DNA from: Micrococcales bacterium
GTDB taxonomy: Bacteria; Actinomycetota; Actinomycetes; Actinomycetales; WQXJ01
Direction of reading: 5' to 3'
DNA: 64,000 nucleotides
Assembly (NCBI GenBank): GCA_009784895.1
Contig: WQXJ01000002.1
Coordinates: 16,903 to 80,902, forward strand
Made by a program: the position numbers and the translations under genes. Under the pieces are notes generated by a model that was not told the DNA's origin, did no database searches, and worked only from the letters and a program-made list of their open reading frames with translations. This document shows, piece after piece, positions 1 through 64,000 of the stretch; position 1 is the stretch's first letter; each line of letters begins with the position of its first letter.

Positions 1-628
1 CGGACAGAAAGTCGATGAAGTCCTCGACGAGTTGCCGGTGGTTTTCAGGACTGACTCGGCCAACACAAGGGGCCGAGCATTTGCCAATGTAGCTCAACAA
101 ACAGGGCCGGCCTTGGACTTGATACCGGTTGAAGACGGTTTTCGAGCAGGTCCTGACAGGAAACACCCTGGTCAGCAGGTCGAGCGTTTCTCTGATGGCC
201 CAGGCCTGCCCATAAGGCCCAAAGTACTTCACACCCTTTCGCTTGGTTCCCCGCATGACCTGGGCCCGGGGGAATTCCTCGCTGATGGTGATGGCCAGGT
301 AAGGGTAGGACTTGTCGTCGCGGTATTTGACGTTGAAGCGCGGCACAAACTCCTTGATCCAGGTGTACTCCAAGGTCAGGGCTTCAAGCTCGGTGCGAAC
401 AGTGGTCCATTCCAGGCCCGCGGCGCTGGTCACCATGGTCCTGGTTCTGGGATGAAGCGATCCCAGGGGTTGGAAGTAGTTGGCCAGCCTGGCCCTGAGG
501 TTCTTGGCCTTGCCCACATAAATGACCCGGCCGTCACGGTCGAAAAAGCGATAGACCCCTGGGGCGGTGGGAATCGCGCCCGGCTCGGGCCTAAAGCTTG
601 GCGGCCAATTGCTCGACGACTCGGCCAT
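1..628 (-). CDS. uvrC: Excinuclease ABC subunit C (UvrC), N-terminal ~209 codons; the gene runs off the window start
   Basis: The minus-strand frame is open from the window edge to the ATG (complement of 626-628). Translation [52 protein letters not shown]... is the GIY-YIG N-terminus typical of UvrC. It is absent from the ORF track because there is no stop inside the window. Track ORF 32..718(+) is its antisense shadow. Confidence 0.85.
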
Positions 629-656
629 GGTCCAACCCTAGCCACACCCTCTGATC

Positions 657-1022
657 CACCGAGTCCGGGGTTTGGCAGCACGGCCAACTTCACCGAGTCC
701 AGGGTTTGGCACGAATAGATGCTGTCAAACCTCGTACTCGCGAAAAGGGGCCCCTGACCAGCTCCTACGCGCGAGGTCGGGGTTTGGCAGCACGGCCGAC
801 TCCACCGATTCCGGGGCTTGGCACGGTGGATGCTGTCAAACCTCGGAGTCGCGAAAAGGGGCCCCTGACCAGCTCCTACGCGCGAGGTCGGGGTTTGGCA
901 GCACGGCCAACTTCACCGAGTCCAGGGTTTGGCACGAATAGATGCTGTCAAACCTCGTACTCGCGAAAAGGGGCCCCTGACCAGCTCCTACGCGCGAGGT
1001 TGGGGTTTGGCAGCACGGCCGA
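657..1022. repeat. Intergenic core-repeat array R1 (uvrC / dus)
   Basis: A ~112-bp higher-order unit repeated about 3.3 times (GGGGTTTGGCAG at 667, 779, 890 and 1002). Each unit has two forward cores (GAGTCCGGGGTTTGGCAGCA, GAGTCCAGGGTTTGGCACGA) and one inverted core (GCTGTCAAACCTCGTACTCGCG), about 10 cores in total. Confidence 0.95.
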
Positions 1023-1039
1023 CGGTCGTTGATCCCGTC

Positions 1040-2221
1040 CTAGCCGCCGGAGACTGACAACTCGGCCCGGCGCAGCCGCGCCGTCCACTCCTCCGTTAGG
1101 TCGCGTGAATCGAGCCAACCCTCCGGCAGGGCAGGAGTCTTGACCCCGCCGCGCCGGCCGCGCGGGCCTTCGGCCGCAGCCCCCGGATATGGCGCGTCCA
1201 GGTCAAGTGAATCGAAGAGCGCCCGCAGGTCAGCCAGTGTGGCGATGGCATGGGCCTTCGACCGGGCCGGTCCACCCACCGGATAGCCCTTGAGATACCA
1301 GCTCATGTGGCCACGCAGTTCTCGCATAGCCCGGGCCTCGTCGCCCAGATAGTCAACTAGCAGGTCGGCATGGCGTTGTACGATGCCGGCGACTTGCCCC
1401 AGGTTTGGCCTGACCCTCGTGTGCTGACCGGCTAGGGCAGAGTTGATGTCGGCAAAGATCCACGGCCGCCCCTGGCAGCCGCGACCAATCACCACGCCAT
1501 CGCAACCGGTCGCCGCAAACAGGGACAGCGCGTCATCGGCCTCGAAAATGTCGCCGTTGCCCAAGATAGGAACCGCGCTGACCACCCGTTTCAGCTCCCT
1601 GATGGCGTCCCAGTGGGCTTGGCCCGAGTAGTGTTCGGCCGCGGTGCGAGCATGCAGGGTAATGGCAGCAGCGCCCGCCTCGACGGCTGCTTCCGCCGCA
1701 TCGAGATAGGTCAAGTGCTCGGCGTCGATTCCCAGCCGTAGCTTGACCGTTACCGGCAGGGGCCCGGCTGCCTCGACCGCCCGGGCCACAATCAGCCTGA
1801 ACAATCCCAGTTTCCAAGGCAGGGCCGCTCCCCCGCCCCGCCTGGTCACCTTGGGCACCGGACAACCAAAGTTGAGGTCAATGTGGTCGGCCGCGTCTCG
1901 CTGCCGTATCAAACTGATGGCCGCCGCCACGGTGGCCGGGTCCACCCCGTACAGCTGAACCGACCGCGGCACCTCTAAAGGGTCGTGTTGGAGCATGCGC
2001 CACGACGCCTCCCGGCCTTCGACCAAAGCCCGGGAGGTGACCATTTCGGAGACAAACAACCCCGGCCCAAATGAGCGGCATAACAGCCTGAAGGGCAAGT
2101 TGGTCACACCAGCCATTGGCGCCAGCATTACCGGCGCCGGCGCCACCAGGGGCCCAATGCGCAGCTCAGGGACCACGGCTATCTCCGCCGGCCGGAGCCC
2201 CAAATCGGTGTTGTACAACAC
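1040..2221 (-). CDS. dus: tRNA-dihydrouridine synthase (Dus family)
   Basis: 393-aa ORF with PMAGVTNLPFR, IDLNFGCPVPKV, VTVKLRLG and ITLHARTAAE motifs of the FMN TIM-barrel Dus family. The exact start is uncertain. Confidence 0.85.
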   Translation of the reverse strand: MLYNTDLGLRPAEIAVVPELRIGPLVAPAPVMLAPMAGVTNLPFRLLCRSFGPGLFVSEMVTSRALVEGREASWRMLQHDPLEVPRSVQLYGVDPATVAAAISLIRQRDAADHIDLNFGCPVPKVTRRGGGAALPWKLGLFRLIVARAVEAAGPLPVTVKLRLGIDAEHLTYLDAAEAAVEAGAAAITLHARTAAEHYSGQAHWDAIRELKRVVSAVPILGNGDIFEADDALSLFAATGCDGVVIGRGCQGRPWIFADINSALAGQHTRVRPNLGQVAGIVQRHADLLVDYLGDEARAMRELRGHMSWYLKGYPVGGPARSKAHAIATLADLRALFDSLDLDAPYPGAAAEGPRGRRGGVKTPALPEGWLDSRDLTEEWTARLRRAELSVSGG

Positions 2222-2333
2222 GCCTAGGCCACATGTACATAACGCGTCTGGCCGGTTGATCCGGCAAAACGCGGCAGACAGAGACCGGGGCCGGCACCAA
2301 ACACCCTTCTGACGCCTGTCGAGCCAAACCGCG

Positions 2334-2397
2334 GAGCCGCCGGGCGCTGCCGCACTTGGTCGAACCCGATCCGGCCTTGGGCCACGCTGTCAGGATC
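2334..2397 (-). pseudogene. Degenerate relic copy of the last ~64 nt of glyQS, 97 bp downstream of the real 3' end
   Basis: Segment 2334-2397 aligns with 2431-2494 at 50/64 identity, including a perfect 19-nt block GCACTTGGTCGAACCCGAT. The relic translates to ...AQGRIGFDQVRQRPAA versus the real C-terminus [16 protein letters not shown]. Confidence 0.75.
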
Positions 2398-2416
2398 GCT
2401 GTCTCCGGGCACCTGG

Positions 2417-3841
2417 CTAGGCCAACAACCGAGCCGCCAGGCGCTCTGGCACTTGGTCGAACCCGATTCGCTCTTGAGCCATAGTGTCGCGGTCCCTGAT
2501 AGTGACTGCTTGGTCCTCCAGGGAGTCAAAGTCGACGGTGATACAAAGCGGGGTACCAATCTCGTCTTGGCGCCTATACCGCCGGCCAATCGCACCGGCA
2601 TCGTCGAACTCAACGTTCCAGTGCCGGCGCAACCCGGCCGCCAGGTCGCGGGCCTTGGGCGACAAATCGGCGTGGCGAGACAGCGGCAACACGGCGGCCT
2701 TGACCGGGGCCAGGCGCGGGTCAAGCCGCAGCAAGGTGCGCGTATCGGTGCCGCCCTTGGTATTAGGCGCCTCGTCCTGGGTGTAGGCCTCGACCAAAAA
2801 CGCCATCACCGAACGCGACAGCCCGGCCGAAGGCTCAATCACAAACGGGACGTAGCGCTCGCCTGTGGCCTGCACAAACACTGACAAGTCTTGGCCCGAA
2901 TGCTGGGCGTGGGTGGTCAGGTCGAAGTCAGTCCGGTTAGCGATACCCTCCAACTCGCCCCATTGAGAGCCGGCAAAACCAAAGCGGTACTCAATGTCGA
3001 CAGTGCGCTTGGAGTAATGCGACAGCTTTTCCTGCGGGTGCTCGTAGTGGCGCAGGTTGTCGCGCTTGATGCCCAGGTCGACGTACCAGTCGGTGCAGGC
3101 GTCGATCCAGTGCTGGTGCCATTCCTCGTCCGTGCCCGGCTCAACGAAGAACTCAATTTCCATCTGCTCAAACTCCCGCGTGCGGAAGATGAAGTTGCCT
3201 GGCGTGATCTCGTTGCGGAAGGCCTTGCCCACTTGGCCGATGCCGAAAGGCGGCTTCTTGCGCGAAGTCTGCAAGACGTTGGCGAAATTGACGAAAATGC
3301 CTTGGGCTGTCTCAGGCCTGAGATAGTGCAATCCGGTGTCATCTTCGACCGGCCCCAAATGGGTGCGCAGCAGTCCGGAAAACTGTTTTGGTTCGGTCCA
3401 CTTGCCCCGGCTACCGCAATTGGGGCAGGGCACACCGGCCAGGCCGCCCTCCGGTGGGCGGCCCTTGCGCTCTTCGAATTCCTCTTCAAGTGTGTCTGCC
3501 CTGAATCGCTTGTGGCATTCGGTGCATTCGACCAGCGGGTCGGTAAAGACATCGACGTGACCAGAGGCCTGCCAGACCTGGCGCGGCAGAATGATCGAGG
3601 AATCAAGGCCAACAACGTCTTCTCGGGCTGTGACCATCGACTGCCACCACTGGCGCTTGATGTTCTCTTTCAGCTCCGCCCCCAGCGGGCCATAGTCCCA
3701 GGCGGATCTCGTGCCGCCGTAGATTTCGCCGCAGGGAAAGACAAAGCCCCGGCGCTTGGCTAGGGAGATGACTGAGTCAAGGGTTGATGGCTGGGCCACT
3801 TTCTGCTCGCCTTCGCTAGGTTTCGGGTGGCTGGCTGCCAT
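2417..3841 (-). CDS. glyQS: Glycine--tRNA ligase (dimeric class II GlyRS)
   Basis: Motifs [38 protein letters not shown] and a C-x2-C...C-x2-C insertion. The track ORF starts at 3994 inside the repeat array. The internal ATG at 3841 ([14 protein letters not shown]...) gives a typical ~474-aa protein. Confidence 0.9.
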
Positions 3842-3974
3842 CCAACCGGCGAGCTTACATCGAACGAAGGTCGAGTCGAAAGCAAACTCGCTTGCATTGG
3901 CGAGGCCAAGGAGTTGTTGACGAGGGCGCGGCCCCAGGGGCAGCCCAATGCTGGCCTCGACCAGTCCATCCACC

Positions 3975-4162
3975 GAGAGTTCAGGGTTTCGCATGATCCC
4001 GGATACTCGCGAGTTCAGGGCTTGGCATCAATCCCGTCCTGCCGTAACTCGGACTCACGCAAGTCGGGGCCTGCTGTCAAACCCTGAACTCGAGTCACAT
4101 CGGCGTGCTGCTAGGCCCTGGACTTCAGTCACTTGGGCGTGCTGTCAAACCCTGAACTCGCG
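3975..4162. repeat. Core-repeat array R2 (glyQS / znuA divergent region)
   Basis: Two forward cores (GAGTTCAGGGTTTCGCA, GAGTTCAGGGCTTGGCA) are followed by inverted cores TGCTGTCAAACCCTGAACTCG (twice) and TGCTGCTAGGCCCTGGACTTC. Confidence 0.9.
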
Positions 4163-4258
4163 CTTCGGCGGCCGGCGCGTACCCTGACTGGCTGTGCGCT
4201 GTACCGCTTGCAGGATCTACGCCAGGCGGACCGTACGTCGCTTTTGACGTCGGCCGGC

Positions 4259-4288
4259 TTGACAACCGGGCTGCCCGTTGTTGAGAAT
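4259..4288 (+). promoter_or_regulatory. Putative sigma-A-type promoter of the znuACB-zur operon
   Basis: TTGACA (4259-4264), an 18-nt spacer, then GAGAAT (4283-4288). The predicted TSS lies at about 4295, which would make the ATG at 4296 leaderless or nearly so. Confidence 0.45.
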
Positions 4289-4296
4289 GGTTCTCA
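4282..4296. promoter_or_regulatory. Zur-box-like 7-1-7 palindrome 1 (TGAGAATGGTTCTCA)
   Basis: Inverted arms TGAGAA/TTCTCA. It resembles the Fur-family/actinobacterial Zur box TGAAAAT-N-ATTTTCA, overlaps the -10 element, and the operon ends with zur. Confidence 0.6.
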
Positions 4297-5174
4297 TGGG
4301 CTTATTGCGAATGGTTCGCATTTGCGGGGCGGCGCTCGCCACCTCCCTGACGCTCGTACTAACCGGATGCGGCGCGCCGGCCGGTTTTGACACGACAGCC
4401 GATGACGGCCCGGTCGTTCTGGCCAGCTTCTACCCCCTGGCCTGGGTGGCGCAACAGGTCGCCGGGCCCGAGGTCAAAGTCGAGCAATTGACCCCGCCGG
4501 GAGCCGAACCGCACGACGCCGAATTGTCCCCAGCCCAAGTCGCGCGGATTGGTCAAGCCGATTTGCTAGTCACCCTGACCGGCTTCCAAGCCGCCGTTGA
4601 CCAAGCGGTCAAAGCCAATCCGCCCAAGACCCTGATCGATGCCGCCCAAGCAGTGGGCCTCGAAGGCCAAGACCCGCATTTTTGGACCGACCCGAGCCGC
4701 TTGGCCCAGTTGGCCGAGCCCATTGCCCAGCAACTAGCTGAGATTGACCCGGACCGCGCCACCGCTTACCGCACCCGAGCCGCCACACTGGTGGAGCAAC
4801 TGGACCAGCTCGACCAAGACATCGCCATCGGGCTATCCCCATACGCCGGCCAAACCCTGGTTACATCCCACGAAGCCTTCTCCTACCTGGCCAAACGCTA
4901 CGACCTCAAACAAGTCTCCGTTAGCGGGATTGACCCAGACCAAGAGCCCAGCCCAGCTCGCCTAGCCGAAGTCCGCCAACAGGTCGAACCCCTTGGCATC
5001 AAGACCGTCTACTTCGAGTCAGCCGCGTCGCCCAAAACCGCACAAGCCCTGGCCAGCGAGTTGGATGTGGACACCGCCGTGCTCGACCCGCTCGAGGTCG
5101 AACCGGCCAGTGGCTCCTACATTGTGGCCATGCGGGACAACCTTGCGGCCCTGAAGAAGGGTCTGAACAAGTGA
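4296..5174 (+). CDS. znuA: Zinc/metal ABC transporter substrate-binding lipoprotein (TroA/ZnuA family)
   Basis: Signal peptide MGLLRMVRICGAALATSLTLVLTGC with lipobox LTGC, plus FYPLAW, PHDAEL, DPHFW and SHEAFSYL motifs. The track start at 4278 lies inside the promoter and Zur box, so 4296 or 4311 is more plausible. Confidence 0.85.
   Translation: MGLLRMVRICGAALATSLTLVLTGCGAPAGFDTTADDGPVVLASFYPLAWVAQQVAGPEVKVEQLTPPGAEPHDAELSPAQVARIGQADLLVTLTGFQAAVDQAVKANPPKTLIDAAQAVGLEGQDPHFWTDPSRLAQLAEPIAQQLAEIDPDRATAYRTRAATLVEQLDQLDQDIAIGLSPYAGQTLVTSHEAFSYLAKRYDLKQVSVSGIDPDQEPSPARLAEVRQQVEPLGIKTVYFESAASPKTAQALASELDVDTAVLDPLEVEPASGSYIVAMRDNLAALKKGLNK
4306..4320. promoter_or_regulatory. Zur-box-like 7-1-7 palindrome 2 (TGCGAATGGTTCGCA)
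   Basis: Inverted arms TGCGAA/TTCGCA with the same central ATGGT as box 1. Its centre lies 24 bp from box 1, and it overlaps the alternative ATG at 4311. Confidence 0.55.
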
Positions 5175-5947
5175 ACCAATCAGTCATTGCCACAACCGGC
5201 CTCACGGTGCAAATCGACCGCTCCCCCGTTTTGACCGACATCAGCTTCGAGCTTGTTTCCGGCGAGGCGGTGGCCCTGCTTGGTTCAAACGGTTCTGGTA
5301 AGTCGACCCTGGTCAAGGCCATTTTGGGCCTGATCCCACCGGCCAAGGGCCAGGTCTCGTTGTGGGGACAAGCTCCGGGACCGAAGGTCCCCTGGGAGCA
5401 CGTGGCCTATGTGCCGCAGGCCTCGCAAGCCGGTTCCGGTGTGCCTACCAGCGCCGCCGAGGTGGTCCGGGCCGGGCTAATCACCGGCCGCAGGCCCTTC
5501 CCGCCCCGCCGGGCCAAAGACAGGGCGATCAACGCGCTGGCCCAAGTTGGCCTGGATGACCAAGCCAACCGGCCGGTCAGCGAGCTTTCGGGTGGCCAGC
5601 GTCAACGGGTTCTGATCGCCCGGGCGCTGGCCCGCCAAGCCAAGCTGCTAGTGATGGATGAACCATTGGCCGGGCTGGACCACGACAGTCAGCACCAGCT
5701 GGTCGATCTGCTAGCCACCACCGAAGATTTGACCCTGCTGGTGGTGCTGCATGAGCTCGACGCCTTCGTTCACCTGCTGACCAGGGCGGTGACCTTGGAC
5801 CAAGGTCGCATCGCGTCAGACCAATCACTGACACCGCTGCCTGAATCAACTGCCAGCTGCCCGCCCCAGCCGCCAGACGACGGCCACCTTCACCCTGAAC
5901 GCCTGACCAAGCCACGAACAGTGCCCAGGCTGGAGCTTGGCCAATGA
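5171..5947 (+). CDS. znuC: Metal ABC transporter ATP-binding protein
   Basis: Walker A GSNGSGKST, signature LSGGQRQRV and Walker B LLVMDEP. It overlaps the znuA stop by 4 nt. Confidence 0.9.
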   Translation: MNQSVIATTGLTVQIDRSPVLTDISFELVSGEAVALLGSNGSGKSTLVKAILGLIPPAKGQVSLWGQAPGPKVPWEHVAYVPQASQAGSGVPTSAAEVVRAGLITGRRPFPPRRAKDRAINALAQVGLDDQANRPVSELSGGQRQRVLIARALARQAKLLVMDEPLAGLDHDSQHQLVDLLATTEDLTLLVVLHELDAFVHLLTRAVTLDQGRIASDQSLTPLPESTASCPPQPPDDGHLHPERLTKPRTVPRLELGQ

Positions 5948-6810
5948 GCCAGTTCTGGGGGTACCTGACCCAAATGATGTCCCAGCCGCTAATGATCAGG
6001 GCGTTGATAGTGGCCGTTTTGGTTGGGGCCAGCGCTCCGGTGGTTGGCACCTACTTGGTGCAGCGACGCCTGGCCCTTCTAGGAGACGGTATTGGCCACG
6101 TCGCCCTAACCGGTGTGGCCCTGGGCTGGCTGATTGGCGCCGGCCTCGACCTCACTCCTGGTGCGCTGGCGGTGCCCGGCGCTGTCGTGGCGGCAGTAGT
6201 CGGGTCGGTCGCCATCGAATTGGTGCGCCGGACTGGCAGGACATCGGGTGACCTGGCGTTGGCGCTAATGTTCTACGGCGGCATTGCCGGTGGTGCCGTT
6301 TTGATCAAGCTGGCCGGCGGCACCTCGGCCAACCTGGTGGCCTATCTGTTTGGATCCTTGGCCACCGTCTCCCCCAGCGACGTAGTTGTGACGGCCGCGC
6401 TTTCTGGGCTGGTGCTGGTGGTTGGGCTGGGCCTGCGCTGGGTCCTGCTGGCGGTCTCAACTGACCGCCCCACGGCTCAGGCCAGCGGCGTGCCAACCTC
6501 GCTGTACAACATTGCCCTGGCGGTTCTGGCCGCCTTGACGGTCACCACCGCCATGCGGGTGGTGGGCCTGCTGCTGGTCAGCGCCCTGATGATTGTGCCA
6601 GTCGCGGTAGCCCAGCTTGGCACGGCCTCCTTCGCCCGGACCATGACAGCGGCGGCCGCAGTGGGGGTCACCGTGGCTGTTGGCGGTTTGGTTCTCAGTT
6701 ACTGGTATGACCTGCCGCCCGGCGCCACCATCGTGGTCCTGGCGATTGCGCTATTTGCCCTGGCAGCCGCGCTGCGCCCGCTGACCAGGCGAAAGGCGGC
6801 CAACCCATGA
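5944..6810 (+). CDS. znuB: Metal ABC transporter permease (ABC-3 family)
   Basis: 288-aa polytopic hydrophobic protein, translationally coupled on both sides by 4-nt overlaps. Confidence 0.85.
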   Translation: MSQFWGYLTQMMSQPLMIRALIVAVLVGASAPVVGTYLVQRRLALLGDGIGHVALTGVALGWLIGAGLDLTPGALAVPGAVVAAVVGSVAIELVRRTGRTSGDLALALMFYGGIAGGAVLIKLAGGTSANLVAYLFGSLATVSPSDVVVTAALSGLVLVVGLGLRWVLLAVSTDRPTAQASGVPTSLYNIALAVLAALTVTTAMRVVGLLLVSALMIVPVAVAQLGTASFARTMTAAAAVGVTVAVGGLVLSYWYDLPPGATIVVLAIALFALAAALRPLTRRKAANP

Positions 6811-7193
6811 CCACCCGCCGGCGCACCTGGCAGCGCCAAGCCATACTCGACGCCCTCGCCGCCAGTGAGAGCTTTGTCAGCGCCCAAGGCCTGCACGCCC
6901 AGTTGGCGGCCCAGGGCCGGACCATTTCGCTGGCCACGATCTACCGTAACCTCCAAGACTTAGTCGCCACCGGCCAGCTCGACCAGGTCAACACCGATTC
7001 CGGTGAAGCCGCCTACCGCGCCTGTGACCGTCAAGAACACCACCATCACGTGGTTTGCCGTTCTTGCGGTACGGCGGTGGAGGTTTTGGCCGATGACGTA
7101 GAAGCTTGGGCCGAGCGCGTCGCCGTTCAGGCCGGATACCGCCAAGTCGAACACACCGTCGAGATCACCGGGCTGTGCCCCACCTGCCCATGA
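6807..7193 (+). CDS. zur: Fur-family zinc uptake regulator
   Basis: 128 aa with a winged-helix N-terminus, HHHHVVCRSCG and CPTCP metal sites. It is the last gene of the zinc ABC operon. Confidence 0.85.
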   Translation: MTTRRRTWQRQAILDALAASESFVSAQGLHAQLAAQGRTISLATIYRNLQDLVATGQLDQVNTDSGEAAYRACDRQEHHHHVVCRSCGTAVEVLADDVEAWAERVAVQAGYRQVEHTVEITGLCPTCP

Positions 7194-7199
7194 CCCGCC

Positions 7200-7405
7200 C
7201 CTTCACACCAGTCCAGGCTTTCGCAGCACCACTCTTTACCGCCAGTTCAGGCTTTCGCAGCACCAGTCTTTACCGCCAGTTCAGGCTTTCGCAGCACTCA
7301 ACAAACTGCTGGGCTTCGACTGCGCGCTAGGCCATCATGCCAAACCCCAACTCGCGGATCTGGGCCAGTGACCAGCCCCTTCACGCGAGTCCAGGCTTTT
7401 GCAGC
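7200..7405. repeat. Core-repeat array R3 (zur / uppS convergent region)
   Basis: Three forward copies of CAGT(C/T)CAGGCTTTCGCAGCACC in a ~34-bp tandem, one inverted copy (ATGCCAAACCCCAACTCGCGG, 7336-7357) and one forward copy (CGCGAGTCCAGGCTTTTGCAGCA, 7384-7406). Confidence 0.9.
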
Positions 7406-7409
7406 AGCC

Positions 7410-8165
7410 TCAGGCTTTGCCGTAGCGCCGGCTCCGGCCGGCGTAGGTCTCGATTGCCTGCCAAAGGTCGCGCCGGTCGACCGCCGGCCACAAGACATCG
7501 CTGAAAACCAATTCGGCATAAGCCGCCTGCCAAAGCAAGAAGTTGGACAAGCGCTGTTCGCCACTGGTGCGCCAAAACAAATCGACATCCGGCAACTCCG
7601 GCTGATTCAAGTGTCTGGCAAAAGAAGCCTCGGTGATGCGCTGAGGTGAGCTACCGGCATCGGCCACCTGGGTCGCCAAGGCCTGGGCAGCCTCCACCAA
7701 CTCGGCCCGCCCGCCGTAGTTGACGCATAAGGTCAAGGTCAGGCCCTTGTTGCGCCTGGTCAACTCCTCAGCCGCGGTCAGTTCGCGGATGACCGAGCGC
7801 CACAGCCGCCGCTCTGAGCCCGCCCAGAGCACTCTTACCCCCCACGAATGGAACAGGTCACGGCGCCGGCGCAGCACCTGGCGCGAATACCCCATGAGAA
7901 AGCGGACCTCGTCCGGCGAGCGCCGCCAGTTTTCGGTCGAAAAGGCGTAGACCGACAGGCACCTGACGCCGGCCTCGATCGCCCCGGCCACCACCTCGAC
8001 CAGGGCTTCTTCGCCAGCGCGGTGGCCCTCGGTGCGTGGCAAACCCCGCTCGGCGGCCCAACGGCCATTGCCGTCCATGACCACCGCCACATGCCGCGGC
8101 ACCAACTCCGGCGGCAGCTGCGGGGCGGCCGCTCCAGAAGCGTGGGCTGGAGGTGAGACGGGCAT
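7410..8165 (-). CDS. uppS: Isoprenyl transferase / undecaprenyl-diphosphate synthase
   Basis: [13 protein letters not shown] and [11 protein letters not shown] motifs; 251 aa. Confidence 0.9.
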
Positions 8166-8220
8166 GGTTCACCGTAGCGCACGGCCGATGCCGCCTCTCG
8201 CCTCGGGAGGTCAAGCTAGG

Positions 8221-8368
8221 TGCTGCCAAGGCTCGGACTCGCTGTGTTAGGCCTGGCCAGCCCCCCCTGTTCGCGAGTCCGAGGTTTCGCAGCATGGCGC
8301 CATGCCAAAGCCTGAACTCGCTGAATTGGTTGTCATGACAAGGCTCGGACTCGCTGTGTTAGGCCTGG
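8221..8368. repeat. Core-repeat array R4 (uppS / recO)
   Basis: Order is inverted, forward (CGCGAGTCCGAGGTTTCGCAGCA), inverted, inverted. AAGGCTCGGACTCGCTGTGTTAGGCCTGG occurs twice (about 8228 and 8340). Confidence 0.9.
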
Positions 8369-9100
8369 TCAGGGGCGTTCGACTAGGCGCAGAGCCTTGA
8401 TGGCGCGTTCGATATGCCACTGCACAAAGGCCGCCACCATGCCGGGGGCTTGAGCCAGCGCGGTAGAGCTGGCCGTCTCGACCAGGGGCCAGTCACCGCT
8501 CAGCAGCGCCCCAAGCAGTTCGACTGTCTCGGCGACCGGCGCCGTGGAGCCAGCTGGGCGACAGTTGTCGCAAACCATGCCGCCGGCCGAAGGAGAAAAG
8601 AACTTGTGCGGACCTGGCGCCGAACAGGTCGCGCATTGGTCAAAGGATGGGGCGTAGCCAGCCAAGGCCAGAGACCTGAGCAGGAAGGAATCAAGCACCA
8701 GGGCGGACCGGTACTGACCGCGAGCGAGGGCCCCAAAAGCCCCGGTAGTGAGCCAGAACAGCGGCGTGGCCGGGTCGCGCTCAATGGGCGTTAGCTTTTC
8801 GGCCGTTTCGGCGATGGCAGAGGCCGCCGTGAAGGCAGGATAGTCGCGGCAGATCGGCCCGGCGTAGGCCGTCACGGTCTGAGCTTGTGTAACGGTGTCG
8901 AGGTTTCGGCCGCGGTGGAGTTGTAGATCAACGTACATGAACGGCTCCAGGCGACCACCGAAGCGAGAACCGGTCCGCCTGACCCCCTTGGCGACCGCCC
9001 GGACCTTGCCGTGATGCCTGGTCAACAGCGAAATGATGCGGTCGGCTTCACCGAGATTGTGGGTTCGCAACACCACGGCCGTGTCTCGGTAAGTCACCAC
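8369..9100 (-). CDS. recO: DNA repair protein RecO
   Basis: YRDTAVVLRTHNLGEADRIISLLTRHHGKVRAVAKGVRR OB-fold N-terminus and zinc motif CATC...CDNC. The track start at 9175 lies in the repeat array, so a GTG at 9100 or 9097 (VVTYRD...) is the likely start. Confidence 0.85.
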   Translation of the reverse strand: MVTYRDTAVVLRTHNLGEADRIISLLTRHHGKVRAVAKGVRRTGSRFGGRLEPFMYVDLQLHRGRNLDTVTQAQTVTAYAGPICRDYPAFTAASAIAETAEKLTPIERDPATPLFWLTTGAFGALARGQYRSALVLDSFLLRSLALAGYAPSFDQCATCSAPGPHKFFSPSAGGMVCDNCRPAGSTAPVAETVELLGALLSGDWPLVETASSTALAQAPGMVAAFVQWHIERAIKALRLVERP

Positions 9101-9130
9101 CCGACCATTGTGGCAGCGACGTTCCAGGAA

Positions 9131-9260
9131 CCTGGTGCCAAACCCTGGACTCGCGTGTTGCACAGGTGGTGTCAAACCCTGGACTCGCGTGTTGCACGGG
9201 TGGTGTCAAACCCTGGACTCGCGTGTTGCACGGGTGGTGTCAAACCCTGGACTCGCGCGA
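9131..9260. repeat. Core-repeat array R5 (recO / acyl-CoA ligase)
   Basis: A 34-bp unit GGTGGTGTCAAACCCTGGACTCGCGTGTTGCACG repeated four times, all inverted (cores begin at 9138, 9172, 9206 and 9240). Confidence 0.95.
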
Positions 9261-9436
9261 AAACGTGTCTGGTGGTGGCCGGCCAGGAAGACTGGCTCTA
9301 CCTACGGTGGCGTAGGTGAAATTGGTAGACTGGGGGCCGGTAGTCATGCCCGTCAGCCGCAGTCGACGGGGATTGTCCACCTGCGCCCTGGCCAAGCTTC
9401 GAACACTGACGGCAGATCTGGAGTACCGCGACACTC

Positions 9437-11278
9437 ATGGACACTATTTCCATTCCCCCAACCCAGGATCCAGACCCGGCTTGGAGCGTTTCGACCATGC
9501 TGTTGCACCGACTAGAGCGCGACCCGGACGGCACCTTGGTAGAACGAATTCAGCCGGATGGCAGCTGGTCGCCCGTCTCCACCAAGCAGTTCAACGACGA
9601 GGTCATCGCCGTGGCTAGGGGCATGGTTGCGCTTGGTATTGGCGTTGGCGACCGGGTTGGCATAATGGCCCGCACCTCGTATGAATGGACGCTGATCGAT
9701 TACGCTATTTGGGCCGCCGGCGCGGTCTCGGTGCCAATCTACGAGACCAGCTCGGTCAACCAGGTCCAATGGATCATGGCTGACTCAGGCCTGACAGCGG
9801 TCTTTGTCGAGGCTGAAGCCATGGCCCTCAAGGTCGAGGCGGCCAGGGCCAAGGTCACTGAGGTCGAGCAGGTCTGGAACCTCGAACGCGACGCCTTGGT
9901 CGCCCTGAAAGAGGTTGGCCGCTCGGTCCCCATCAGCGAAATTGAGCAAAGGCGCGACCAAACTCGATCTGAGGATCTGGCCACAATCATCTACACCTCG
10001 GGCACCACCGGCCGGCCCAAAGGCACCGAGCTCGACCATTGCCAATTCGTTCGCCTGGCCGTCAACACGATGGAGGACGAGACCGACATTTCCCTCAGCC
10101 CAGTAGTGGCGGACGAAGGCTGTAGGACCTTGCTGTTCCTGCCTCTAGCCCACGTTTTCGCCAGGTTCATCCAGGTGTTGGCCGTTAGCTCCCACACCGT
10201 CCTGGGCCACTGCCCCGATATCTCCAACCTGGTGCCAGCCCTGGGCTCGTTTAGACCGACCTTCTTGCTGGCGGTGCCCAGAGTGCTGGAGAAGGTCTAC
10301 AACTCGGCTGAACAAAAGGCCGGCAAAGGTATCAAGCTCAAGATCTTCCGTTGGGCGGCCAAAGTGGCCATTGTCTACTCCCGGGCGCTTGACACCAAAC
10401 GCGGACCCGGCATCAAGCTTCGCCTGCAGCACCGCCTGGCCGACCGCCTGGTTTATGGCAGCTTGAGGGCCGCCATCGGCGGTAACACCAAATACGCCGT
10501 CTCCGGAGGCGCGCCCTTGGGTAACCGCCTAGGCCACTTCTACCGCGGCATTGGCCTGATTGTGCTGGAAGGCTACGGACTGACCGAAACCACCGCACCG
10601 ATCACCTGCAACCGGATAAACAAGCAGAAGATCGGCTCGGTTGGACTGCCTTTCCCGGGCTGCGCCTGCCAAATTGGGCCAGGCGGGGAAGTCTGGGTCA
10701 AGGGCATCAACGTCTTTTACCGCTACCACAACAACCCTGCCGCCGGCGCAGAAGCACTGCAAGACGGCTGGTTCCACACTGGTGACGTCGGTTACATCGA
10801 CGACGACGGCTACCTCTTCATCACCGGCAGGAAAAAAGAACTGATTGTCACCGCCGGTGGCAAAAACGTCCAGCCGGCCCTGCTAGAAGATCGCCTGCGC
10901 GGCCACCCACTGGTCAGCCAAGTTGTGGTGGTGGGAGATGACCGGCCGTTTGTCGGGGCGTTGATCACTCTTGATGAGGAAATGCTGCCCGGCTGGCTGG
11001 CCAACCACTCGCTTTCCGCCATGAGCCCAGACGAGGCCAGGAGCCACCCGGCGGTTTTGGCTTCGCTTGAACGGGCCGTTCGCCGCACCAACGAAGTAGT
11101 TTCCCGGGCCGAGTCAATCAAAAAGTTCGTGCTGCTGGATGACGATTTCACCGTGCTAAACGGCTACCTGACACCTTCGCTAAAAGTGAAACGAGCCCTA
11201 GTCATCAAGGATTTTGCCCATAGTATTGACGAGCTTTACACTGGTGCCGGACCAGCCCATCAGGTTCCAGAGGGCTAA
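9437..11278 (+). CDS. Long-chain fatty-acid--CoA ligase (AMP-dependent synthetase)
   Basis: IIYTSGTTGRPKG, EGYGLTET and TGDVGYIDDDGYLFITGRKKELI adenylate-forming motifs; 613 aa. Confidence 0.85.
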   Translation: MDTISIPPTQDPDPAWSVSTMLLHRLERDPDGTLVERIQPDGSWSPVSTKQFNDEVIAVARGMVALGIGVGDRVGIMARTSYEWTLIDYAIWAAGAVSVPIYETSSVNQVQWIMADSGLTAVFVEAEAMALKVEAARAKVTEVEQVWNLERDALVALKEVGRSVPISEIEQRRDQTRSEDLATIIYTSGTTGRPKGTELDHCQFVRLAVNTMEDETDISLSPVVADEGCRTLLFLPLAHVFARFIQVLAVSSHTVLGHCPDISNLVPALGSFRPTFLLAVPRVLEKVYNSAEQKAGKGIKLKIFRWAAKVAIVYSRALDTKRGPGIKLRLQHRLADRLVYGSLRAAIGGNTKYAVSGGAPLGNRLGHFYRGIGLIVLEGYGLTETTAPITCNRINKQKIGSVGLPFPGCACQIGPGGEVWVKGINVFYRYHNNPAAGAEALQDGWFHTGDVGYIDDDGYLFITGRKKELIVTAGGKNVQPALLEDRLRGHPLVSQVVVVGDDRPFVGALITLDEEMLPGWLANHSLSAMSPDEARSHPAVLASLERAVRRTNEVVSRAESIKKFVLLDDDFTVLNGYLTPSLKVKRALVIKDFAHSIDELYTGAGPAHQVPEG

Positions 11279-11378
11279 CCCATCGGTGTAGGATAGGCAA
11301 AACTACCCAAAACTAGTCGGTCCGGCCAAGTGGCCACGACCTAACCTTGAAGCTCGACAGACCAACGGAAGGCCACAC

Positions 11379-11975
11379 ATGTCCCACAAGCGCAACAGCG
11401 CCGCGATTGCCCTTGCCCTATGCGCCACATTGGCCGCAGGCGCCCTGACGGCTTGCTCCAACGATGTGGGCCCGCCAACCGAAAACACTGGCATGATCAC
11501 GCCATTCACCATCGAAGACGATTTCTTCGACGAGGTGGTTGAGACCCAGGGCAAACCAGGCAAGGGTTGGTTGTCCGCGCCTTGGGGTGTGGGGGCCAAA
11601 ATCGACGCCAAGTCGACCAAGATTCCCATCATCTACGTGGCCGGAGACACCGCATGCACCGGACCGGCCGGCTTCACCCTGAAAGAGTCAAAGGATGAGG
11701 TCACCATTGGCGTCTACACCATTGAGGTCGAGCGCGAGGGCAAGGACGCCGAAAAGCCCTGCCCAACCAACCCTGCCGGGGTCTTCAAATACGGCTCGGT
11801 CAAACTGAGCGAACCGCTAGGGGACCGCAAGTTGATGCACGCCGGGCTTGAAAAGCGCTATCAGGAGTTCAAGTGGCAGGTTCTCAAGACCGAAGAGCCC
11901 ACCGACAATGAGGGCGAAGACGCCAAAGACACCGAAGACGCCAGCCCCAGCCCCAGCCCGGAGGAAGATCAGTGA
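11379..11975 (+). CDS. Hypothetical lipoprotein
   Basis: N-terminal signal MSHKRNSAAIALALCATLAAGALTAC with a lipobox and an acidic C-terminal tail. I recognise no family. Confidence 0.6.
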   Translation: MSHKRNSAAIALALCATLAAGALTACSNDVGPPTENTGMITPFTIEDDFFDEVVETQGKPGKGWLSAPWGVGAKIDAKSTKIPIIYVAGDTACTGPAGFTLKESKDEVTIGVYTIEVEREGKDAEKPCPTNPAGVFKYGSVKLSEPLGDRKLMHAGLEKRYQEFKWQVLKTEEPTDNEGEDAKDTEDASPSPSPEEDQ

Positions 11976-12253
11976 TCACTGCGGTCGTCATGATTTCGAC
12001 CGAGGCCGCGCTTATCCCTGAGGCGGCCAAAGCCATCGCGGAAATTGACGGCATTGCCGAGGTCTATTCGGTCACCGGTGAGGTCGACCTGATTGCGGTT
12101 GCCAAAGTGCGTCGCCACGAGGATCTGGCCACTGTTATTGCCGACCGTGTTTCAAAGGTGAACGGTGTGGTTCACACCCAGACCTATATCGCCTTCCAGA
12201 CTTACTCCAGTCAGGCCTTGGACCAGGCCTTTTCGTTGGGCCTAGACGACTAG
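11972..12253 (+). CDS. Lrp/AsnC ligand-binding-domain protein (stand-alone RAM domain)
   Basis: 93 aa with VYSVTGEVDLIAVAKV...VHTQTYIAF, typical of the AsnC_trans_reg domain. It overlaps the upstream stop by 4 nt. Confidence 0.7.
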   Translation: MITAVVMISTEAALIPEAAKAIAEIDGIAEVYSVTGEVDLIAVAKVRRHEDLATVIADRVSKVNGVVHTQTYIAFQTYSSQALDQAFSLGLDD

Positions 12254-12302
12254 GGCGGCTTGGCCAGTGCCCGCCGGACGGGTACAACCTGCCGCCCGGG
12301 TT

Positions 12303-12326
12303 CAGCCAGTCCAGGCTTTGGCATGG
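12303..12326. repeat. Solo forward core R6
   Basis: CAGCCAGTCCAGGCTTTGGCATGG, between the Lrp-like gene and the amidase gene. Confidence 0.75.
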
Positions 12327-12367
12327 CCGATGCCGCCTGCCGGCGCCGGCGAGTTGACCTCGCTAGC

Positions 12368-14035
12368 ATGGGCAGCATGTTCAAGCCCGCGGTGGCCCTG
12401 GCGCCACTAACCCTGGCGGTCGGATTGGTGGTGGCGCCGCCTGGCCCTGGCTCGGCTAATACCCTGACAGAACCAGCGGCTCAGGCCCCGCCCGCGGCAG
12501 TGGCAGCTGCCAACCCAAGCCCGGCCTGCGGCATCGGACAGATTATTGTCAGCCCGGATATGACCGGTGACGGGCTGGGCGACATCATCGCCAAGCGGTC
12601 CAACGGTGACCTGTACCTCTACCCCGCCTCCTCCGGAGGCAAGCTGAGCCGAGCGGTCTGGCTTGGCCACGGTTGGGGCCCTTTCACCATTCACTCGCCC
12701 GGGGATTGGAATGGTGACGGCCTGAATGACCTGCTGGCCGTCGACGATGCCGGCTTACTGTGGCTTTATCCGTCAAAAGCCTGGGGCCAACTTGGTGCGC
12801 GCAAGCAGATTGGCCACGGTTGGGGCTCCCTGCGGGTTATTGCCGCTGGCGACGTCACCGGCGATGGCAAACCTGATTTGCTGGCTATCAACGCGGCGGG
12901 TGAGCTGCTGGTTTACGCCGGCAACGGCACAGGCGGTTTCAAGACTTCAGCCAGGCGGATTGGGGCAGGCTGGGGCCAGCTTGAGGCTTATGGCGCCGGC
13001 GACCTGACCCGCGACGGCAAGCCTGACCTGTTGGCACTCGACTCGGCCGGCAACCTGATGCTGTATGCCGGGCGGGGCAATGGCGCGCTCGCCTCACCGG
13101 TCCAAATTGGGCATGGCTGGAATCCCTACTATCTGGCAGCGGGCGCGGACCTGACCGGTGATGGCGTGGCTGACCTGGTGGGCCGCGATAACGCCAGCGG
13201 CTTGCTTTGGCTTTATCCGGGCAAAGGCAACGGTCGGCTGGCGGCGAGCAAACAGATTGGTACCGGCTGGAACGGATCAGACAGCTGTCCGGCAAAGGCT
13301 ATGGCCTGCCAGGTCAGTGGCCACCAGACCGTGGTCTACCTCGATCCGGGCCACGGCGCCAATGTCACGCCGCGAGCGGCCACTTCTGGCGGCTCCAAAG
13401 GTGTGATTTCCGGGGAATCGGCCAACGGCGTTGAGGACATAGAGGTCTTCGCCGTGGCGTCTCAGGCCAAGGCGCTGCTGGAAAAGGCCGGCTACAAAGT
13501 GGTGCTGTCCCGCACCACCAATCCAGACCGGGCCAAATTGGCCCTTTGGCAGAAGGGCAACGCCGCCGAGGTCGCCAACTTGGGCCGCCCGGCCGATATC
13601 GCCATTTCCATCCACACCGATTCCTACGCCTCGGTTGGTGCCGGCCAGATTTACTACGACAAGGTGGGCGGATACCGGCAAAACAACGGCTCGTCGTTCC
13701 GTCAAACCTTCACCAACAAGACCACCGCCGCCACTTCGTTGCGCTACGCCAAGGTCTTTCAGAGCGTGCGCGGCGCCTACCAGAAGGCCACCGTCACCAT
13801 GACCGCCGGTCACAACTTTCCGGCATCGCGCGGACTTGGTTCATTCGGTGATATTCCGATTGTGATGCTCTCGGCCCAGTCAGTGCCATGGGTCTATAAC
13901 GAGTTTGGACGCACTAGTGCCAAGGGCCTGTCCACAGCCCAGATCAACCTCTACGTTAACTCGCTGGTCAATGCGACCAAACAGGCGATTGGGCCGGCCG
14001 CAGGCAGCGGCAAGGTGACTATCACCTGCCCCTAA
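12368..14035 (+). CDS. Secreted FG-GAP/VCBS-repeat protein fused to an N-acetylmuramoyl-L-alanine amidase (Amidase_3)
   Basis: Signal peptide MGSMFKPAVALAPLTLAVGLVVAPPGPGSA. Five to seven repeats of D(M/W/V/L)TGDG..DL.. with GHGW spacers. The C-terminus has VVYLDPGHGANV...SIHTDS of the amidase domain. The track start at 12260 spans a repeat core, so I use the ATG at 12368. Confidence 0.8.
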   Translation: MGSMFKPAVALAPLTLAVGLVVAPPGPGSANTLTEPAAQAPPAAVAAANPSPACGIGQIIVSPDMTGDGLGDIIAKRSNGDLYLYPASSGGKLSRAVWLGHGWGPFTIHSPGDWNGDGLNDLLAVDDAGLLWLYPSKAWGQLGARKQIGHGWGSLRVIAAGDVTGDGKPDLLAINAAGELLVYAGNGTGGFKTSARRIGAGWGQLEAYGAGDLTRDGKPDLLALDSAGNLMLYAGRGNGALASPVQIGHGWNPYYLAAGADLTGDGVADLVGRDNASGLLWLYPGKGNGRLAASKQIGTGWNGSDSCPAKAMACQVSGHQTVVYLDPGHGANVTPRAATSGGSKGVISGESANGVEDIEVFAVASQAKALLEKAGYKVVLSRTTNPDRAKLALWQKGNAAEVANLGRPADIAISIHTDSYASVGAGQIYYDKVGGYRQNNGSSFRQTFTNKTTAATSLRYAKVFQSVRGAYQKATVTMTAGHNFPASRGLGSFGDIPIVMLSAQSVPWVYNEFGRTSAKGLSTAQINLYVNSLVNATKQAIGPAAGSGKVTITCP

Positions 14036-14125
14036 TCGTGCTCCTGGCGGCGGGTCTGGCCGATGCGCGGACAGGTTGCGGCACCATTGCGGCACCTTTG
14101 GCGCCCTCTCAGCCGGACCGTCGCC

Positions 14126-14428
14126 CGCGAGGTTGGGGTTTGGCATCATGCCGTGCTGCCAAACCCTGGACTCGGTGGAACAGCGAAGCTGGCTAGCTCT
14201 GACACCCGCTCTGCAGCGAGGTTGGGGTTTGGCATGATGCCGTGCTGCCAAACCCTGGACTCGGTGATGTGAGGGGTGGTGGTGCCAAACCCTGGACTCG
14301 GTGGAACAGCGAAGCTGGCTAGCTCTGACACCCGCACTGCAGCGAGGTTGGGGTTTGGCATCATGCCGTGCTGCCAAACCCTGGACTCGGTGATGTGAGG
14401 GGTGGTGGTGCCAAACCCTGGCCTCGCG
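14126..14428. repeat. Core-repeat array R7 (amidase / trpD convergent region)
   Basis: The hairpin unit CGAGGTTGGGGTTTGGCATCATGCCGTGCTGCCAAACCCTGGACTCGG occurs three times, with two alternating spacers, one carrying an extra inverted core. There are about 8 cores, and the array ends 2 nt from the trpD stop. Confidence 0.95.
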
Positions 14429-14430
14429 GC

Positions 14431-15600
14431 TTAGGCGGCGGATTGGGAGTGGTGGACCCAGCTGCCCAGCAGCTTCGCGGCAGCGCCGGAGTCGATGGCG
14501 GCGCGAGCCTGGTCCAGGCCTGCCGCCAGGCGGTCGACCAGGCCGGCGGTCGTCCTGGTGGCCCCTCCACCTGGGCCAACGACTCCCCCAGTGTCACCTC
14601 CGCCAGTGGCACCCACCGGGCTGCCTCCAGCTGGGTCGGCGCCGACATCGGGCAAAGCCTGAGACTCCTGATCCCCAGCCGCTTCCAACGCCACCAAAGC
14701 CGCAGCCGCGTTGAGCTCAACCGTCTGGCGCACGGCGCCTCCCCCGCCCGCCAGCACATTCCTAGCCATGGCGGCATTAACCGAAGGCGAGCCGCCGCGC
14801 AGGTCCGCCACCGTGATCCGGTCCAGGCCAAGGTCAGCCGCCGGATCAAGCCGGTGTTCAGTCAGCTCGCCACCAGCCGCCCACCAAATGGTGGCCCGGC
14901 CGGTAGCGGCTAACTCGTCCAGGCCATCGTCGCCCCGAAAGACCAAGGCGCTGATACCCCGTTTGGCCAGCACACCAGCCATCAAAGGGGCCATCGTCGC
15001 CTTGGCGCAACCAATGGCCGCGGCCCGCGGTTGGGCCGGATTCGTCATCGGGCCCAAGAAATTGAAGACCGTTGCCACGCCCAAAGCCGAGCGGGTGGTG
15101 GCAGCGTGACGCATCGACGGGTGGAACATTTGCGCGAAGAGGAAGGCGATTCCAACCTGGGAGTAAACCGCGCTAACGGCACCAGGCGACATCGTCAGCC
15201 TGACCCCTAACGCCTCGAGCAAATCCGCGCTCCCAGAACTGGAACTGGCCGCCCGGTTGCCGTGTTTGACCACCCGGGCGCCGGTCCCGGCCGCCACCAG
15301 CGCCGCCATGGTCGAAATGTTGTGGGTGCCGGCCCTATCCCCACCGGTGCCGACAATGTCAACCGCCGGGCCAGGCAACTCGATCCGGTGGGCGTGGTCC
15401 AGCATCGAACGGCTGAGGCCGTCTAGCTCATCGACCGTTTCGCCTTTGGCCCGCAAGGCCACCAAGAAACCGCCCAAAGCAACCGGATTGGCCTCGCCAG
15501 CCATGACCTCGTCCATTGCCCAGGCCGCCTGGGCAGCACTCAAATCCTGGCCCTCGATCAGTTGAGTGATCAGCCCGGGCCAGCTTGGTTGGGCTGGCAC
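14431..15600 (-). CDS. trpD: Anthranilate phosphoribosyltransferase
   Basis: [17 protein letters not shown] and KHGNRAASS motifs. It carries a ~40-aa Gly-rich insertion before the last helix. Confidence 0.9.
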
Positions 15601-15605
15601 CGAGG

Positions 15606-16055
15606 TCAGTCGTCGTCGAGCTGCAGAATATCGGTCACCCGGGCACGCAGCTCAAAGGGATCAAGCGGCCGGGCGACAGCTGCATCGGCCCCGGACCAGG
15701 CGGCCAACCAGGCGTCTTGCTGACGTGCCAGCACCAGCATGATGGTGGGTCGCCAACCCAGTTCCTGGCGCAACTGCCGGGTCAGGCCGACGCCGCCAAG
15801 TTTGCCGGTCTCGTTGTCTCCAATGATCAGGTCGAATTGCTTGTCTTCGCACTCCATCACCGCCACGGCCGGCGTGGCCACCTCGGTCCACTCGACGGCC
15901 AGACCGCGGGCGCCGATCTTCTCCCCCACGCCACGGCGTATTTCTTGGCGGGCCAAGGCGTTGTCACCGTACAGCATGATCGAGACGGTGCCGGCCGTTG
16001 AGGCACCGGAGGTCGGGGTGGCTGTGGCTTGGTCCAGATCAGCGGTAGACGTCAT
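15606..16055 (-). CDS. Single-domain response-regulator receiver-like protein (atypical)
   Basis: 149 aa with a CheY-like pattern (MLYGD..., [21 protein letters not shown]). The conserved Lys position reads VARPLDP (Arg). It sits 5 nt upstream of trpD. Confidence 0.6.
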
Positions 16056-16147
16056 GGTTCAAGGCTACATCGCCAGGCCAGCCAACGCCCAAAAACGACA
16101 TAAGATTGTGACGGCAAATGGCCCACCAATCGAGAGACAGGACTCCA

Positions 16148-16747
16148 ATGAGCGTCTACACCCTGCCTGACCTCCCATACGACTATTCAGCCCTCGAACC
16201 GCATATCTCCGCCCGCATCATGGAGTTGCATCACGACAAGCACCACGCCACCTACGTGGCCGGGGCCAATACCGCGCTCGAACAGCTGGCCGAGGCCCGC
16301 GACAAGTCCAACTTTGCCGCCCTGAACAAACTGGAAAAGGACCTGGCCTTCAATGTGGCCGGCCACGTCAACCACGGCGTTTTCTGGCAGAACCTGACGC
16401 CGGATTCTTCGGCCACGCCAACTGGCGCTATCGCCGCCGCCCTAGACGCCGGCTTTGGTTCCTTCGACGCCTTTAAGGCCCAATTCTCCGCCGCCGCCCT
16501 GGGCATTCAGGGTTCTGGCTGGGCCATGTTGGGCTATGACCCGCTGGGCGGCCAGCTCATCATCAACCAGGTCTTCGACCACCAGGCCAACTTGGCGCCG
16601 GGCACGGTGCCGCTGCTGCTGCTCGACATGTGGGAGCACGCCTTCTACCTCGATTACGTCAATGTCAAACCGGAGTGGGTGGCGGCTTTCTGGAACATTG
16701 TCAATTGGGCCGATGTCGAAGCTCGCCTGGGGGCGGCCACCGCCTAG
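16148..16747 (+). CDS. sodA: Superoxide dismutase [Mn/Fe]
   Basis: [19 protein letters not shown] and [11 protein letters not shown] motifs. The start at 16148 gives the canonical N-terminus; the track start is 16118. Confidence 0.9.
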
Positions 16748-16758
16748 TCCCGCAGTTC

Positions 16759-16884
16759 TCCCCTCTCCAATCGCGAGTTCAGGGTTTGGCAGCACCCCCG
16801 CGACCGAGTTCAGGGTTTGGCATGGCGCCCAAGCTCGGACTCGCGTCAAGGTGGCTGGGATGATGCCAAAGCTCGGACTCGCGT
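16759..16884. repeat. Core-repeat array R8 (sodA / M20 convergent region)
   Basis: Two forward cores (GAGTTCAGGGTTTGGCA) then two inverted cores (CCAAGCTCGGACTCGCG, TGCCAAAGCTCGGACTCGCG). Confidence 0.9.
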
Positions 16885-16910
16885 GAAGCGGTGAGTGGGG
16901 CCGGCGGGCA

Positions 16911-18278
16911 TCAGCCACCTAACGCGGTCTCACCCAGCCGGCGCAGCAGTAGTACCTCGGCCAAAATTGCCTTTTCAAGCAGGTCCAGGCTGACCGATTC
17001 GTCAGAGGAATGAGGCCGCGAAGCCGGATCCAGCACGCCCGTTAGCAAAACCTCGATTGGCGCCATGGCTTGGCTCAGCAGGCTGGCCAGTGGGATCGAA
17101 CCGCCCACACCCAGGTGAACCGGCGGCGTGCCGAAGGCCTCGGCTAACGCCCACTCGGCCGCCTGGGCGCCCGGTCCGGATAGATCAGCCAAGAAACCGT
17201 CACCGGTGGCCGCAACCTCGATTTCCAGTTCGGCCCCAAAACGCGGCTGGGCTTCTAAGTGGCGTGTCAGCGCGGCCGCCGCCGTGTCGACCGGTTTTCC
17301 GGGCGGCACGCGCAACGAAATCACCGCCGTGGCTTGGGGCAGGATCACGTTAGACACTTCTGCCCGGCGAGGCGCGTCGAAACCGACCAGGTCAATGGCC
17401 GCCTGGTGCCAGGTTTGGTCGGCGATTGAGCCTGACCCAACCAGCGGCACCGAATCGAGCAAACCGGTAACTTCCCGGTACTGGTCCTCAGGGAGGTCGA
17501 GCTGGCTTTGGCCGGTTTGCTCCAGGCCGGCCACGGCGACATCGCCCCGCTCGTCGTGCAGGCTCGCCACCAGCCGAGCCAAAATGACGCCGGCGTCCAT
17601 GACAGGCCCGCCATAGCCGGAGTGGGAGGGAAAGCTGGCCACCCGCACTGTGACGTGAACCTCAACCACGCCTCGCAACGACGTTGTCAAGGCGGGGACC
17701 TGGTAAGACCAGTTGTCCGAGTCCGCCACCACCGCGACATCGGCCGCCAGCACCTTGGCGTTTTCCGCCATCAGCCGGGCCAAAGTCGGTGAAGCCGATT
17801 CTTCCTCGCCTTCTATCAGCAACGCCACCCCCACGGCCGTGTCCTGGCCCAAGACCCGCAAAGCCGCCAGGTGGGCGACCACGCCGCCGCCGTCATCGGC
17901 GCTGCCCCTGCCAATTAGCCGGCCATCCTTGACGACGGGTTCGAAGGGGTCGGTTGACCAGTCGCCGGCCACGGGCTGAACGTCGTGGTGGGCGTAGAGC
18001 AGCACGGTTGGGGCGCCCGATGCCGCCGCCTTGCGTCCAATCACAGCCGGCGCGCCCGGGCGGCCGGTGGCGTCTTTGGCCCAAACCACCTCAACACCGG
18101 GTAGGCCTGTGGCTCTGGCCATGGCCGCGACCTGAGCGGCCGAGGCCGCCACCTGCTCGCCCGGCCCATCTGGCGAGGCGAAGGACTCGATGCGGACCAG
18201 GGTTTTGAGTTGGTGCACTACATCAGGCATTTGGGCGGCCACGGCCGCTCTGAGGGCTTCGACTTCGGCTTTGGTCAT
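16911..18278 (-). CDS. M20-family dipeptidase / desuccinylase-like metallohydrolase
   Basis: LLYAHHDVQP, GRGSADDGGG and LIEGEEES metal-site motifs. The track ORF (to 18572) reads through a repeat array, so I use the internal ATG at 18278 (MTKAEVEALRAAV). Confidence 0.8.
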   Translation of the reverse strand: MTKAEVEALRAAVAAQMPDVVHQLKTLVRIESFASPDGPGEQVAASAAQVAAMARATGLPGVEVVWAKDATGRPGAPAVIGRKAAASGAPTVLLYAHHDVQPVAGDWSTDPFEPVVKDGRLIGRGSADDGGGVVAHLAALRVLGQDTAVGVALLIEGEEESASPTLARLMAENAKVLAADVAVVADSDNWSYQVPALTTSLRGVVEVHVTVRVASFPSHSGYGGPVMDAGVILARLVASLHDERGDVAVAGLEQTGQSQLDLPEDQYREVTGLLDSVPLVGSGSIADQTWHQAAIDLVGFDAPRRAEVSNVILPQATAVISLRVPPGKPVDTAAAALTRHLEAQPRFGAELEIEVAATGDGFLADLSGPGAQAAEWALAEAFGTPPVHLGVGGSIPLASLLSQAMAPIEVLLTGVLDPASRPHSSDESVSLDLLEKAILAEVLLLRRLGETALGG

Positions 18279-18370
18279 GGGTGCAACCGTACGCCCTGCC
18301 CTGTGGCTTGGCTTTGCCGGCACCAGCACCAAACAGCCCGCCGCCTCCCCCACCGCGCCAACCGCCAATT

Positions 18371-18482
18371 CCCCCAGTCCGAGCTTTGACACCAGCAGGT
18401 TTGACACCAACGCGCCGAGTCCGAGGCCTGGCACCACATCCGCGAGTCCGAGGCCTGGCATGATGACAAACCCTGAACGCGG
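18371..18482. repeat. Core-repeat array R9 (M20 / DUF3043 divergent region)
   Basis: Forward cores CAGTCCGAGCTTTGACACCA and GAGTCCGAGGCCTGGCA (twice), then inverted TGACAAACCCTGAACGCGG. The array lies inside track ORF 16911..18572. Confidence 0.85.
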
Positions 18483-18538
18483 TTGGGTGGCTGCGGCCCG
18501 GCCCATCGCCGGGCGCACTGACCAGGCCCAGTAGGCTA

Positions 18539-19267
18539 TTGGCCGTGCGTGATTCGACCGACAAGTCAGCAAAGGGGTCCAAAGCCAAACCCGCGTCCGG
18601 CGTAAAAGGGGGCAAGCCGGAAAAGGCCACAGCCAAGGACAAACCGGGCAAAGCCGGCTCCAAGGCCAAAGCCAAACAGGCAGCCAAACCGCCCGCCGAA
18701 GAGGTCATCGACACCCGACCGCCGGGCCAACGCGCCAAAGGCCGGGCTACGCCATCGCGCAAAGAAGTCGAAAAAGCCAAGGCCCAACCCTTTGTGGGCA
18801 AAACCAAAGCCAAAACAAGTTCCATGACCAAGGAGCAGCGGCGCAAGGCCAGCCAGGAAGCCCGCGAACGCTACGCCCACGCCATGAGGACCGGCGAGGA
18901 GCGCTACTTGCCGGCCCGTGACAGGGGGCCCATCAAACGCTGGACCAGGAACTACATCGATTCCAGACGGTCCATGAGCGAATACCTGATTTTCATCACC
19001 CTGGGCATGCTGGTCTTCGTGATGGTGTTGCAGTCCTCATTCCCGGCCCTGGCCGGCCTGGGTTTGCTGGGCATGTACCTGATCATCTTCATCGTCATTG
19101 GCGAGGCCTACTTCAAGGCCCGCAGGCTCCGCCAGGCCTTGTACGCCAAGTTTGGCCAAGACAATGTGCCCAAGGGTTCGGTCCGTTACGGTGTGGTCCG
19201 CTCGTTCCAGTTCCGCCGCTCGCGCCAACCCAAACCCCAGGTCAAAGTGGGCGAGGACCCCGGCTAG
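18539..19267 (+). CDS. DUF3043 domain-containing membrane protein
   Basis: Lys-rich N-terminus, then RYLPARDRGPIKRWTRNYIDSRRSMSEYLIFITLGML and two TM helices, as in the actinobacterial DUF3043 family. Confidence 0.75.
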   Translation: MAVRDSTDKSAKGSKAKPASGVKGGKPEKATAKDKPGKAGSKAKAKQAAKPPAEEVIDTRPPGQRAKGRATPSRKEVEKAKAQPFVGKTKAKTSSMTKEQRRKASQEARERYAHAMRTGEERYLPARDRGPIKRWTRNYIDSRRSMSEYLIFITLGMLVFVMVLQSSFPALAGLGLLGMYLIIFIVIGEAYFKARRLRQALYAKFGQDNVPKGSVRYGVVRSFQFRRSRQPKPQVKVGEDPG

Positions 19268-19282
19268 CTAAGCCGCAACAAG

Positions 19283-19342
19283 GGGTGGTGCCAAACCCTG
19301 GACTCGCGGTTGTCGGGGTGGTGCGAAACCCTGGACTCGCGG
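19283..19342. repeat. Core-repeat array R10 (DUF3043 / pyrD)
   Basis: Two inverted copies: GGTGCCAAACCCTGGACTCGCGG and GGTGCGAAACCCTGGACTCGCGG. Confidence 0.9.
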
Positions 19343-19360
19343 TTGCGGTTGCAGGACGGG

Positions 19361-20410
19361 CTAGGTGGCTTGCCGCATCAGCTCGGCGGCGCCGCGCTGG
19401 ACCCGGGCGGCCCAAGCCGGCCCTTCGTAGATGAAGGCCGTCAGTGCCTGGACCAAGTTGGCCCCGGCCTGCATGTAATCCACAATGTCTTGGGCTTCGA
19501 AGATCCCACCAACGCCAATGATGACCGGTTCCTCACCTAAGGCCTGGCGCAGCCGCCGCACCACCTCAACGCCGCGAGCTTTCAGCATCGGGCCAGAGAG
19601 ACCACCCGGCCCAAGATCATGATCAACGGTTGTGTTGACCGCCACTACCCCGGCCAACCCCAGCTCCAAGGCTAGGGCCGCAACCTGGTCGAGCTCGGCA
19701 TCGGACAAATCTGGGGCCACCTTGACCAGCAAAGGCACCTCGCCACTTTGGCCCCCCAAGGCCCGGCCTTCGGCAGCGCCAGCCTTGGCAGCACGCAAAA
19801 TGGGGCCCAGCGACTGGCTGTCCTGCAGTTCACGCAGGCCAGGTGTGTTAGGCGAGGAGACATTGACCACCAGGTAGTCGGCCCAGGGCGCCAGCCACCG
19901 GGCCGTGGTGTGGTAATCCTGAGGGGCGTCGACGGCCAAAGTCGACTTGTTTTTGCCCAGGTTGACACCTACCAGCAATCGCCGCCCTGTCGATGAGCGG
20001 CGCAAACGCATCAGCCGACCGGCCACCTTCCGGGCCCCTTGGTTGTTGAAACCCATGGCATTGCGCAAGGCTCGCTGCTCCGGCAGGCGCCAGAGCCGCG
20101 GGCGCGGGTTGCCGCCCTGGGCCACCGGCGTCACCGTGCCGACCTCGACATAAGAGAATCCCAGCATCATCACTGCCCGGGCGGTGGTGGCGTCCTTGTC
20201 GAACCCGGCCGCCACTCCCAACGGCCCATCGATAGTCTTGCCAAAGATCGTCACCGCGCCTGAGCCCAGGCCACCGCGCGCCATGACGGCGTGGACGGCT
20301 GCGCGGACCGGGGGCACGGCCGCGGCCAAACGCATCGCCGCAGCCGCCCCGTGGTGCGCCTGTTCGGGGTCAGTGTGGACTAGGAAACGGTCAAACAAGG
20401 TGCGGTACAC
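19361..20410 (-). CDS. pyrD: Dihydroorotate dehydrogenase (quinone), class 2
   Basis: [29 protein letters not shown] and IIGVGGI motifs. Confidence 0.9.
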
Positions 20411-20441
20411 GACTTCGAGGCTACCGCCCTAAGATGCAGAG

Positions 20442-21947
20442 GTGATGTCATTACAGGCGGTTGGGGCCAAGCCCGCCAATCTTGTGGCCGATGCCGTCGC
20501 TCTGGTGTGCTCAGAAGGCTCGGCTCCTTCAGCGCTTGGGCCTGACGCCCTTGAAGTGCTGGGTTGGCTTGGTTTTTCCGGCCGGGCGGGCCAGGTCGTG
20601 GTTGTGCCGGCCCGGGCTTTCGCGGTCGAATTGGCCGCGCCGGTGGTGGCTGTGGCCGGCCTGGGCCCCGTCAGCCAGTCCGAGCCTGGGCATGAACAAC
20701 TGCGCCGGGCGGCGGGCACGGCCGTGCGGTCGTTGGCCGGGCGTGCCACAGTTGGCCTGGCCTTTGGCTATGACAGCCCGGAACAGGCCGGCGCCATAGC
20801 CGAAGGCGCGGCCATGGGCGGCTACGCCTTCAGCCAGTACCGGGCGGCTGATCCAGCGCCGCCCAGCACGGTGATGGTGGCGGTGGCCGTGGAGGCCAAA
20901 CAGGTGCCAAAGGCGGTCACTGCGGCGGTCGAGCGGGCTAGTGTCGTCGCCGCGGCCGTGGCCGGTGCCCGCGACCTGGTCAACACCCCGGCCAATGACC
21001 TGACGCCGGCCGTTTTTGCCGAAGCCGCCGTAGCGGCGGCCAAGCCAGCCGGGGTGAGAGCCAAGACTGTCGACCTGCCGGGGCTATTGGAGGGCGGCTA
21101 TGGCGGCATTGTGGCCGTTGGCCAGGGTTCAATCCACCCGCCCTACCTGGTCAAACTTAGCTACGCGCCGCTGCGGGCCAAGACCCATGTGGCGCTGGTC
21201 GGTAAGGGCATTACCTTCGATTCGGGCGGATTGTCAATCAAACCGGCCAGGTCTATGGACACGATGAAATCCGACATGGCTGGGGCGGCCGCTGTGCTAC
21301 AAACCATTTGTGCTGCCGCCCAGCTGAAGCTGCCGGTCAAGGTGACGGGCTACTTGGCATTGGCCGAGAACATGCCTTCCGGCGCTGCCCAGCACCCCTC
21401 CGATGTCGTCACCATGAAATCCGGAACCACCGTCGAGGTCACTAACACTGACGCCGAAGGCAGGCTAATCCTGGCCGACGCGATTACCGCAGCCCTGGAT
21501 GACAAACCTGACTCGATTATCGACATCGCGACCTTGACCGGCGCCCAAGCTGTCGCCCTGGGCGACCGGGTCAGCGCGGTAATGGGCACACCGGCGGTGC
21601 GTCAGGCTGTGGTCGAAGCCGCTGCCTTGGCCGGCGAGGCCTTTTGGCCGTTGCCACTACCTGAGGAACTAGGCGAACTGTTGAAGTCCGATGTCGCCGA
21701 TCTGCTCAACACCAATCTGACCAAACCCAACGGTGGCGCCCTGACCGCCGGGCTGTTTTTGCAGCATTTTGTTGGCCAGGCCCCATGGGCGCATTTGGAT
21801 ATCGCCTCTACCGCGTTCAACCAGGCCGAGGCCTACGACTATGTGCCGACAGGCGGCACCGGTGTTGGGGTCAGAACACTACTGGCCTACCTGGCCGGCC
21901 AAGCCGCCATCGGCCGAAGCAAGCCGCTACCCCCACCACCCTCCTGA
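20442..21947 (+). CDS. pepA: Leucyl aminopeptidase (M17)
   Basis: VGKGITFDSGGLSIKP and NTDAEGRLILADA motifs; 501 aa. Confidence 0.9.
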   Translation: MMSLQAVGAKPANLVADAVALVCSEGSAPSALGPDALEVLGWLGFSGRAGQVVVVPARAFAVELAAPVVAVAGLGPVSQSEPGHEQLRRAAGTAVRSLAGRATVGLAFGYDSPEQAGAIAEGAAMGGYAFSQYRAADPAPPSTVMVAVAVEAKQVPKAVTAAVERASVVAAAVAGARDLVNTPANDLTPAVFAEAAVAAAKPAGVRAKTVDLPGLLEGGYGGIVAVGQGSIHPPYLVKLSYAPLRAKTHVALVGKGITFDSGGLSIKPARSMDTMKSDMAGAAAVLQTICAAAQLKLPVKVTGYLALAENMPSGAAQHPSDVVTMKSGTTVEVTNTDAEGRLILADAITAALDDKPDSIIDIATLTGAQAVALGDRVSAVMGTPAVRQAVVEAAALAGEAFWPLPLPEELGELLKSDVADLLNTNLTKPNGGALTAGLFLQHFVGQAPWAHLDIASTAFNQAEAYDYVPTGGTGVGVRTLLAYLAGQAAIGRSKPLPPPPS

Positions 21948-21949
21948 CC

Positions 21950-22186
21950 TCCCCCTTCACGCGAGTCCAGGCTTTCGCACCACCCTTGCCGCCGCCCTTC
22001 CTCACGCGAGTCCAGGGTTTCGCACCACGCTCTGCCACCTTCCTCTCCACGCGAGTCCAGGGTTTCGCACCACGGTCTGCCACCTTCCTCTCCACGCGAG
22101 TCCGGGCTTTCGCACCACGGTCTGTCACCTTCCTCTCCAAGCGAGTCCAGGGTTTGACACGATGCTGCCAAACCCCAAACTCGCCG
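21950..22186. repeat. Core-repeat array R11 (pepA / M23 convergent region)
   Basis: A 45-bp unit (CTTCCTCTCCACGCGAGTCCAGGGTTTCGCACCACGGTCTGCCAC) repeated five times forward (GCGAGTCC at 21961, 22006, 22051, 22096 and 22141), then one inverted core (TGCTGCCAAACCCCAAACTCGCC). Confidence 0.95.
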
Positions 22187-22204
22187 AAGGTGAGCTGGTC
22201 GGGA

Positions 22205-23452
22205 CTACCTCGAGCCTGTTAGGTATGTCATCGGATCGACCACATCACCGCCACGCTGGATTTCGAAATGCAGGTGGCAGCCGGTCGAGGCACCGGTGGT
22301 ACCGACACGGCCCACCACGCCGCCGCGCGCCAGGTTGTCACCAACTTTGACATCAAGGCCCTGGAGGTGGTTGTAGGTCGACATCATGACCGTCCCACTG
22401 ACCGAGCCGTGGCTAAGCACCACTCGGTTGCCGTAACCCTGAGTTGATTTGGACTGCACCACCGTTCCGGCCGCCGTAGCCAATACCGGCACGCCACAGG
22501 CAGCCCCGTAGTCAACCCCGGCGTGGAAACGCACATCGCCGTAGATCGGGTGGACACGCGGCCCAAAGGGGGACGTCATCGGCGCTCCGGGCAGCGGATT
22601 CAGGAAGAATCTGTCGCCCAGCACGTGACCGGGCAGGAGGCTCTGGTTGGCGTAAAACTGGGCCAGTTCGGCCTGCAAGGCCTGGGCTTCGGCCTCAAGC
22701 TCGCGTTGGCGAGCCAGGTCAGCAGTCTTTTCGGCTTCGAGCCTTTGGCTCAAGGCGGTCATTGATTCAACCAACTCTTCTAGCTTCGCTTTGGCCGCTT
22801 CGGCCTCCTTTTGGGCTGCGGCCGCCTTGTCTAGCGCCTCTTCGGCTTGTTCGGTCAGCCGGGCCGCCTCTGCGGCCACAGCCTCCAGCCGGGCCTGGGC
22901 GTAACGGCCCGCGCCGCTGACTGCCTGGCTCTGCTTGAGAGTGGCGCCGCGCGATGCGGCCACTGCCTCACGAGCCATGTGTTTGGCCAAGGCGGTTTCC
23001 AACGGTTGCCCGCCCACAGTCACGGCTAGTCCCGGATCGGTCATCCCGGCCCCGCTCATGGCATCCCGGGCCATGTAGCCAAGGGCCTTTTTCGTGGCGT
23101 CGATCGAAGCGTCAGCCGAATCGATCTTGGGCCGCAGCCGGTCAAGTTCCGATTCAGCCGATTTCAGCGCGTCGCTTAACTCGGCGTGTTCTCGCATCGC
23201 CTCAGCGTGCTGGGCCATTGCGTCATCCACCGCCTTTTGGGCAGCTTCCATCTGCGCCTCGGCGTTGGCCAGGTCAATGTAGACGGCCGCTAACGTGGGC
23301 GTGGCGTCCTCAAGCAGTTGGCCTAGATCCTGGCCAGGTCCTTGGTCGCCCTGGTTTGCGCTGGCGTAGGAGGCACCTAGGGGCACGACCAGGGCCGCGG
23401 CCGTTAGGGCCGCCGTCACCACTGCTTTTACCGTTCGTGTCTTAAAAGGCAC
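22205..23452 (-). CDS. Secreted M23-family peptidoglycan metalloendopeptidase with N-terminal coiled coil
   Basis: Signal peptide, a long Ala/Glu/Gln-rich coiled-coil region, and a C-terminal HAGVDYGAACG...GCHLHFEI LytM domain. Confidence 0.85.
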   Translation of the reverse strand: MPFKTRTVKAVVTAALTAAALVVPLGASYASANQGDQGPGQDLGQLLEDATPTLAAVYIDLANAEAQMEAAQKAVDDAMAQHAEAMREHAELSDALKSAESELDRLRPKIDSADASIDATKKALGYMARDAMSGAGMTDPGLAVTVGGQPLETALAKHMAREAVAASRGATLKQSQAVSGAGRYAQARLEAVAAEAARLTEQAEEALDKAAAAQKEAEAAKAKLEELVESMTALSQRLEAEKTADLARQRELEAEAQALQAELAQFYANQSLLPGHVLGDRFFLNPLPGAPMTSPFGPRVHPIYGDVRFHAGVDYGAACGVPVLATAAGTVVQSKSTQGYGNRVVLSHGSVSGTVMMSTYNHLQGLDVKVGDNLARGGVVGRVGTTGASTGCHLHFEIQRGGDVVDPMTYLTGSR

Positions 23453-23574
23453 GTTGTCCTTCCTTGCGGGTAGAAAATGGGCTTGTATCGAGGGAACGTG
23501 CCGTTGCCACCAGGCATTCCTGCCCGATGCCGGCCCTCAGCTACCAGCGATATCCTCGCCTTCCCGCGGGCTCA

Positions 23575-23962
23575 CCCCCGCCCCCATTTCAGCCAGTCCG
23601 AGGTTTCGCAGCATGGTGCCACCGCCAGGGCTCGGCCCACCGCTTTCACCGAGTTCAGAGTTTCGCAGCACAGCCACCGCCCCCATATCAGCCAGTCCGA
23701 GGTTTCGCAGCACGGTGTCAAACCCTGGACTCGCCTGGGGGACATGATGTCAAGCCTCGGAATCGCGTGGGAGAGGTGCTGTCAAGCCTCGGACTCGCGT
23801 CACCGACAGTGGTGTCAAGCCTCGGACTCGCGTAGGAGAGGTGCTGTCAAGCCTCGGACTCGCGTCACCGACAGTGGTGTCAAGCCTCGGACTCGGTTGG
23901 AAAGGAGTGGTGACAAACCCTGGACTCGCGTTGGGGGTGGTGACAAACCCTGGACTCGCGGT
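23575..23962. repeat. Core-repeat array R12 (M23 peptidase / hypothetical gene)
   Basis: Three forward cores (CAGTCCGAGGTTTCGCAGCA type) are followed by about 8 inverted cores (GTGTCAAGCCTCGGACTCGCG, GTGACAAACCCTGGACTCGCG). This includes a 65-bp unit repeated twice (GTGCTGTCAAGCC at 23776 and 23841). Confidence 0.95.
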
Positions 23963-23976
23963 TTGTCGGGGCGGCG

Positions 23977-24324
23977 TTAGGGGTTGGGGCGTTTGGTTTT
24001 AGCCCGTTGGGCGGCGTTCCAGTCGCGCATTCGCTGTGGATAGCCGGTGAAGTTGACGTCATAGACCGGCAAACCCAGCTGAGCGGCGATCTCGCGGCCA
24101 GCGGCGGCGTTGGGGATCTTGCGCCGGGTCCACTCGCCGGTCGTGGCAATCAGCAACAACGTGGTCTGATAGTCCTTGGTCGGCGGCTCAAGATAGGCCT
24201 CGACCCCAACCCGCGAGGCCGAGAACTCCTGCAGGTGGGCCATGGTTTGCCGCTTGGCTTCTCCGGCCGATTCCTTGGCCGGCCCGGCGGATTCGCCGCC
24301 CCTACGGCGCTTGAACCAACTCAC
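23977..24324 (-). CDS. Conserved hypothetical protein (115 aa)
   Basis: Clean ORF between a repeat array and lpdA with coding-like composition. I recognise no motif. Confidence 0.5.
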   Translation of the reverse strand: MSWFKRRRGGESAGPAKESAGEAKRQTMAHLQEFSASRVGVEAYLEPPTKDYQTTLLLIATTGEWTRRKIPNAAAGREIAAQLGLPVYDVNFTGYPQRMRDWNAAQRAKTKRPNP

Positions 24325-24470
24325 CGGCCCAGCCTACTGGCAAGTGCATCAAGCGCAGTTGCCCTATCAGCCCAAAACCATGGAAAGATACTTGAGGGCG
24401 TTTGACGACCCAAACAGCTTTTGTCCCCGTGGCTTTCATAGCCCTGACACTGAAGAAGGTGCAAAGCGAA

Positions 24471-25847
24471 GTGGCTCAGTTCGATTACGACGTGGTAATT
24501 CTGGGGGCAGGCAGCGGCGGTTATGCCGCAGCCCTGCGCGGCGCCCAGCTAGGACTCAAAGTGGCGCTGGTTGAATCCGACAAGGTTGGCGGCACTTGCC
24601 TCCACCGCGGATGCATTCCAACCAAGGCCATGCTGCATTCGGCCGAGGTGGCTGACCAGGTCAAAGAGGCAGGCAAGCTTGGCGTTTCAGCCCAGTTTGG
24701 CGGCATCGACATGGCACAGGTCAACAAGTTCAAACAAGGCGTCATTGACCGGCTCTACAAGGGCCTCAGCGGCCTGGTCTCCGGGCGCGGCGTCGACTTG
24801 GTCACCGGCCACGGCAAGCTGGTCTCAACCAACGCCGTCGAAGTAGACGGACGGCGCCTGGAAGGCGACAACGTGATCCTGGCAACGGGCTCGTATTCGC
24901 GCTCAATCCCAGGACTGACCATCGAAGGCCGGGTCATGACATCGGACCAGGCCCTCGAGATGGACTGGGTGCCCACCAACGCCATTGTGCTTGGTGGCGG
25001 CGTCATTGGCCTGGAGTTCGCCTCTGTTTGGCGTTCATTCGGGGCCGAAGTCACCATTGTTGAAGGACTGCCCAACCTGGCCCCCAACGAGGACGTGGCG
25101 GTCTCTAAGGTGCTGGAGCGGACCTTTAGGCGCCGTGGCATCAACTTCAAGACCGGCGTTATGGTCAAAGACGTCACCCAAAGCGATGACCAGGTCACTT
25201 TGACCCTAGAAAACGACGAAACGCTGACCGGTGATGTGGTGCTAGTGGCCGTTGGCCGTGGACCCAACACCGCTGGCCTTGGCTACGAAGACCATGGCAT
25301 CAAAATGGACCGCGGCTTCGTCCTGACAGACGACCAGCTGCACACCGGCGTAGCCAACATCTGGGCCACCGGCGACATTGTGCCTGGCCTGCAACTGGCC
25401 CACCGCGGCTTCCAGCAGGGTATTGCCGTAGCCGAGCGCATCTCTGGCATCAAGACCCCAGCTCAGGCCGAGGCTGACATCCCGCGTGTAACCTATTGCG
25501 ACCCAGAAATCGCATCGGTTGGCCTGACCGAGGCCCAAGCCAAAGAACTGCATGGCGCCGAGGCCATCGAAACGGTCGAATACAACCTGGCTGGTAACGG
25601 CCGTTCCCAGGTTCTCAACACCCAAGGCTTTGTCAAGCTGGTGCGCCTGGCGGCCGGACCCGTCATCGGCGTTCACATTATTGGCAGCCATGTTGGCGAA
25701 CTGGTTGGCGAAGCCCAACTGATCGTCAATTGGCAGGCCTACCCCGAAGACGTGGCCGAGCTGGTCCATGCTCACCCCACCCAAAACGAGGCCCTGGGCG
25801 AAGCCTTTATGGACCTGGCCGGCAAACCCTTGCACGCCCACGCCTAG
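24471..25847 (+). CDS. lpdA: Dihydrolipoyl dehydrogenase (E3)
   Basis: DYDVVILGAGSGGYAAA, redox disulfide GGTCLHRGCIPTK and HAHPTQNEA. The GTG at 24471 is preceded by GAAGAAGG; the track start 24402 adds an atypical 23 aa. Confidence 0.9.
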   Translation: MAQFDYDVVILGAGSGGYAAALRGAQLGLKVALVESDKVGGTCLHRGCIPTKAMLHSAEVADQVKEAGKLGVSAQFGGIDMAQVNKFKQGVIDRLYKGLSGLVSGRGVDLVTGHGKLVSTNAVEVDGRRLEGDNVILATGSYSRSIPGLTIEGRVMTSDQALEMDWVPTNAIVLGGGVIGLEFASVWRSFGAEVTIVEGLPNLAPNEDVAVSKVLERTFRRRGINFKTGVMVKDVTQSDDQVTLTLENDETLTGDVVLVAVGRGPNTAGLGYEDHGIKMDRGFVLTDDQLHTGVANIWATGDIVPGLQLAHRGFQQGIAVAERISGIKTPAQAEADIPRVTYCDPEIASVGLTEAQAKELHGAEAIETVEYNLAGNGRSQVLNTQGFVKLVRLAAGPVIGVHIIGSHVGELVGEAQLIVNWQAYPEDVAELVHAHPTQNEALGEAFMDLAGKPLHAHA

Positions 25848-25886
25848 ATCAATCCCTGCACAACTGCCACAGAATCGAGGAAGAAA

Positions 25887-27182
25887 GTGTCCCAGTCAGT
25901 GCCAATGCCAGCCCTTGGTGAATCGGTTACCGAAGGCACAGTTACCCGCTGGCTCAAAAAGGTTGGCGACAAGGTTGAGGTCGACGAACCGCTGGTTGAG
26001 ATCTCAACCGACAAGGTCGACACCGAAATACCATCACCCTTTGCCGGGGTGCTCCTGGAGATAAAGGTGCCAGAGGATGAAGAGGCTGAGGTTGGCGACA
26101 TCCTGGCCATTCTGGGCGCCGATGGCGAGGCCCCGGCTCCGGCAGCAGAGGCACCCGCCGCTGAGGCGCCGGCCGAAGAAGCCCCGGCTGAAGAGCCGCC
26201 AGCCCCGGTCGAGGCCCCGCCGCCACCGCCCCCGCCGGCACCGGCTGCGCCCCCGCCGCCACCACCACCCCCACCGCCCGCGCCAGCACCCGCACCTCCG
26301 GCACCTGCCGCACCGGCTGAAGCGCCGGCATCGGCCGAGGCAGCTGGCTACATCAGCCCGCTGGTGCGGAAGATCGCCAACGATCTGGGCGTTGACCTGG
26401 GCTCGGTTGTCGGTACTGGCGTTGGCGGACGGATCAGGCGCGAAGACGTGGTCGCCGCCAAGCAGGGTCCAGCCCCGGCTGCCGGTGCCACCGCCGCTGG
26501 TGATGCCCGCCTGCGGTCGGTTGGGGCCGACATGTCATTCGCGGCTGCCCCGGCTTTGACCCAGCTGACCTCCGTGGCGGAGGTCGATATGAGCGGCGTG
26601 GTCCAGGTCATTGAGAAGCTGTCGGATCGCTTTGAGGCCCGCGAAGGCGTTGAGCTTTCGGTCAGCGCCTTCTTCGTCAAGGCGGCCGCTGAGGCGCTCA
26701 AGATCCATCCGAAGTTCAACTCTTCGATCCTGGATGACGAGGTCACCCAGTATAAGCAGCAGAACATCGGCATTACGGTCGACACCTCGCTCGGCCCGGT
26801 AGTACCGGTCTTGGCCGATGCCGGCGCGCTCGGCCTGGTAGGCCTGGCCCGGGCGATTGCACAGGCCACAGCCAGGGCTCAGACTGGCGCCTTGCTGCCG
26901 GACGACCTGTTGGGTGGCACCATCACCCTGACCAACCCCGGTGGCCCGGAGATCATGCTGGGCTTCCCGCTGATCCAGGCGCCGCAGGTGGCGATTTTGT
27001 CGGTCGGCGCGGTGACCAAACGCCCGGTCGTGGTCGGTGACGGTATTGCGGTCAGGTCGATGGCCTACTTGACGCTGTCCTACGACTCGCGCCTGATTGA
27101 TGGCACCGATGCGGCCAAGTTCTTGGCCTCGATCAAACACCGGCTCGAGACCACCAGCTTCGAAGCCGAAATCGCGCTATAG
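25887..27182 (+). CDS. sucB: 2-oxoacid dehydrogenase E2 component (SucB/DlaT-like), catalytic His replaced by Ser
   Basis: One lipoyl domain (EISTDKVDTEIPSP), a Pro/Ala linker, the E3-binding domain (ISPLVRKIANDLGVDL..GRIRREDV) and a catalytic domain. The canonical S-Y-D-H-R-L-I-D-G motif reads LSYDSRLIDG, with Ser401 encoded by TCG at 27087-27089. Confidence 0.85.
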   Translation: MSQSVPMPALGESVTEGTVTRWLKKVGDKVEVDEPLVEISTDKVDTEIPSPFAGVLLEIKVPEDEEAEVGDILAILGADGEAPAPAAEAPAAEAPAEEAPAEEPPAPVEAPPPPPPPAPAAPPPPPPPPPPAPAPAPPAPAAPAEAPASAEAAGYISPLVRKIANDLGVDLGSVVGTGVGGRIRREDVVAAKQGPAPAAGATAAGDARLRSVGADMSFAAAPALTQLTSVAEVDMSGVVQVIEKLSDRFEAREGVELSVSAFFVKAAAEALKIHPKFNSSILDDEVTQYKQQNIGITVDTSLGPVVPVLADAGALGLVGLARAIAQATARAQTGALLPDDLLGGTITLTNPGGPEIMLGFPLIQAPQVAILSVGAVTKRPVVVGDGIAVRSMAYLTLSYDSRLIDGTDAAKFLASIKHRLETTSFEAEIAL

Positions 27183-27198
27183 CGGCCAATAGTCCCAC

Positions 27199-27242
27199 AC
27201 CCGCTCGGGGCGCCGGTTTCCCCTCCGGTACCCCGAGCGGGT
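27199..27242 (+). terminator. Stem-loop downstream of sucB
   Basis: ACCCGCTCGGGG (27199-27210) pairs with CCCCGAGCGGGT (27231-27242), a 12-bp perfect stem. There is no clear U-tract. Confidence 0.45.
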
Positions 27243-27259
27243 CGGTAAACTAACGGATC

Positions 27260-28033
27260 ATGGCATCGCGCAAACCCCCAAGTGACCCTTGGGCTGAGGA
27301 ACCGAAGGGTCGCAAGGCCAAGCGGGCCGCCAAGAAGGCGACCAAGACCGGCCAGAAAAAGACCCCTTGGTACAAGCAAATCTGGCAAGTCTTCCAGATG
27401 GCCCGCCAGGCCGAACCGCTGATTTGGCTGTGGATGCTGGCGGTGGTGGTCGGAACTGTAGCGATTGGCCTGGCCATTGGGTTGTTCGTGTGGCGCGGGC
27501 ATTGGCTCTACATGACCTTGGTGACCTTGCCGATGGGCCTGATGAGTTCGCTCATCCTGTTGGCCCGGCGGGCTGAACGGGCAGCCTACGCCCGGATTGA
27601 AGACCGGCCCGGCGCGGCCTTTGCCGCCCTTAGCCAGATCAGACGCGGCTGGTCGATTGACCAAGAGCCAATCGCAGCCGACCCGAAAACCCAAGACATG
27701 GTCTTCAGGGCGGTGGGCCGGCCCGGCGTGGTCTTAGTGGGCGACGGCAACCCCAACCGGCTTGGCCGGATGATGAAAAAGGAACGACAGCGCCTGGGCC
27801 GGCTGGCGCCCGGTGTGCCGGTGATCGAACTGGTCGTGGGTAACAATAAAGGCCAAGTGCCTCTAATGAAGCTGTCACGCAAGCTCCAGCGACTCAAACC
27901 GCAGCTGTCGAAGGCAGAGGTGGCCAATGTCAACCAACGGCTGCGGTCGATGGGCGGGATGAAGCTGCCATTGCCCAAGGGCATCGATCCGATGCGCGCC
28001 CGGCCCGACCGCAAAGGCATGCGCGGCCGCTAA
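27260..28033 (+). CDS. DUF4191 domain-containing membrane protein
   Basis: Lys-rich N-terminus, WYKQIWQVFQMARQ, and two TM helices. It has the same position relative to glnA as M. tuberculosis Rv2219. Confidence 0.75.
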   Translation: MASRKPPSDPWAEEPKGRKAKRAAKKATKTGQKKTPWYKQIWQVFQMARQAEPLIWLWMLAVVVGTVAIGLAIGLFVWRGHWLYMTLVTLPMGLMSSLILLARRAERAAYARIEDRPGAAFAALSQIRRGWSIDQEPIAADPKTQDMVFRAVGRPGVVLVGDGNPNRLGRMMKKERQRLGRLAPGVPVIELVVGNNKGQVPLMKLSRKLQRLKPQLSKAEVANVNQRLRSMGGMKLPLPKGIDPMRARPDRKGMRGR

Positions 28034-28282
28034 CCCCCCTTTTTTCGCCGAGTCCGGGGTTTGGCAGCACACCTGTTTGCCTCCCCCTTTTTCGCCGAGT
28101 CCGGGGTTTGACACCACCTCACCTGGTACCTGCTACCCCCGCCAATTCGCCGAGTCCGGGGTTTGCACCACCCCACCTGGTACCTGCTACCCCCGCCAAT
28201 TCGCCGAGTCCGGGGTTTGGCAGCATGCTGTCAAACCCCGGACTGGCTGAAATGGCCATGGTGCGAAACCCCGGACTGGCTG
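28034..28282. repeat. Core-repeat array R13 (DUF4191 / glnA)
   Basis: Four forward CGCCGAGTCCGGGGTTTG(G)CA copies then two inverted copies. It includes the 38-nt near-perfect palindrome AGTCCGGGGTTTGGCAGCATGCTGTCAAACCCCGGACT (28207-28244). Confidence 0.95.
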
Positions 28283-28486
28283 AAGTGAGCCAGCGCCTAG
28301 GCGACGAGGCGGCTCAAGCCCGGCAGCCGGCATCGGCCATCAACACCCATCCAGGCCAAACTCAAATGGATTAACGCCCGGCCCACCAGCTACGCGCCTG
28401 TAGCCTGGAGACTGCTAAGAGGTCTTGCCGACTCGACAGATCGGAAATGTCGCCCGACACCGACACCCCAAGGAGAAATCGGTCCA

Positions 28487-29920
28487 ATGTTTGAAACTCC
28501 GCAAGAGGCCATCGCCTACGCCCAGACCCAAGGCGTTGAGCACGTCGACATTCGTTTCTGCGACCTGCCAGGGGTGATGCAGCACTTCACAGTGCCCGCC
28601 CAGACCTTTGACGAAAGCGCCTTCGCCGAAGGCAACGAGGGCCTGATGTTTGACGGCTCCTCGATCCGCGGCTTCCAGGCCATCCACGAGTCGGATATGA
28701 AACTGGTGCCGGACGTCAAAACCGCTTTCATTGACCCCTTCCGCAAATACAAGACCTTGGTGATCAACTGCTCGATTGTCGACCCGTTCACCGGCGAAAC
28801 CTATTCGCGCGACCCGCGCAACGTGGCCGCCAAAGCCGAGGCCTACCTGGCTTCGACCGGCATTGCCGACACCGCCTTTTTTGGCCCCGAGGCCGAGTTC
28901 TACATTTTTGACGACGTGCGCTATGCGACATCGGACCACGAGTCTTTCCACCGGATCGAATCCTCTCTGGCCGCCTGGAACACCGGCCGGAAAGAGGACG
29001 GCGGCAACTTGAGCTACAAGACCCGCCTGAAGGGTGGCTATTTCGTGGTGCCGCCAACCGACCAATTGGCCGATCTACGTGACGAAATGGTGGCGAAACT
29101 GGCTCAGGCCTCCCTGGCCGTAGAACGGGCCCACCCGGAATGCGGCACCGCCGGCCAACAGGAGATCAACTACCGCTTCGATACCCTGCTTCACTCCGGT
29201 GATGACCTGATGAAGTTCAAATACGTCATCAAGAACACCGCCTGGGCGGCCGGCAAAACAGTCACCTTCATGCCCAAACCGATCTTTGGCGACGCCGGCA
29301 GCGGTATGCACTGCCACCAGTCCCTTTGGCAAGACGGCGAACCGCTGTTCTACGACGAACGCGGCTACGGCGGTCTGAGCGATCTGGCCCGCTGGTACAT
29401 CGGCGGGCTGCTGGCGCACGCCCCGGCGGTTTTGGCCTTCACCAACCCGACTGTCAATTCGTTCCACCGACTGGTGCCGGGCTTCGAGGCGCCGGTCAAT
29501 CTGGTCTATTCGCAGCGCAACCGCTCGGCCTGTATCCGCATCCCGGTAACCGGTTCGAGCCCCAAGGCCAAGCGGATCGAGTTCCGGGTGCCCGACCCGT
29601 CGTCCAACCCCTACCTGGCCTTCGCCGCCCAGTTGATGGCCGGGATTGATGGCATTCGCAACCGGATCGAGCCGCCGGACCCAATCGACAAAGACCTCTA
29701 CGAGCTGCCCCCGGCCGAGCACGACCAGATTCAGCAGGTACCGGCCTCGCTGCCGGAGGTGCTCGACGCGCTCGAGGCTGACCAGGACTTCTTGACCGAA
29801 GGCGATGTCTTTACGCCGGATCTGCTGGCTACCTGGTCTGACTACAAGCGCACCAATGAGGTCGATCCGCTGCGGCAGCGGCCCCACCCGCACGAGTTCG
29901 AGTTGTACTACGACATTTGA
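28487..29920 (+). CDS. glnA: Glutamine synthetase type I
   Basis: [27 protein letters not shown] and the adenylylation-site context DKDLYELPP; 477 aa. Confidence 0.95.
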
Positions 29921-30172
29921 TCCCGCGAGTCCGGGGTTTGGCACCACCCCATTCACGCGAGTCCGAGGTTTTGCACCACTGGCGTTTCTCGCGAGTCCGA
30001 GGTTTTGCACCACTGGCTGCCCGATGGCGGAGGGTCACCTGTCGTAACCCTCTCCCGCGAGTCCCCTCCCGCGAGTTTGGGGTTTGGCACCACCCCATTC
30101 ACGCGAGTCCGAGGTTTTGCACCACTGACGTTTCTCGCGAGTCCGGGGTTCTGCACCACTGGCTGCCCGATG
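29921..30172. repeat. Core-repeat array R14 (downstream of glnA)
   Basis: Six to seven forward cores begin 1 nt after the glnA stop. A ~140-bp higher-order unit (GGGGTTTGGCACCACCCCATTCACGCGAGTCCGAGGTTTTGCACCACTG.CGTTTCTCGCGAGTCCG.GGTT.TGCACCACTGGCTGCCCGATGGC) is present twice. Confidence 0.95.
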
Positions 30173-30257
30173 GCAACCGATCGCCTCCCCACGGCCACCT
30201 CGCACGAACCCAGGATTCAGCCCGAGGTGGCCCAAACCTTTGGGTTAAAGCAGCCAG

Positions 30258-30302
30258 GCCGAGTCGGCGAATACCCTCGGTGACAATCCCCGGACTCGGC
30301 GC
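30258..30302. repeat. Degenerate head-to-head pair R14b
   Basis: GCCGAGTCGGCGAATACCCTCGGTGACAATCCCCGGACTCGGC. The terminal GCCGAGTC/GACTCGGC pair, and the inverted half matches the core. Confidence 0.6.
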
Positions 30303-30369
30303 ATTGAGCTGGCCGGTGGGTGTTCGTCCTGGTCGGAGCGATGTCTGGGGTGGGTTGGATGATTGGGAC

Positions 30370-31455
30370 ATGACATCGTTGGTGATCACAGAATTGAAGA
30401 CCGGGCCGCGGGCCTTCGCCCCAATAACCTCATCCGGAAGCAGCCCCGAAGCGCTGGTCGGTTCCAGTGTGTTTACCCGCAGCCAGCTGACCGGCCGAGG
30501 ATTGGGACGGGGTTGGGTCGCCTACCAGGTTAAGACCGGCCGTTTGGTCCGCGTCGCCGGCAAGGCCCTGCAGTCTCCCGGCCGCACGCTGACAACGTCA
30601 CGACGGGCCAACGCCGCCATGTTGACCTGGCCAGACGGGGTGGTCTGGGGCCCATCGGCCTTATCACTGCATCTACCGGACGCGCCGGTCCCCGCGTCTG
30701 ACCGCCTGATCGTGGCGGCCTCGGTTTCGCGGAGTCATCAAGCCGGGTTGATGGCACGGAAGATCCCGGTGCCCGATGACGAACAGACAGTTGTCGCCGG
30801 TTCGATCCGTGTCCAAAGCCTGCAGGCGGCCATAGTGGACACCCTGCGACACCTTGATCAGTCTCATGCCATGGAAATGCTGGCTTGGCTTATTAACGCG
30901 GGCCGGATCCATCCGGCCGAATTCACAAAGATCGCGAAGCGGCGCAAGGGCTACCGCGGAGCTCGCCGGTTGCACTGGATGAGGGCAATGGTTTGGTCGA
31001 ACGCTGCCTCTTTGCCCGAGTTCGATTGTCACGAGATTTTGCGCCAGTCTCTGGCCCTGCCCGCTGACCAATGGCAAGCCAACGCGCCGGTCAGGCTCAA
31101 TGATGGGGGCAGGTTGCGAGTCGACGTTCTGGTGGCCGGGGCGCGGAAAGTGGTTGAAGTCGACGGGGCTGCCTACCATCGGGACAAAGCCGCAGATCGC
31201 AGGCGCGATCAGCGCCTGCGGCAATCCGGCTATGACGTGCTCCGGCTTGATGCGGTGATGGTCATGTATGACAAGGCCAGGACCATTAGGTTGTTGCAGG
31301 ATTTCCTGTTCCCCGACCGCCCACCCGGCCCCGCGCCGGGCCAGAAAGGCGGGCCGCCGCTACCCAAAGCTCCCTGGTGGCAGCGCCACACGCACCTTGA
31401 ACCGGTTGAGCGTCTGGACCAATCCCAGCGACGCCGCCCGCGCCGCCGCCGCTGA
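30370..31455 (+). CDS. DUF559 / Vsr-like endonuclease-fold protein
   Basis: The C-terminus VDVLVAGARKVVEVDGAAYHRDKAADRRRDQRLRQSGYDVLRL matches the DUF559 pattern common in actinobacteria. Track ORF 29917..31455 reads through ~450 nt of repeat array, so the ATG at 30370 (MTSLVITELK) is the first start outside it. Confidence 0.65.
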   Translation: MTSLVITELKTGPRAFAPITSSGSSPEALVGSSVFTRSQLTGRGLGRGWVAYQVKTGRLVRVAGKALQSPGRTLTTSRRANAAMLTWPDGVVWGPSALSLHLPDAPVPASDRLIVAASVSRSHQAGLMARKIPVPDDEQTVVAGSIRVQSLQAAIVDTLRHLDQSHAMEMLAWLINAGRIHPAEFTKIAKRRKGYRGARRLHWMRAMVWSNAASLPEFDCHEILRQSLALPADQWQANAPVRLNDGGRLRVDVLVAGARKVVEVDGAAYHRDKAADRRRDQRLRQSGYDVLRLDAVMVMYDKARTIRLLQDFLFPDRPPGPAPGQKGGPPLPKAPWWQRHTHLEPVERLDQSQRRRPRRRR

Positions 31456-31567
31456 CAGTCGCATCCGGGCCAATCGATCCCCCAACTCTGCTCCTCCAGG
31501 TCGACCAACAGTGGGCTTGACGCGGGCTTATACTGGGGCCGTTGACCGGGAAAGGAGCGCTCAACCA

Positions 31568-31945
31568 ATGGCAGTCCTGCGTCCGATGTTGCTGTCCAAA
31601 ATCCACCGCGCCACTGTGACCGCGGCGGACTTAGACTATGTCGGCTCGATCAGCCTCGACGATGAGCTGCTCCAGGCTGTTGACCTGTTTGAAGGCCAGC
31701 AGGTTGACGTTCTCGACATCACCAACGGTGCCCGCCTGACGACCTACGTGATCAGGGCAGAGGCTGGATCAGGCACGGTAGCAATCAACGGAGCCGCCGC
31801 CCACCTGGTTCACACAGGCGACCTGATTATTGTGCTCGGTTACGGCCTGTTGGATGAATCCACGGCCCAGACCCACCTGCCCAAAGTGGCCCATGTCGAC
31901 ACCAACAACCGGATCATTAGACTTGGCCATCATCCAGGCCAGTAA
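31568..31945 (+). CDS. panD: Aspartate 1-decarboxylase
   Basis: MAVLRPMLLSKIHRATVTAADLDYVGSISLD with the Gly-Ser self-processing site, preceded by RBS GGAAAGGAG; 125 aa. Confidence 0.9.
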   Translation: MAVLRPMLLSKIHRATVTAADLDYVGSISLDDELLQAVDLFEGQQVDVLDITNGARLTTYVIRAEAGSGTVAINGAAAHLVHTGDLIIVLGYGLLDESTAQTHLPKVAHVDTNNRIIRLGHHPGQ

Positions 31946-32017
31946 GTAGCCCCGCATGGCCCCGATCCAATCGGGCAACCCCTCCGACTCACGGTTTCTG
32001 GGCTGATCAGGCGCCTT

Positions 32018-32120
32018 CAACCGCGAGTCCGCGGTTTGGCAGCACGAAACCGGACGGCACCTTTCGCCCATGCCCTAGTGGTTCGGCGCCGAGCCCTTGA
32101 TGCCAAACCCCGGACTCGGT
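32018..32120. repeat. Core-repeat pair R15 (panD / glnE convergent region)
   Basis: Forward CGCGAGTCCGCGGTTTGGCAGCA (about 32022-32044) and inverted TGATGCCAAACCCCGGACTCGG (about 32098-32119), with a ~55-nt spacer. Confidence 0.9.
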
Positions 32121-32130
32121 GTTGTGGGGG

Positions 32131-35100
32131 CTAGTCGAAGAACAGCCGCTCGAATACCTTCCTTGCCCGGCGGGCGGCTCGGGCCCAGTCCTGGGCAATT
32201 TGCTGCGAAAGCCCGGACTCGCGGGAAAGGAGGGCGGCGATGCCGGCCAGGTGGCGTTGGTCTGACGGCACGTGGTCGCAAGCCGGGTTGACCCGGCCGG
32301 TCCAAAGCGCATTGGCCTGGCGGATAGCCATGGCCTGGCGCCAGGCTGCGGTCAGGACTTCGACATCGGCCAGCTCGATTAGCCCTTCGGCGGCGCAGGC
32401 CTCTAAGGCGTCAAGAGTGGCGGTGACCTGCAGCGCAGGATGGCCGTGGGCAAAGCGCAGCTGGTAGAGCTGAGCCACCCATTGGACATCCAACAACCCA
32501 CCTGGGCCCAGCTTCAAGTGGCGGGCCGGTTCGATCCCCCTGGGCAGGCGCTCGGCTTCAACCCTGGCCTTGACCAGTCTCAACTCGCGTAAATCAGCCG
32601 GCGGCAAGCCACCGGCCTGGTAGCGCACGCTGTCCGCCAGGCTCATAAACTCGCCCGCCACGTCATCGTCCCCGGCCAAAAGGCGAGCCCGGAGCAAAGC
32701 CTGGCGTTCCCAGGGCTGGGCCCAGCGCTGGTAGTAGTCCCGGTAGGCCTCAACCGACCTGGTCAGCGGGCCAGAGCGGCCTTCTGGCCGCAGGTCGGGA
32801 TCAACTACCAAGGCCGGTTCGGGTCCCAGGCCACCAAGCAACTCCTTGACCTGCTTGGCCACGGCCACTGCCGCCGCGCTGGCCGCCGCCGGATCCGCTC
32901 CGGGCACGGCTTGGTGCACAAACAGCACATCGGCGTCAGAACCAAGGGCCATTTCGCGGCCTCCCAGCGAGCCCATCGCCACAACCGCCACACGCGCCGG
33001 CAAATCGCCCAGGTTTTCTGCCACTACCGCCTTGGCCAGACGCAGGGCGCTGACCAAAGCAACCTCGGCCGCATCGGAAGTTGCCTGATAGGCCTCGAGG
33101 TCGCTGACCTGGCCAACGACCTGACCGGCGCCAATGCGGCTGAGCTCGCGCCTCCGCAACGCCCTGACTGCCTCGGTCGCCGGGGCGACCTCTTGGTGCC
33201 GCTGCAGTACGGCATCGGACTCGACCATCATCTCCGCCAGGGGCCGTGGCGCCAGGTCGGCGTCCTGGCCAAACCAAGCGGCCGCCTCTGGCGACCGAGT
33301 CAAAGAATCGGCCACCCATTTCGAGGCCGCCAAGACGTGGCTCAACCGCTCCGCGGCACCGGATTTGTCCCGCAGCAACCGCAAGAACCAGGGTGTCGCG
33401 CCCAGGGCCTCAGACAGTTGACGGAAGGACAACAACCCCGAGTCGGGATCAGCCCCTTCGGCTAGCCAGCCCATGATGACCGGTAACAGCTGCCGCATAA
33501 TCGATGACCGCCGGCTAACACCTTGGGTCAAAGCGGCGATATGCCGCATTGCGCCTTCAGGGTCGCGGTAACCCAAGGCCGTCAAGCGGGCCCGAGCGGC
33601 CTCTGGCGCCAATTGGGCCTCGCCGGGGGTTAGCGAGGCGGTCTGTGGCAACAGCGGCCGGTAGTAAAGCTCCTCATGCAGCGACCGGACCTGCAGCCTC
33701 GTGGCTTTCCAGACTCCTGCCAGCTCCTGGGAGGTGGCCGGCGACAGCCTGGCAGCCCGGGCCAAGATCCGCTGCTCTACCTCGGACTCGGGCAGGAGGT
33801 GGGTGCGGCGCAGGCGGCGCAGCTGTATCCGGTGCTCCAAGGTTCGTTCCAAGCGGTAGCACTCGGCCAGTTGGCTGGCAGCCGACCGCCCAACGTAGCC
33901 GCTCTCAGACAGCTGGGCCAGGGCCGTCAGCGTGGTTGGTGAGCGCAGGGCCGGATCGGTTCGCCCGTGAACCAGTTGCAGCATTTGGACGGTGAACTCG
34001 ACGTCACGCAAACCCCCACGTCCCAGCTTGATTTCGCGGGCCGCCTCGCCAGCCGGCAAATGCTGCTCGACCCGCCGGCGCATGGCTTGGGTGTCTAAGA
34101 CAAAGTTGTCCCGTCCGGCCGCCTGCCACACCAACGGCCGGGTCATTTCGATGTAGGCACGGCCCAAGGCCGCATCGCCGGCCGCCGGGCGGGCCTTTAG
34201 CAGTGCTTGGAACTCCCAGGTCTGAGCCCATTTCTCCAAATAGGCCTGGTGTGAGGCCAGTGTGCGCACCAGCGGGCCGTTCTTGCCCTCAGGCCGCAGG
34301 TTGGGATCGACCTGCCAAATGACCGGTTCTTTGGCCGGCGCGGCGCAAGCCCGTTGCAGTGCAATAGCCAATTGGGTGCCGATCTCCATGGCCCTGGCTT
34401 CGCTGACATCGCCGCTGGATGGCTCGCAGACGTAGATGACGTCAACGTCGGAAACGTAGTTCAACTCCCGCCCGCCAGTCTTGCCCATGGCGATAACCGA
34501 CAAGTCGGCCAGCTCGTGGTTTGACACCGCCACCCGGGCTAGGCTCAGCGCCGCCTCGAGCACGCCGGTGGCCAGGTCGGCCAGCGCCCGGCTAACCTCT
34601 TCGAAAACCTCGACCGGCCGCGCATGAGCCAGGTCGCCGGCGGCAATGGCCAGCAGTTCGTTGCGGTAGGCCAGCCGCAGCGGCTCGCATTCAGGGCCTG
34701 CCGCCACTGGCCGGGCGGAAGCTGGGTCGGCTCCAACCGCTTCCAACAGCCGGGCTCGGATGGCCAATTGGGCTGCGGTTGGTTCGGTTGGGTCGGTCTG
34801 CCTTCCATTGGTCGCCTCGGCCGGGTTGGCTAGTGCCGCCTCGGCCTGGTTGACAGGCACCGTTTCGCCCGATGCCGTACCGGCCTTGGGCGCCAAACCG
34901 TCGCCTCCGCCTGCGCCCAGGTCACCTGGCCCGGCCGGGGACTCGGCATCGGCCCCAGCGGGCACCCCAGACAGGGCCTCGGGGTGGCGAATCAAGTGCT
35001 CACCTAAGGCGACCGACCCTCCAAACAAGGCCAGGCAGCTCAGCCGCCGGTCCGGATCTGCCAGGACTTCGCTTAGCAGCTCAAGGCCTGGCCCGGATTT

Positions 35101-35301
35101 GGCGCTGGCCAGGCGAACCATGGCCAGCAGGGCGGCGTCGGGATCCGCCAGCGGCGCCAGGTCGCCCGGCTCTAGGCCAATTCCGTAGCCGGCCAGCTCT
35201 TCAAACCAGGACTCCGCCCGCGCCGGATCGCCCACCCCGGCCCGGGCCAGGGCAGCCCCGACCGACCGGCGCCGGCCGCCGTGATCAGGAGAACCGTCCA
35301 T
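32131..35301 (-). CDS. glnE: Bifunctional glutamine synthetase adenylyltransferase / adenylyl-removing enzyme
   Basis: 1056 aa with two nucleotidyltransferase halves (GKTGGRELNYVSDVDVIYV and MGSLGGREMALGSDADVLFV). Confidence 0.9.
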   Translation of the reverse strand: MDGSPDHGGRRRSVGAALARAGVGDPARAESWFEELAGYGIGLEPGDLAPLADPDAALLAMVRLASAKSGPGLELLSEVLADPDRRLSCLALFGGSVALGEHLIRHPEALSGVPAGADAESPAGPGDLGAGGGDGLAPKAGTASGETVPVNQAEAALANPAEATNGRQTDPTEPTAAQLAIRARLLEAVGADPASARPVAAGPECEPLRLAYRNELLAIAAGDLAHARPVEVFEEVSRALADLATGVLEAALSLARVAVSNHELADLSVIAMGKTGGRELNYVSDVDVIYVCEPSSGDVSEARAMEIGTQLAIALQRACAAPAKEPVIWQVDPNLRPEGKNGPLVRTLASHQAYLEKWAQTWEFQALLKARPAAGDAALGRAYIEMTRPLVWQAAGRDNFVLDTQAMRRRVEQHLPAGEAAREIKLGRGGLRDVEFTVQMLQLVHGRTDPALRSPTTLTALAQLSESGYVGRSAASQLAECYRLERTLEHRIQLRRLRRTHLLPESEVEQRILARAARLSPATSQELAGVWKATRLQVRSLHEELYYRPLLPQTASLTPGEAQLAPEAARARLTALGYRDPEGAMRHIAALTQGVSRRSSIMRQLLPVIMGWLAEGADPDSGLLSFRQLSEALGATPWFLRLLRDKSGAAERLSHVLAASKWVADSLTRSPEAAAWFGQDADLAPRPLAEMMVESDAVLQRHQEVAPATEAVRALRRRELSRIGAGQVVGQVSDLEAYQATSDAAEVALVSALRLAKAVVAENLGDLPARVAVVAMGSLGGREMALGSDADVLFVHQAVPGADPAAASAAAVAVAKQVKELLGGLGPEPALVVDPDLRPEGRSGPLTRSVEAYRDYYQRWAQPWERQALLRARLLAGDDDVAGEFMSLADSVRYQAGGLPPADLRELRLVKARVEAERLPRGIEPARHLKLGPGGLLDVQWVAQLYQLRFAHGHPALQVTATLDALEACAAEGLIELADVEVLTAAWRQAMAIRQANALWTGRVNPACDHVPSDQRHLAGIAALLSRESGLSQQIAQDWARAARRARKVFERLFFD

Positions 35302-35307
35302 CTGGTA

Positions 35308-36648
35308 TCAGAGGATCGGCATGTAGGTGGACAGTTCGTAATCGGTTATCTGGGCGCGATATTCAGCCCATTCGCGGGCCTTGTTCCGCAGCACAAAGTC
35401 GAAAACGTGCTCGCCCAGGATTTCAGCCGCCAACTCTGAATCCTCCATTGTGGCGGCCGCCTCGGCCAATGAGGCCGGTAGCGGTTTGATACCCAGGGCG
35501 CGGCGTTCGCCATCGGACAAGGCCCAGACGTCGTCTTCGGCCTCGTCCGGCAGGTCGTAACCCTCTTCGATACCCTTCAGCCCGGCACCCAAGACCGCGG
35601 CGAAAGCCAAATAGGGGTTCGCGGCCGAGTCCATGCCCCTGAACTCGACCCGCGCACTTTGCGGTTTGCCGGTTTTGTACATTGGCACCCGCAGCAGGGC
35701 AGAGCGGTTGTTATGCCCCCAACAGACGTAGTTGGGCGCCTCCGCCCCGTCACATAGGCGTTTGTAGGAGTTAACAAACTGGTTCGTGATCAGGCATATC
35801 TCTGGTGCGTGACGCAGCACACCGGCCATGAACTGGCGCGCCGTACGGGAGAGTTCGTATTCGCCCCCGGCGGCGAAAAAGGCGTTCTTGTCGCCTTCGA
35901 AAAGCGAAAAATGGGTGTGCATGCCGCTACCGGGCTGGCCCTCCAGCGGTTTCGGCATGAACGAGGCGTAGGCGCCTTGTTCCAGGGCGGCCTGCTTGAC
36001 CACTGTGCGGAAGGTCATGATGTTGTCCGCCATGGATAACGCATCGGCATAGCGCAGGTCGATCTCGTTTTGGCCAGGTCCGGCCTCGTGGTGCGAGAAC
36101 TCGACTGAGATGCCCATTGATTCGAGCATTTCGATGGCGATCCGGCGGAAGTCGTTGACCAACCCGCGTGGCGTGTGGTCGAAATAGCCACCCTGGTCGA
36201 TCGGTTCTAGCGGTAGGGTGGCCGCACCGTCCCGGGCTTTGAACAGGTAAAACTCGATCTCTGGGTGGGTGTAGAAGGAGAAACCTAGATCGGCTGCCTG
36301 CTTGAGTACCCGTTTCAACACCTGGCGCGGGTCGGCCGCGCTGGGGCTGCCGTCTGGCATCAAAATGTCGCAGAACATCCGGGCGGTGCCGCCGCGTTCT
36401 TTATGCCAGGGCAGGATCTGGAAGGTGGTTGGATCCGGCACTGCGACCATATCGGCCTCGTAGACTCTGGTGAAACCCTCGATCGAACTGCCGTCAAAGC
36501 CGATCCCCTCATCAAAGGCGCTTTCCAGTTCAGCCGGCGCTATCGCCACCGATTTCAGGATGCCAAGTACATCGGTAAACCACAGCCGGATGAAGTGAAT
36601 GTCGCGCTCCTCCATAGCCCGCAGCACGTTTTCTTGTTGCCGATCCAC
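35308..36648 (-). CDS. glnA2: Glutamine synthetase-family protein (GlnA2 type)
   Basis: The N-terminus (V)DRQQENVLRAMEERDIHFIRLWFTDVLG parallels M. tuberculosis GlnA2. The GTG at 36648 is preceded by GGGAGG. The track start at 36789 lies in the repeat array. Confidence 0.85.
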   Translation of the reverse strand: MDRQQENVLRAMEERDIHFIRLWFTDVLGILKSVAIAPAELESAFDEGIGFDGSSIEGFTRVYEADMVAVPDPTTFQILPWHKERGGTARMFCDILMPDGSPSAADPRQVLKRVLKQAADLGFSFYTHPEIEFYLFKARDGAATLPLEPIDQGGYFDHTPRGLVNDFRRIAIEMLESMGISVEFSHHEAGPGQNEIDLRYADALSMADNIMTFRTVVKQAALEQGAYASFMPKPLEGQPGSGMHTHFSLFEGDKNAFFAAGGEYELSRTARQFMAGVLRHAPEICLITNQFVNSYKRLCDGAEAPNYVCWGHNNRSALLRVPMYKTGKPQSARVEFRGMDSAANPYLAFAAVLGAGLKGIEEGYDLPDEAEDDVWALSDGERRALGIKPLPASLAEAAATMEDSELAAEILGEHVFDFVLRNKAREWAEYRAQITDYELSTYMPIL

Positions 36649-36685
36649 AGTTGGCCTCCCTGCCTGGGGTGTTCTGGGCCTTTCA

Positions 36686-36930
36686 ATGCTGCCACAACCC
36701 GGACTCGCTGTCGCGGCAGGGCCCAGACCTCCCCCTTCTCGCGTCCTCCCCCCTTCTCGCGAGTCCGAGGTTTGGCATGACTTCGACATGCTGTCAAGGC
36801 TCGGACTCGCTGAGGCGTGGCAGTTCCGGCAGCCGCAACGAGGCAGTATGGCCGATGGCGGGACTCAGGGATGCTGTCAAAGCCTGGACTCGCTGGAGTG
36901 GGTGGTGGTGCGAAAGCCTGGACTCGCGGA
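36686..36930. repeat. Core-repeat array R16 (glnA2 / aspA divergent region)
   Basis: Inverted (TGCTGCCACAACCCGGACTCGCTG), forward (CGCGAGTCCGAGGTTTGGCATGA), then three inverted (TGCTGTCAAGGCTCGGACTCGCTG, TGCTGTCAAAGCCTGGACTCGCTG, GTGCGAAAGCCTGGACTCGCGG). Confidence 0.9.
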
Positions 36931-37005
36931 AATGGGGGGTGGGGTGGGGTTGCTGATGGGCGGAAACTGCGGGGCGTCTGGCGCATTGAGCCACGGCTCC
37001 GGGCT

Positions 37006-38472
37006 ATGGTGCTGGTTGTGGATAACGGCACAAAACCCCCCGAAAACCCGAAAGCAACCCGCACCGAACATGACCTCCTGGGCGAACGCGAAATCCCGGC
37101 CGAGGTCTACTGGGGCATTCACACCCTGCGCGCTATTGAGAACTACCCGATCTCTGGCCGCACTATCAACGATTACCCCCTCATGATCAAGGCCATGGCC
37201 TGCATCAAGAAGGCGACCGCCGCAGCCAACCGTGACCTGGGTGCACTCGAACCGGATAAGGCCGTAGCCATCATCTCGGCCTGTGACCAGATTCTCAGCG
37301 CTCGCGCCATGCGGGACCAGTTCCCAATTGACGTCTACCAGGGCGGCGCCGGCACCTCGGTCAATATGAACGCCAACGAGGTCATCGCCAACCTGGCCCT
37401 GGAGATCATGGGCAAACCCAAAGGCGCCTACGACATCATCAGCCCGCTGGACGATGTCAACATGTCACAGTCGACCAACGACGCCTACCCCACGGCCTTC
37501 CGCCTGGCCGTTTACACCTATGCCGAGGAGTTGGAGCAGCGCCTAGCCAAGCTGCAACGATCCTTTGAGGCCAAGGGCCAAGAGTTCGCCGATGTCATCA
37601 AAATGGGCCGGACACAGCTACAAGACGCCGTGCCCATGACTGCGGGTGCCGAATTCAACGCCTTCGCCACGCTGATTGGCGAAGAGCGCCAATGGCTCAT
37701 GGGCCTGACCAAACTGCTGCTAGAGGTCAACCTGGGCGCAACGGCCATTGGCACCGGCGTCAACACACCCCAGGGTTACTCTTCCCTGGCGGTGTCTTAC
37801 TTGGGACGGTTCACCGGCCTGCCATTTGTCGTTTCTGAAAACCTAGTTGAGGCGACCTCGGACACGGGCGCCTATGTTTCGGTTCACGCCGGGCTGAAAC
37901 GGATCGCCATCAAACTGTCAAAGATCTGCAACGACCTGCGGTTGCTATCCTCCGGGCCCAGGGCCGGCCTAGGCGAAATCAACCTGCCCCAAATGGCGGC
38001 CGGGTCGTCGATTATGCCGGCCAAGGTCAACCCGATCATTCCGGAGGTTGTCAACCAAATCGCCTTCAAGGTGATTGGTAACGACACAGTCGTGGCCTTC
38101 GCCTCAGAGGCCGGGCAGCTGCAGCTCAACGCCATGGAACCGGTTATGTGCCAGGCCATTTTCGAGTCGATCAAACTGCTCAAAAACGGCTGTGACGTGC
38201 TCAGGACCCGCTGTATTGATGGCATCACCTGCAACACCGAGGTCCAATCCGATTACGTCTACGGTTCGATTGGGCTAGTGACTTACCTCAACACGATTCT
38301 GGGTCACGCCGAATGTGACCGGATTGGCCAGATTGCCAGGGAAACCGGTCAAACCGTACGCGAAGTGGTGCTCGAGCAGGGCCTGCTGGACGAAGCCACC
38401 GTCGACCGGGTCTTTTCTAAGGAGCATTTGCTCTCCGGCCGGCCGGAGACCGATTGGGGCCACGGGAAATAA
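37006..38472 (+). CDS. aspA: Aspartate ammonia-lyase
   Basis: [32 protein letters not shown] and the fumarase/aspartase signature [11 protein letters not shown]. The track start at 36817 is inside repeats, so I use the ATG at 37006. Confidence 0.85.
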
Positions 38473-38478
38473 CCCGCC

Positions 38479-38510
38479 GCTAGGTGAGTGCCCAACGGCG
38501 CTCACCTAGC
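38479..38510. terminator. Hairpin between convergent aspA and the CNNM gene
   Basis: GCTAGGTGAG (38479-38488) pairs with CTCACCTAGC (38501-38510), a 10-bp stem whose right arm contains the stop of the minus-strand gene. Confidence 0.4.
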
Positions 38511-39522
38511 GCCAGCCGGGCCGGCGCTGTTGGGCGTCACGGATCTCGCCCACTAGTTCCTCGAGCACGTCTTCCATGAAAACCACGCCACCATCGATTT
38601 GAACCATGTGACAGCCGGCCAACTGCATCGACTCAAGCACCTCTTCGAGTTCATCCGAACCCTCCAAGTGCACCATTGACCGGACCAACCGCGCCTCGAT
38701 GGGCTGGTCACGTCCGGTCCGCACTGCCGCCACATCCATGATGTGGACATAGCCGACCAAATCAAGGCCCTCGGCCCGGCGCACGGGGAAGCGAGAAAAC
38801 CCAGTCTGCGCCACTAACGCCTCCACCTCAACAGGGGTCGAAGCCAAGCTCACCGCCACCAGATCGGCATCGGCCACCATCAGCTCACGCGCCTGCTGGG
38901 TGGAAAACTCCAGCGTCTCGCGCAGCAGTCCTTGGGAATCCTCCAGCGTGCCCTTGGCCGCCGAATGCTCGACAATCGCCGCCACCTCACCGGCGGTGTA
39001 GGTCGAACGAACCTCCGCCTTGGGCGTGACCTTGAATAGCCGCAAGGTGCCATCGGCCACCCAGCGCAGTGAGGCCGTGATCGGAGTCAACACCCAGGCC
39101 AGCACCACCAGCACCGGGCCAAGCAGCAGGGCCGCACCTGTTGGTGCCGCCAAAGCTAGGTTTTTCGGCACCATCTCGCCCAGCACGACATGCAGGAAAA
39201 CCACCAGAACCAACGCCATCACCGCGGCGACGGCATGGGCCGCCGCCACACCCAGGCCCCAGCTGCCAAACCAGCTGACCAAAGCGGTGGCAATAGTTGC
39301 CTCGGCCACCGCGCCCAGACCGGTCGAAGCCACTGTCACACCAAGCTGCAAACAGGCCAGCATCGACGGCATATGCCCCAAGGCGTAGATCACCATCCGG
39401 GCTGGCCGCGAGCCGGCCTCGGCCAGGGGCGCCATTTGGGAGCGACGCACCGACATCAAAGCGAACTCGGCCCCAACGAAGAAGGCGTTGGCTGCCAGCG
39501 CCAGCAGAGCCACCCAGATCAT
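38506..39522 (-). CDS. CNNM/CorC-family membrane protein (DUF21 + CBS pair)
   Basis: MIWVALLALAANAFFVGAEFALMSVRRSQ DUF21 start and a CBS pair. The ATG at 39522 overlaps the upstream stop (ATGA). Confidence 0.8.
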   Translation of the reverse strand: MIWVALLALAANAFFVGAEFALMSVRRSQMAPLAEAGSRPARMVIYALGHMPSMLACLQLGVTVASTGLGAVAEATIATALVSWFGSWGLGVAAAHAVAAVMALVLVVFLHVVLGEMVPKNLALAAPTGAALLLGPVLVVLAWVLTPITASLRWVADGTLRLFKVTPKAEVRSTYTAGEVAAIVEHSAAKGTLEDSQGLLRETLEFSTQQARELMVADADLVAVSLASTPVEVEALVAQTGFSRFPVRRAEGLDLVGYVHIMDVAAVRTGRDQPIEARLVRSMVHLEGSDELEEVLESMQLAGCHMVQIDGGVVFMEDVLEELVGEIRDAQQRRPGWR

Positions 39523-40829
39523 GGCGTCTCCCCTTCGGCAGGTGGCCAAACGCGCAGCCAGGCCACCCTTCGCCCGTCCATGGCTTCGACCCGGATAATG
39601 ACGCCACCAACAGTGACTTGGTCGCGCGGCGCCGGCACAGTCCCTAGGCGCGCCATCACCAGGCCGCCAATGGTCTGGTAGGCGGCGTCTTCCGGTAGTC
39701 CGATGCCGGCCATGGCCTCGAGCTCGTCAGGTCGGGTTTGTCCGGGCAAACGCCACGAGCCATCCGCCAGGCGGCGGAAGGGGCTGCGGGAGGGGTCATG
39801 TTCGTCCCGAACCTCGCCAACCAGCTCCTCAACCACGTCTTCTAGGGTGATGACGCCGGCGGTGCCGCCGTATTCGTCAAGCACCACCGCCATCTGGGCG
39901 CCAACCGCGCGCAAGCCAACTAGCACATCCCCCAAGGAGGCCGTCTCAGGGACCTGCTCGATTGGGCTCATTAGACCGGTCACAACCGCCCGGGAACGGC
40001 GCTCGGGTGGCACCGCCACCGCCTGGCGCAGAGCCACTACGCCAACAATGTTGTCCCTCGAACCGTCGATTACCGGCAGGCGGGAGTGGCCCGATTCGGT
40101 CGAAGTGTCGATGACCTGGGCGGCTGTGGCCTCCCGCGGCACAACCACTAACTGGGTCCGGTCGGTCATGGCGTCAACGGCCTGTAAGTCATCCAGCGCC
40201 AAGGTGCGCGATAGCCGGTCCGCTAGATCGGGCTCAAGGGTGCCGGCATCGGCCGAATGCCGCACCAAAAAGTCGAGTTCACGCCGCGAACGGGCGGCGT
40301 CAATTTGGTCAGCCGGGGTCACCCGCATCAGCCGTAATAGGGCCGTCGAGGTGCCGTGTAAGACGAAAATAACCGGCTTGAACACCACTGTGAAAGCCAC
40401 CAAGAACGGGGCCGATCGCCGCCCGGTGATATGCGGTTTTGCCAGAGCCAGGTTCTTGGGCACCAGTTCCCCGAACACCATCGACATGACGTTGACCAGC
40501 ACCAAAGCCAAAGCCGCAGCCAAAGCCGCGGCCGAGGCCCCCGAAGCCCAGCCTGAATCCCGCCACCAGTCGTGGAGCAATCTGGCCAGGGCCGGCTGGG
40601 TCAGGTAACCCAAACCGATTGTTGTCAACGTGATACCAACCTGGGCGGCGGACAGATAGAGCGAGGTCCGCCCCAAGGCCTTGCGAAAGGCCCGCTCCCC
40701 GCCGCCTGAAGCGCCGGCATCGAGCGTCGCCTCGTCGATTGCCACCAGGGCAAACTCTCCCGCCACAAACATGGCGGTACCGGCCGTCAGTATTAGGCCA
40801 GCGGCCACCGCCAGCCATTGGGAAACCAT
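39519..40829 (-). CDS. CNNM/CorC-family membrane protein (DUF21 + CBS pair + CorC_HlyC)
   Basis: MVSQWLAVAAGLILTAGTAMFVAGEFALVAID, a CBS pair and a C-terminal transporter-associated domain. The start at 40829 avoids overlap with the divergent regulator gene. Confidence 0.8.
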   Translation of the reverse strand: MVSQWLAVAAGLILTAGTAMFVAGEFALVAIDEATLDAGASGGGERAFRKALGRTSLYLSAAQVGITLTTIGLGYLTQPALARLLHDWWRDSGWASGASAAALAAALALVLVNVMSMVFGELVPKNLALAKPHITGRRSAPFLVAFTVVFKPVIFVLHGTSTALLRLMRVTPADQIDAARSRRELDFLVRHSADAGTLEPDLADRLSRTLALDDLQAVDAMTDRTQLVVVPREATAAQVIDTSTESGHSRLPVIDGSRDNIVGVVALRQAVAVPPERRSRAVVTGLMSPIEQVPETASLGDVLVGLRAVGAQMAVVLDEYGGTAGVITLEDVVEELVGEVRDEHDPSRSPFRRLADGSWRLPGQTRPDELEAMAGIGLPEDAAYQTIGGLVMARLGTVPAPRDQVTVGGVIIRVEAMDGRRVAWLRVWPPAEGETP

Positions 40830-40869
40830 GATGCAGCCAACCCTAGCCGGGCCGTGACAGACTATTGAT

Positions 40870-41568
40870 ATGACTGCACCGTTGATTCTGGTGGTGGAGG
40901 ACGAACCGACCATCGCCCAGGCGATTGGCCGGCGCCTGGCGGCAGAGGGCTATCAGATCGAAACGGTTGGCGACGGGCTCAAAGCGGTTGAGGTTGCCGC
41001 CAAAATCCAACCCGACGCCCTGATCCTCGATGTCATGTTGCCTGGGATTGACGGGCTTGAGGTTTGCCGGCGCGTCCAGGCAGTAAGGCCGCTACCGGTT
41101 TTGATGCTAACGGCGCGCGACGATGAGACAGACAAGCTGGTTGGCCTGGGCGTGGGGGCCGACGACTACATGACCAAACCGTTTTCAATGCGCGAGCTGG
41201 TGGCCCGGCTCAAAGCCCTGCTGCGGCGGGTCGACCGGGCCAAACAACTCGGCGCCGAACCGGCTCCCCCCTCTGAAATCAACCTTGGTGGTATCACCAT
41301 CAACCGGGCCCGCCGCCGGGTCTCGCAGCATGGCCGCGAGGTCCATATGACCCCAACTGAATTCGAACTGTTGTCCTTCCTGGCAGACCATCCAGATACC
41401 GTTCTAAGCCGCGAACAGCTGCTGGAGCATGTTTGGGATTGGGTCGACGCCTCGGCGACCCGCACGGTCGACAGCCACATCAAGGGCCTCAGACGCAAAC
41501 TCGGCGCGGAAATGTTCCGCACTGTGCACGGGGTGGGTTACGCCTTCGAACCGGACGCAGGCCGGTAA
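40870..41568 (+). CDS. OmpR/PhoB-family response regulator
   Basis: Receiver domain (LILDVMLPGIDG, MLTARD, KPF) plus a winged-helix output domain (TPTEFELLSFL...GVGYAF). Confidence 0.9.
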   Translation: MTAPLILVVEDEPTIAQAIGRRLAAEGYQIETVGDGLKAVEVAAKIQPDALILDVMLPGIDGLEVCRRVQAVRPLPVLMLTARDDETDKLVGLGVGADDYMTKPFSMRELVARLKALLRRVDRAKQLGAEPAPPSEINLGGITINRARRRVSQHGREVHMTPTEFELLSFLADHPDTVLSREQLLEHVWDWVDASATRTVDSHIKGLRRKLGAEMFRTVHGVGYAFEPDAGR

Positions 41569-42615
41569 ATGCCCTCAGGCCCAAGGGCTTCGCGCCCACT
41601 CGACGCCTTTGGCTCGATCAAGCTCAAAATCGCCGTTCTGGTGACAGCGGCGGTCGTGGCCACGGCCGGGATGACCTGGATGGGCCTGCGCAACGACATG
41701 GGCCCCTCGCGCACACTGCCACTGGCGATCGGGGCCGGCGTTGTCATCACCCAGATCCTGGCTCACGGTATGACCCGACCGCTGCGCGAGATGACCGAGG
41801 CCGTCCAGTCCATGGCCAAAGGCGAATATTCGGCCCGGGTCACGGCCACCTCGCGGGATGAGGTCGGTGAACTGGCCCGCGCTTTCAACACCATGGCCCA
41901 GGATCTGGCCCAGGCTGACCAGCTGCGGCGGGAGATGATCGCCAATGTCTCCCATGAGCTGCGCACGCCGGTGGCGGCCCTGCAAGCCGAATTGGAGAAC
42001 ATGGTCGACGGCGTCACCACGCCTGACCCGGAGACCTTGGAGTTGCTCCTAGCCCAAACCAGGCGCCTATCTGGCCTGGTGACCGACATCTTGGACTTGT
42101 CCCGGCTGGAGGCCGATGTCACCGAGCTGCGTCTGAGAGAGACCCCGGTGGCGGATTTCTTGGCCGATGCCGTCGCCTCAGGCAGGCTGGTAGCCAGCGG
42201 TTTGGGTAAGTCGGTTGGGTTTGTTATGGACGTCAAACCGAAAGACTTGAGCTTTTGGGTTGACCTTGACCGTTTACACCAGGTCACGGCCAATTTGTTG
42301 TCAAATGCGATTCGGCACTCGCCGGCCGGCGGGGTGATCACACTCAAGGGCACAACCTCTGGTCGCTGGATCCAGCTCGACGTCAAGGATCAAGGCCCCG
42401 GCATCCCGCTGGATGAACGACAACTGGTTTTCGAACGCTTTGCCCGCGGTCAGGGCGCCAGTGCCAGCCGGGCCACCGGCGGCACCGGCCTGGGCCTGGC
42501 CATCGCCCAATGGGCCGTGCGTTTGCACGGTGGCAGTATTGATGTGGTCGATTCGACCGGCGGCTGCCACATCCGGGTGCGCCTGCCCAAACTGACCCCG
42601 CCCCGCAGCAAATAG
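41569..42615 (+). CDS. Sensor histidine kinase (HAMP-HisKA-HATPase, minimal extracytoplasmic loop)
   Basis: H-box SHELRTP, N-box LLSNAIRHSP, DQGPGI and GGTGLGLAI. The two N-terminal TM helices are separated by only ~10 residues, an intramembrane-sensing architecture. Confidence 0.9.
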   Translation: MPSGPRASRPLDAFGSIKLKIAVLVTAAVVATAGMTWMGLRNDMGPSRTLPLAIGAGVVITQILAHGMTRPLREMTEAVQSMAKGEYSARVTATSRDEVGELARAFNTMAQDLAQADQLRREMIANVSHELRTPVAALQAELENMVDGVTTPDPETLELLLAQTRRLSGLVTDILDLSRLEADVTELRLRETPVADFLADAVASGRLVASGLGKSVGFVMDVKPKDLSFWVDLDRLHQVTANLLSNAIRHSPAGGVITLKGTTSGRWIQLDVKDQGPGIPLDERQLVFERFARGQGASASRATGGTGLGLAIAQWAVRLHGGSIDVVDSTGGCHIRVRLPKLTPPRSK

Positions 42616-42714
42616 CCCCCCCCAACTCACCGACTCCAGGGTTTGGCACCACGCTTTTTCCGCGAGTCCAGGGTTTGGCATCACCCTTTTCCGCGAGTTC
42701 GGGGTTTGGCATCA
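42616..42714. repeat. Core-repeat array R17 (histidine kinase / hypothetical convergent region)
   Basis: Three forward cores (CCGACTCCAGGGTTTGGCACCA, CGCGAGTCCAGGGTTTGGCATCA, CGCGAGTTCGGGGTTTGGCATCA). The last three nt (TCA, 42712-42714) are the stop codon of the minus-strand gene. Confidence 0.95.
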
Positions 42715-43404
42715 AGCCGCCAGTTCGAGCCTCAGCATCGGGCCGGCATCGTCCAAGTGCTCCCGCCTCGAATCCGCGGCATTTTCGATGATTTCCACGC
42801 TCATGGCGGTCTGGAAGTCATAGAGAGCTTCCTGAACGCCCGCCGCGGCGGCACGCCGCGCCTCCCCCATGGAGAAGTAGACCTTTGTCAGATCCATTAC
42901 CAAGTACGTCTGTCCGCTTTTGTCATCGACCTGCTTCCAGCCACCTACCCACACGTTCTCGTCGTCAAGTTCATGGCGGTGTTCGGTGGCGAAGTCGACC
43001 ACCAATTGAGTTACTTGATCGTGATTCAGGCCATCGATCCGAGCTTGCCGTTCATAGCCTGGCATTGACACGGCGAAACCCGCCGTCGCAGACCTGGAAT
43101 CAAGCGGCCGATGAGTAAACCCGCCCGTCTGGTCCAAATGCGCCAGAACCTGCGGCGTTGTTTCGGCTTGCCAGCCCTGCCCGCCCGCGGTCTCCAGCGC
43201 AAAACCGCAAAGGGCCTGCCGCTCTACATCCCACCTTTGGCTATCACGATCAGCCCGGGCGTTTAGCGCCGCCACACGCTGATCAAACTCGGGTTTCGAC
43301 GCCGGCTGGCTGACTGAAGCGTCAAGCGTCGCAATCAGCACCACGGTGGCCACCGTGGCCAGCCCAACGGCCAGTGGGGGCCAAAGTTTTGGTCCAGCGC
43401 TCAT
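42712..43404 (-). CDS. Hypothetical membrane-anchored/secreted protein
   Basis: The N-terminal hydrophobic helix KLWPPLAVGLATVATVVLIATL is followed by a ~190-aa domain I do not recognise. The start is uncertain (ATG 43404; track TTG 43428). Confidence 0.5.
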   Translation of the reverse strand: MSAGPKLWPPLAVGLATVATVVLIATLDASVSQPASKPEFDQRVAALNARADRDSQRWDVERQALCGFALETAGGQGWQAETTPQVLAHLDQTGGFTHRPLDSRSATAGFAVSMPGYERQARIDGLNHDQVTQLVVDFATEHRHELDDENVWVGGWKQVDDKSGQTYLVMDLTKVYFSMGEARRAAAAGVQEALYDFQTAMSVEIIENAADSRREHLDDAGPMLRLELAA

Positions 43405-43430
43405 CGGACAATCATCCCCGATTCCCAAAG

Positions 43431-43590
43431 CTCCCTCTTACCGAGTCCGGGGCTCGGCAGCGCCGACTCGTGCCAGACCCTTACCTCGCTGCGGGCGTGA
43501 GGTCATGCCAAAGCTCGGACTCGCGTGCGGGGCGTGCCAGACCCATACCTCGCTGCGGGCGTGAGGTCATGCCAAAGCTCGGACTCGCGG
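43431..43590. repeat. Core-repeat array R18 (hypothetical / IclR divergent region)
   Basis: One forward degenerate core (CCGAGTCCGGGGCTCGGCAGCG), then a 63-bp unit GTGCCAGACCC.TACCTCGCTGCGGGCGTGAGGTCATGCCAAAGCTCGGACTCGCG repeated twice. Confidence 0.9.
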
Positions 43591-43702
43591 TTGGGGTGGG
43601 TGGATTGGGGTTGGGGGTGGGGGATTGCCCGATGACGGACATCCGGTCACGTTTCGATAACACCGCTTGACGCGCCCCCGGGTGGCGGTACTAGCCTGTA
43701 AC

Positions 43703-43743
43703 ATTGCGCAATAGCCGAAAGGCTTCCCGAATAGTCGAAAGGC
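43703..43743. promoter_or_regulatory. Candidate operator cluster upstream of the IclR gene
   Basis: A perfect 10-bp palindrome ATTGCGCAAT (43703-43712) overlaps the first of two direct repeats, AATAGCCGAAAGGC (43710-43723) and AATAGTCGAAAGGC (43730-43743). It lies immediately upstream of the GTG at 43751. Confidence 0.35.
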
Positions 43744-43750
43744 GGCGAAG

Positions 43751-44527
43751 GTGCCGAACCAGCGCAAGAGGTCTTCTTCCTCGGTCGAACGGGCCTTTGA
43801 GTTCCTCGACCTAGTGGCCGCAGCCGGTACTGACGGCGTCAAACTATCCGACCTGGCCCGGGCCAGCGCCTTGCCGGTTTCGACTTGCCACCGCTACATC
43901 ACCACCTTGCTCGACCTCGGCGCCCTGTCGCGCGATCCTTCCGGCCGGTTGTTCCTAGGGGTGCGGCTGGTGACATTGGCGGGGGCCGCCTTGGAAGGCA
44001 ACTCGCTTAGATCCGTGGCCCGCGACTACCTTGAACAACTCTCTAAGGTCTCGGGCGAGACGGTCCACCTGGGCATGCACACTGACCAAGGCGTTGTCTA
44101 CATCGACAAGATCGACTCGGCCAAAGCCGTACGCCTGGTCAGCCGGGTTGGCTCGGTCGTACCGCACTATTGCACCGCCATGGGTAAGGCCATTTTGGCG
44201 GCTCTGCCCCCCGCCAAGCGCGAACCGTTCCTGGCCGCAGCCTCCATCAAGCGCACCCCCAAGACGCTGACTGGAGCCAAGCTGGCAACCGAACTTGAGG
44301 CCGTCGCCAGGCGACGCTGGGCTATTGACGAGCAGGAACTTGAAGACGGCGTGCGCTGCATTGGCGCCGCCATTACCACTAAGACTGGCGAGCTGCTGGG
44401 GGCCGTCTCGGTCTCCGGCCCGGCCGGGCGCTTTACCCGGCAGCTTTGCACCGAACTGGGCCCATCGGTTCTGGCTGCCGCCGACCAAATTGGCCAGCAA
44501 TCGACCTGGCATAACCCGATCCAATGA
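43751..44527 (+). CDS. IclR-family transcriptional regulator
   Basis: N-terminal wHTH (SVERAFEFLDLVAA...LSDLARASALPVSTCHRYITTL) and a C-terminal IclR effector domain. Confidence 0.85.
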   Translation: MPNQRKRSSSSVERAFEFLDLVAAAGTDGVKLSDLARASALPVSTCHRYITTLLDLGALSRDPSGRLFLGVRLVTLAGAALEGNSLRSVARDYLEQLSKVSGETVHLGMHTDQGVVYIDKIDSAKAVRLVSRVGSVVPHYCTAMGKAILAALPPAKREPFLAAASIKRTPKTLTGAKLATELEAVARRRWAIDEQELEDGVRCIGAAITTKTGELLGAVSVSGPAGRFTRQLCTELGPSVLAAADQIGQQSTWHNPIQ

Positions 44528-44554
44528 CACCAAGACACTAGGGAGTCTGCCATC

Positions 44555-45952
44555 ATGACCACCGCTTCAATTCAGGTCCAGAACCCGGCCACCGGCAAGG
44601 TGATTGGCCAGGTCCCCGAGTCCTCGGTGGCTGATGTGGCCACCGTGGTGGCCCAAGGCATGAAGGGCCAAGCGGCCATGGCTGCCACTCCTGCCCACCG
44701 CCGCCAAGCCATGTTGCTAAGACTGGCGGACCTGATGGAAGCTGACCTAGAAGGCCTGGCCCGGCTCGACGCTGAGGAGAACGGCAAGCCTATTCAGCAG
44801 ACCCGCGGCGAGGTCGAAGCAGCAATTCGCATCTTCCGCGGTTACGCCGGTGAGGCCACGCGCATCCTGGGGCGCCAATTCCCCATGGACGCCGTGCCCG
44901 GCATGGAAAACCACTTCGCCGTCACCATCCGCCAACCGCTGGGACTGGTGGCAGCCCTGATCCCATTCAACTACCCGGTTGAGCTCTACTCCCACAAAGC
45001 CGCCGCAGCCCTAGCCGCCGGTAACGCCGTCATCACTAAGCCGCCCACCCGCTGCCCACTGACCTTGTTCAAGATCCACGAGTACTACGCCCAGGCCGGC
45101 TTCCCCGAATACGCCCATCAGGTCATCATCGGCAACCGCACGGTTGTGGCGGCCATTGCCGACCATCCGGACATCGCTGCGGTCACCTTGACCGGGGGCA
45201 CCGCTGCCGGTCGCAACGTGGCTGAACGCTGTGCCCGCCGCTTCGCCAAGGCCTTCCTTGAGCTTGGCGGTAACGATCCGCTAATTGTCATGGACGATGC
45301 CGATCTGGACCGGGCCGTCGACGCGATCGTTTTTGGGCGGCTGGCTAGGGGCAACGGTCAAATCTGCTGTGCTGTCAAACGCATTTATGTCACCGCCGGG
45401 GCTTACGACGCTCTGGCCAACCGACTAGTAGCCAAGACCAGTCAACTGGTAGTCGGTGACCAGCTAGACGAGGCCACCGACGTAGGCCCCCTGATCGCCG
45501 AAGCCGACGCAACCGAGGTTGAAAGCGCCATCGGGCAACTGGTGGCTGAAGGCGCCAAACTGGTGGCCGGCGGGGCGCGCCAAGGCGCCTTTGTCACTCC
45601 GGCCGTGCTGGTGGACGTGCCACCGGCCTCGCCAACTATGGCTGAGGAAGTTTTTGGGCCGGTCGCCCCTCTGGTCAAGGTGGACAGCCTGGAACAGGCC
45701 ATCGACCTGGCCAACGACTCGCCCTACGGGCTGCAGGCGGCCATTTTCACCCAAGACATCAACCGGGCTCTCAAGGCCGCCACCCGGCTAAAGGCCGGCT
45801 CGGTCATGATCAACGGCACCACGGCGCTGCGGGCCGAGAACCTGCCCTTTGGCGGGCCCGGCGAGACCGGCGGCTACCGCGAAGGTCTGCATGACACGGT
45901 GCTCGACTTCACTCAGCAAAAGACCATTGTGGCCATTGGAGCCTTGGCGTGA
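44555..45952 (+). CDS. NAD(P)-dependent aldehyde dehydrogenase
   Basis: ELGGNDP, catalytic Cys context GQICCAVKR and PFGG; 465 aa. Confidence 0.85.
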   Translation: MTTASIQVQNPATGKVIGQVPESSVADVATVVAQGMKGQAAMAATPAHRRQAMLLRLADLMEADLEGLARLDAEENGKPIQQTRGEVEAAIRIFRGYAGEATRILGRQFPMDAVPGMENHFAVTIRQPLGLVAALIPFNYPVELYSHKAAAALAAGNAVITKPPTRCPLTLFKIHEYYAQAGFPEYAHQVIIGNRTVVAAIADHPDIAAVTLTGGTAAGRNVAERCARRFAKAFLELGGNDPLIVMDDADLDRAVDAIVFGRLARGNGQICCAVKRIYVTAGAYDALANRLVAKTSQLVVGDQLDEATDVGPLIAEADATEVESAIGQLVAEGAKLVAGGARQGAFVTPAVLVDVPPASPTMAEEVFGPVAPLVKVDSLEQAIDLANDSPYGLQAAIFTQDINRALKAATRLKAGSVMINGTTALRAENLPFGGPGETGGYREGLHDTVLDFTQQKTIVAIGALA

Positions 45953-47424
45953 GTTTGGCTTTGCGCAATGTGCGCAAGTCTTTCGGCAGCGCCGAGGTGC
46001 TGCACGGAGTCAGCCTGCAGGCCGAATACGGGCAGGTGGTGGCGATTGTTGGCGCCAATGGGGCGGGCAAATCGACCCTGATAAAGGTGCTGGCCGGTGC
46101 CCACCCGATGGACTCGGGCGAAATGGAGCTTGATGGCCAGCCAATAATGCTAAAGAGCCCACGAGACGCTATTGACCTTGGCATCCACACGGTCTACCAA
46201 GAGCTGTCGGTGGTGCCAGGCCTCTCCGTGACCGAGAACCTGCTGATGGGAGATTTGCCGAAGCGGCGCGGTCTAATCAGCTGGCGCCGGGCCCACAAGC
46301 GGGCGACGGAACTGCTGCGGCGGGCCAACTTCACCGGCGTCAAGGTCCGGGCCAAGACCGGCGATCTGTCGGTGGCCAAACAACAGATGGTCGAAATTGC
46401 CAAGGCCCTGGTGTCCCATCCGAAGATTCTGGTGCTGGACGAACCTTCAGCCGTACTGGCCGGGTCCGACTTGGATTCGCTGTTCTCCTTGATCAACCAG
46501 CTGCGCCAAGCTGGCACTTTGGTCATCTACATTTCCCACCGACTCCAGGAGGTCCTCAACCTGGCGGACAGAGTGGTTGTGATGAAGGACGGCAGTTTCA
46601 TCGCCGACACCCCATCGAGCCGAACCAACGAGGACGAAATCATTGCCCTGATGGCTGGGCGGAAGATTGACCAGGTTTATCCTGACCGCCGCACCAGATT
46701 TGGGCCACCGGTCCTGACGGTGGATTCGCTTAGCCGGGCCGGCAACTTCGAGGACATCAGCCTCCAGCTGCGCCAAGGCGAAGTCCTGTCGGTTTTTGGC
46801 CTGGTTGGTTCGGGCCGCAGTGAGCTGGTCGAGACCATCTTTGGGGCTCGGCGGCCAACTAGCGGCACAGTTCAGCTCGAAGGTGCTGTGCGCCGCTTCA
46901 AGAAGCCGGCCCAGGCCATGAAAGCTGGCCTGGCCCTGGTGACGGAAGACCGCAAACGCAGCGGACTGATTTTGGGACTGAGCGTGGCGGAAAACATTTG
47001 CCTGGCCACTATGCGGGGCCTGTTTTTGAATATGACCAAACGCCGGGCCGACGTACAAGAAATGACGCAGAGCCTGTCAATCCAACCAGCCAATTGCGCC
47101 AAACGGGAAGCAGGGCAATTATCAGGCGGCAACCAGCAGAAGGTTGTGCTGGCCAAGTGGCTGCTGACAAATCCAGACATTTTGGTCCTGGACGAACCAA
47201 CCCGGGGGGTGGATATGGCCACCCGGGTGCAGATTTACTCGATGATTGACGAACTGGCGCATAAAGGCTTGTCGGTGCTGATGGTCTCCTCCGATTTAAC
47301 CGAAGCGATTGGCGCAGCGGACCGGGTTTTGGTCATGCGTGAGGGGCGCCTGGTGGGCGAGCTCAAGGCCGCCAACACCACCGAAGACGAAGTCCTGGCC
47401 TATTCGATTGGAGTTGGCAAATGA
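45949..47424 (+). CDS. Sugar ABC transporter ATP-binding protein (duplicated ABC domains, RbsA/MglA-like)
   Basis: GANGAGKST and GLVGSGRSEL Walker A sites; the second signature is LSGGNQQKVVLAKWL. Confidence 0.9.
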   Translation: MSLALRNVRKSFGSAEVLHGVSLQAEYGQVVAIVGANGAGKSTLIKVLAGAHPMDSGEMELDGQPIMLKSPRDAIDLGIHTVYQELSVVPGLSVTENLLMGDLPKRRGLISWRRAHKRATELLRRANFTGVKVRAKTGDLSVAKQQMVEIAKALVSHPKILVLDEPSAVLAGSDLDSLFSLINQLRQAGTLVIYISHRLQEVLNLADRVVVMKDGSFIADTPSSRTNEDEIIALMAGRKIDQVYPDRRTRFGPPVLTVDSLSRAGNFEDISLQLRQGEVLSVFGLVGSGRSELVETIFGARRPTSGTVQLEGAVRRFKKPAQAMKAGLALVTEDRKRSGLILGLSVAENICLATMRGLFLNMTKRRADVQEMTQSLSIQPANCAKREAGQLSGGNQQKVVLAKWLLTNPDILVLDEPTRGVDMATRVQIYSMIDELAHKGLSVLMVSSDLTEAIGAADRVLVMREGRLVGELKAANTTEDEVLAYSIGVGK

Positions 47425-48419
47425 GTCGCCTGTCAATGCCTGAAATCGCCTTCAACCGCGGCCGGCTGCTGGTCAACGGGCGCAACGTGACCATGGTGGC
47501 CCTGCTATGTGTGGTCATGTTGGCGTTGGCCATAGCGGCGCATCCGTTGACCAATGGGGTCTTCTACAAGGCCAGCAATCTGACCAACATCATGAAGCAG
47601 TGGCCTTCCCAGGGCTACGGTCTGATCGCCATTGGCATGTTGTTTGTCATCCTGACCGGTGGCATCGACCTGTCGGTTGGCTCGGTCTTAAGCTTCTCTG
47701 GCACCGTGGCCGCCCTTTTGTCCCTGGACTTTGGGCTGCCGGTGTGGCTTTGCATGTCGGTCGGGATTGCCAGCGGCGTGGTCTTGGGTGCCATCAACGG
47801 GTTCCTGGTGGCCCGGTTTGATTTGGCGCCCTTCGTGGTGACACTGGCCACAATGACCACCATCCGTGGGCTTTGCCAGGTTTTGTCCGATGTCGCAGTT
47901 AGGCCAACCGATCCGGCTTTCCCAGGCGTGACCAAGTTCAATCTATTTGGCATCTTTCCCAGCGGCATGTTGGTTTTGGTCGCCTTCGTGGTGGTGGCCA
48001 CTGTTTTCTTGAACCGCACTCCGCTGGGTCGCAGCACCATTGCCATTGGCGGCAACCGCGAGACCGTCCGCCTGGCCGGCATTTCGGTCAACCGCGGCAT
48101 CATGACGGCCTATATGATCTCCGGCTTGTGTGCCGGCGTAGCCGGAGTCGTTTTCGCTTCCCGATCCGGCCAAATCCAACCCAGTGGCGCTGGTCTGGCT
48201 TTCGAGCTGGACGCCATTGCCGCCTGCGTCATTGGCGGGGCCAGCCTGATGGGCGGCAAAGGCAACATCCGAGGCATGATGGCGGGCATGGTGGTGTTGA
48301 TTCTGATGAACAACATCCTCTCGCTTCGCTCCGTCCAGTCCTTTTATCAGCAAGTCCTCAAAGGCTTGATCATCATTCTGGTGATCCTGATCCAGTCTCG
48401 CTCCCGCCAACGGGAGTGA
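47421..48419 (+). CDS. Sugar ABC transporter permease (RbsC/BPD_transp_2-like)
   Basis: 332-aa polytopic protein with 4-nt overlap onto the ATPase gene. Confidence 0.85.
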   Translation: MSRLSMPEIAFNRGRLLVNGRNVTMVALLCVVMLALAIAAHPLTNGVFYKASNLTNIMKQWPSQGYGLIAIGMLFVILTGGIDLSVGSVLSFSGTVAALLSLDFGLPVWLCMSVGIASGVVLGAINGFLVARFDLAPFVVTLATMTTIRGLCQVLSDVAVRPTDPAFPGVTKFNLFGIFPSGMLVLVAFVVVATVFLNRTPLGRSTIAIGGNRETVRLAGISVNRGIMTAYMISGLCAGVAGVVFASRSGQIQPSGAGLAFELDAIAACVIGGASLMGGKGNIRGMMAGMVVLILMNNILSLRSVQSFYQQVLKGLIIILVILIQSRSRQRE

Positions 48420-48500
48420 GAAACCACCGCGTGGTGACCACCAAAACACCGCTCACAAACACAAATGAAAACAAGCACTCAGAACCATAAGGAGAATGCG

Positions 48501-49472
48501 ATGCGCATCAAGAAACTACTAACCATTGGCGCCGCGGGCCTGATGGCCTTGGGCCTATCTGCCACCTTGGCTGCTTGCGGCGGCGACGACACCCCGGCCG
48601 AAAAGAAGGCAGACGGCGGCGATGCCAAAACCATCTGCATGATCAACCTGTCGCTGGGAGGCGACTACTTTGCCGGTATGGACACCGCCGTGGGAGATAG
48701 GGCTAAGGAACTCGGCTGGGAAGTGCAGTCATACAACGCTGATGGCGATGCTGACAAAGTCCTGACCGACACTCAAACCTGCCTGGCCACTGGCCCTGAT
48801 GGCATTGTCTTCTCCGGCGCCTGGGTTAATGACTACCCGCAGGCCCTGGCCGATATTGACGACGCCGGCGTCCCGGTAGTACTGGTGGACCGGTTGACCA
48901 CCACTGAGGTCTTCACTGCTTGGGTTGGCCCAGAGAACGAACGTATGGGCACCGAGGTTGGCAACTACTTGGCTGAGCAGCTGGGCGGTGGCGGCACGGC
49001 CGTCATCATCCGCGGTGGCCCGGACGACAACACCATTGGCATTGCCCGTACCACCGGCGCCAAGGCTGCTTTCGATGCCGCTGGCATCACAATCGAAGTT
49101 GCCTCCGACTTTGGCAACTGGAACGCTGACGACGGCAAGACCTCAATGGAAAACATGATCGCCAAGCTCGACGGAAAGATCGACGTGGTCTTCTGTGAGA
49201 ACGACGATATGTGCCTGGGCGCTATGGCGGCCGCTAGCGATGCCGGCCTGGACAACATCATCATTGGTGGCATTGACGGTTCAGAAAAGGCCAAAGCGGA
49301 GATCGCCAAAGATGGCTCGAAGTACCTGGCGACCGGCTTCAACGATCCTTTCGTAATTGGCAAGAAGGGTGTTGACGTCCTGGCGGACATTTTCAATGGC
49401 GTCAACGTTGAGAAGATGCAAGGCATCGAATCACCCCTTATCACTGCCGCCAACGTCAACGACTACCTCTGA
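48501..49472 (+). CDS. Sugar ABC transporter substrate-binding lipoprotein (periplasmic-binding-protein type I fold)
   Basis: MRIKKLLTIGAAGLMALGLSATLAACGG lipobox, with RBS AAGGAG 7 nt upstream of the ATG at 48501. Confidence 0.85.
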   Translation: MRIKKLLTIGAAGLMALGLSATLAACGGDDTPAEKKADGGDAKTICMINLSLGGDYFAGMDTAVGDRAKELGWEVQSYNADGDADKVLTDTQTCLATGPDGIVFSGAWVNDYPQALADIDDAGVPVVLVDRLTTTEVFTAWVGPENERMGTEVGNYLAEQLGGGGTAVIIRGGPDDNTIGIARTTGAKAAFDAAGITIEVASDFGNWNADDGKTSMENMIAKLDGKIDVVFCENDDMCLGAMAAASDAGLDNIIIGGIDGSEKAKAEIAKDGSKYLATGFNDPFVIGKKGVDVLADIFNGVNVEKMQGIESPLITAANVNDYL

Positions 49473-49489
49473 GACATCTGGCAGCTGCC

Positions 49490-50152
49490 GTGATAACTGA
49501 GGCTTTTGTCGAACTTAGCCGCCAGCACCGGATCATCCCGGTGGCGGTAGTCGACAATGCCGCTCGCGCTCCAGACCTGGGCCGGGCCCTCATAGCCGGG
49601 GGTCTGCCCCTAATTGAAGTGACTCTGAGAACGCCGGCCGGTCTGGCCGCCATCGCCGCCTTGGCGGCTGCTGGTGGCCCGGCCGGTGGGCCACCGCTAG
49701 TGGTTGGTGCGGGCACGGTCCTGAACGCCAATCAGGTCGATGCGGCCGTGGCGGCCGGCGCTAGTTTCGTCGTCTCGCCCGGCTACAGCCCCTCCGTGGT
49801 GGCGCGCTGCCTTGAGCTAGGAGTCAGCGCGCTACCCGGCGTGGCCACAGCCAGTGAGATGATGGCGGCCCTGGAACAAGGGGTCGGGCTGGTCAAGTTC
49901 TTCCCGGCCGCTCAGCTGGGTGGACCGGCCGGTTTGGCCGCATTTTGCTCGGTTTTTGCCGAACTGAACTTTGTGCCTACCGGTGGGGTGGGACCAGGTA
50001 ACTTATCCGACTATTTGGCGTTGGCGCCGGTGGCGGCCGTGGGAGGCAGCTGGATGGTGCCTCGCGCCCTCGTGGCCGATGGCGATTTTGCCCAAGTAGA
50101 AGAGCTGGTCAGTCAGGCCGTCTCGCTGGCCGCGAGGCGGCCGCCCAAATAA
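49490..50152 (+). CDS. eda: 2-dehydro-3-deoxyphosphogluconate (KDPG/KHG) aldolase
   Basis: GLPLIEVTLRTPAGLAAI, GAGTVL, VSPG and VKFFPA motifs of the Eda family. Confidence 0.8.
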   Translation: MITEAFVELSRQHRIIPVAVVDNAARAPDLGRALIAGGLPLIEVTLRTPAGLAAIAALAAAGGPAGGPPLVVGAGTVLNANQVDAAVAAGASFVVSPGYSPSVVARCLELGVSALPGVATASEMMAALEQGVGLVKFFPAAQLGGPAGLAAFCSVFAELNFVPTGGVGPGNLSDYLALAPVAAVGGSWMVPRALVADGDFAQVEELVSQAVSLAARRPPK

Positions 50153-50193
50153 CTACTACCGGAGCCGGCGGTGGCCGGTTCGAAAAACTGAAG

Positions 50194-51315
50194 GTGATGT
50201 CATTGACGCTCGATTTGCGCCCTAGGAACACATGTGAGTTCGATGTGGTGGCTCTGGGCGAAGTCATGTTGCGCCTGGACCCGGGGGCCAACCGGATCCG
50301 CCGAGCGCGTCAGTTTACGGTCTGGGAAGGCGGCGGCGAATACAACGTCGCGCGCGGCTTGTCCGCGGTCTTTGGCCTGCGTGCCGCCGTCCTGACCGGC
50401 CTGCCCTCCACCGAGGTGGGCCACCTGGCCGAGGGGTTGATCCGCGCCTCCGGCGTCAGTACTGAACTTGTCCACTGGAGCCCCTATGACGGAGTTGGCG
50501 AAACTGGCCGGCTGGGCCTGAACTTCACCGAGCGCGGCTTTTCGGTGCGCCCGGCCCTGGGGGTCTCCGACAGGGCTCATTCTGCAGCCTCGGCGTTGAC
50601 CAGCCAAGACTTCGACCTCGAAGACCTTTTTGGCCGGCGCGGGGTGCGTTGGTTGCACACCGGCGGCATATTTGCCGCGCTCTCCCCCAGCGCGGCCGCC
50701 CTAGCCGAGACGGCCATGGCCGCGGCCAGTCGCAACGGCACGGTCGTGTCCTATGACCTCAACTACCGCGAATCGCTCTGGCGCCGGCTGGGTGGGCAGG
50801 CTGCCGCCCAGGCGGTCAACCAGCGCTTGGCGCCGTTTGTTGACGTCATGTTGGGCAATGAGGAGGACTTCACCGCCGCCCTTGGAATTGCCGCCGATGG
50901 CGTTGCCCCAGACCTGGGCGATCTGCCAGTTCCGGCTTTCAAGGCCCTGATTGAAAAGGCTGCGGCGGCCTTTCCCAACCTCAAGCTAGTCGCCACCACT
51001 TTGCGCCGGGTGATCAGTGCTTCGGTCAACGATTGGGGGGCTGTCGCCTGGGGTCGCGACCCAGATGGCTCGGGGCAATTCGCCGAGGCCACACCGTATT
51101 CAGCCCTGGAGATCCTCGACCGGGTTGGCGGAGGCGATTCCTTTGCCACCGGCTTGATCAACGGCCTAATGGAGGGACTGGATTTACCCGCCGCGGTCCA
51201 GCTTGGCCTGGCTAACGGAGCTTTGGCTATGACCACACCTGGCGACACTTCCCAGGCCGACGCAGCCCAAGTCCGCCACTTGGCCGGGGGCGGCAGCGCC
51301 CGGGTTGTCCGCTAG
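50194..51315 (+). CDS. kdgK: PfkB-family sugar kinase (2-dehydro-3-deoxygluconokinase-like)
   Basis: VVALGEVMLRLDPG and WEGGGEYNVA near the N-terminus, with a C-terminal GGGDSFATG anion-hole motif. Confidence 0.75.
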   Translation: MMSLTLDLRPRNTCEFDVVALGEVMLRLDPGANRIRRARQFTVWEGGGEYNVARGLSAVFGLRAAVLTGLPSTEVGHLAEGLIRASGVSTELVHWSPYDGVGETGRLGLNFTERGFSVRPALGVSDRAHSAASALTSQDFDLEDLFGRRGVRWLHTGGIFAALSPSAAALAETAMAAASRNGTVVSYDLNYRESLWRRLGGQAAAQAVNQRLAPFVDVMLGNEEDFTAALGIAADGVAPDLGDLPVPAFKALIEKAAAAFPNLKLVATTLRRVISASVNDWGAVAWGRDPDGSGQFAEATPYSALEILDRVGGGDSFATGLINGLMEGLDLPAAVQLGLANGALAMTTPGDTSQADAAQVRHLAGGGSARVVR

Positions 51316-51374
51316 CCACCAGCCGCCCGGCCACCCAACTCTCCAGCCACCCAGCTCTCCAGCCGCCGCCCGCT

Positions 51375-51672
51375 CCCCCCTTTTCCGCGAGTCCAGGGTT
51401 TGGCACCATGCCCCTTTTCCGCGAGTCCAGGGTTTGGCAGCATGATTCAGGCTCGCGGGGCACTGCGTTGTCATGCAGGACCTCGGACTCGCGGAATTTG
51501 GGGTGGTGTCAAAGCTCGGACTCGCGTGTTGGGGCTGGTCAGAACCCACTTTCCGCGAATCCAGGCTTTGGCAGCATGATTCAGGCTCGCGGGGCACTGC
51601 GTTGTCATGCAGAACCTCGGACTCGCGGAATTTGGGGTGGTGTCAAAGCTCGGACTCGCGGAATTTGGGGGC
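51375..51672. repeat. Core-repeat array R19 (kdgK / ABC-2 ATPase)
   Basis: Core order is F F I I F I I, with a 134-bp higher-order unit repeated twice (GGCAGCATGATTCAGGCTCG at 51436 and 51570). The array ends 16 nt before the GTG at 51689. It is preceded by a 16-bp duplication CCACCCA(A/G)CTCTCCAG (51331-51362). Confidence 0.95.
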
Positions 51673-51688
51673 GTGCTAGGGTCACAAG

Positions 51689-52576
51689 GTGCTTGAATTC
51701 GCGCGGCTGACCAAGCGCTTTGGGACTCTCACAGCGGTCGATGACCTGAGCTTTCAAGCTCGGCCCGGACGGGTGACCGGCTTTCTGGGACCAAACGGCG
51801 CCGGTAAGACAACGTCCCTTCGCTGCGCCTTGGGTCTGGTCAAACCAAACGCCGGACAGGTCAGGTTCGACGGCCGGGCCTACCGGCAAATCCCAAAACC
51901 GGCTGCTCACATTGGCGTGACGCTGGAGGCTTCAGCTTTCCATCCGGGCCGTTCCGGCCTGAACCACCTGCTGTCCTTGGCCCCGGGTATTGGTGCGGGC
52001 CGCCAGCGCTGCCTGCAGGCCCTCGAGCAAGTTGGGCTGTCCGAGCAGGCCAACAAGCGGGTGGGCGAATTCTCGACTGGAATGCGCGGTCGCCTGGCCC
52101 TAGCCGGCGCCTTGCTGGGTGACCCCCAAGTCTTGTTACTTGATGAGCCGACCAACGGCCTAGACCCGGAGGGCATCGCCTGGATCCGCACACTGTTGCG
52201 GACCCTAGCCGGCCAGGGCCGAACGGTGTTGGTCTCCTCCCACCTGCTGAGCGAGGTTGAACAAACCGTCGATGACGTGGTCATCATTGCCAAGGGTCGC
52301 CTGGTTCACGCCTCGTCGCTGGAGGCTATGCGCACCTTGGCCACACCCCGCACCAAAGTGGTGGCAACCGACCCAGGCGCTTTTGGCGCCCTAACTGCCC
52401 GTATGGGCTGGCAGGCGGCTGCCGACCCAGCCGGGGTCGTCATAGTCGAGGGACCCGACGCCGCCACCGTTGGCCACGCCGCCTTCGAGGCCCGGGTCGA
52501 GCTGCATCAGCTGGTGCCACTGCAAGAGGGCCTGGAACAACTGTTTTTTGCGATGACCGAGGGGCCGCGATCATGA
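51689..52576 (+). CDS. ABC transporter ATP-binding protein (ABC-2 exporter type)
   Basis: GPNGAGKTT, FSTGMRGRLALA and LLLDEPTNGLD. Confidence 0.9.
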   Translation: MLEFARLTKRFGTLTAVDDLSFQARPGRVTGFLGPNGAGKTTSLRCALGLVKPNAGQVRFDGRAYRQIPKPAAHIGVTLEASAFHPGRSGLNHLLSLAPGIGAGRQRCLQALEQVGLSEQANKRVGEFSTGMRGRLALAGALLGDPQVLLLDEPTNGLDPEGIAWIRTLLRTLAGQGRTVLVSSHLLSEVEQTVDDVVIIAKGRLVHASSLEAMRTLATPRTKVVATDPGAFGALTARMGWQAAADPAGVVIVEGPDAATVGHAAFEARVELHQLVPLQEGLEQLFFAMTEGPRS

Positions 52577-53379
52577 CCGCGGCGATTAGGTCGGAGTACC
52601 GCAAGTTCTTTTCCACCCGGCTGTGGTGGATTCTATTGGTTTGCATGGCCGGGTACATGGCCCTGATGACCTTGCTGATGGTGGGCATGCTGCACTTCGC
52701 GACCGACGAAGACAGCCGGCAGCTCGCCGGTGTCATTGACCTGGGGCAGTTAGCCTATTCGATGGTCAACGCGCTGGGTTATGTCTTCCCGGTGCTGGTG
52801 GGAGCGCTGGCCATTACCCAAGAGTTCAGGCACCAGACCGTCACGCCAACCTTTCTGGTCGAACCGCGCCGCGGCCTGGTGATGGCGGCCAAACTGGTGG
52901 CGGCCATTCCAATGGGCTTTGCCTTTGCGTTGGCCAGCGTGCTGACCGTGGCGATATGCGGCAGTGGCTTTCTGGCCATCATCGGCGAACCGACCGGGCT
53001 GGGGCAAGCTTCGACCTGGGCGCTGATCGGTCGCACCCTACTGGCGATGACGCTGTGGGCCTTGGTCGGGGTTGGGGTTGGCACTCTGATCCCGAACCAA
53101 GTGGTCGTCATCGTGGTGGTGCTGGCGGTCTCCCAGATGGTCGAACCGATGCTGCGCATGCTGCCAATCCTGACCGGGAGGTCAATGCCTGTCCTGGACT
53201 TCCTGCCATCTGCCTCAGGGGACGCCATTATTGGCCAGTCCTTCTATTCATTGATGGCGGGCGGAGGCTCGATGGGCTCCTTGCTCCCCGCCTGGGCGGG
53301 CGTCTTGGCGCTGATCGCTTGGGGTCTGATACCGGCCGGCATCGGACTGTTTACGTCGCTACGGCGAGATATCACCTGA
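52573..53379 (+). CDS. ABC-2 family transporter permease
   Basis: 268 aa with six predicted TM segments, overlapping the ATPase gene by 4 nt. Confidence 0.8.
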   Translation: MTAAIRSEYRKFFSTRLWWILLVCMAGYMALMTLLMVGMLHFATDEDSRQLAGVIDLGQLAYSMVNALGYVFPVLVGALAITQEFRHQTVTPTFLVEPRRGLVMAAKLVAAIPMGFAFALASVLTVAICGSGFLAIIGEPTGLGQASTWALIGRTLLAMTLWALVGVGVGTLIPNQVVVIVVVLAVSQMVEPMLRMLPILTGRSMPVLDFLPSASGDAIIGQSFYSLMAGGGSMGSLLPAWAGVLALIAWGLIPAGIGLFTSLRRDIT

Positions 53380-53409
53380 CGCGCCCAGGAAACCTCCAAG
53401 CCCCACCGC

Positions 53410-53463
53410 CTGAATGGACCCGGCTCCTTTTGAGCCAGCCCATTCAACCTCGCTCGGGCGCTG
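53410..53463 (+). repeat. kgd-upstream 54-nt element, copy 1
   Basis: CTGAATGGACCCGGCTCCTTTTGAGCCAGCCCATTCAACCTCGCTCGGGCGCTG. It contains an imperfect hairpin (GAATGG...GGCTC / GAGCC...CCATTC). Confidence 0.85.
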
Positions 53464-53505
53464 CAATCCTCAACCTGCGGCCTCGTCAACAGCTGGTCGC
53501 TCGGT

Positions 53506-53558
53506 CTGAATGGACCCGGCTCCTTTGGAGCCAGCCCATTCAACCTCGCTCGGGCGCT
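53506..53558 (+). repeat. kgd-upstream element, copy 2
   Basis: Identical to copy 1 except the loop (CTTTG versus CTTTTG), offset by 96 bp. It ends ~100 nt before the kgd GTG. Confidence 0.85.
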
Positions 53559-53662
53559 GTAGGATCGAACGGTGGCAAAGCTGCCCACTGGCTTGCCTGG
53601 CGGTCTAGCCGTCACGGCAGGTATCTGCCCATCTACTGGTTCGGACGGAGAGGTCCACTGAA

Positions 53663-56600
53663 GTGACAACGACTGAGCACTCACCCATAGGCCCCAAGGC
53701 TCTAGGAGCCAACGCTTGGCTGGTCGACGAACTGCACCAAAAGTATTTGACTGATAAGTCATCGGTTGACCCGGCCTGGTGGGACTTCTTTGAGGACTAC
53801 CAGCCCTCGTCAAGCCGCACCCCCAAGGCTCCGGCCGCGCCCTCGGCCGCAGCGGCCACGATTGCACCCGAACAGGCCGCCGGCCCGGTGCCAATCGCTA
53901 GGCCGGAACCAGTCCCCCGCGACCATCTGGTCCGCAAGCCAAAGCCAGTTGACCTGGCGGTCGATGTCACTCCCGAGGCCGCCGCCGTCACCGCGATTGC
54001 GCGCTACGCCTCATCCGAACCCGAAGCCCTGACCGAAAGCGGTGAGGCCACCGAAGACGAGTCCGTCATCCTCAAGGGCCCGGCCATGCGCACGGCGGTC
54101 AACATGGCCGCCTCGCTGGGCGTGCCCACAGCCACCTCGATTCGTGAAGTGCCGGTCAAGGTGCTGATCGAAAACAGGATGCTGATCAACAACCAGCTGG
54201 CCCGCGACCGCGGCGGGCGGGTTTCCTTCACCCACTTGATCGCCTACGCCATGGCTGAGGCGCTGAGGGAAAGCCCCGACATGAACGTGGCTTATGCCGA
54301 CGAAAAGGGCAAACCGACCCTGCTGCGTCGCAAGCATGTTGGCCTGGGTTTGGCCATTGACCTGACCAAGCCGGATGGCACCAGGCAGCTGTTTGTGCCA
54401 TCGATCAAGAAGGCTGACACGCTGACCTTCGCCGAATTCTGGGCGGCCTATGAGGACATTGTGCGCCGGGCTCGGGCCGGCAAGCTGACGGTCGACGACC
54501 TTTCCGGTGTGACCTGCTCGCTGACCAACCCTGGTGGCATTGGCACCAGCGCCTCAGTGCCGCGGCTGATGCCCGGACAGAGTGTCATTGTTGGCGTGGG
54601 CGCCATGACCTATCCGGCGGCTTTCCAGGGCGCCAACGACGAAACCCTGTCTGATTGGGGCGTCTCGAAGCTGCTGACTCTGACCTCGACCTATGACCAT
54701 CGGGTTATCCAAGGGGCCCAGTCCGGTGAATTCTTGCGCCGCATGGAGGCCAAGCTGTTAGGCCAGGACGGCTTCTACGAGCGGGTCCTGGCTTCGCTGC
54801 GCATTCCCTATGAGCCATTCCGCTGGGAACGGGATCTCAGGGCGCCAATGGAGGCCAAGACCAACGCCGTGGCCCGCTTGATCCACTCCTACCGGGTGCG
54901 CGGACACATGATGGCGGATATCGACCCACTGGCCTATCGCCAACGCGGTCATGAAGACTTGATGCTGACCAACTACGGGCTGTCAATCTGGGACATGGAC
55001 CGGGTCTTCCCAACCGGCGGCTTCTCTGAGAAATCAGAGATGACCCTGCGGGAAATCGTCACCCGGGCGCGTGACACTTACTGCCGCAAGATCGGCGTCG
55101 AGTACATGCATCTCGATGATCCTGACCAGCGCGCCTGGCTATCCAAGCGCCTTGAGCGCCCGGCCGAACCAATGGAACCGGAAGACCAAGAGCGCACCTT
55201 GCGCAAGCTCAACCAAGCCGAAGCCTTTGAGACGTTCTTGCAGACCAAGTACATTGGCGCCAAGCGCTTCTCGCTAGAGGGTTCGGAGTCAGTCATCCCG
55301 ACAATTGACGCCATGATCAGCCGCTACGCCGACCACGGGGCGCATGAAGTGGTCATCGGCATGGCCCACCGCGGCCGGCTCAACGTTCTGACCAATGTGG
55401 CCGGCAAGTCCTACGCCCAGGTCTTCTCAGAGTTCGAAGACGACCAAGACGCCATTACGGTTGAGGGCTCAGGCGACGTCAAGTATCACCTAGGTACTGA
55501 GGGAACCTGCACCGCGCCATCGGGCGCCCAAATCAGTGTCTACATGGCTGCCAACCCGTCCCACCTCGAAGCTGCGGACGGCGTTGTTGCGGGTATCGCC
55601 CGGGCCAAGCAAGACCGGCTTAACCTGGGCGCAGGCGCCCCGCAGGCGGTCGTGCCCGTGGCCATTCATGGTGATGCGGCCTTCGCCGGCCAGGGCGTTG
55701 TCATGGAAACCCTCAACCTGGGCAAACTGCGTGGCTACCGCACCGGCGGCACCATTCACATCATCATCAACAACCAGGTCGGTTTCACGGCCGGCACCGT
55801 TGATTCGCGTTCGACCTACTACTGCACCGATATGGCCAAGGGCTTTGACGTGCCGATCTTCCACATCAACGGCGACGACCCGGAGGCTTGTATCCAAGCC
55901 ACCTTGCTGGCGGCCGATTTCCGCGATCACTTCCAGTCCGATGTGATTGTTGACCTGATTTCCTATCGCCGCCGCGGCCACAACGAGGGCGACGACCCCT
56001 CGATGACCCAGCCGGTGATGTACCAGTTCATCGACCAGAAGCGGTCAGTGCGCAAGCTCTACACCGAGGCCCTGATTGGCCGCGGCGACTTGTCAATGGA
56101 ACAGGCCGAGGAATCGCTCAAGTTCTTCCAGTCTGAGCTGGACCGGGCCTTGACCGAAACGCGCGACGCGCTGACGGCGGCCAAAGAGGGCAACAAGGAA
56201 GCCGCCAAGGGCCTGTCGCACGGCCTCGAAGTGCCGGTCTCGCAGCGCGAGGAGGCCGGAGTGCTATCCGGCTGGAAGACGGCCATCAGCCCGGCTGTGA
56301 TCGAGCGGGTGGGCCAGGTCTTTGTCAACCCGCCGGCTGGATTCACCGTCCACCCCAAGTTGGAGTCGCTGCTCCAGAAACGCGCCCAAATGGCCAAAGA
56401 AGGCGGGATCGACTGGGGTATGGCGGAAATGCTGGCCTACGGCTCGCTGATGCTAGAGGATATTCCGGTCCGCCTGACCGGCCAGGACTCACGCCGCGGC
56501 ACCTTTGCCCACCGCCATGTCACCTTCCACGACAAGGTCAACGGCTCGGAGTGGACCCCGCTGTGGTTCCTTTCTGACCATCAGGCCAAGATCTTTGTCT

Positions 56601-57430
56601 ACGATTCGGCCCTGTCGGAGTACTCGATCAGCGCCTTCGAATACGGCTACTCGGTTGAGCGGCCGGACGCGTTGGTGATGTGGGAGGCGCAATTTGGTGA
56701 CTTCTTCAATGGCGCCCAAACGGTGGCGGACGAGTTCGTCTCCAGCGCCGAACAGAAGTGGCAGCAGCGCTCCTCTGTCGTGTTCTTGCTGCCGCACGGC
56801 TACGAGGGTCAGGGCCCGGACCACTCTTCGGCCCGGATCGAGCGCTGGCTACAGCTCTGCGCCGAAGACAACATGCGGATCGCCCAGCCCACGTTGCCGG
56901 CCAACTACGCGCATCTGCTGCGTTTGCAGGCCTACAACCGGCCGCGCAAGCCGTTGATCGTCTTCACACCCAAGTCCGGCCTGCGCCGCAAAGAGGCCGT
57001 CTCTTCACTGGAGGATTTCACCACTGGCACGTTCCAGCCTGTCATTGTCGACCCCGGTGCCGAAGGCGCCTCCAAGGTTCTGCTTTGCACCGGCCGGATC
57101 TACTGGGATCTCAGGGCTCGGCGGGCCAAGCTCGACCAGGCCGAACAAGCCAAGCTTCAGCTGGTCCGCTTCGAGCAGCTCTATCCGCTCGATCCGGAGG
57201 TTTTGGCCCAGGTCACGGCCAATTGGGCGGCCGATGCCGACGTCGTTTGGGTTCAAGACGAGCCGGAGAACCAGGGCGCTTGGACCCATTTGATGCGCCA
57301 GCTACCGGCCCATCTTGGTGGGCGCCAGCTGCGTGTCGTGGCCCGGCCAGATGCCGCCTCGCCGGCCACCGGTTCACATAACGGGCACGACGTTGAGCAG
57401 CGTGAGCTGCTGAACCGCGCCTTCGCCTAG
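53663..57430 (+). CDS. kgd: Multifunctional 2-oxoglutarate dehydrogenase/decarboxylase E1 with fused E2-like succinyltransferase domain (Kgd/OdhA type)
   Basis: N-terminus ANAWLVDELHQKYL, an acyltransferase domain with intact TYDHRVIQGA, and ThDP E1o motifs GMAHRGRLNVL and HGDAAFAGQG; 1255 aa with no lipoyl domain. Confidence 0.9.
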   Translation: MTTTEHSPIGPKALGANAWLVDELHQKYLTDKSSVDPAWWDFFEDYQPSSSRTPKAPAAPSAAAATIAPEQAAGPVPIARPEPVPRDHLVRKPKPVDLAVDVTPEAAAVTAIARYASSEPEALTESGEATEDESVILKGPAMRTAVNMAASLGVPTATSIREVPVKVLIENRMLINNQLARDRGGRVSFTHLIAYAMAEALRESPDMNVAYADEKGKPTLLRRKHVGLGLAIDLTKPDGTRQLFVPSIKKADTLTFAEFWAAYEDIVRRARAGKLTVDDLSGVTCSLTNPGGIGTSASVPRLMPGQSVIVGVGAMTYPAAFQGANDETLSDWGVSKLLTLTSTYDHRVIQGAQSGEFLRRMEAKLLGQDGFYERVLASLRIPYEPFRWERDLRAPMEAKTNAVARLIHSYRVRGHMMADIDPLAYRQRGHEDLMLTNYGLSIWDMDRVFPTGGFSEKSEMTLREIVTRARDTYCRKIGVEYMHLDDPDQRAWLSKRLERPAEPMEPEDQERTLRKLNQAEAFETFLQTKYIGAKRFSLEGSESVIPTIDAMISRYADHGAHEVVIGMAHRGRLNVLTNVAGKSYAQVFSEFEDDQDAITVEGSGDVKYHLGTEGTCTAPSGAQISVYMAANPSHLEAADGVVAGIARAKQDRLNLGAGAPQAVVPVAIHGDAAFAGQGVVMETLNLGKLRGYRTGGTIHIIINNQVGFTAGTVDSRSTYYCTDMAKGFDVPIFHINGDDPEACIQATLLAADFRDHFQSDVIVDLISYRRRGHNEGDDPSMTQPVMYQFIDQKRSVRKLYTEALIGRGDLSMEQAEESLKFFQSELDRALTETRDALTAAKEGNKEAAKGLSHGLEVPVSQREEAGVLSGWKTAISPAVIERVGQVFVNPPAGFTVHPKLESLLQKRAQMAKEGGIDWGMAEMLAYGSLMLEDIPVRLTGQDSRRGTFAHRHVTFHDKVNGSEWTPLWFLSDHQAKIFVYDSALSEYSISAFEYGYSVERPDALVMWEAQFGDFFNGAQTVADEFVSSAEQKWQQRSSVVFLLPHGYEGQGPDHSSARIERWLQLCAEDNMRIAQPTLPANYAHLLRLQAYNRPRKPLIVFTPKSGLRRKEAVSSLEDFTTGTFQPVIVDPGAEGASKVLLCTGRIYWDLRARRAKLDQAEQAKLQLVRFEQLYPLDPEVLAQVTANWAADADVVWVQDEPENQGAWTHLMRQLPAHLGGRQLRVVARPDAASPATGSHNGHDVEQRELLNRAFA

Positions 57431-57440
57431 TTTCGACGCA

Positions 57441-57494
57441 AAAACGCCAGTCCGAGCCTTCGCAGTTTGCTGCTAGGGCTCGGACTGGCGTTTT
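57441..57494. terminator. Bidirectional intrinsic terminator between kgd and the convergent solute-binding-protein gene, built from a head-to-head repeat pair
   Basis: AAAACGCCAGTCCGAGCC (57441-57458) pairs perfectly over 18 bp with GGCTCGGACTGGCGTTTT (57477-57494). There are inner GCAG/CTGC pairs and T-runs on both strands. The arms read AGTCCGAGCCTTCGCAG, i.e. a family core. Confidence 0.8.
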
Positions 57495-57583
57495 GTGGGG
57501 TTCTTTTTTCGCTGTCCGACGCCGGCTGCCGTAGTTGACCTGGCCGTCACCCGTTCGCTTGGCGGCGGTTCCAGGAGCTGGGG

Positions 57584-58837
57584 CTACAAGCCGGTTTCAG
57601 AGGCTTGTTGGATTTCCCCAAGCACATCGGCCGGCTTGGCGCCGGAGGCAATCTTGCCGATGTTTTGCTGGATCAAGCCCTGTGTTGAACCCCAATCTGG
57701 GTTGATCGAGGGGTAGAACTTGGCGTAGGGCAACAGCTCGTTGAATGGAGCGAATTCGGTTTTGGTGGTGCCTTCGGCGCCGGACTTGGTCACCGGCAAG
57801 AAACCCTCGGTGTCAACAAACTTGACGTAGTTGTCCTTGGAGTAGAAGAAGTCGAGGAAGGCGCCAACCGCCTTGCCCCTGGCCTCATCGCCGCCGTTCT
57901 TGAAGGCCATCAGGTGGTCAGCCACACCCAGTGTCACCTGGTCTGTGATGTTGGTCGGGAATGGCGACACGGAGTAGTTCAGATCCGGGGCTTGGTCAGC
58001 GATCATGCCCATGATGGGGGGCAAGCCAACCACCATGCCGCACTTCGACTGCATGAAAACATTGTTGAGCATCGGGGTGCGCTGGGTGGCGCCGGGGTCC
58101 GGCTCGGTCAGGCCGCCGTCAATTAGTTTGACCATGAAATCAGCTGCCTCGATGTTCTTCGGGTCGTCGATGGTCAACGTCTCGGCGTCGCCGTAGCTAC
58201 CGCCATTCGACATGATCCAAATGCCCAGCTCGCCCTGGGCTTCCTCCGAGCCCAGTGGCATGCAATAGCCGTAGATGTCTTTGTCCATGGCGACAATGGC
58301 TTTGGCTGCCGATTCCAGTTCCTGCCAGGTGGATGGTGGATTGGCTGGGTCCAGACCGGCTTCGTTGAAGATGTCATCGTTGATGAACAGGGCCCGGGCC
58401 GAGGCGATCAGCGGGAAGCCGAACTGCTGGCCGTTCATGGTGGCGTTGGCCACAAACGACTCCTGGAAATCGGCGATGGTTTCAGGCGCGAGAATCTCAT
58501 CGGCTGAGTAGAGCAACCCGTCCTGGACGTAGTTCGAGAAGGCATCAATGCTCAAGATGTCAGGAGTCTGGTTGCCTTGAACCTTGGTCTTCATGACCTC
58601 GTTGATGTTCTCCCATGACTGCATCTCGAGGGTGATGGTGATGTTGTCATGGCTGGCCTCAAAGTCCTTGATGTAGCCCTCCCAAAGTGACTTCGTCACG
58701 TCCGAATAGACCGCAGCCACCATGGTCAGCTCGATTTTGTCGCCGCCACCGTTGCCGCTGCCGCTATCGCCACAGGCGCTCAAAGCCAGCGCCCCAATGC
58801 AGGCGACCCCGAGCGCTCCTAACCACTTCCTGTTCAC
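57584..58837 (-). CDS. Extracellular solute-binding lipoprotein (family 1 sugar SBP), no adjacent permease genes
   Basis: MNRKWLGALGVACIGALALSACGD lipobox and a 417-aa SBP_bac_1-like sequence. Confidence 0.8.
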   Translation of the reverse strand: MNRKWLGALGVACIGALALSACGDSGSGNGGGDKIELTMVAAVYSDVTKSLWEGYIKDFEASHDNITITLEMQSWENINEVMKTKVQGNQTPDILSIDAFSNYVQDGLLYSADEILAPETIADFQESFVANATMNGQQFGFPLIASARALFINDDIFNEAGLDPANPPSTWQELESAAKAIVAMDKDIYGYCMPLGSEEAQGELGIWIMSNGGSYGDAETLTIDDPKNIEAADFMVKLIDGGLTEPDPGATQRTPMLNNVFMQSKCGMVVGLPPIMGMIADQAPDLNYSVSPFPTNITDQVTLGVADHLMAFKNGGDEARGKAVGAFLDFFYSKDNYVKFVDTEGFLPVTKSGAEGTTKTEFAPFNELLPYAKFYPSINPDWGSTQGLIQQNIGKIASGAKPADVLGEIQQASETGL

Positions 58838-58906
58838 TGCGAACTCCTTCGTTCTAGTTTGGTTATTTGTTAGGCAGGCTAACAGATTACTCCTTTCTGC
58901 GGACTA

Positions 58907-58926
58907 TTGGCGCCAGCTTGGCGCCA
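58907..58926. promoter_or_regulatory. Direct repeat of palindromic TTGGCGCCA in the SBP/ROK divergent region
   Basis: TTGGCGCCA at 58907-58915 and 58918-58926, each containing the palindrome TGGCGCCA. It is a candidate operator. Confidence 0.3.
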
Positions 58927-58989
58927 AATGTCACCAAACCGTTACTTACCGCACTGACGCCTACCCACCCCGGCCCCCAACCTCCGCAC

Positions 58990-59090
58990 CCCTCGACTTC
59001 ACCGAGTCCGAGGTTCTGCACCACCGCGGACCGCCGAGTCCGAGGCTCCGCACCACCGCGGACCACCGAGTTAGAGGTTTCGCACCACTC
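58990..59090. repeat. Core-repeat array R21 (SBP / ROK divergent region)
   Basis: A 32-bp unit CCGAGTCCGAGG(T/C)TC(T/C)GCACCACCGCGGACC repeated three times forward (cores begin at 59002, 59034 and 59066). Confidence 0.9.
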
Positions 59091-59144
59091 CGCCATGGGC
59101 GGCCAGGGTTGACTTAGAATTGTTATGCCTGTTTACTAATAAGA

Positions 59145-60281
59145 GTGACCGACGCCCACGCCCCCTTCAGCCACGGCCAGCTTGGTCAGCGGCTTAGGCC
59201 CACTACCAAGGCCCAACCAACCGATTCGCGCGTGCACAACCGCGCCTTGGTCCTAACCACCCTGTTCCACAAGGGCCCACTTTCGAGGGCCGATTTGGCC
59301 CGAGCTACCGGCCTAACCAGGGTGACCATCTCTGATCTGGTTCAAAAACTGATCGACGCTGGTTTGGTCTCTGACCAGGGGCCAGTCTCATGCGGACGGG
59401 TCGGCAAACCGGCCAATATTGTCTCAATGACGCCCAGCGCCGGCTACGTCTTGGCAGTCGATCTCTCGCTCGGATTGACCGCCCGAACAGCGGTCCTCGA
59501 CCTCTCCGGCCAGTCCGTTTTGCGCCGCGAAGTACCAATTGGCGACACCCGCGGCGCGGCCGATGTCGAGGCCCTCGAACAGGCCATCCGCCAAATGCTG
59601 CTCGAGGCTCCCAGCCCGGTAGTTGGCGTTGGCATTGCCACACCTGGCGTTGTCGAAACCAACGGTGTAGTTCGTTCCGCCGCTAACCTTGGCTGGGTTG
59701 ACCTACCGCTCAAGCAACGTCTCGAAGACCTTATTGACCTGCCAGTTTACGTAGACAACGACGCCAACTTGGCGGCTCGGGCTGAATTCACCTTTGGCGG
59801 CGCCAACCCAACCGGCATGATGCTAATCATGGTGGGCCTGGGGCTCGGCGCCGCTTTGCTGCTCGACGGTGTGTTGCTCGAAGGCCCGACCTCTTCGGCC
59901 GGCGAGATTGGCCACGTCACGGCGGTCGACAACGGCGAGCCGTGCGCCTGTGGCCGTGCCGGTTGCTTGGAAACTGTGTTTTCGGCCGGTTCGCTGGACC
60001 AGATCCAAGGCGATCTAGACAAGTTGGAACAAATTGGCGCAACCACCGGCACGGTCCTGGCCCCAGTTGTCAGCTCCCTCAACCTCAACGAGATTGTGGT
60101 GGCCAGCCCAAACCAAGAACTGCCGGACCAGTTGTTGCAGGCCATCGCCGGTTCCATCAAGCAAAGGGTGCTGCCGGCCACCAGCCAAGGCTTCTTGGTT
60201 CGACCAGCCCACGGTGGCAGCGAATCGGCTTTGCTGGGCGCCTGCGCCCTGGTCCTTAGCCGCAGGTACGGCATCGCCTAG
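59145..60281 (+). CDS. ROK-family transcriptional regulator
   Basis: N-terminal wHTH (NRALVLTTLFHKGPLSRADLARATGLTRVTISDLV) and a ROK domain with the zinc motif EPCACGRAGCLE. Confidence 0.85.
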   Translation: MTDAHAPFSHGQLGQRLRPTTKAQPTDSRVHNRALVLTTLFHKGPLSRADLARATGLTRVTISDLVQKLIDAGLVSDQGPVSCGRVGKPANIVSMTPSAGYVLAVDLSLGLTARTAVLDLSGQSVLRREVPIGDTRGAADVEALEQAIRQMLLEAPSPVVGVGIATPGVVETNGVVRSAANLGWVDLPLKQRLEDLIDLPVYVDNDANLAARAEFTFGGANPTGMMLIMVGLGLGAALLLDGVLLEGPTSSAGEIGHVTAVDNGEPCACGRAGCLETVFSAGSLDQIQGDLDKLEQIGATTGTVLAPVVSSLNLNEIVVASPNQELPDQLLQAIAGSIKQRVLPATSQGFLVRPAHGGSESALLGACALVLSRRYGIA

Positions 60282-60348
60282 AGACATTTCAGCCGAGGCG
60301 CCAAAACTCGCGGTAGGGGTTTGGTGACAAAGCCTGGACTCGCGGTTT
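60282..60348. repeat. Single hairpin unit R22 flanked by a 46-bp duplication of the ROK gene 3' end
   Basis: The insert AGACATTTCAGCCGAGGCGCCAAAACTCGCGGTAGGGGTTTGGTGACAAAGCCTGGACTCGCGGTTT contains overlapping forward and inverted cores. The flanking direct repeats are 60236-60281 and 60349-60394 (41/46 identical). Confidence 0.9.
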
Positions 60349-60475
60349 GGGCGCCTGCGCCCTTGTCCTCAGCCGCAGGTACTCCATCGCCTAAACCCGA
60401 TGGCCAATCTGTGGCACAATTACCTCCCGGCGAGGCACAATCCTCGCCGCTGAGCCATGAGGAAAGCAGGGCCCA

Positions 60476-60550
60476 ATGTCAAAGCGCGCACGCAAACGCC
60501 GGACCCGGAAGAACTCTGGCGCCAATCACGGCAAGCGGCCAAACGCCTAA
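60476..60550 (+). CDS. 24-codon micro-ORF resembling actinobacterial ribosomal protein bL37
   Basis: ATG at 60476 preceded by GAGGAAAG. The peptide MSKRARKRRTRKNSGANHGKRPNA is highly basic, and its C-terminal ANHGKRPNA is as I remember for mycobacterial bL37. It is too short for the ORF track. Confidence 0.65.
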   Translation: MSKRARKRRTRKNSGANHGKRPNA

Positions 60551-60677
60551 GGCGCCGCGAAAACTGCCAGGGGCGTCGGGCACCAGTTCAGCTCCGACGA
60601 CCAAGCGCTGCCTGGCCGGGGGCGCCAACCAAGCTTCAGCTCGCCAAGGCCGCCAACCGAGCTCGACTGCGCCAGGC

Positions 60678-60971
60678 TTAAGAGGCCTGGCCAGCGAATT
60701 GGGCCCGCAACTTGGCGATGTTGGCCGCGACCCGCTCTTTGAGCTCATCTGGAGCCGGTTCGAAGCAGACCTCGTGGATGACGGTCTTGAGCTTGTGGCG
60801 CACGGTGTGCTCATAGGCGCAGGAATCGCAGCCATCCAAATGGTCCTGCATGGCCTGGAGCTCGTCAATCGTCAATTCGTCGTCAATGAACTCATACAGG
60901 CGCGGTAAAGCCTTTTCGCAGTCGTACTCTTCAAAGGCGGCGGCGTGCGCCAGCGCATCTGGCGTGGTCAT
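60678..60971 (-). CDS. rshA: Zinc-binding anti-sigma factor (RsrA/RshA, ZAS family)
   Basis: H-x3-C-x2-C motif in [11 protein letters not shown] plus an upstream Cys (EYDCEKAL). It overlaps the sigma gene stop by 4 nt. Confidence 0.85.
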
Positions 60972-61594
60972 TTGGCACCACCTTTCTCTGACTGCGAAAC
61001 CATATTACGCGCAAGTTCGTGGTCTGCTAGGGATTCCCTCAACCTGGCCCGTCCCCGGTGCAGCCGCGACATGACCGTGCCAATTGGCGTGCCCATGATC
61101 TTGGAGATTTCCTTGTAGGAGAAGCCCTCGACATCGGCCAGGTAGACCACCAGCCTGAACTCTTCTGGCAGCTCGTTCAGCGCGTCTTTGATGGCGCTGT
61201 CCGGCAGGCGTTCCAGGGCCTCGGCCTCGGCTGATTTCAACCCGGTCGATTGGTGCGAGGAGGCCTGGAGGATTTGCCAGTCCTCGATCTCATCAGTTGA
61301 GGCCTGGATGGCACCGCGTTGGCGTTTGCGGTATTCGGAAATGAAAGTGTTGGTCAAAATCCGGTAGAGCCAGGCCTTCATATTGGTGCCGGGTTTGAAC
61401 TGGCCAAAGGCGGCGAAAGCCTTTAGGTAGGTCTCCTGGACCAAATCCTCAGCGTCAGTCGGGTCGCGCGTCATGCGCATGGCCGCGGAATAGAGCTGGT
61501 CGACAAACTCCATTGCGTCGCGTTCGAAACGCGCACCGCGCTCAGCGTCGCTTTCCGTACTGCGCGGATCCTCGACCAGCGCCTCGTTGGTCAT
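60968..61594 (-). CDS. sigH: ECF RNA polymerase sigma factor (SigH/SigR type)
   Basis: Region 2 [14 protein letters not shown] and region 4 [33 protein letters not shown]. It is coupled to a ZAS anti-sigma gene. Confidence 0.85.
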
Positions 61595-61747
61595 GACCAG
61601 TTAGCCTAACGTCTTTGGGCCGAGCGCACGGACTGTGCGCCCCGGGGGTGATTGTTTCGGTTCAGGGCACACACTATCCCTTTCGCCCTGGCGGCCGCAG
61701 GCGCGGCGGCTTTGTTACAGGGTTACTACCGTTGGGGGCCGATGCCG

Positions 61748-62350
61748 CTAGCTCACCCGGCGGGCCATGCGGCGGGCGGCCAGTTCGTCCGGTGGGGCCG
61801 AGGTGTGACCGGCGGCCTGGGATTTTTCGCTGGGCAGCTCTGCCAACGAGCCTTCCACTTCGCGCCAAACGCTGGCAACGGCAATGCCGAAGACACCTTG
61901 GCCACCTTGGACCAGGTCAAAGACCTCGTCCGCACTGGTGCATTCGTAGACCGAGGCGCCATCTGACATGACCGTGATTGTGGCCAGGTCATCAACACCG
62001 CGTTCACGCAGGTGAGCCACGGCGGAACGGATCTGGTTAAGCGATACCCCGGCGTCTAGCAGGCGCTTGACAATCTTTAGGACAAGAATGTCGCGGAAGT
62101 TGTAGAGCCGCTGGGTGCCCGAACCGGTGGCGGGGCGGACCGATGGCGCAACTAGGCCGGTACGGGCCCAATAGTCGAGTTGGCGATAAGTGATGCCGGC
62201 GGCTCGGCAGGCAGTGGGGCCGCGGAAACCGACCGTCTCATCGGCCAGGCGGCCGTTGAACAGTGTGCCTTGGTGGGCAACCGATTCGGTCTTGTCATCG
62301 TCAGGCGGCATCAGCGACCTACTTCCTGTTATGCCAGATGGGGCTTTCAC
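61748..62350 (-). CDS. MerR-family transcriptional regulator (Rv1830-like)
   Basis: FRGPTACRAAGITYRQLDYWARTGLVAPS...RLYNFRDILVLKIVKRLLDAGVSL. The start is uncertain (62350 or ATG 62311). Confidence 0.8.
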   Translation of the reverse strand: MKAPSGITGSRSLMPPDDDKTESVAHQGTLFNGRLADETVGFRGPTACRAAGITYRQLDYWARTGLVAPSVRPATGSGTQRLYNFRDILVLKIVKRLLDAGVSLNQIRSAVAHLRERGVDDLATITVMSDGASVYECTSADEVFDLVQGGQGVFGIAVASVWREVEGSLAELPSEKSQAAGHTSAPPDELAARRMARRVS

Positions 62351-62424
62351 CAGTGACGCTAGGCACGGTTGCGGTCTGGGTCAACCCGCCACGCCGGGCG
62401 CGTCCATCGGCGTGTCTTACTCTC

Positions 62425-62448
62425 CAGTTGAACTTGAGGCTTCAACTG
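62425..62448. other. 8-bp-arm palindrome CAGTTGAA-N8-TTCAACTG spanning the stop codon of the upstream MerR gene
   Basis: The arms lie at 62425-62432 and 62441-62448. This could be a terminator or attenuator hairpin, or an operator for the downstream MerR gene. Confidence 0.35.
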
Positions 62449-63125
62449 TCCCCTAAATGCAGTCGAACGGCGGCCTCACTCAACTTGGCCATATCGGCCG
62501 CCGCCTCAATGGCGGCGGCAGTGGCTCTCTCACGCCCGGCAGAACCACGCGAGTGCTGGGCGCCCACGGCCCGCTCAATCAACTCGGCTTGGCGAGAGGC
62601 GGACTGGAAAACACCACGCAGATGGCGCAGCTCCAGCCCGTGATTGGCCAGGGCGACCACCGCCTCAACAGCTTGGATAAGCGCCGCGTTGGCCTGTTCG
62701 GGGTCATCAATGCCCGCAGCCTTGGCCACCGCCGCCACCAGGTTTGGGTCTTGGCCGGTGATGGTGGCGACCTCACTTTGGTCGACCTGAGCCGATCTGA
62801 CCCGCCTGGGCTGCCCCAGTTTGACCGCGGCCGTGCCATCGCGATCCATAGCGGCCAAACGCACTTTGATGACCTTCAGCGGCAGGAAGTGGTCGCGCTG
62901 CTCGGTCAGAATGTAGCGGGCCCTTTCCACGTCCATGGCACCGTAGCGGCGGTAGCCGGACGGGGTTCGGGCCGGATGAAGCAAACCCTGAACCTCGAGA
63001 TAGCGCAGTTTGGAAATACTCAGGGCCGGGAATTGGTCGCGCAGCGCCTCCAGCACTTCGCCAATCGACATGGTGCCGCCCGGCGGGCTGGAAGAGCCTG
63101 CCGCCGCGCCGGGGCCGCGGACCAC
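62442..63125 (-). CDS. MerR-family transcriptional regulator (Rv1828/FtsR-like)
   Basis: MSIGEVLEALRDQFPALSISKLRYLEVQGLLHPARTPSGYRRY. It directly follows garA, as in mycobacteria and corynebacteria. The start is either GTG 63125 or ATG 63071. Confidence 0.8.
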   Translation of the reverse strand: MVRGPGAAAGSSSPPGGTMSIGEVLEALRDQFPALSISKLRYLEVQGLLHPARTPSGYRRYGAMDVERARYILTEQRDHFLPLKVIKVRLAAMDRDGTAAVKLGQPRRVRSAQVDQSEVATITGQDPNLVAAVAKAAGIDDPEQANAALIQAVEAVVALANHGLELRHLRGVFQSASRQAELIERAVGAQHSRGSAGRERATAAAIEAAADMAKLSEAAVRLHLGDS

Positions 63126-63126
63126 T

Positions 63127-63591
63127 TCAGGCCTGACTGTCTAAGCCGGTGGCGGCAGGTGAAGGGTGGAAAGTCAAACGGTATTTGCCAATCAATACTT
63201 CGTCACCGGGGTTCAACACGGCCCGTTCGACCCGCTCGCGCCCAACATAGGTGCCGTTGAGCGAACCCAGGTCCCGGACCTCGAACTGGCCGTTGGCCAG
63301 CCTTTCGAAGACGGCGTGGCGCCGCGAGACAGTGAAATCATCGAGGAAAATGTCAGATTTGGTCGAACGGCCGGCGGTGGTGGAGGCATCGTCTAGTAGA
63401 AACCGCGAACCGGAGTTAGGGCCGCTTTGCACCACCAGCAGGGCCGTGCCCGGCGGCAGGGCCTCGACCGCAGCCGCCGCCTGAGGACTGAGCCCGGCCG
63501 GAGCTGGCGTTTCAGGCTCAAAGGACAAGCCTTCGCCAAAGACTTGTGTCGAATCGACTTGATCCGGCTCTTGATTTGGCGCTTGATCCAT
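63127..63591 (-). CDS. garA: FHA-domain regulator of 2-oxoglutarate metabolism (GarA/OdhI family)
   Basis: C-terminal FHA domain (FLLDDASTTAGR...VSRRHAVFER...GSLNGTYV). The ATG at 63591 is preceded by GGAGG at a 7-nt spacing. The N-terminal phospho-motif region reads VDSTQVFGE. Confidence 0.85.
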   Translation of the reverse strand: MDQAPNQEPDQVDSTQVFGEGLSFEPETPAPAGLSPQAAAAVEALPPGTALLVVQSGPNSGSRFLLDDASTTAGRSTKSDIFLDDFTVSRRHAVFERLANGQFEVRDLGSLNGTYVGRERVERAVLNPGDEVLIGKYRLTFHPSPAATGLDSQA

Positions 63592-63630
63592 CTCAAAGCC
63601 TCCACGGGTAAAGATTGACCGACTGGTCAA

Positions 63631-64000
63631 CTACTTTAGCGTGGTGGCGTATTTGGTGGGAGCCACCACCCGCACTGCCTCAATTTGAATCGAGTCTTGG
63701 GCCGTGACAACCGTGTCGGCCCCACCTGTGCGCAAAGCCGCCAAGGCGCCGCCTGGGATGCCCAAAGCTCCTTGAAGCGTATCCGGATCGCCAATCGCCA
63801 GCCAGGTGAACGGACTGGTCAAAGCCTCGCCATCGGCCACCAGGCCACCGCCGCCGGCCGGAGCGAACCAGGTCGAAGCCGTCACCCTGACCTGATTGAC
63901 AGAGATAACCTCAGCCCCGGCGTTGCGTAGCTCGTCCACCAGGGCAGTCATCATGGCCGGGTCGATTTGTCCGTCCCGGTCGAAGACCACCACCTCGACA
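63631..64000 (-). CDS. DUF881 domain-containing protein, C-terminal part (gene continues beyond window end)
   Basis: The frame is open to the window edge. The sequence ...LVDELRNAGAEVISVNQVRV...ALTSPFTWLAIGDPDTL is typical of the DUF881 C-terminal domain. Confidence 0.7.
   Translation of the reverse strand, partial: VEVVVFDRDGQIDPAMMTALVDELRNAGAEVISVNQVRVTASTWFAPAGGGGLVADGEALTSPFTWLAIGDPDTLQGALGIPGGALAALRTGGADTVVTAQDSIQIEAVRVVAPTKYATTLK

Follow-up and report, generated by a model that had tools for sequence, protein, structure and literature searches.

The insertion sequences IS1549, from Mycobacterium smegmatis, and IS1634, both placed in the IS1634 family, are reported to generate direct repeats that are long and variable in length (8-514 bp; PMC2266710), and one element of the IS1182 family has been reported to target terminator hairpins (PMC4923244). 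The locus described here resembles the IS1549 and IS1634 cases in that an actinobacterial insertion is flanked by a target duplication well beyond the usual 2-14 bp, and their range includes the 46 nt found here. However, IS1549 and IS1634 are insertion sequences of 1.5-2 kb with their own transposase and defined inverted ends, whereas the DNA between the two copies here is a 67-nt dispersed hairpin repeat. Furthermore, the other 20 tested clusters of this repeat in the DNA analyzed, as well as three in an extension of the contig, are without such a direct repeat.

Several other systems share parts of this arrangement. The REP/BIME sequences and the Rickettsia palindromic elements (RPEs) also consist of abundant short hairpin units that are mostly intergenic, often lie just past stop codons, and form clusters of alternating orientation. 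To our knowledge, long target duplications do not accompany the insertions of REP or RPE elements. The locus also recalls integrative elements that create attL and attR sites at the ends of tRNA or protein genes: the gene end is intact, and a slightly altered copy of it, about 46 nt long and with its stop at the matching point, has been displaced downstream. However, at this locus 67 nt of host repeat separate the copies, the region contains no integrase ORF, and there is no cargo. Template switching of the FoSTeS/MMBIR type and serial replication slippage produce short templated insertions together with re-copied adjacent sequence, and have in common with this locus GC-rich microhomology at the junction and hairpin-forming sequence at the breakpoint. 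Both kinds of mechanism have been described mainly in eukaryotes, for larger copy-number changes. PMC3597517 reviews them. The types of event considered below are already known, and the present locus is a further example.

A duplicated ROK gene end

The window analyzed is a 64,000-nt stretch of DNA from an uncultured actinobacterium, recovered from a termite-gut metagenome. All positions given refer to this stretch. The features of the locus are the following:

59145-60281, + strand: intact gene for a ROK-family transcriptional regulator of 378 amino acids with a C-terminus of native length (ORF list, Pfam ROK and HTH domains, alignment of homologues)
60236-60281, + strand: copy A, the working copy, consisting of the last 15 ROK codons and the TAG stop; sequence GGGCGCCTGCGCCCTGGTCCTTAGCCGCAGGTACGGCATCGCCTAG
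60282-60348, + strand: X, a 67-nt block of repeat-family DNA composed of a truncated head motif, then a reverse unit, then a forward unit
60296-60356, + strand: repeat-block hairpin (predicted fold of -35 kcal/mol, z -3.17, with 0 of 200 shuffles as good)
60349-60394, + strand: copy A', a relic ROK 3' end that is non-coding, with a TAA stop and a Gly to Ser change; sequence GGGCGCCTGCGCCCTTGTCCTCAGCCGCAGGTACTCCATCGCCTAA
60372-60415, + strand: relic hairpin (predicted fold of -23 kcal/mol, z -5.85, 0 of 200 shuffles, 83% of the ensemble)
60410-60420, + strand: promoter-like motif TGTGGCACAAT; the same 11-mer lies upstream of bL37 in the relatives L004, L005 and L007
60476-60550, + strand: bL37 gene of 24 codons (MSKRARKRRTRKNSGANHGKRPNA), read from the sequence; the L004 orthologue has a precomputed Pfam HR_L37 match

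A preliminary description of this DNA had reported that the last 46 nt of the ROK gene recur at 60349-60394 with 41 of 46 positions identical, in the same frame and with a stop in the same place, and our reading of the sequence confirms this in full. If the preceding T is counted, 42 of 47 positions agree, and repeat detection returned the pair in a slightly shifted form (60235-60280 and 60348-60393, 42/46, spacing 113). A search with a 34-mer, allowing up to three mismatches, identified copies A and A' as the only sites in the window and none in 100 shuffles; the chance expectation is zero.

The two copies differ at five bases spread over four codons. Two of the codon differences are silent (CTG to CTT at 60251/60364 and CTT to CTC at 60257/60370), one replaces glycine with serine (GGC to TCC at 60270-71/60383-84), and the last exchanges one stop for another (TAG to TAA at 60281/60394). 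The final base of the stop codon may be part of the junction and not of the duplicated segment. The ROK C-terminus aligns with that of its homologues, which finish in LVLSGQLGVS before the stop, and has the same end point. The glycine at position -3 of this terminus is present in 59 of the 59 homologues listed, and since copy A keeps it (GGC), copy A is the conserved one and copy A' the relic. With copies that have diverged by about 11%, the duplication is best seen as an old scar.

We considered whether copy A' might itself be coding. It cannot form part of a longer ORF, which is ruled out by an in-frame TAG at 60314-60316. Apart from the Gly to Ser change, the codon differences (three of four) are silent or exchange one stop for another, a proportion that is not significant as a sign of selection on A' as coding sequence (P ~0.18-0.3, binomial estimate). 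We also rejected a derivation of A' from the 3' end of a paralogous ROK gene, with no second match in the window or in the contigs of the source metagenome.

The arrangement is also not the artefact of one assembler, because across the region two other contigs, L009 (ENA MEGAHIT, 100 kb) and L010 (Logan), match the window with 100% identity, so that three assemblies give the same bases throughout. A single termite-gut data set is probably the source of all three. Contigs of the source metagenome matched at 80-85% likeness show this one arrangement and no variant form; among them there is neither a joint bypassing the 113 nt nor another locus resembling the 46-mer or the insert. This population check used contigs, which drop rare variants. 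A search for RNA runs gave none.

The repeat-family block and the two hairpins

The 67 nt between the copies are related throughout to a hairpin repeat that is abundant in the window, with the core GTGCCAAACCCTGGACTCGCG. Their right part is a palindromic head-to-head pair (CTCGCGGTAGGGGTTTGG / TGACAAAGCCTGGACTCGCGG, 60307-60345), in which the reverse unit (60307-60324) is degenerate and the forward unit (60324-60344) is well kept, with 2 mismatches to the core. The best match of the forward unit is found at 23938-23965 (27 of 28 nt, including the tail CGCGGTTTG). The left part contains a truncated head motif, CATTTCAGCC, that also serves as a head motif of the units at 23585 and 28254, and the string GCCAAAAC-TCGCG, which aligns with the head of the unit at 28193. 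The length of X is that of a full head-to-head element, such as the one at 28193-28258. In alignment, however, X is without the outermost C-run and G-run termini that full elements carry. The preliminary description had placed one head-to-head unit and about 25 nt between the copies. The pair is indeed present, but the remaining nucleotides appear to be family-derived too, as judged from their head motifs.

The same description spoke of a 67-bp hairpin lying between the copies. There is a hairpin at this position, but it runs 7 nt into A': its outermost 7 bp are formed by AGGCGCC (60296-60302) and GGCGCCT (60350-60356), the latter being the start of A'. Because the outer stem uses the first bases of A', the palindromic end of the element and the target overlap by 7-8 nt. 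No second copy of X occurs within the window, and no other contig of the source metagenome matches it at 80% or more as a potential donor. The divergence of about 11% accumulated since the event could hide the donor.

Past copy A' lies a second hairpin. Its arms are the 3' half of A' (GCCGCAGGT...CCATCG) and the next 21 nt (CGATGG...ATCTGTGGC), and the TAA of the relic sits in its loop. After copy A, the corresponding sequence shows no such fold (z +0.81). This hairpin was probably once the ROK gene's own terminal hairpin, and since the relic stop lies in the loop, the right edge of the duplication falls in the loop of that probable former terminal hairpin. The 3' arm runs into the promoter-like motif TGTGGCACAAT, with the DNA following A' starting 15 nt ahead of it. 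A consensus scan of 60150-60700 gave neither a sigma-70-type promoter nor a canonical terminator. Two further proposals concerning this region were rejected: that a hairpin is conserved at the bL37 promoter across relatives (the folds of the relatives have z ~0), and that A' is homologous to the region upstream of bL37 in L005 (the alignment is unconvincing).

The repeat family, its other clusters and related loci

Within the window the family numbers at least 82 units in 64 kb (at up to 5 mismatches; 0 in shuffles), which is over one unit per kb. When up to 6 mismatches are allowed, they form 24 intergenic clusters. The units are arranged either as same-orientation arrays with a period of 32-34 nt, which hold most of the copies, or as head-to-head pairs like the one in X. 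The arrays have grown by tandem duplication with periods of 32-34 nt and of 89-146 nt (89, 97, 99, 111-112, 126, 134 and 146). At 12 or more genes the family starts 3-28 nt past the stop, with its C-rich head abutting the stop codon. The family shares features with REP/BIME-type sequences: its units are short, imperfect palindromes, they are extragenic and clustered, there are 82 of them in 64 kb, and pairs of them form hairpins.

According to the preliminary description, its case would weaken if no analogous duplications flanked the repeats elsewhere. We compared 90 nt on each side of the 21 well-supported clusters. With a score of 34, where the null has a mean of 6.9 and a 99th percentile of 10, the ROK cluster is the only one of the 21 above chance. 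At the other 20 tested clusters of the window, several of them young (0-1 mismatches per unit), no flank repeat reaches 10 nt, and no flank duplication is found at three further clusters in a 7.6-kb extension of the contig. Given that only the ROK cluster, among 21 plus 3, shows such a duplication, a long target duplication is not a hallmark of this family; it is the exception, not the rule. Long, variable direct repeats at several copies, in the style of the IS1634 family, do not occur here: 64 kb and the additional 7.6 kb contain a single case.

These results bear on the interpretation of the locus as an insertion footprint. The geometry fits this claim, with an intact gene end, a repeat block of element length and a relic copy, and for these same reasons the entry of repeat DNA with 46 nt of target copied is the simplest account. 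A regular signature of the family it is not, as it is seen at 1 of 21 clusters. The locus had also been put forward as the most direct evidence that the repeats are mobile or recombinogenic. It is informative about their recombinogenic nature; as direct evidence on how the repeats move it is weak, and by the criterion of the preliminary description itself, the case for a family-wide footprint loses strength.

One way to obtain this geometry would be insertion by a transposase or integrase, in which a MITE-like head-to-head element enters at cuts staggered by 46 nt and gap filling creates a 46-bp target-site duplication, as for IS1549 and IS1634. The direct repeat exactly brackets an insert of element length, and the long, variable repeats of those two elements (PMC2266710) provide a precedent. 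Additionally, the duplication has its right edge in a strong hairpin's loop, and terminator hairpins are reportedly the target of the IS1182-family element mentioned above (PMC4923244). A contig from the JGI metagenomes that carries the repeat family (L011) has an IS1182-family transposase 400 nt from a family cluster. However, the inverted repeats of this IS1182-type element bear no resemblance to the family core, and IS1272 reportedly gives target deletions rather than duplications. The silence of the other 20 and three clusters, several of them young, stands against such an enzyme, as do the absence from X of the C-run and G-run termini and the predominance of same-orientation tandem arrays, which are not MITE-like. 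No transposase was noticed among the ORFs of the window, a minority of which were scanned against family libraries. We consider insertion by such an enzyme possible but unlikely.

A sensitive self-comparison of the whole window gave only three local duplications of sizeable length outside the family: the ROK duplication, one at glyS, and a 54-nt hairpin pair at 53410 and 53506. The same comparison also returned two short matches inside one gene and one that resembles weak family units. At the 3' end of glyS there is a full tandem duplication of 97 nt (2307-2500), ~72-84% identical, in which the differences are mostly non-silent. Neither the glyS duplication nor the 54-nt pair brackets a family unit.

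The glyS case shows that a gene end in this genome can undergo plain tandem duplication, with a period of 97 and no family unit involved. The ROK locus might therefore have arisen in two steps, first by a plain 46-nt tandem duplication across the ROK stop (A-A') and later by colonization of the site right after the functional stop by the family. Landing exactly at the A/A' junction would be in keeping with the usual position of the family, which starts within 3-28 nt of the stop at 12 or more genes. Against this, two independent events are needed at one point, the direct 46-nt tandem repeat, which is unstable, must persist until colonization, and the match between the outer stem of the hairpin and the first 7 nt of A' is left unexplained. 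Such a sequence of events is unlikely in our view.

A relative provides a different precedent. In L006 the last 15 nt of a MerR gene, its stop and a family-like 35-nt unit are tandemly duplicated with a period of 53, giving the layout A-X-A'-X' and showing that in this lineage a gene end can be caught up in local duplication. The ROK locus could have passed through the same stage if slippage had produced a 113-nt tandem duplication (A-X-A-X) from which the second hairpin was then lost by palindrome deletion. The period of 113 is within the higher-order range of the arrays (89-146 nt), and strong hairpins are prone to deletion. Two complete head-to-tail copies are found at glyS and in L006, unlike at ROK, where the periodic stretch of 113 + 46 nt amounts to 1.4 copies and X is not related to the 67 nt that come after A'. 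Beyond A' there is no trace of a second X; the DNA there starts 15 nt before the motif that is conserved upstream of bL37 in relatives lacking ROK at this position, and it pairs with A'. The second event would have to have been precise, and we regard this history as quite improbable.

We did not find an empty site, defined as copy A joined directly to ACCCGATGG with a single 46-mer, among the relatives examined, and none of them is syntenic. The best match of the ROK protein in a set of one genome per species is only 30% identical, and there is no match in the JGI metagenomes. The best ROK homologues overall, at 54% and 51% identity, are not in a syntenic context. The nearest relatives by SigH are 82%, 79% and 75% identical and have other genes adjoining bL37. 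In the two relatives at 82%, L004 and L005 (the latter from a termite-gut Micrococcales MAG), the gene order is ABC ATPase, ABC-2 permease, bL37, rsrA and sigH. The window has further genes between the permease gene and bL37, namely kgd, one for a solute-binding protein, and ROK. The junction between ROK and bL37 is therefore a synteny breakpoint, as the relatives have the ABC-2 permease gene next to bL37. The repeat family is absent from the relative loci L001-L007, which represent little DNA.

The breakpoint allows for a reading in which the locus is the leftover of a larger rearrangement, with A' as the last piece of a second or older ROK gene or as the attR-like half of a decayed integrative element. 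It is the ABC-2 permease gene, not ROK, that adjoins bL37 in the nearest relatives, and the silent and stop-to-stop differences between the copies are of the kind expected between alleles that were once functional, at the non-significant level given above. In addition, a length of 46 bp would be typical of an att identity block. However, the copies enclose no integrase, no ROK remnant and no foreign DNA, only 67 nt of the host's own repeat; the invariant glycine is lost in A'; and no paralogous 46-mer exists elsewhere in the metagenome contigs. A leftover of this kind is very unlikely.

Origin of the duplication

X was not simply present downstream of ROK before a tandem duplication, because the arrangement A-X-A'-Y has no second X. 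The repeat DNA came with the duplication or after it, or a second X was lost later. The reading that we favor, with a probability of roughly 0.45, is that one repeat element was inserted by template switching during replication or repair and that 46 nt were re-copied in the process. It would have been an old, single accident of DNA synthesis that placed a hairpin repeat of element length in the ROK 3' end and left 46 nt of the target copied twice.

The proposed course is as follows. During replication or break repair, a growing strand would have copied the ROK gene through its stop codon, jumped to a repeat element at another site and used about 67 nt of it as template. It would then have returned to the ROK template 46 nt behind the point of departure, guided by pairing of the GC-rich microhomology (T)GGGCGCC common to the palindromic end of the element and to the gene. 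Synthesis would have repeated the last 46 nt and continued into the region upstream of bL37. The outcome would be the gene end (A), the repeat hairpin (X) and the relic gene end (A'). Such an event may have survived by being neutral, as the upstream copy remains joined to the gene and retains the stop codon, leaving ROK intact. The relic would have retained its old pairing partner beside the promoter-like motif of bL37, so that its hairpin can still form. We infer that there was a single event, that template switching was its enzymology, and that a donor locus existed.

Template switching is favored for several reasons: the insert is the size of an element but has ragged ends, GC-rich microhomology at the right junction completes the hairpin, the break is located in the loop of a hairpin, the locus stands alone among the clusters, and the lineage shows abundant duplication of the slippage type. 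Since the end of the element and the target share 7-8 nt, a join guided by microhomology is what would be expected, whereas the chance of such sharing at the right junction is ~4^-6 for a transposase joining to an arbitrary target. The absence of the C-run and G-run termini from X fits copying from inside a donor rather than the transfer of an element with defined ends. However, GGCGCC is its own reverse complement and is not rare at 63% G+C, so part of the 7-bp overlap could be a coincidence or the product of later quasi-palindrome correction. The preliminary description had noted that 46 bp is far beyond the target duplications of MITEs and typical IS elements and had pointed to slippage or template switching; the reading favored here agrees.

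A more speculative proposal, which we think rather improbable, is that the repeats are moved by an enzyme acting at structured gene ends, where it would attack the two target strands at points offset by tens of bases, in a ruler-like manner comparable to CRISPR repeat duplication and IS1634, and that gene-end duplications are its occasional footprint. The duplication might also have pulled apart two functions that had previously shared the 46 nt, with copy A continuing to code for the ROK C-terminus and A' being kept as a hairpin arm beside the bL37 promoter.

One event cannot establish a mechanism, and as a single fossil in an uncultured organism this one has limited wider importance. The ROK duplication is nevertheless a real, old, one-off scar of rearrangement. 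It is informative about the recombinogenic character of the repeats and is not evidence for a distinctive mechanism of transposition. The arrival of a unit of this abundant hairpin repeat beside unique sequence offers a rare site at which the joining can be read. What can be read here points to error-prone copying, by template switching or slippage, over a clean cut-and-paste enzyme. The locus also illustrates that insertions at gene ends survive only if the last codons of the gene are re-created. In addition, the repeat hairpin and the relic hairpin now lie immediately ahead of the bL37 gene, which encodes a tiny ribosomal protein, and they may affect the expression of this gene.

Duplicated gene ends in the window and in a relative

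The glyS-like gene (2417-3994), which encodes a class II aminoacyl-tRNA synthetase, and a MerR-type gene in the contig of a relative (L006, 3866-4501) each carry a tandem duplication at the 3' end:

Window 2307-2500, minus strand: glyS-like 3'-end tandem duplication, period 97
L006 3779-3883, minus strand: MerR gene-end tandem duplication (JGI 3300010049, SigH 75%)

The former spans the final ~80 nt of the gene, the stop and ~15 nt downstream. Its downstream copy is decayed, with the stop lost and mostly non-silent changes, and the family repeat is absent from this copy (window 2307-2500). In the MerR-type gene the last 15 nt, the stop and a family-like 35-nt unit are duplicated with a period of 53, a layout of A-X-A'-X' in which A is the gene end, X the unit, and A' and X' their second copies.

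Borders of the kgd-ROK block and the bL37 upstream region

In the loci of the two nearest relatives (L004 and L005, SigH 82%) bL37 directly follows the ABC-2 permease gene, whereas in the window (53380-60400) kgd, the solute-binding protein gene and ROK sit between them. Local A-X-A duplications are found at both borders of this 7-kb block. A hairpin-forming segment distinct from the main repeat family lies at the permease side:

Window 53410-53463 and 53506-53559: two copies of a 54-nt segment, with the ABC-2 permease stop on one side and kgd on the other

The copies are 98% identical and 96 nt apart, and have the same A-X-A geometry as the ROK locus.

Upstream of bL37, TGTGGCACAAT (60410-60420) is kept in three relatives. 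A second GGCACAAT (60434-60443) follows 21 nt beyond it and falls within the loop closed by an 8-bp GC hairpin (60428-60449).

Repeat units at stop codons, in L011 and around GGCGCC

The family begins right at the stop codons of at least 12 window genes, its C-rich head abutting TGA, TAG or TAA:

Window 7193, 21947, 28033, 42615 and 32131: example stops directly followed by the family

The stop-to-core distance is 3-28 nt (13-14 nt in five cases); at 42712 the unit itself immediately follows the stop TGA. Among JGI metagenome contigs, only L011 carries the exact family core:

L011 588-710: family units (3-4)
L011 1086-2672: IS1182-family transposase ORF (NF033551: 257 bits, cut-off 270)

The ORF lies 400 nt from the units, and its inverted repeats, each of 17 nt, are at 1027-1043 and 2814-2830; no sequence link to the family emerged.

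The palindrome GGCGCC sits near the start of both 46-mers and is also present in the repeat block:

Window 58907-58926, 60237-60242, 60297-60302 and 60350-60355: GGCGCC

The first interval, in the divergent region between the solute-binding protein gene and ROK, has it in two copies of TTGGCGCCA. The palindrome is also central in some head-to-head pairs (8296, 16826). GGCGCC may be an operator or a recombination motif.
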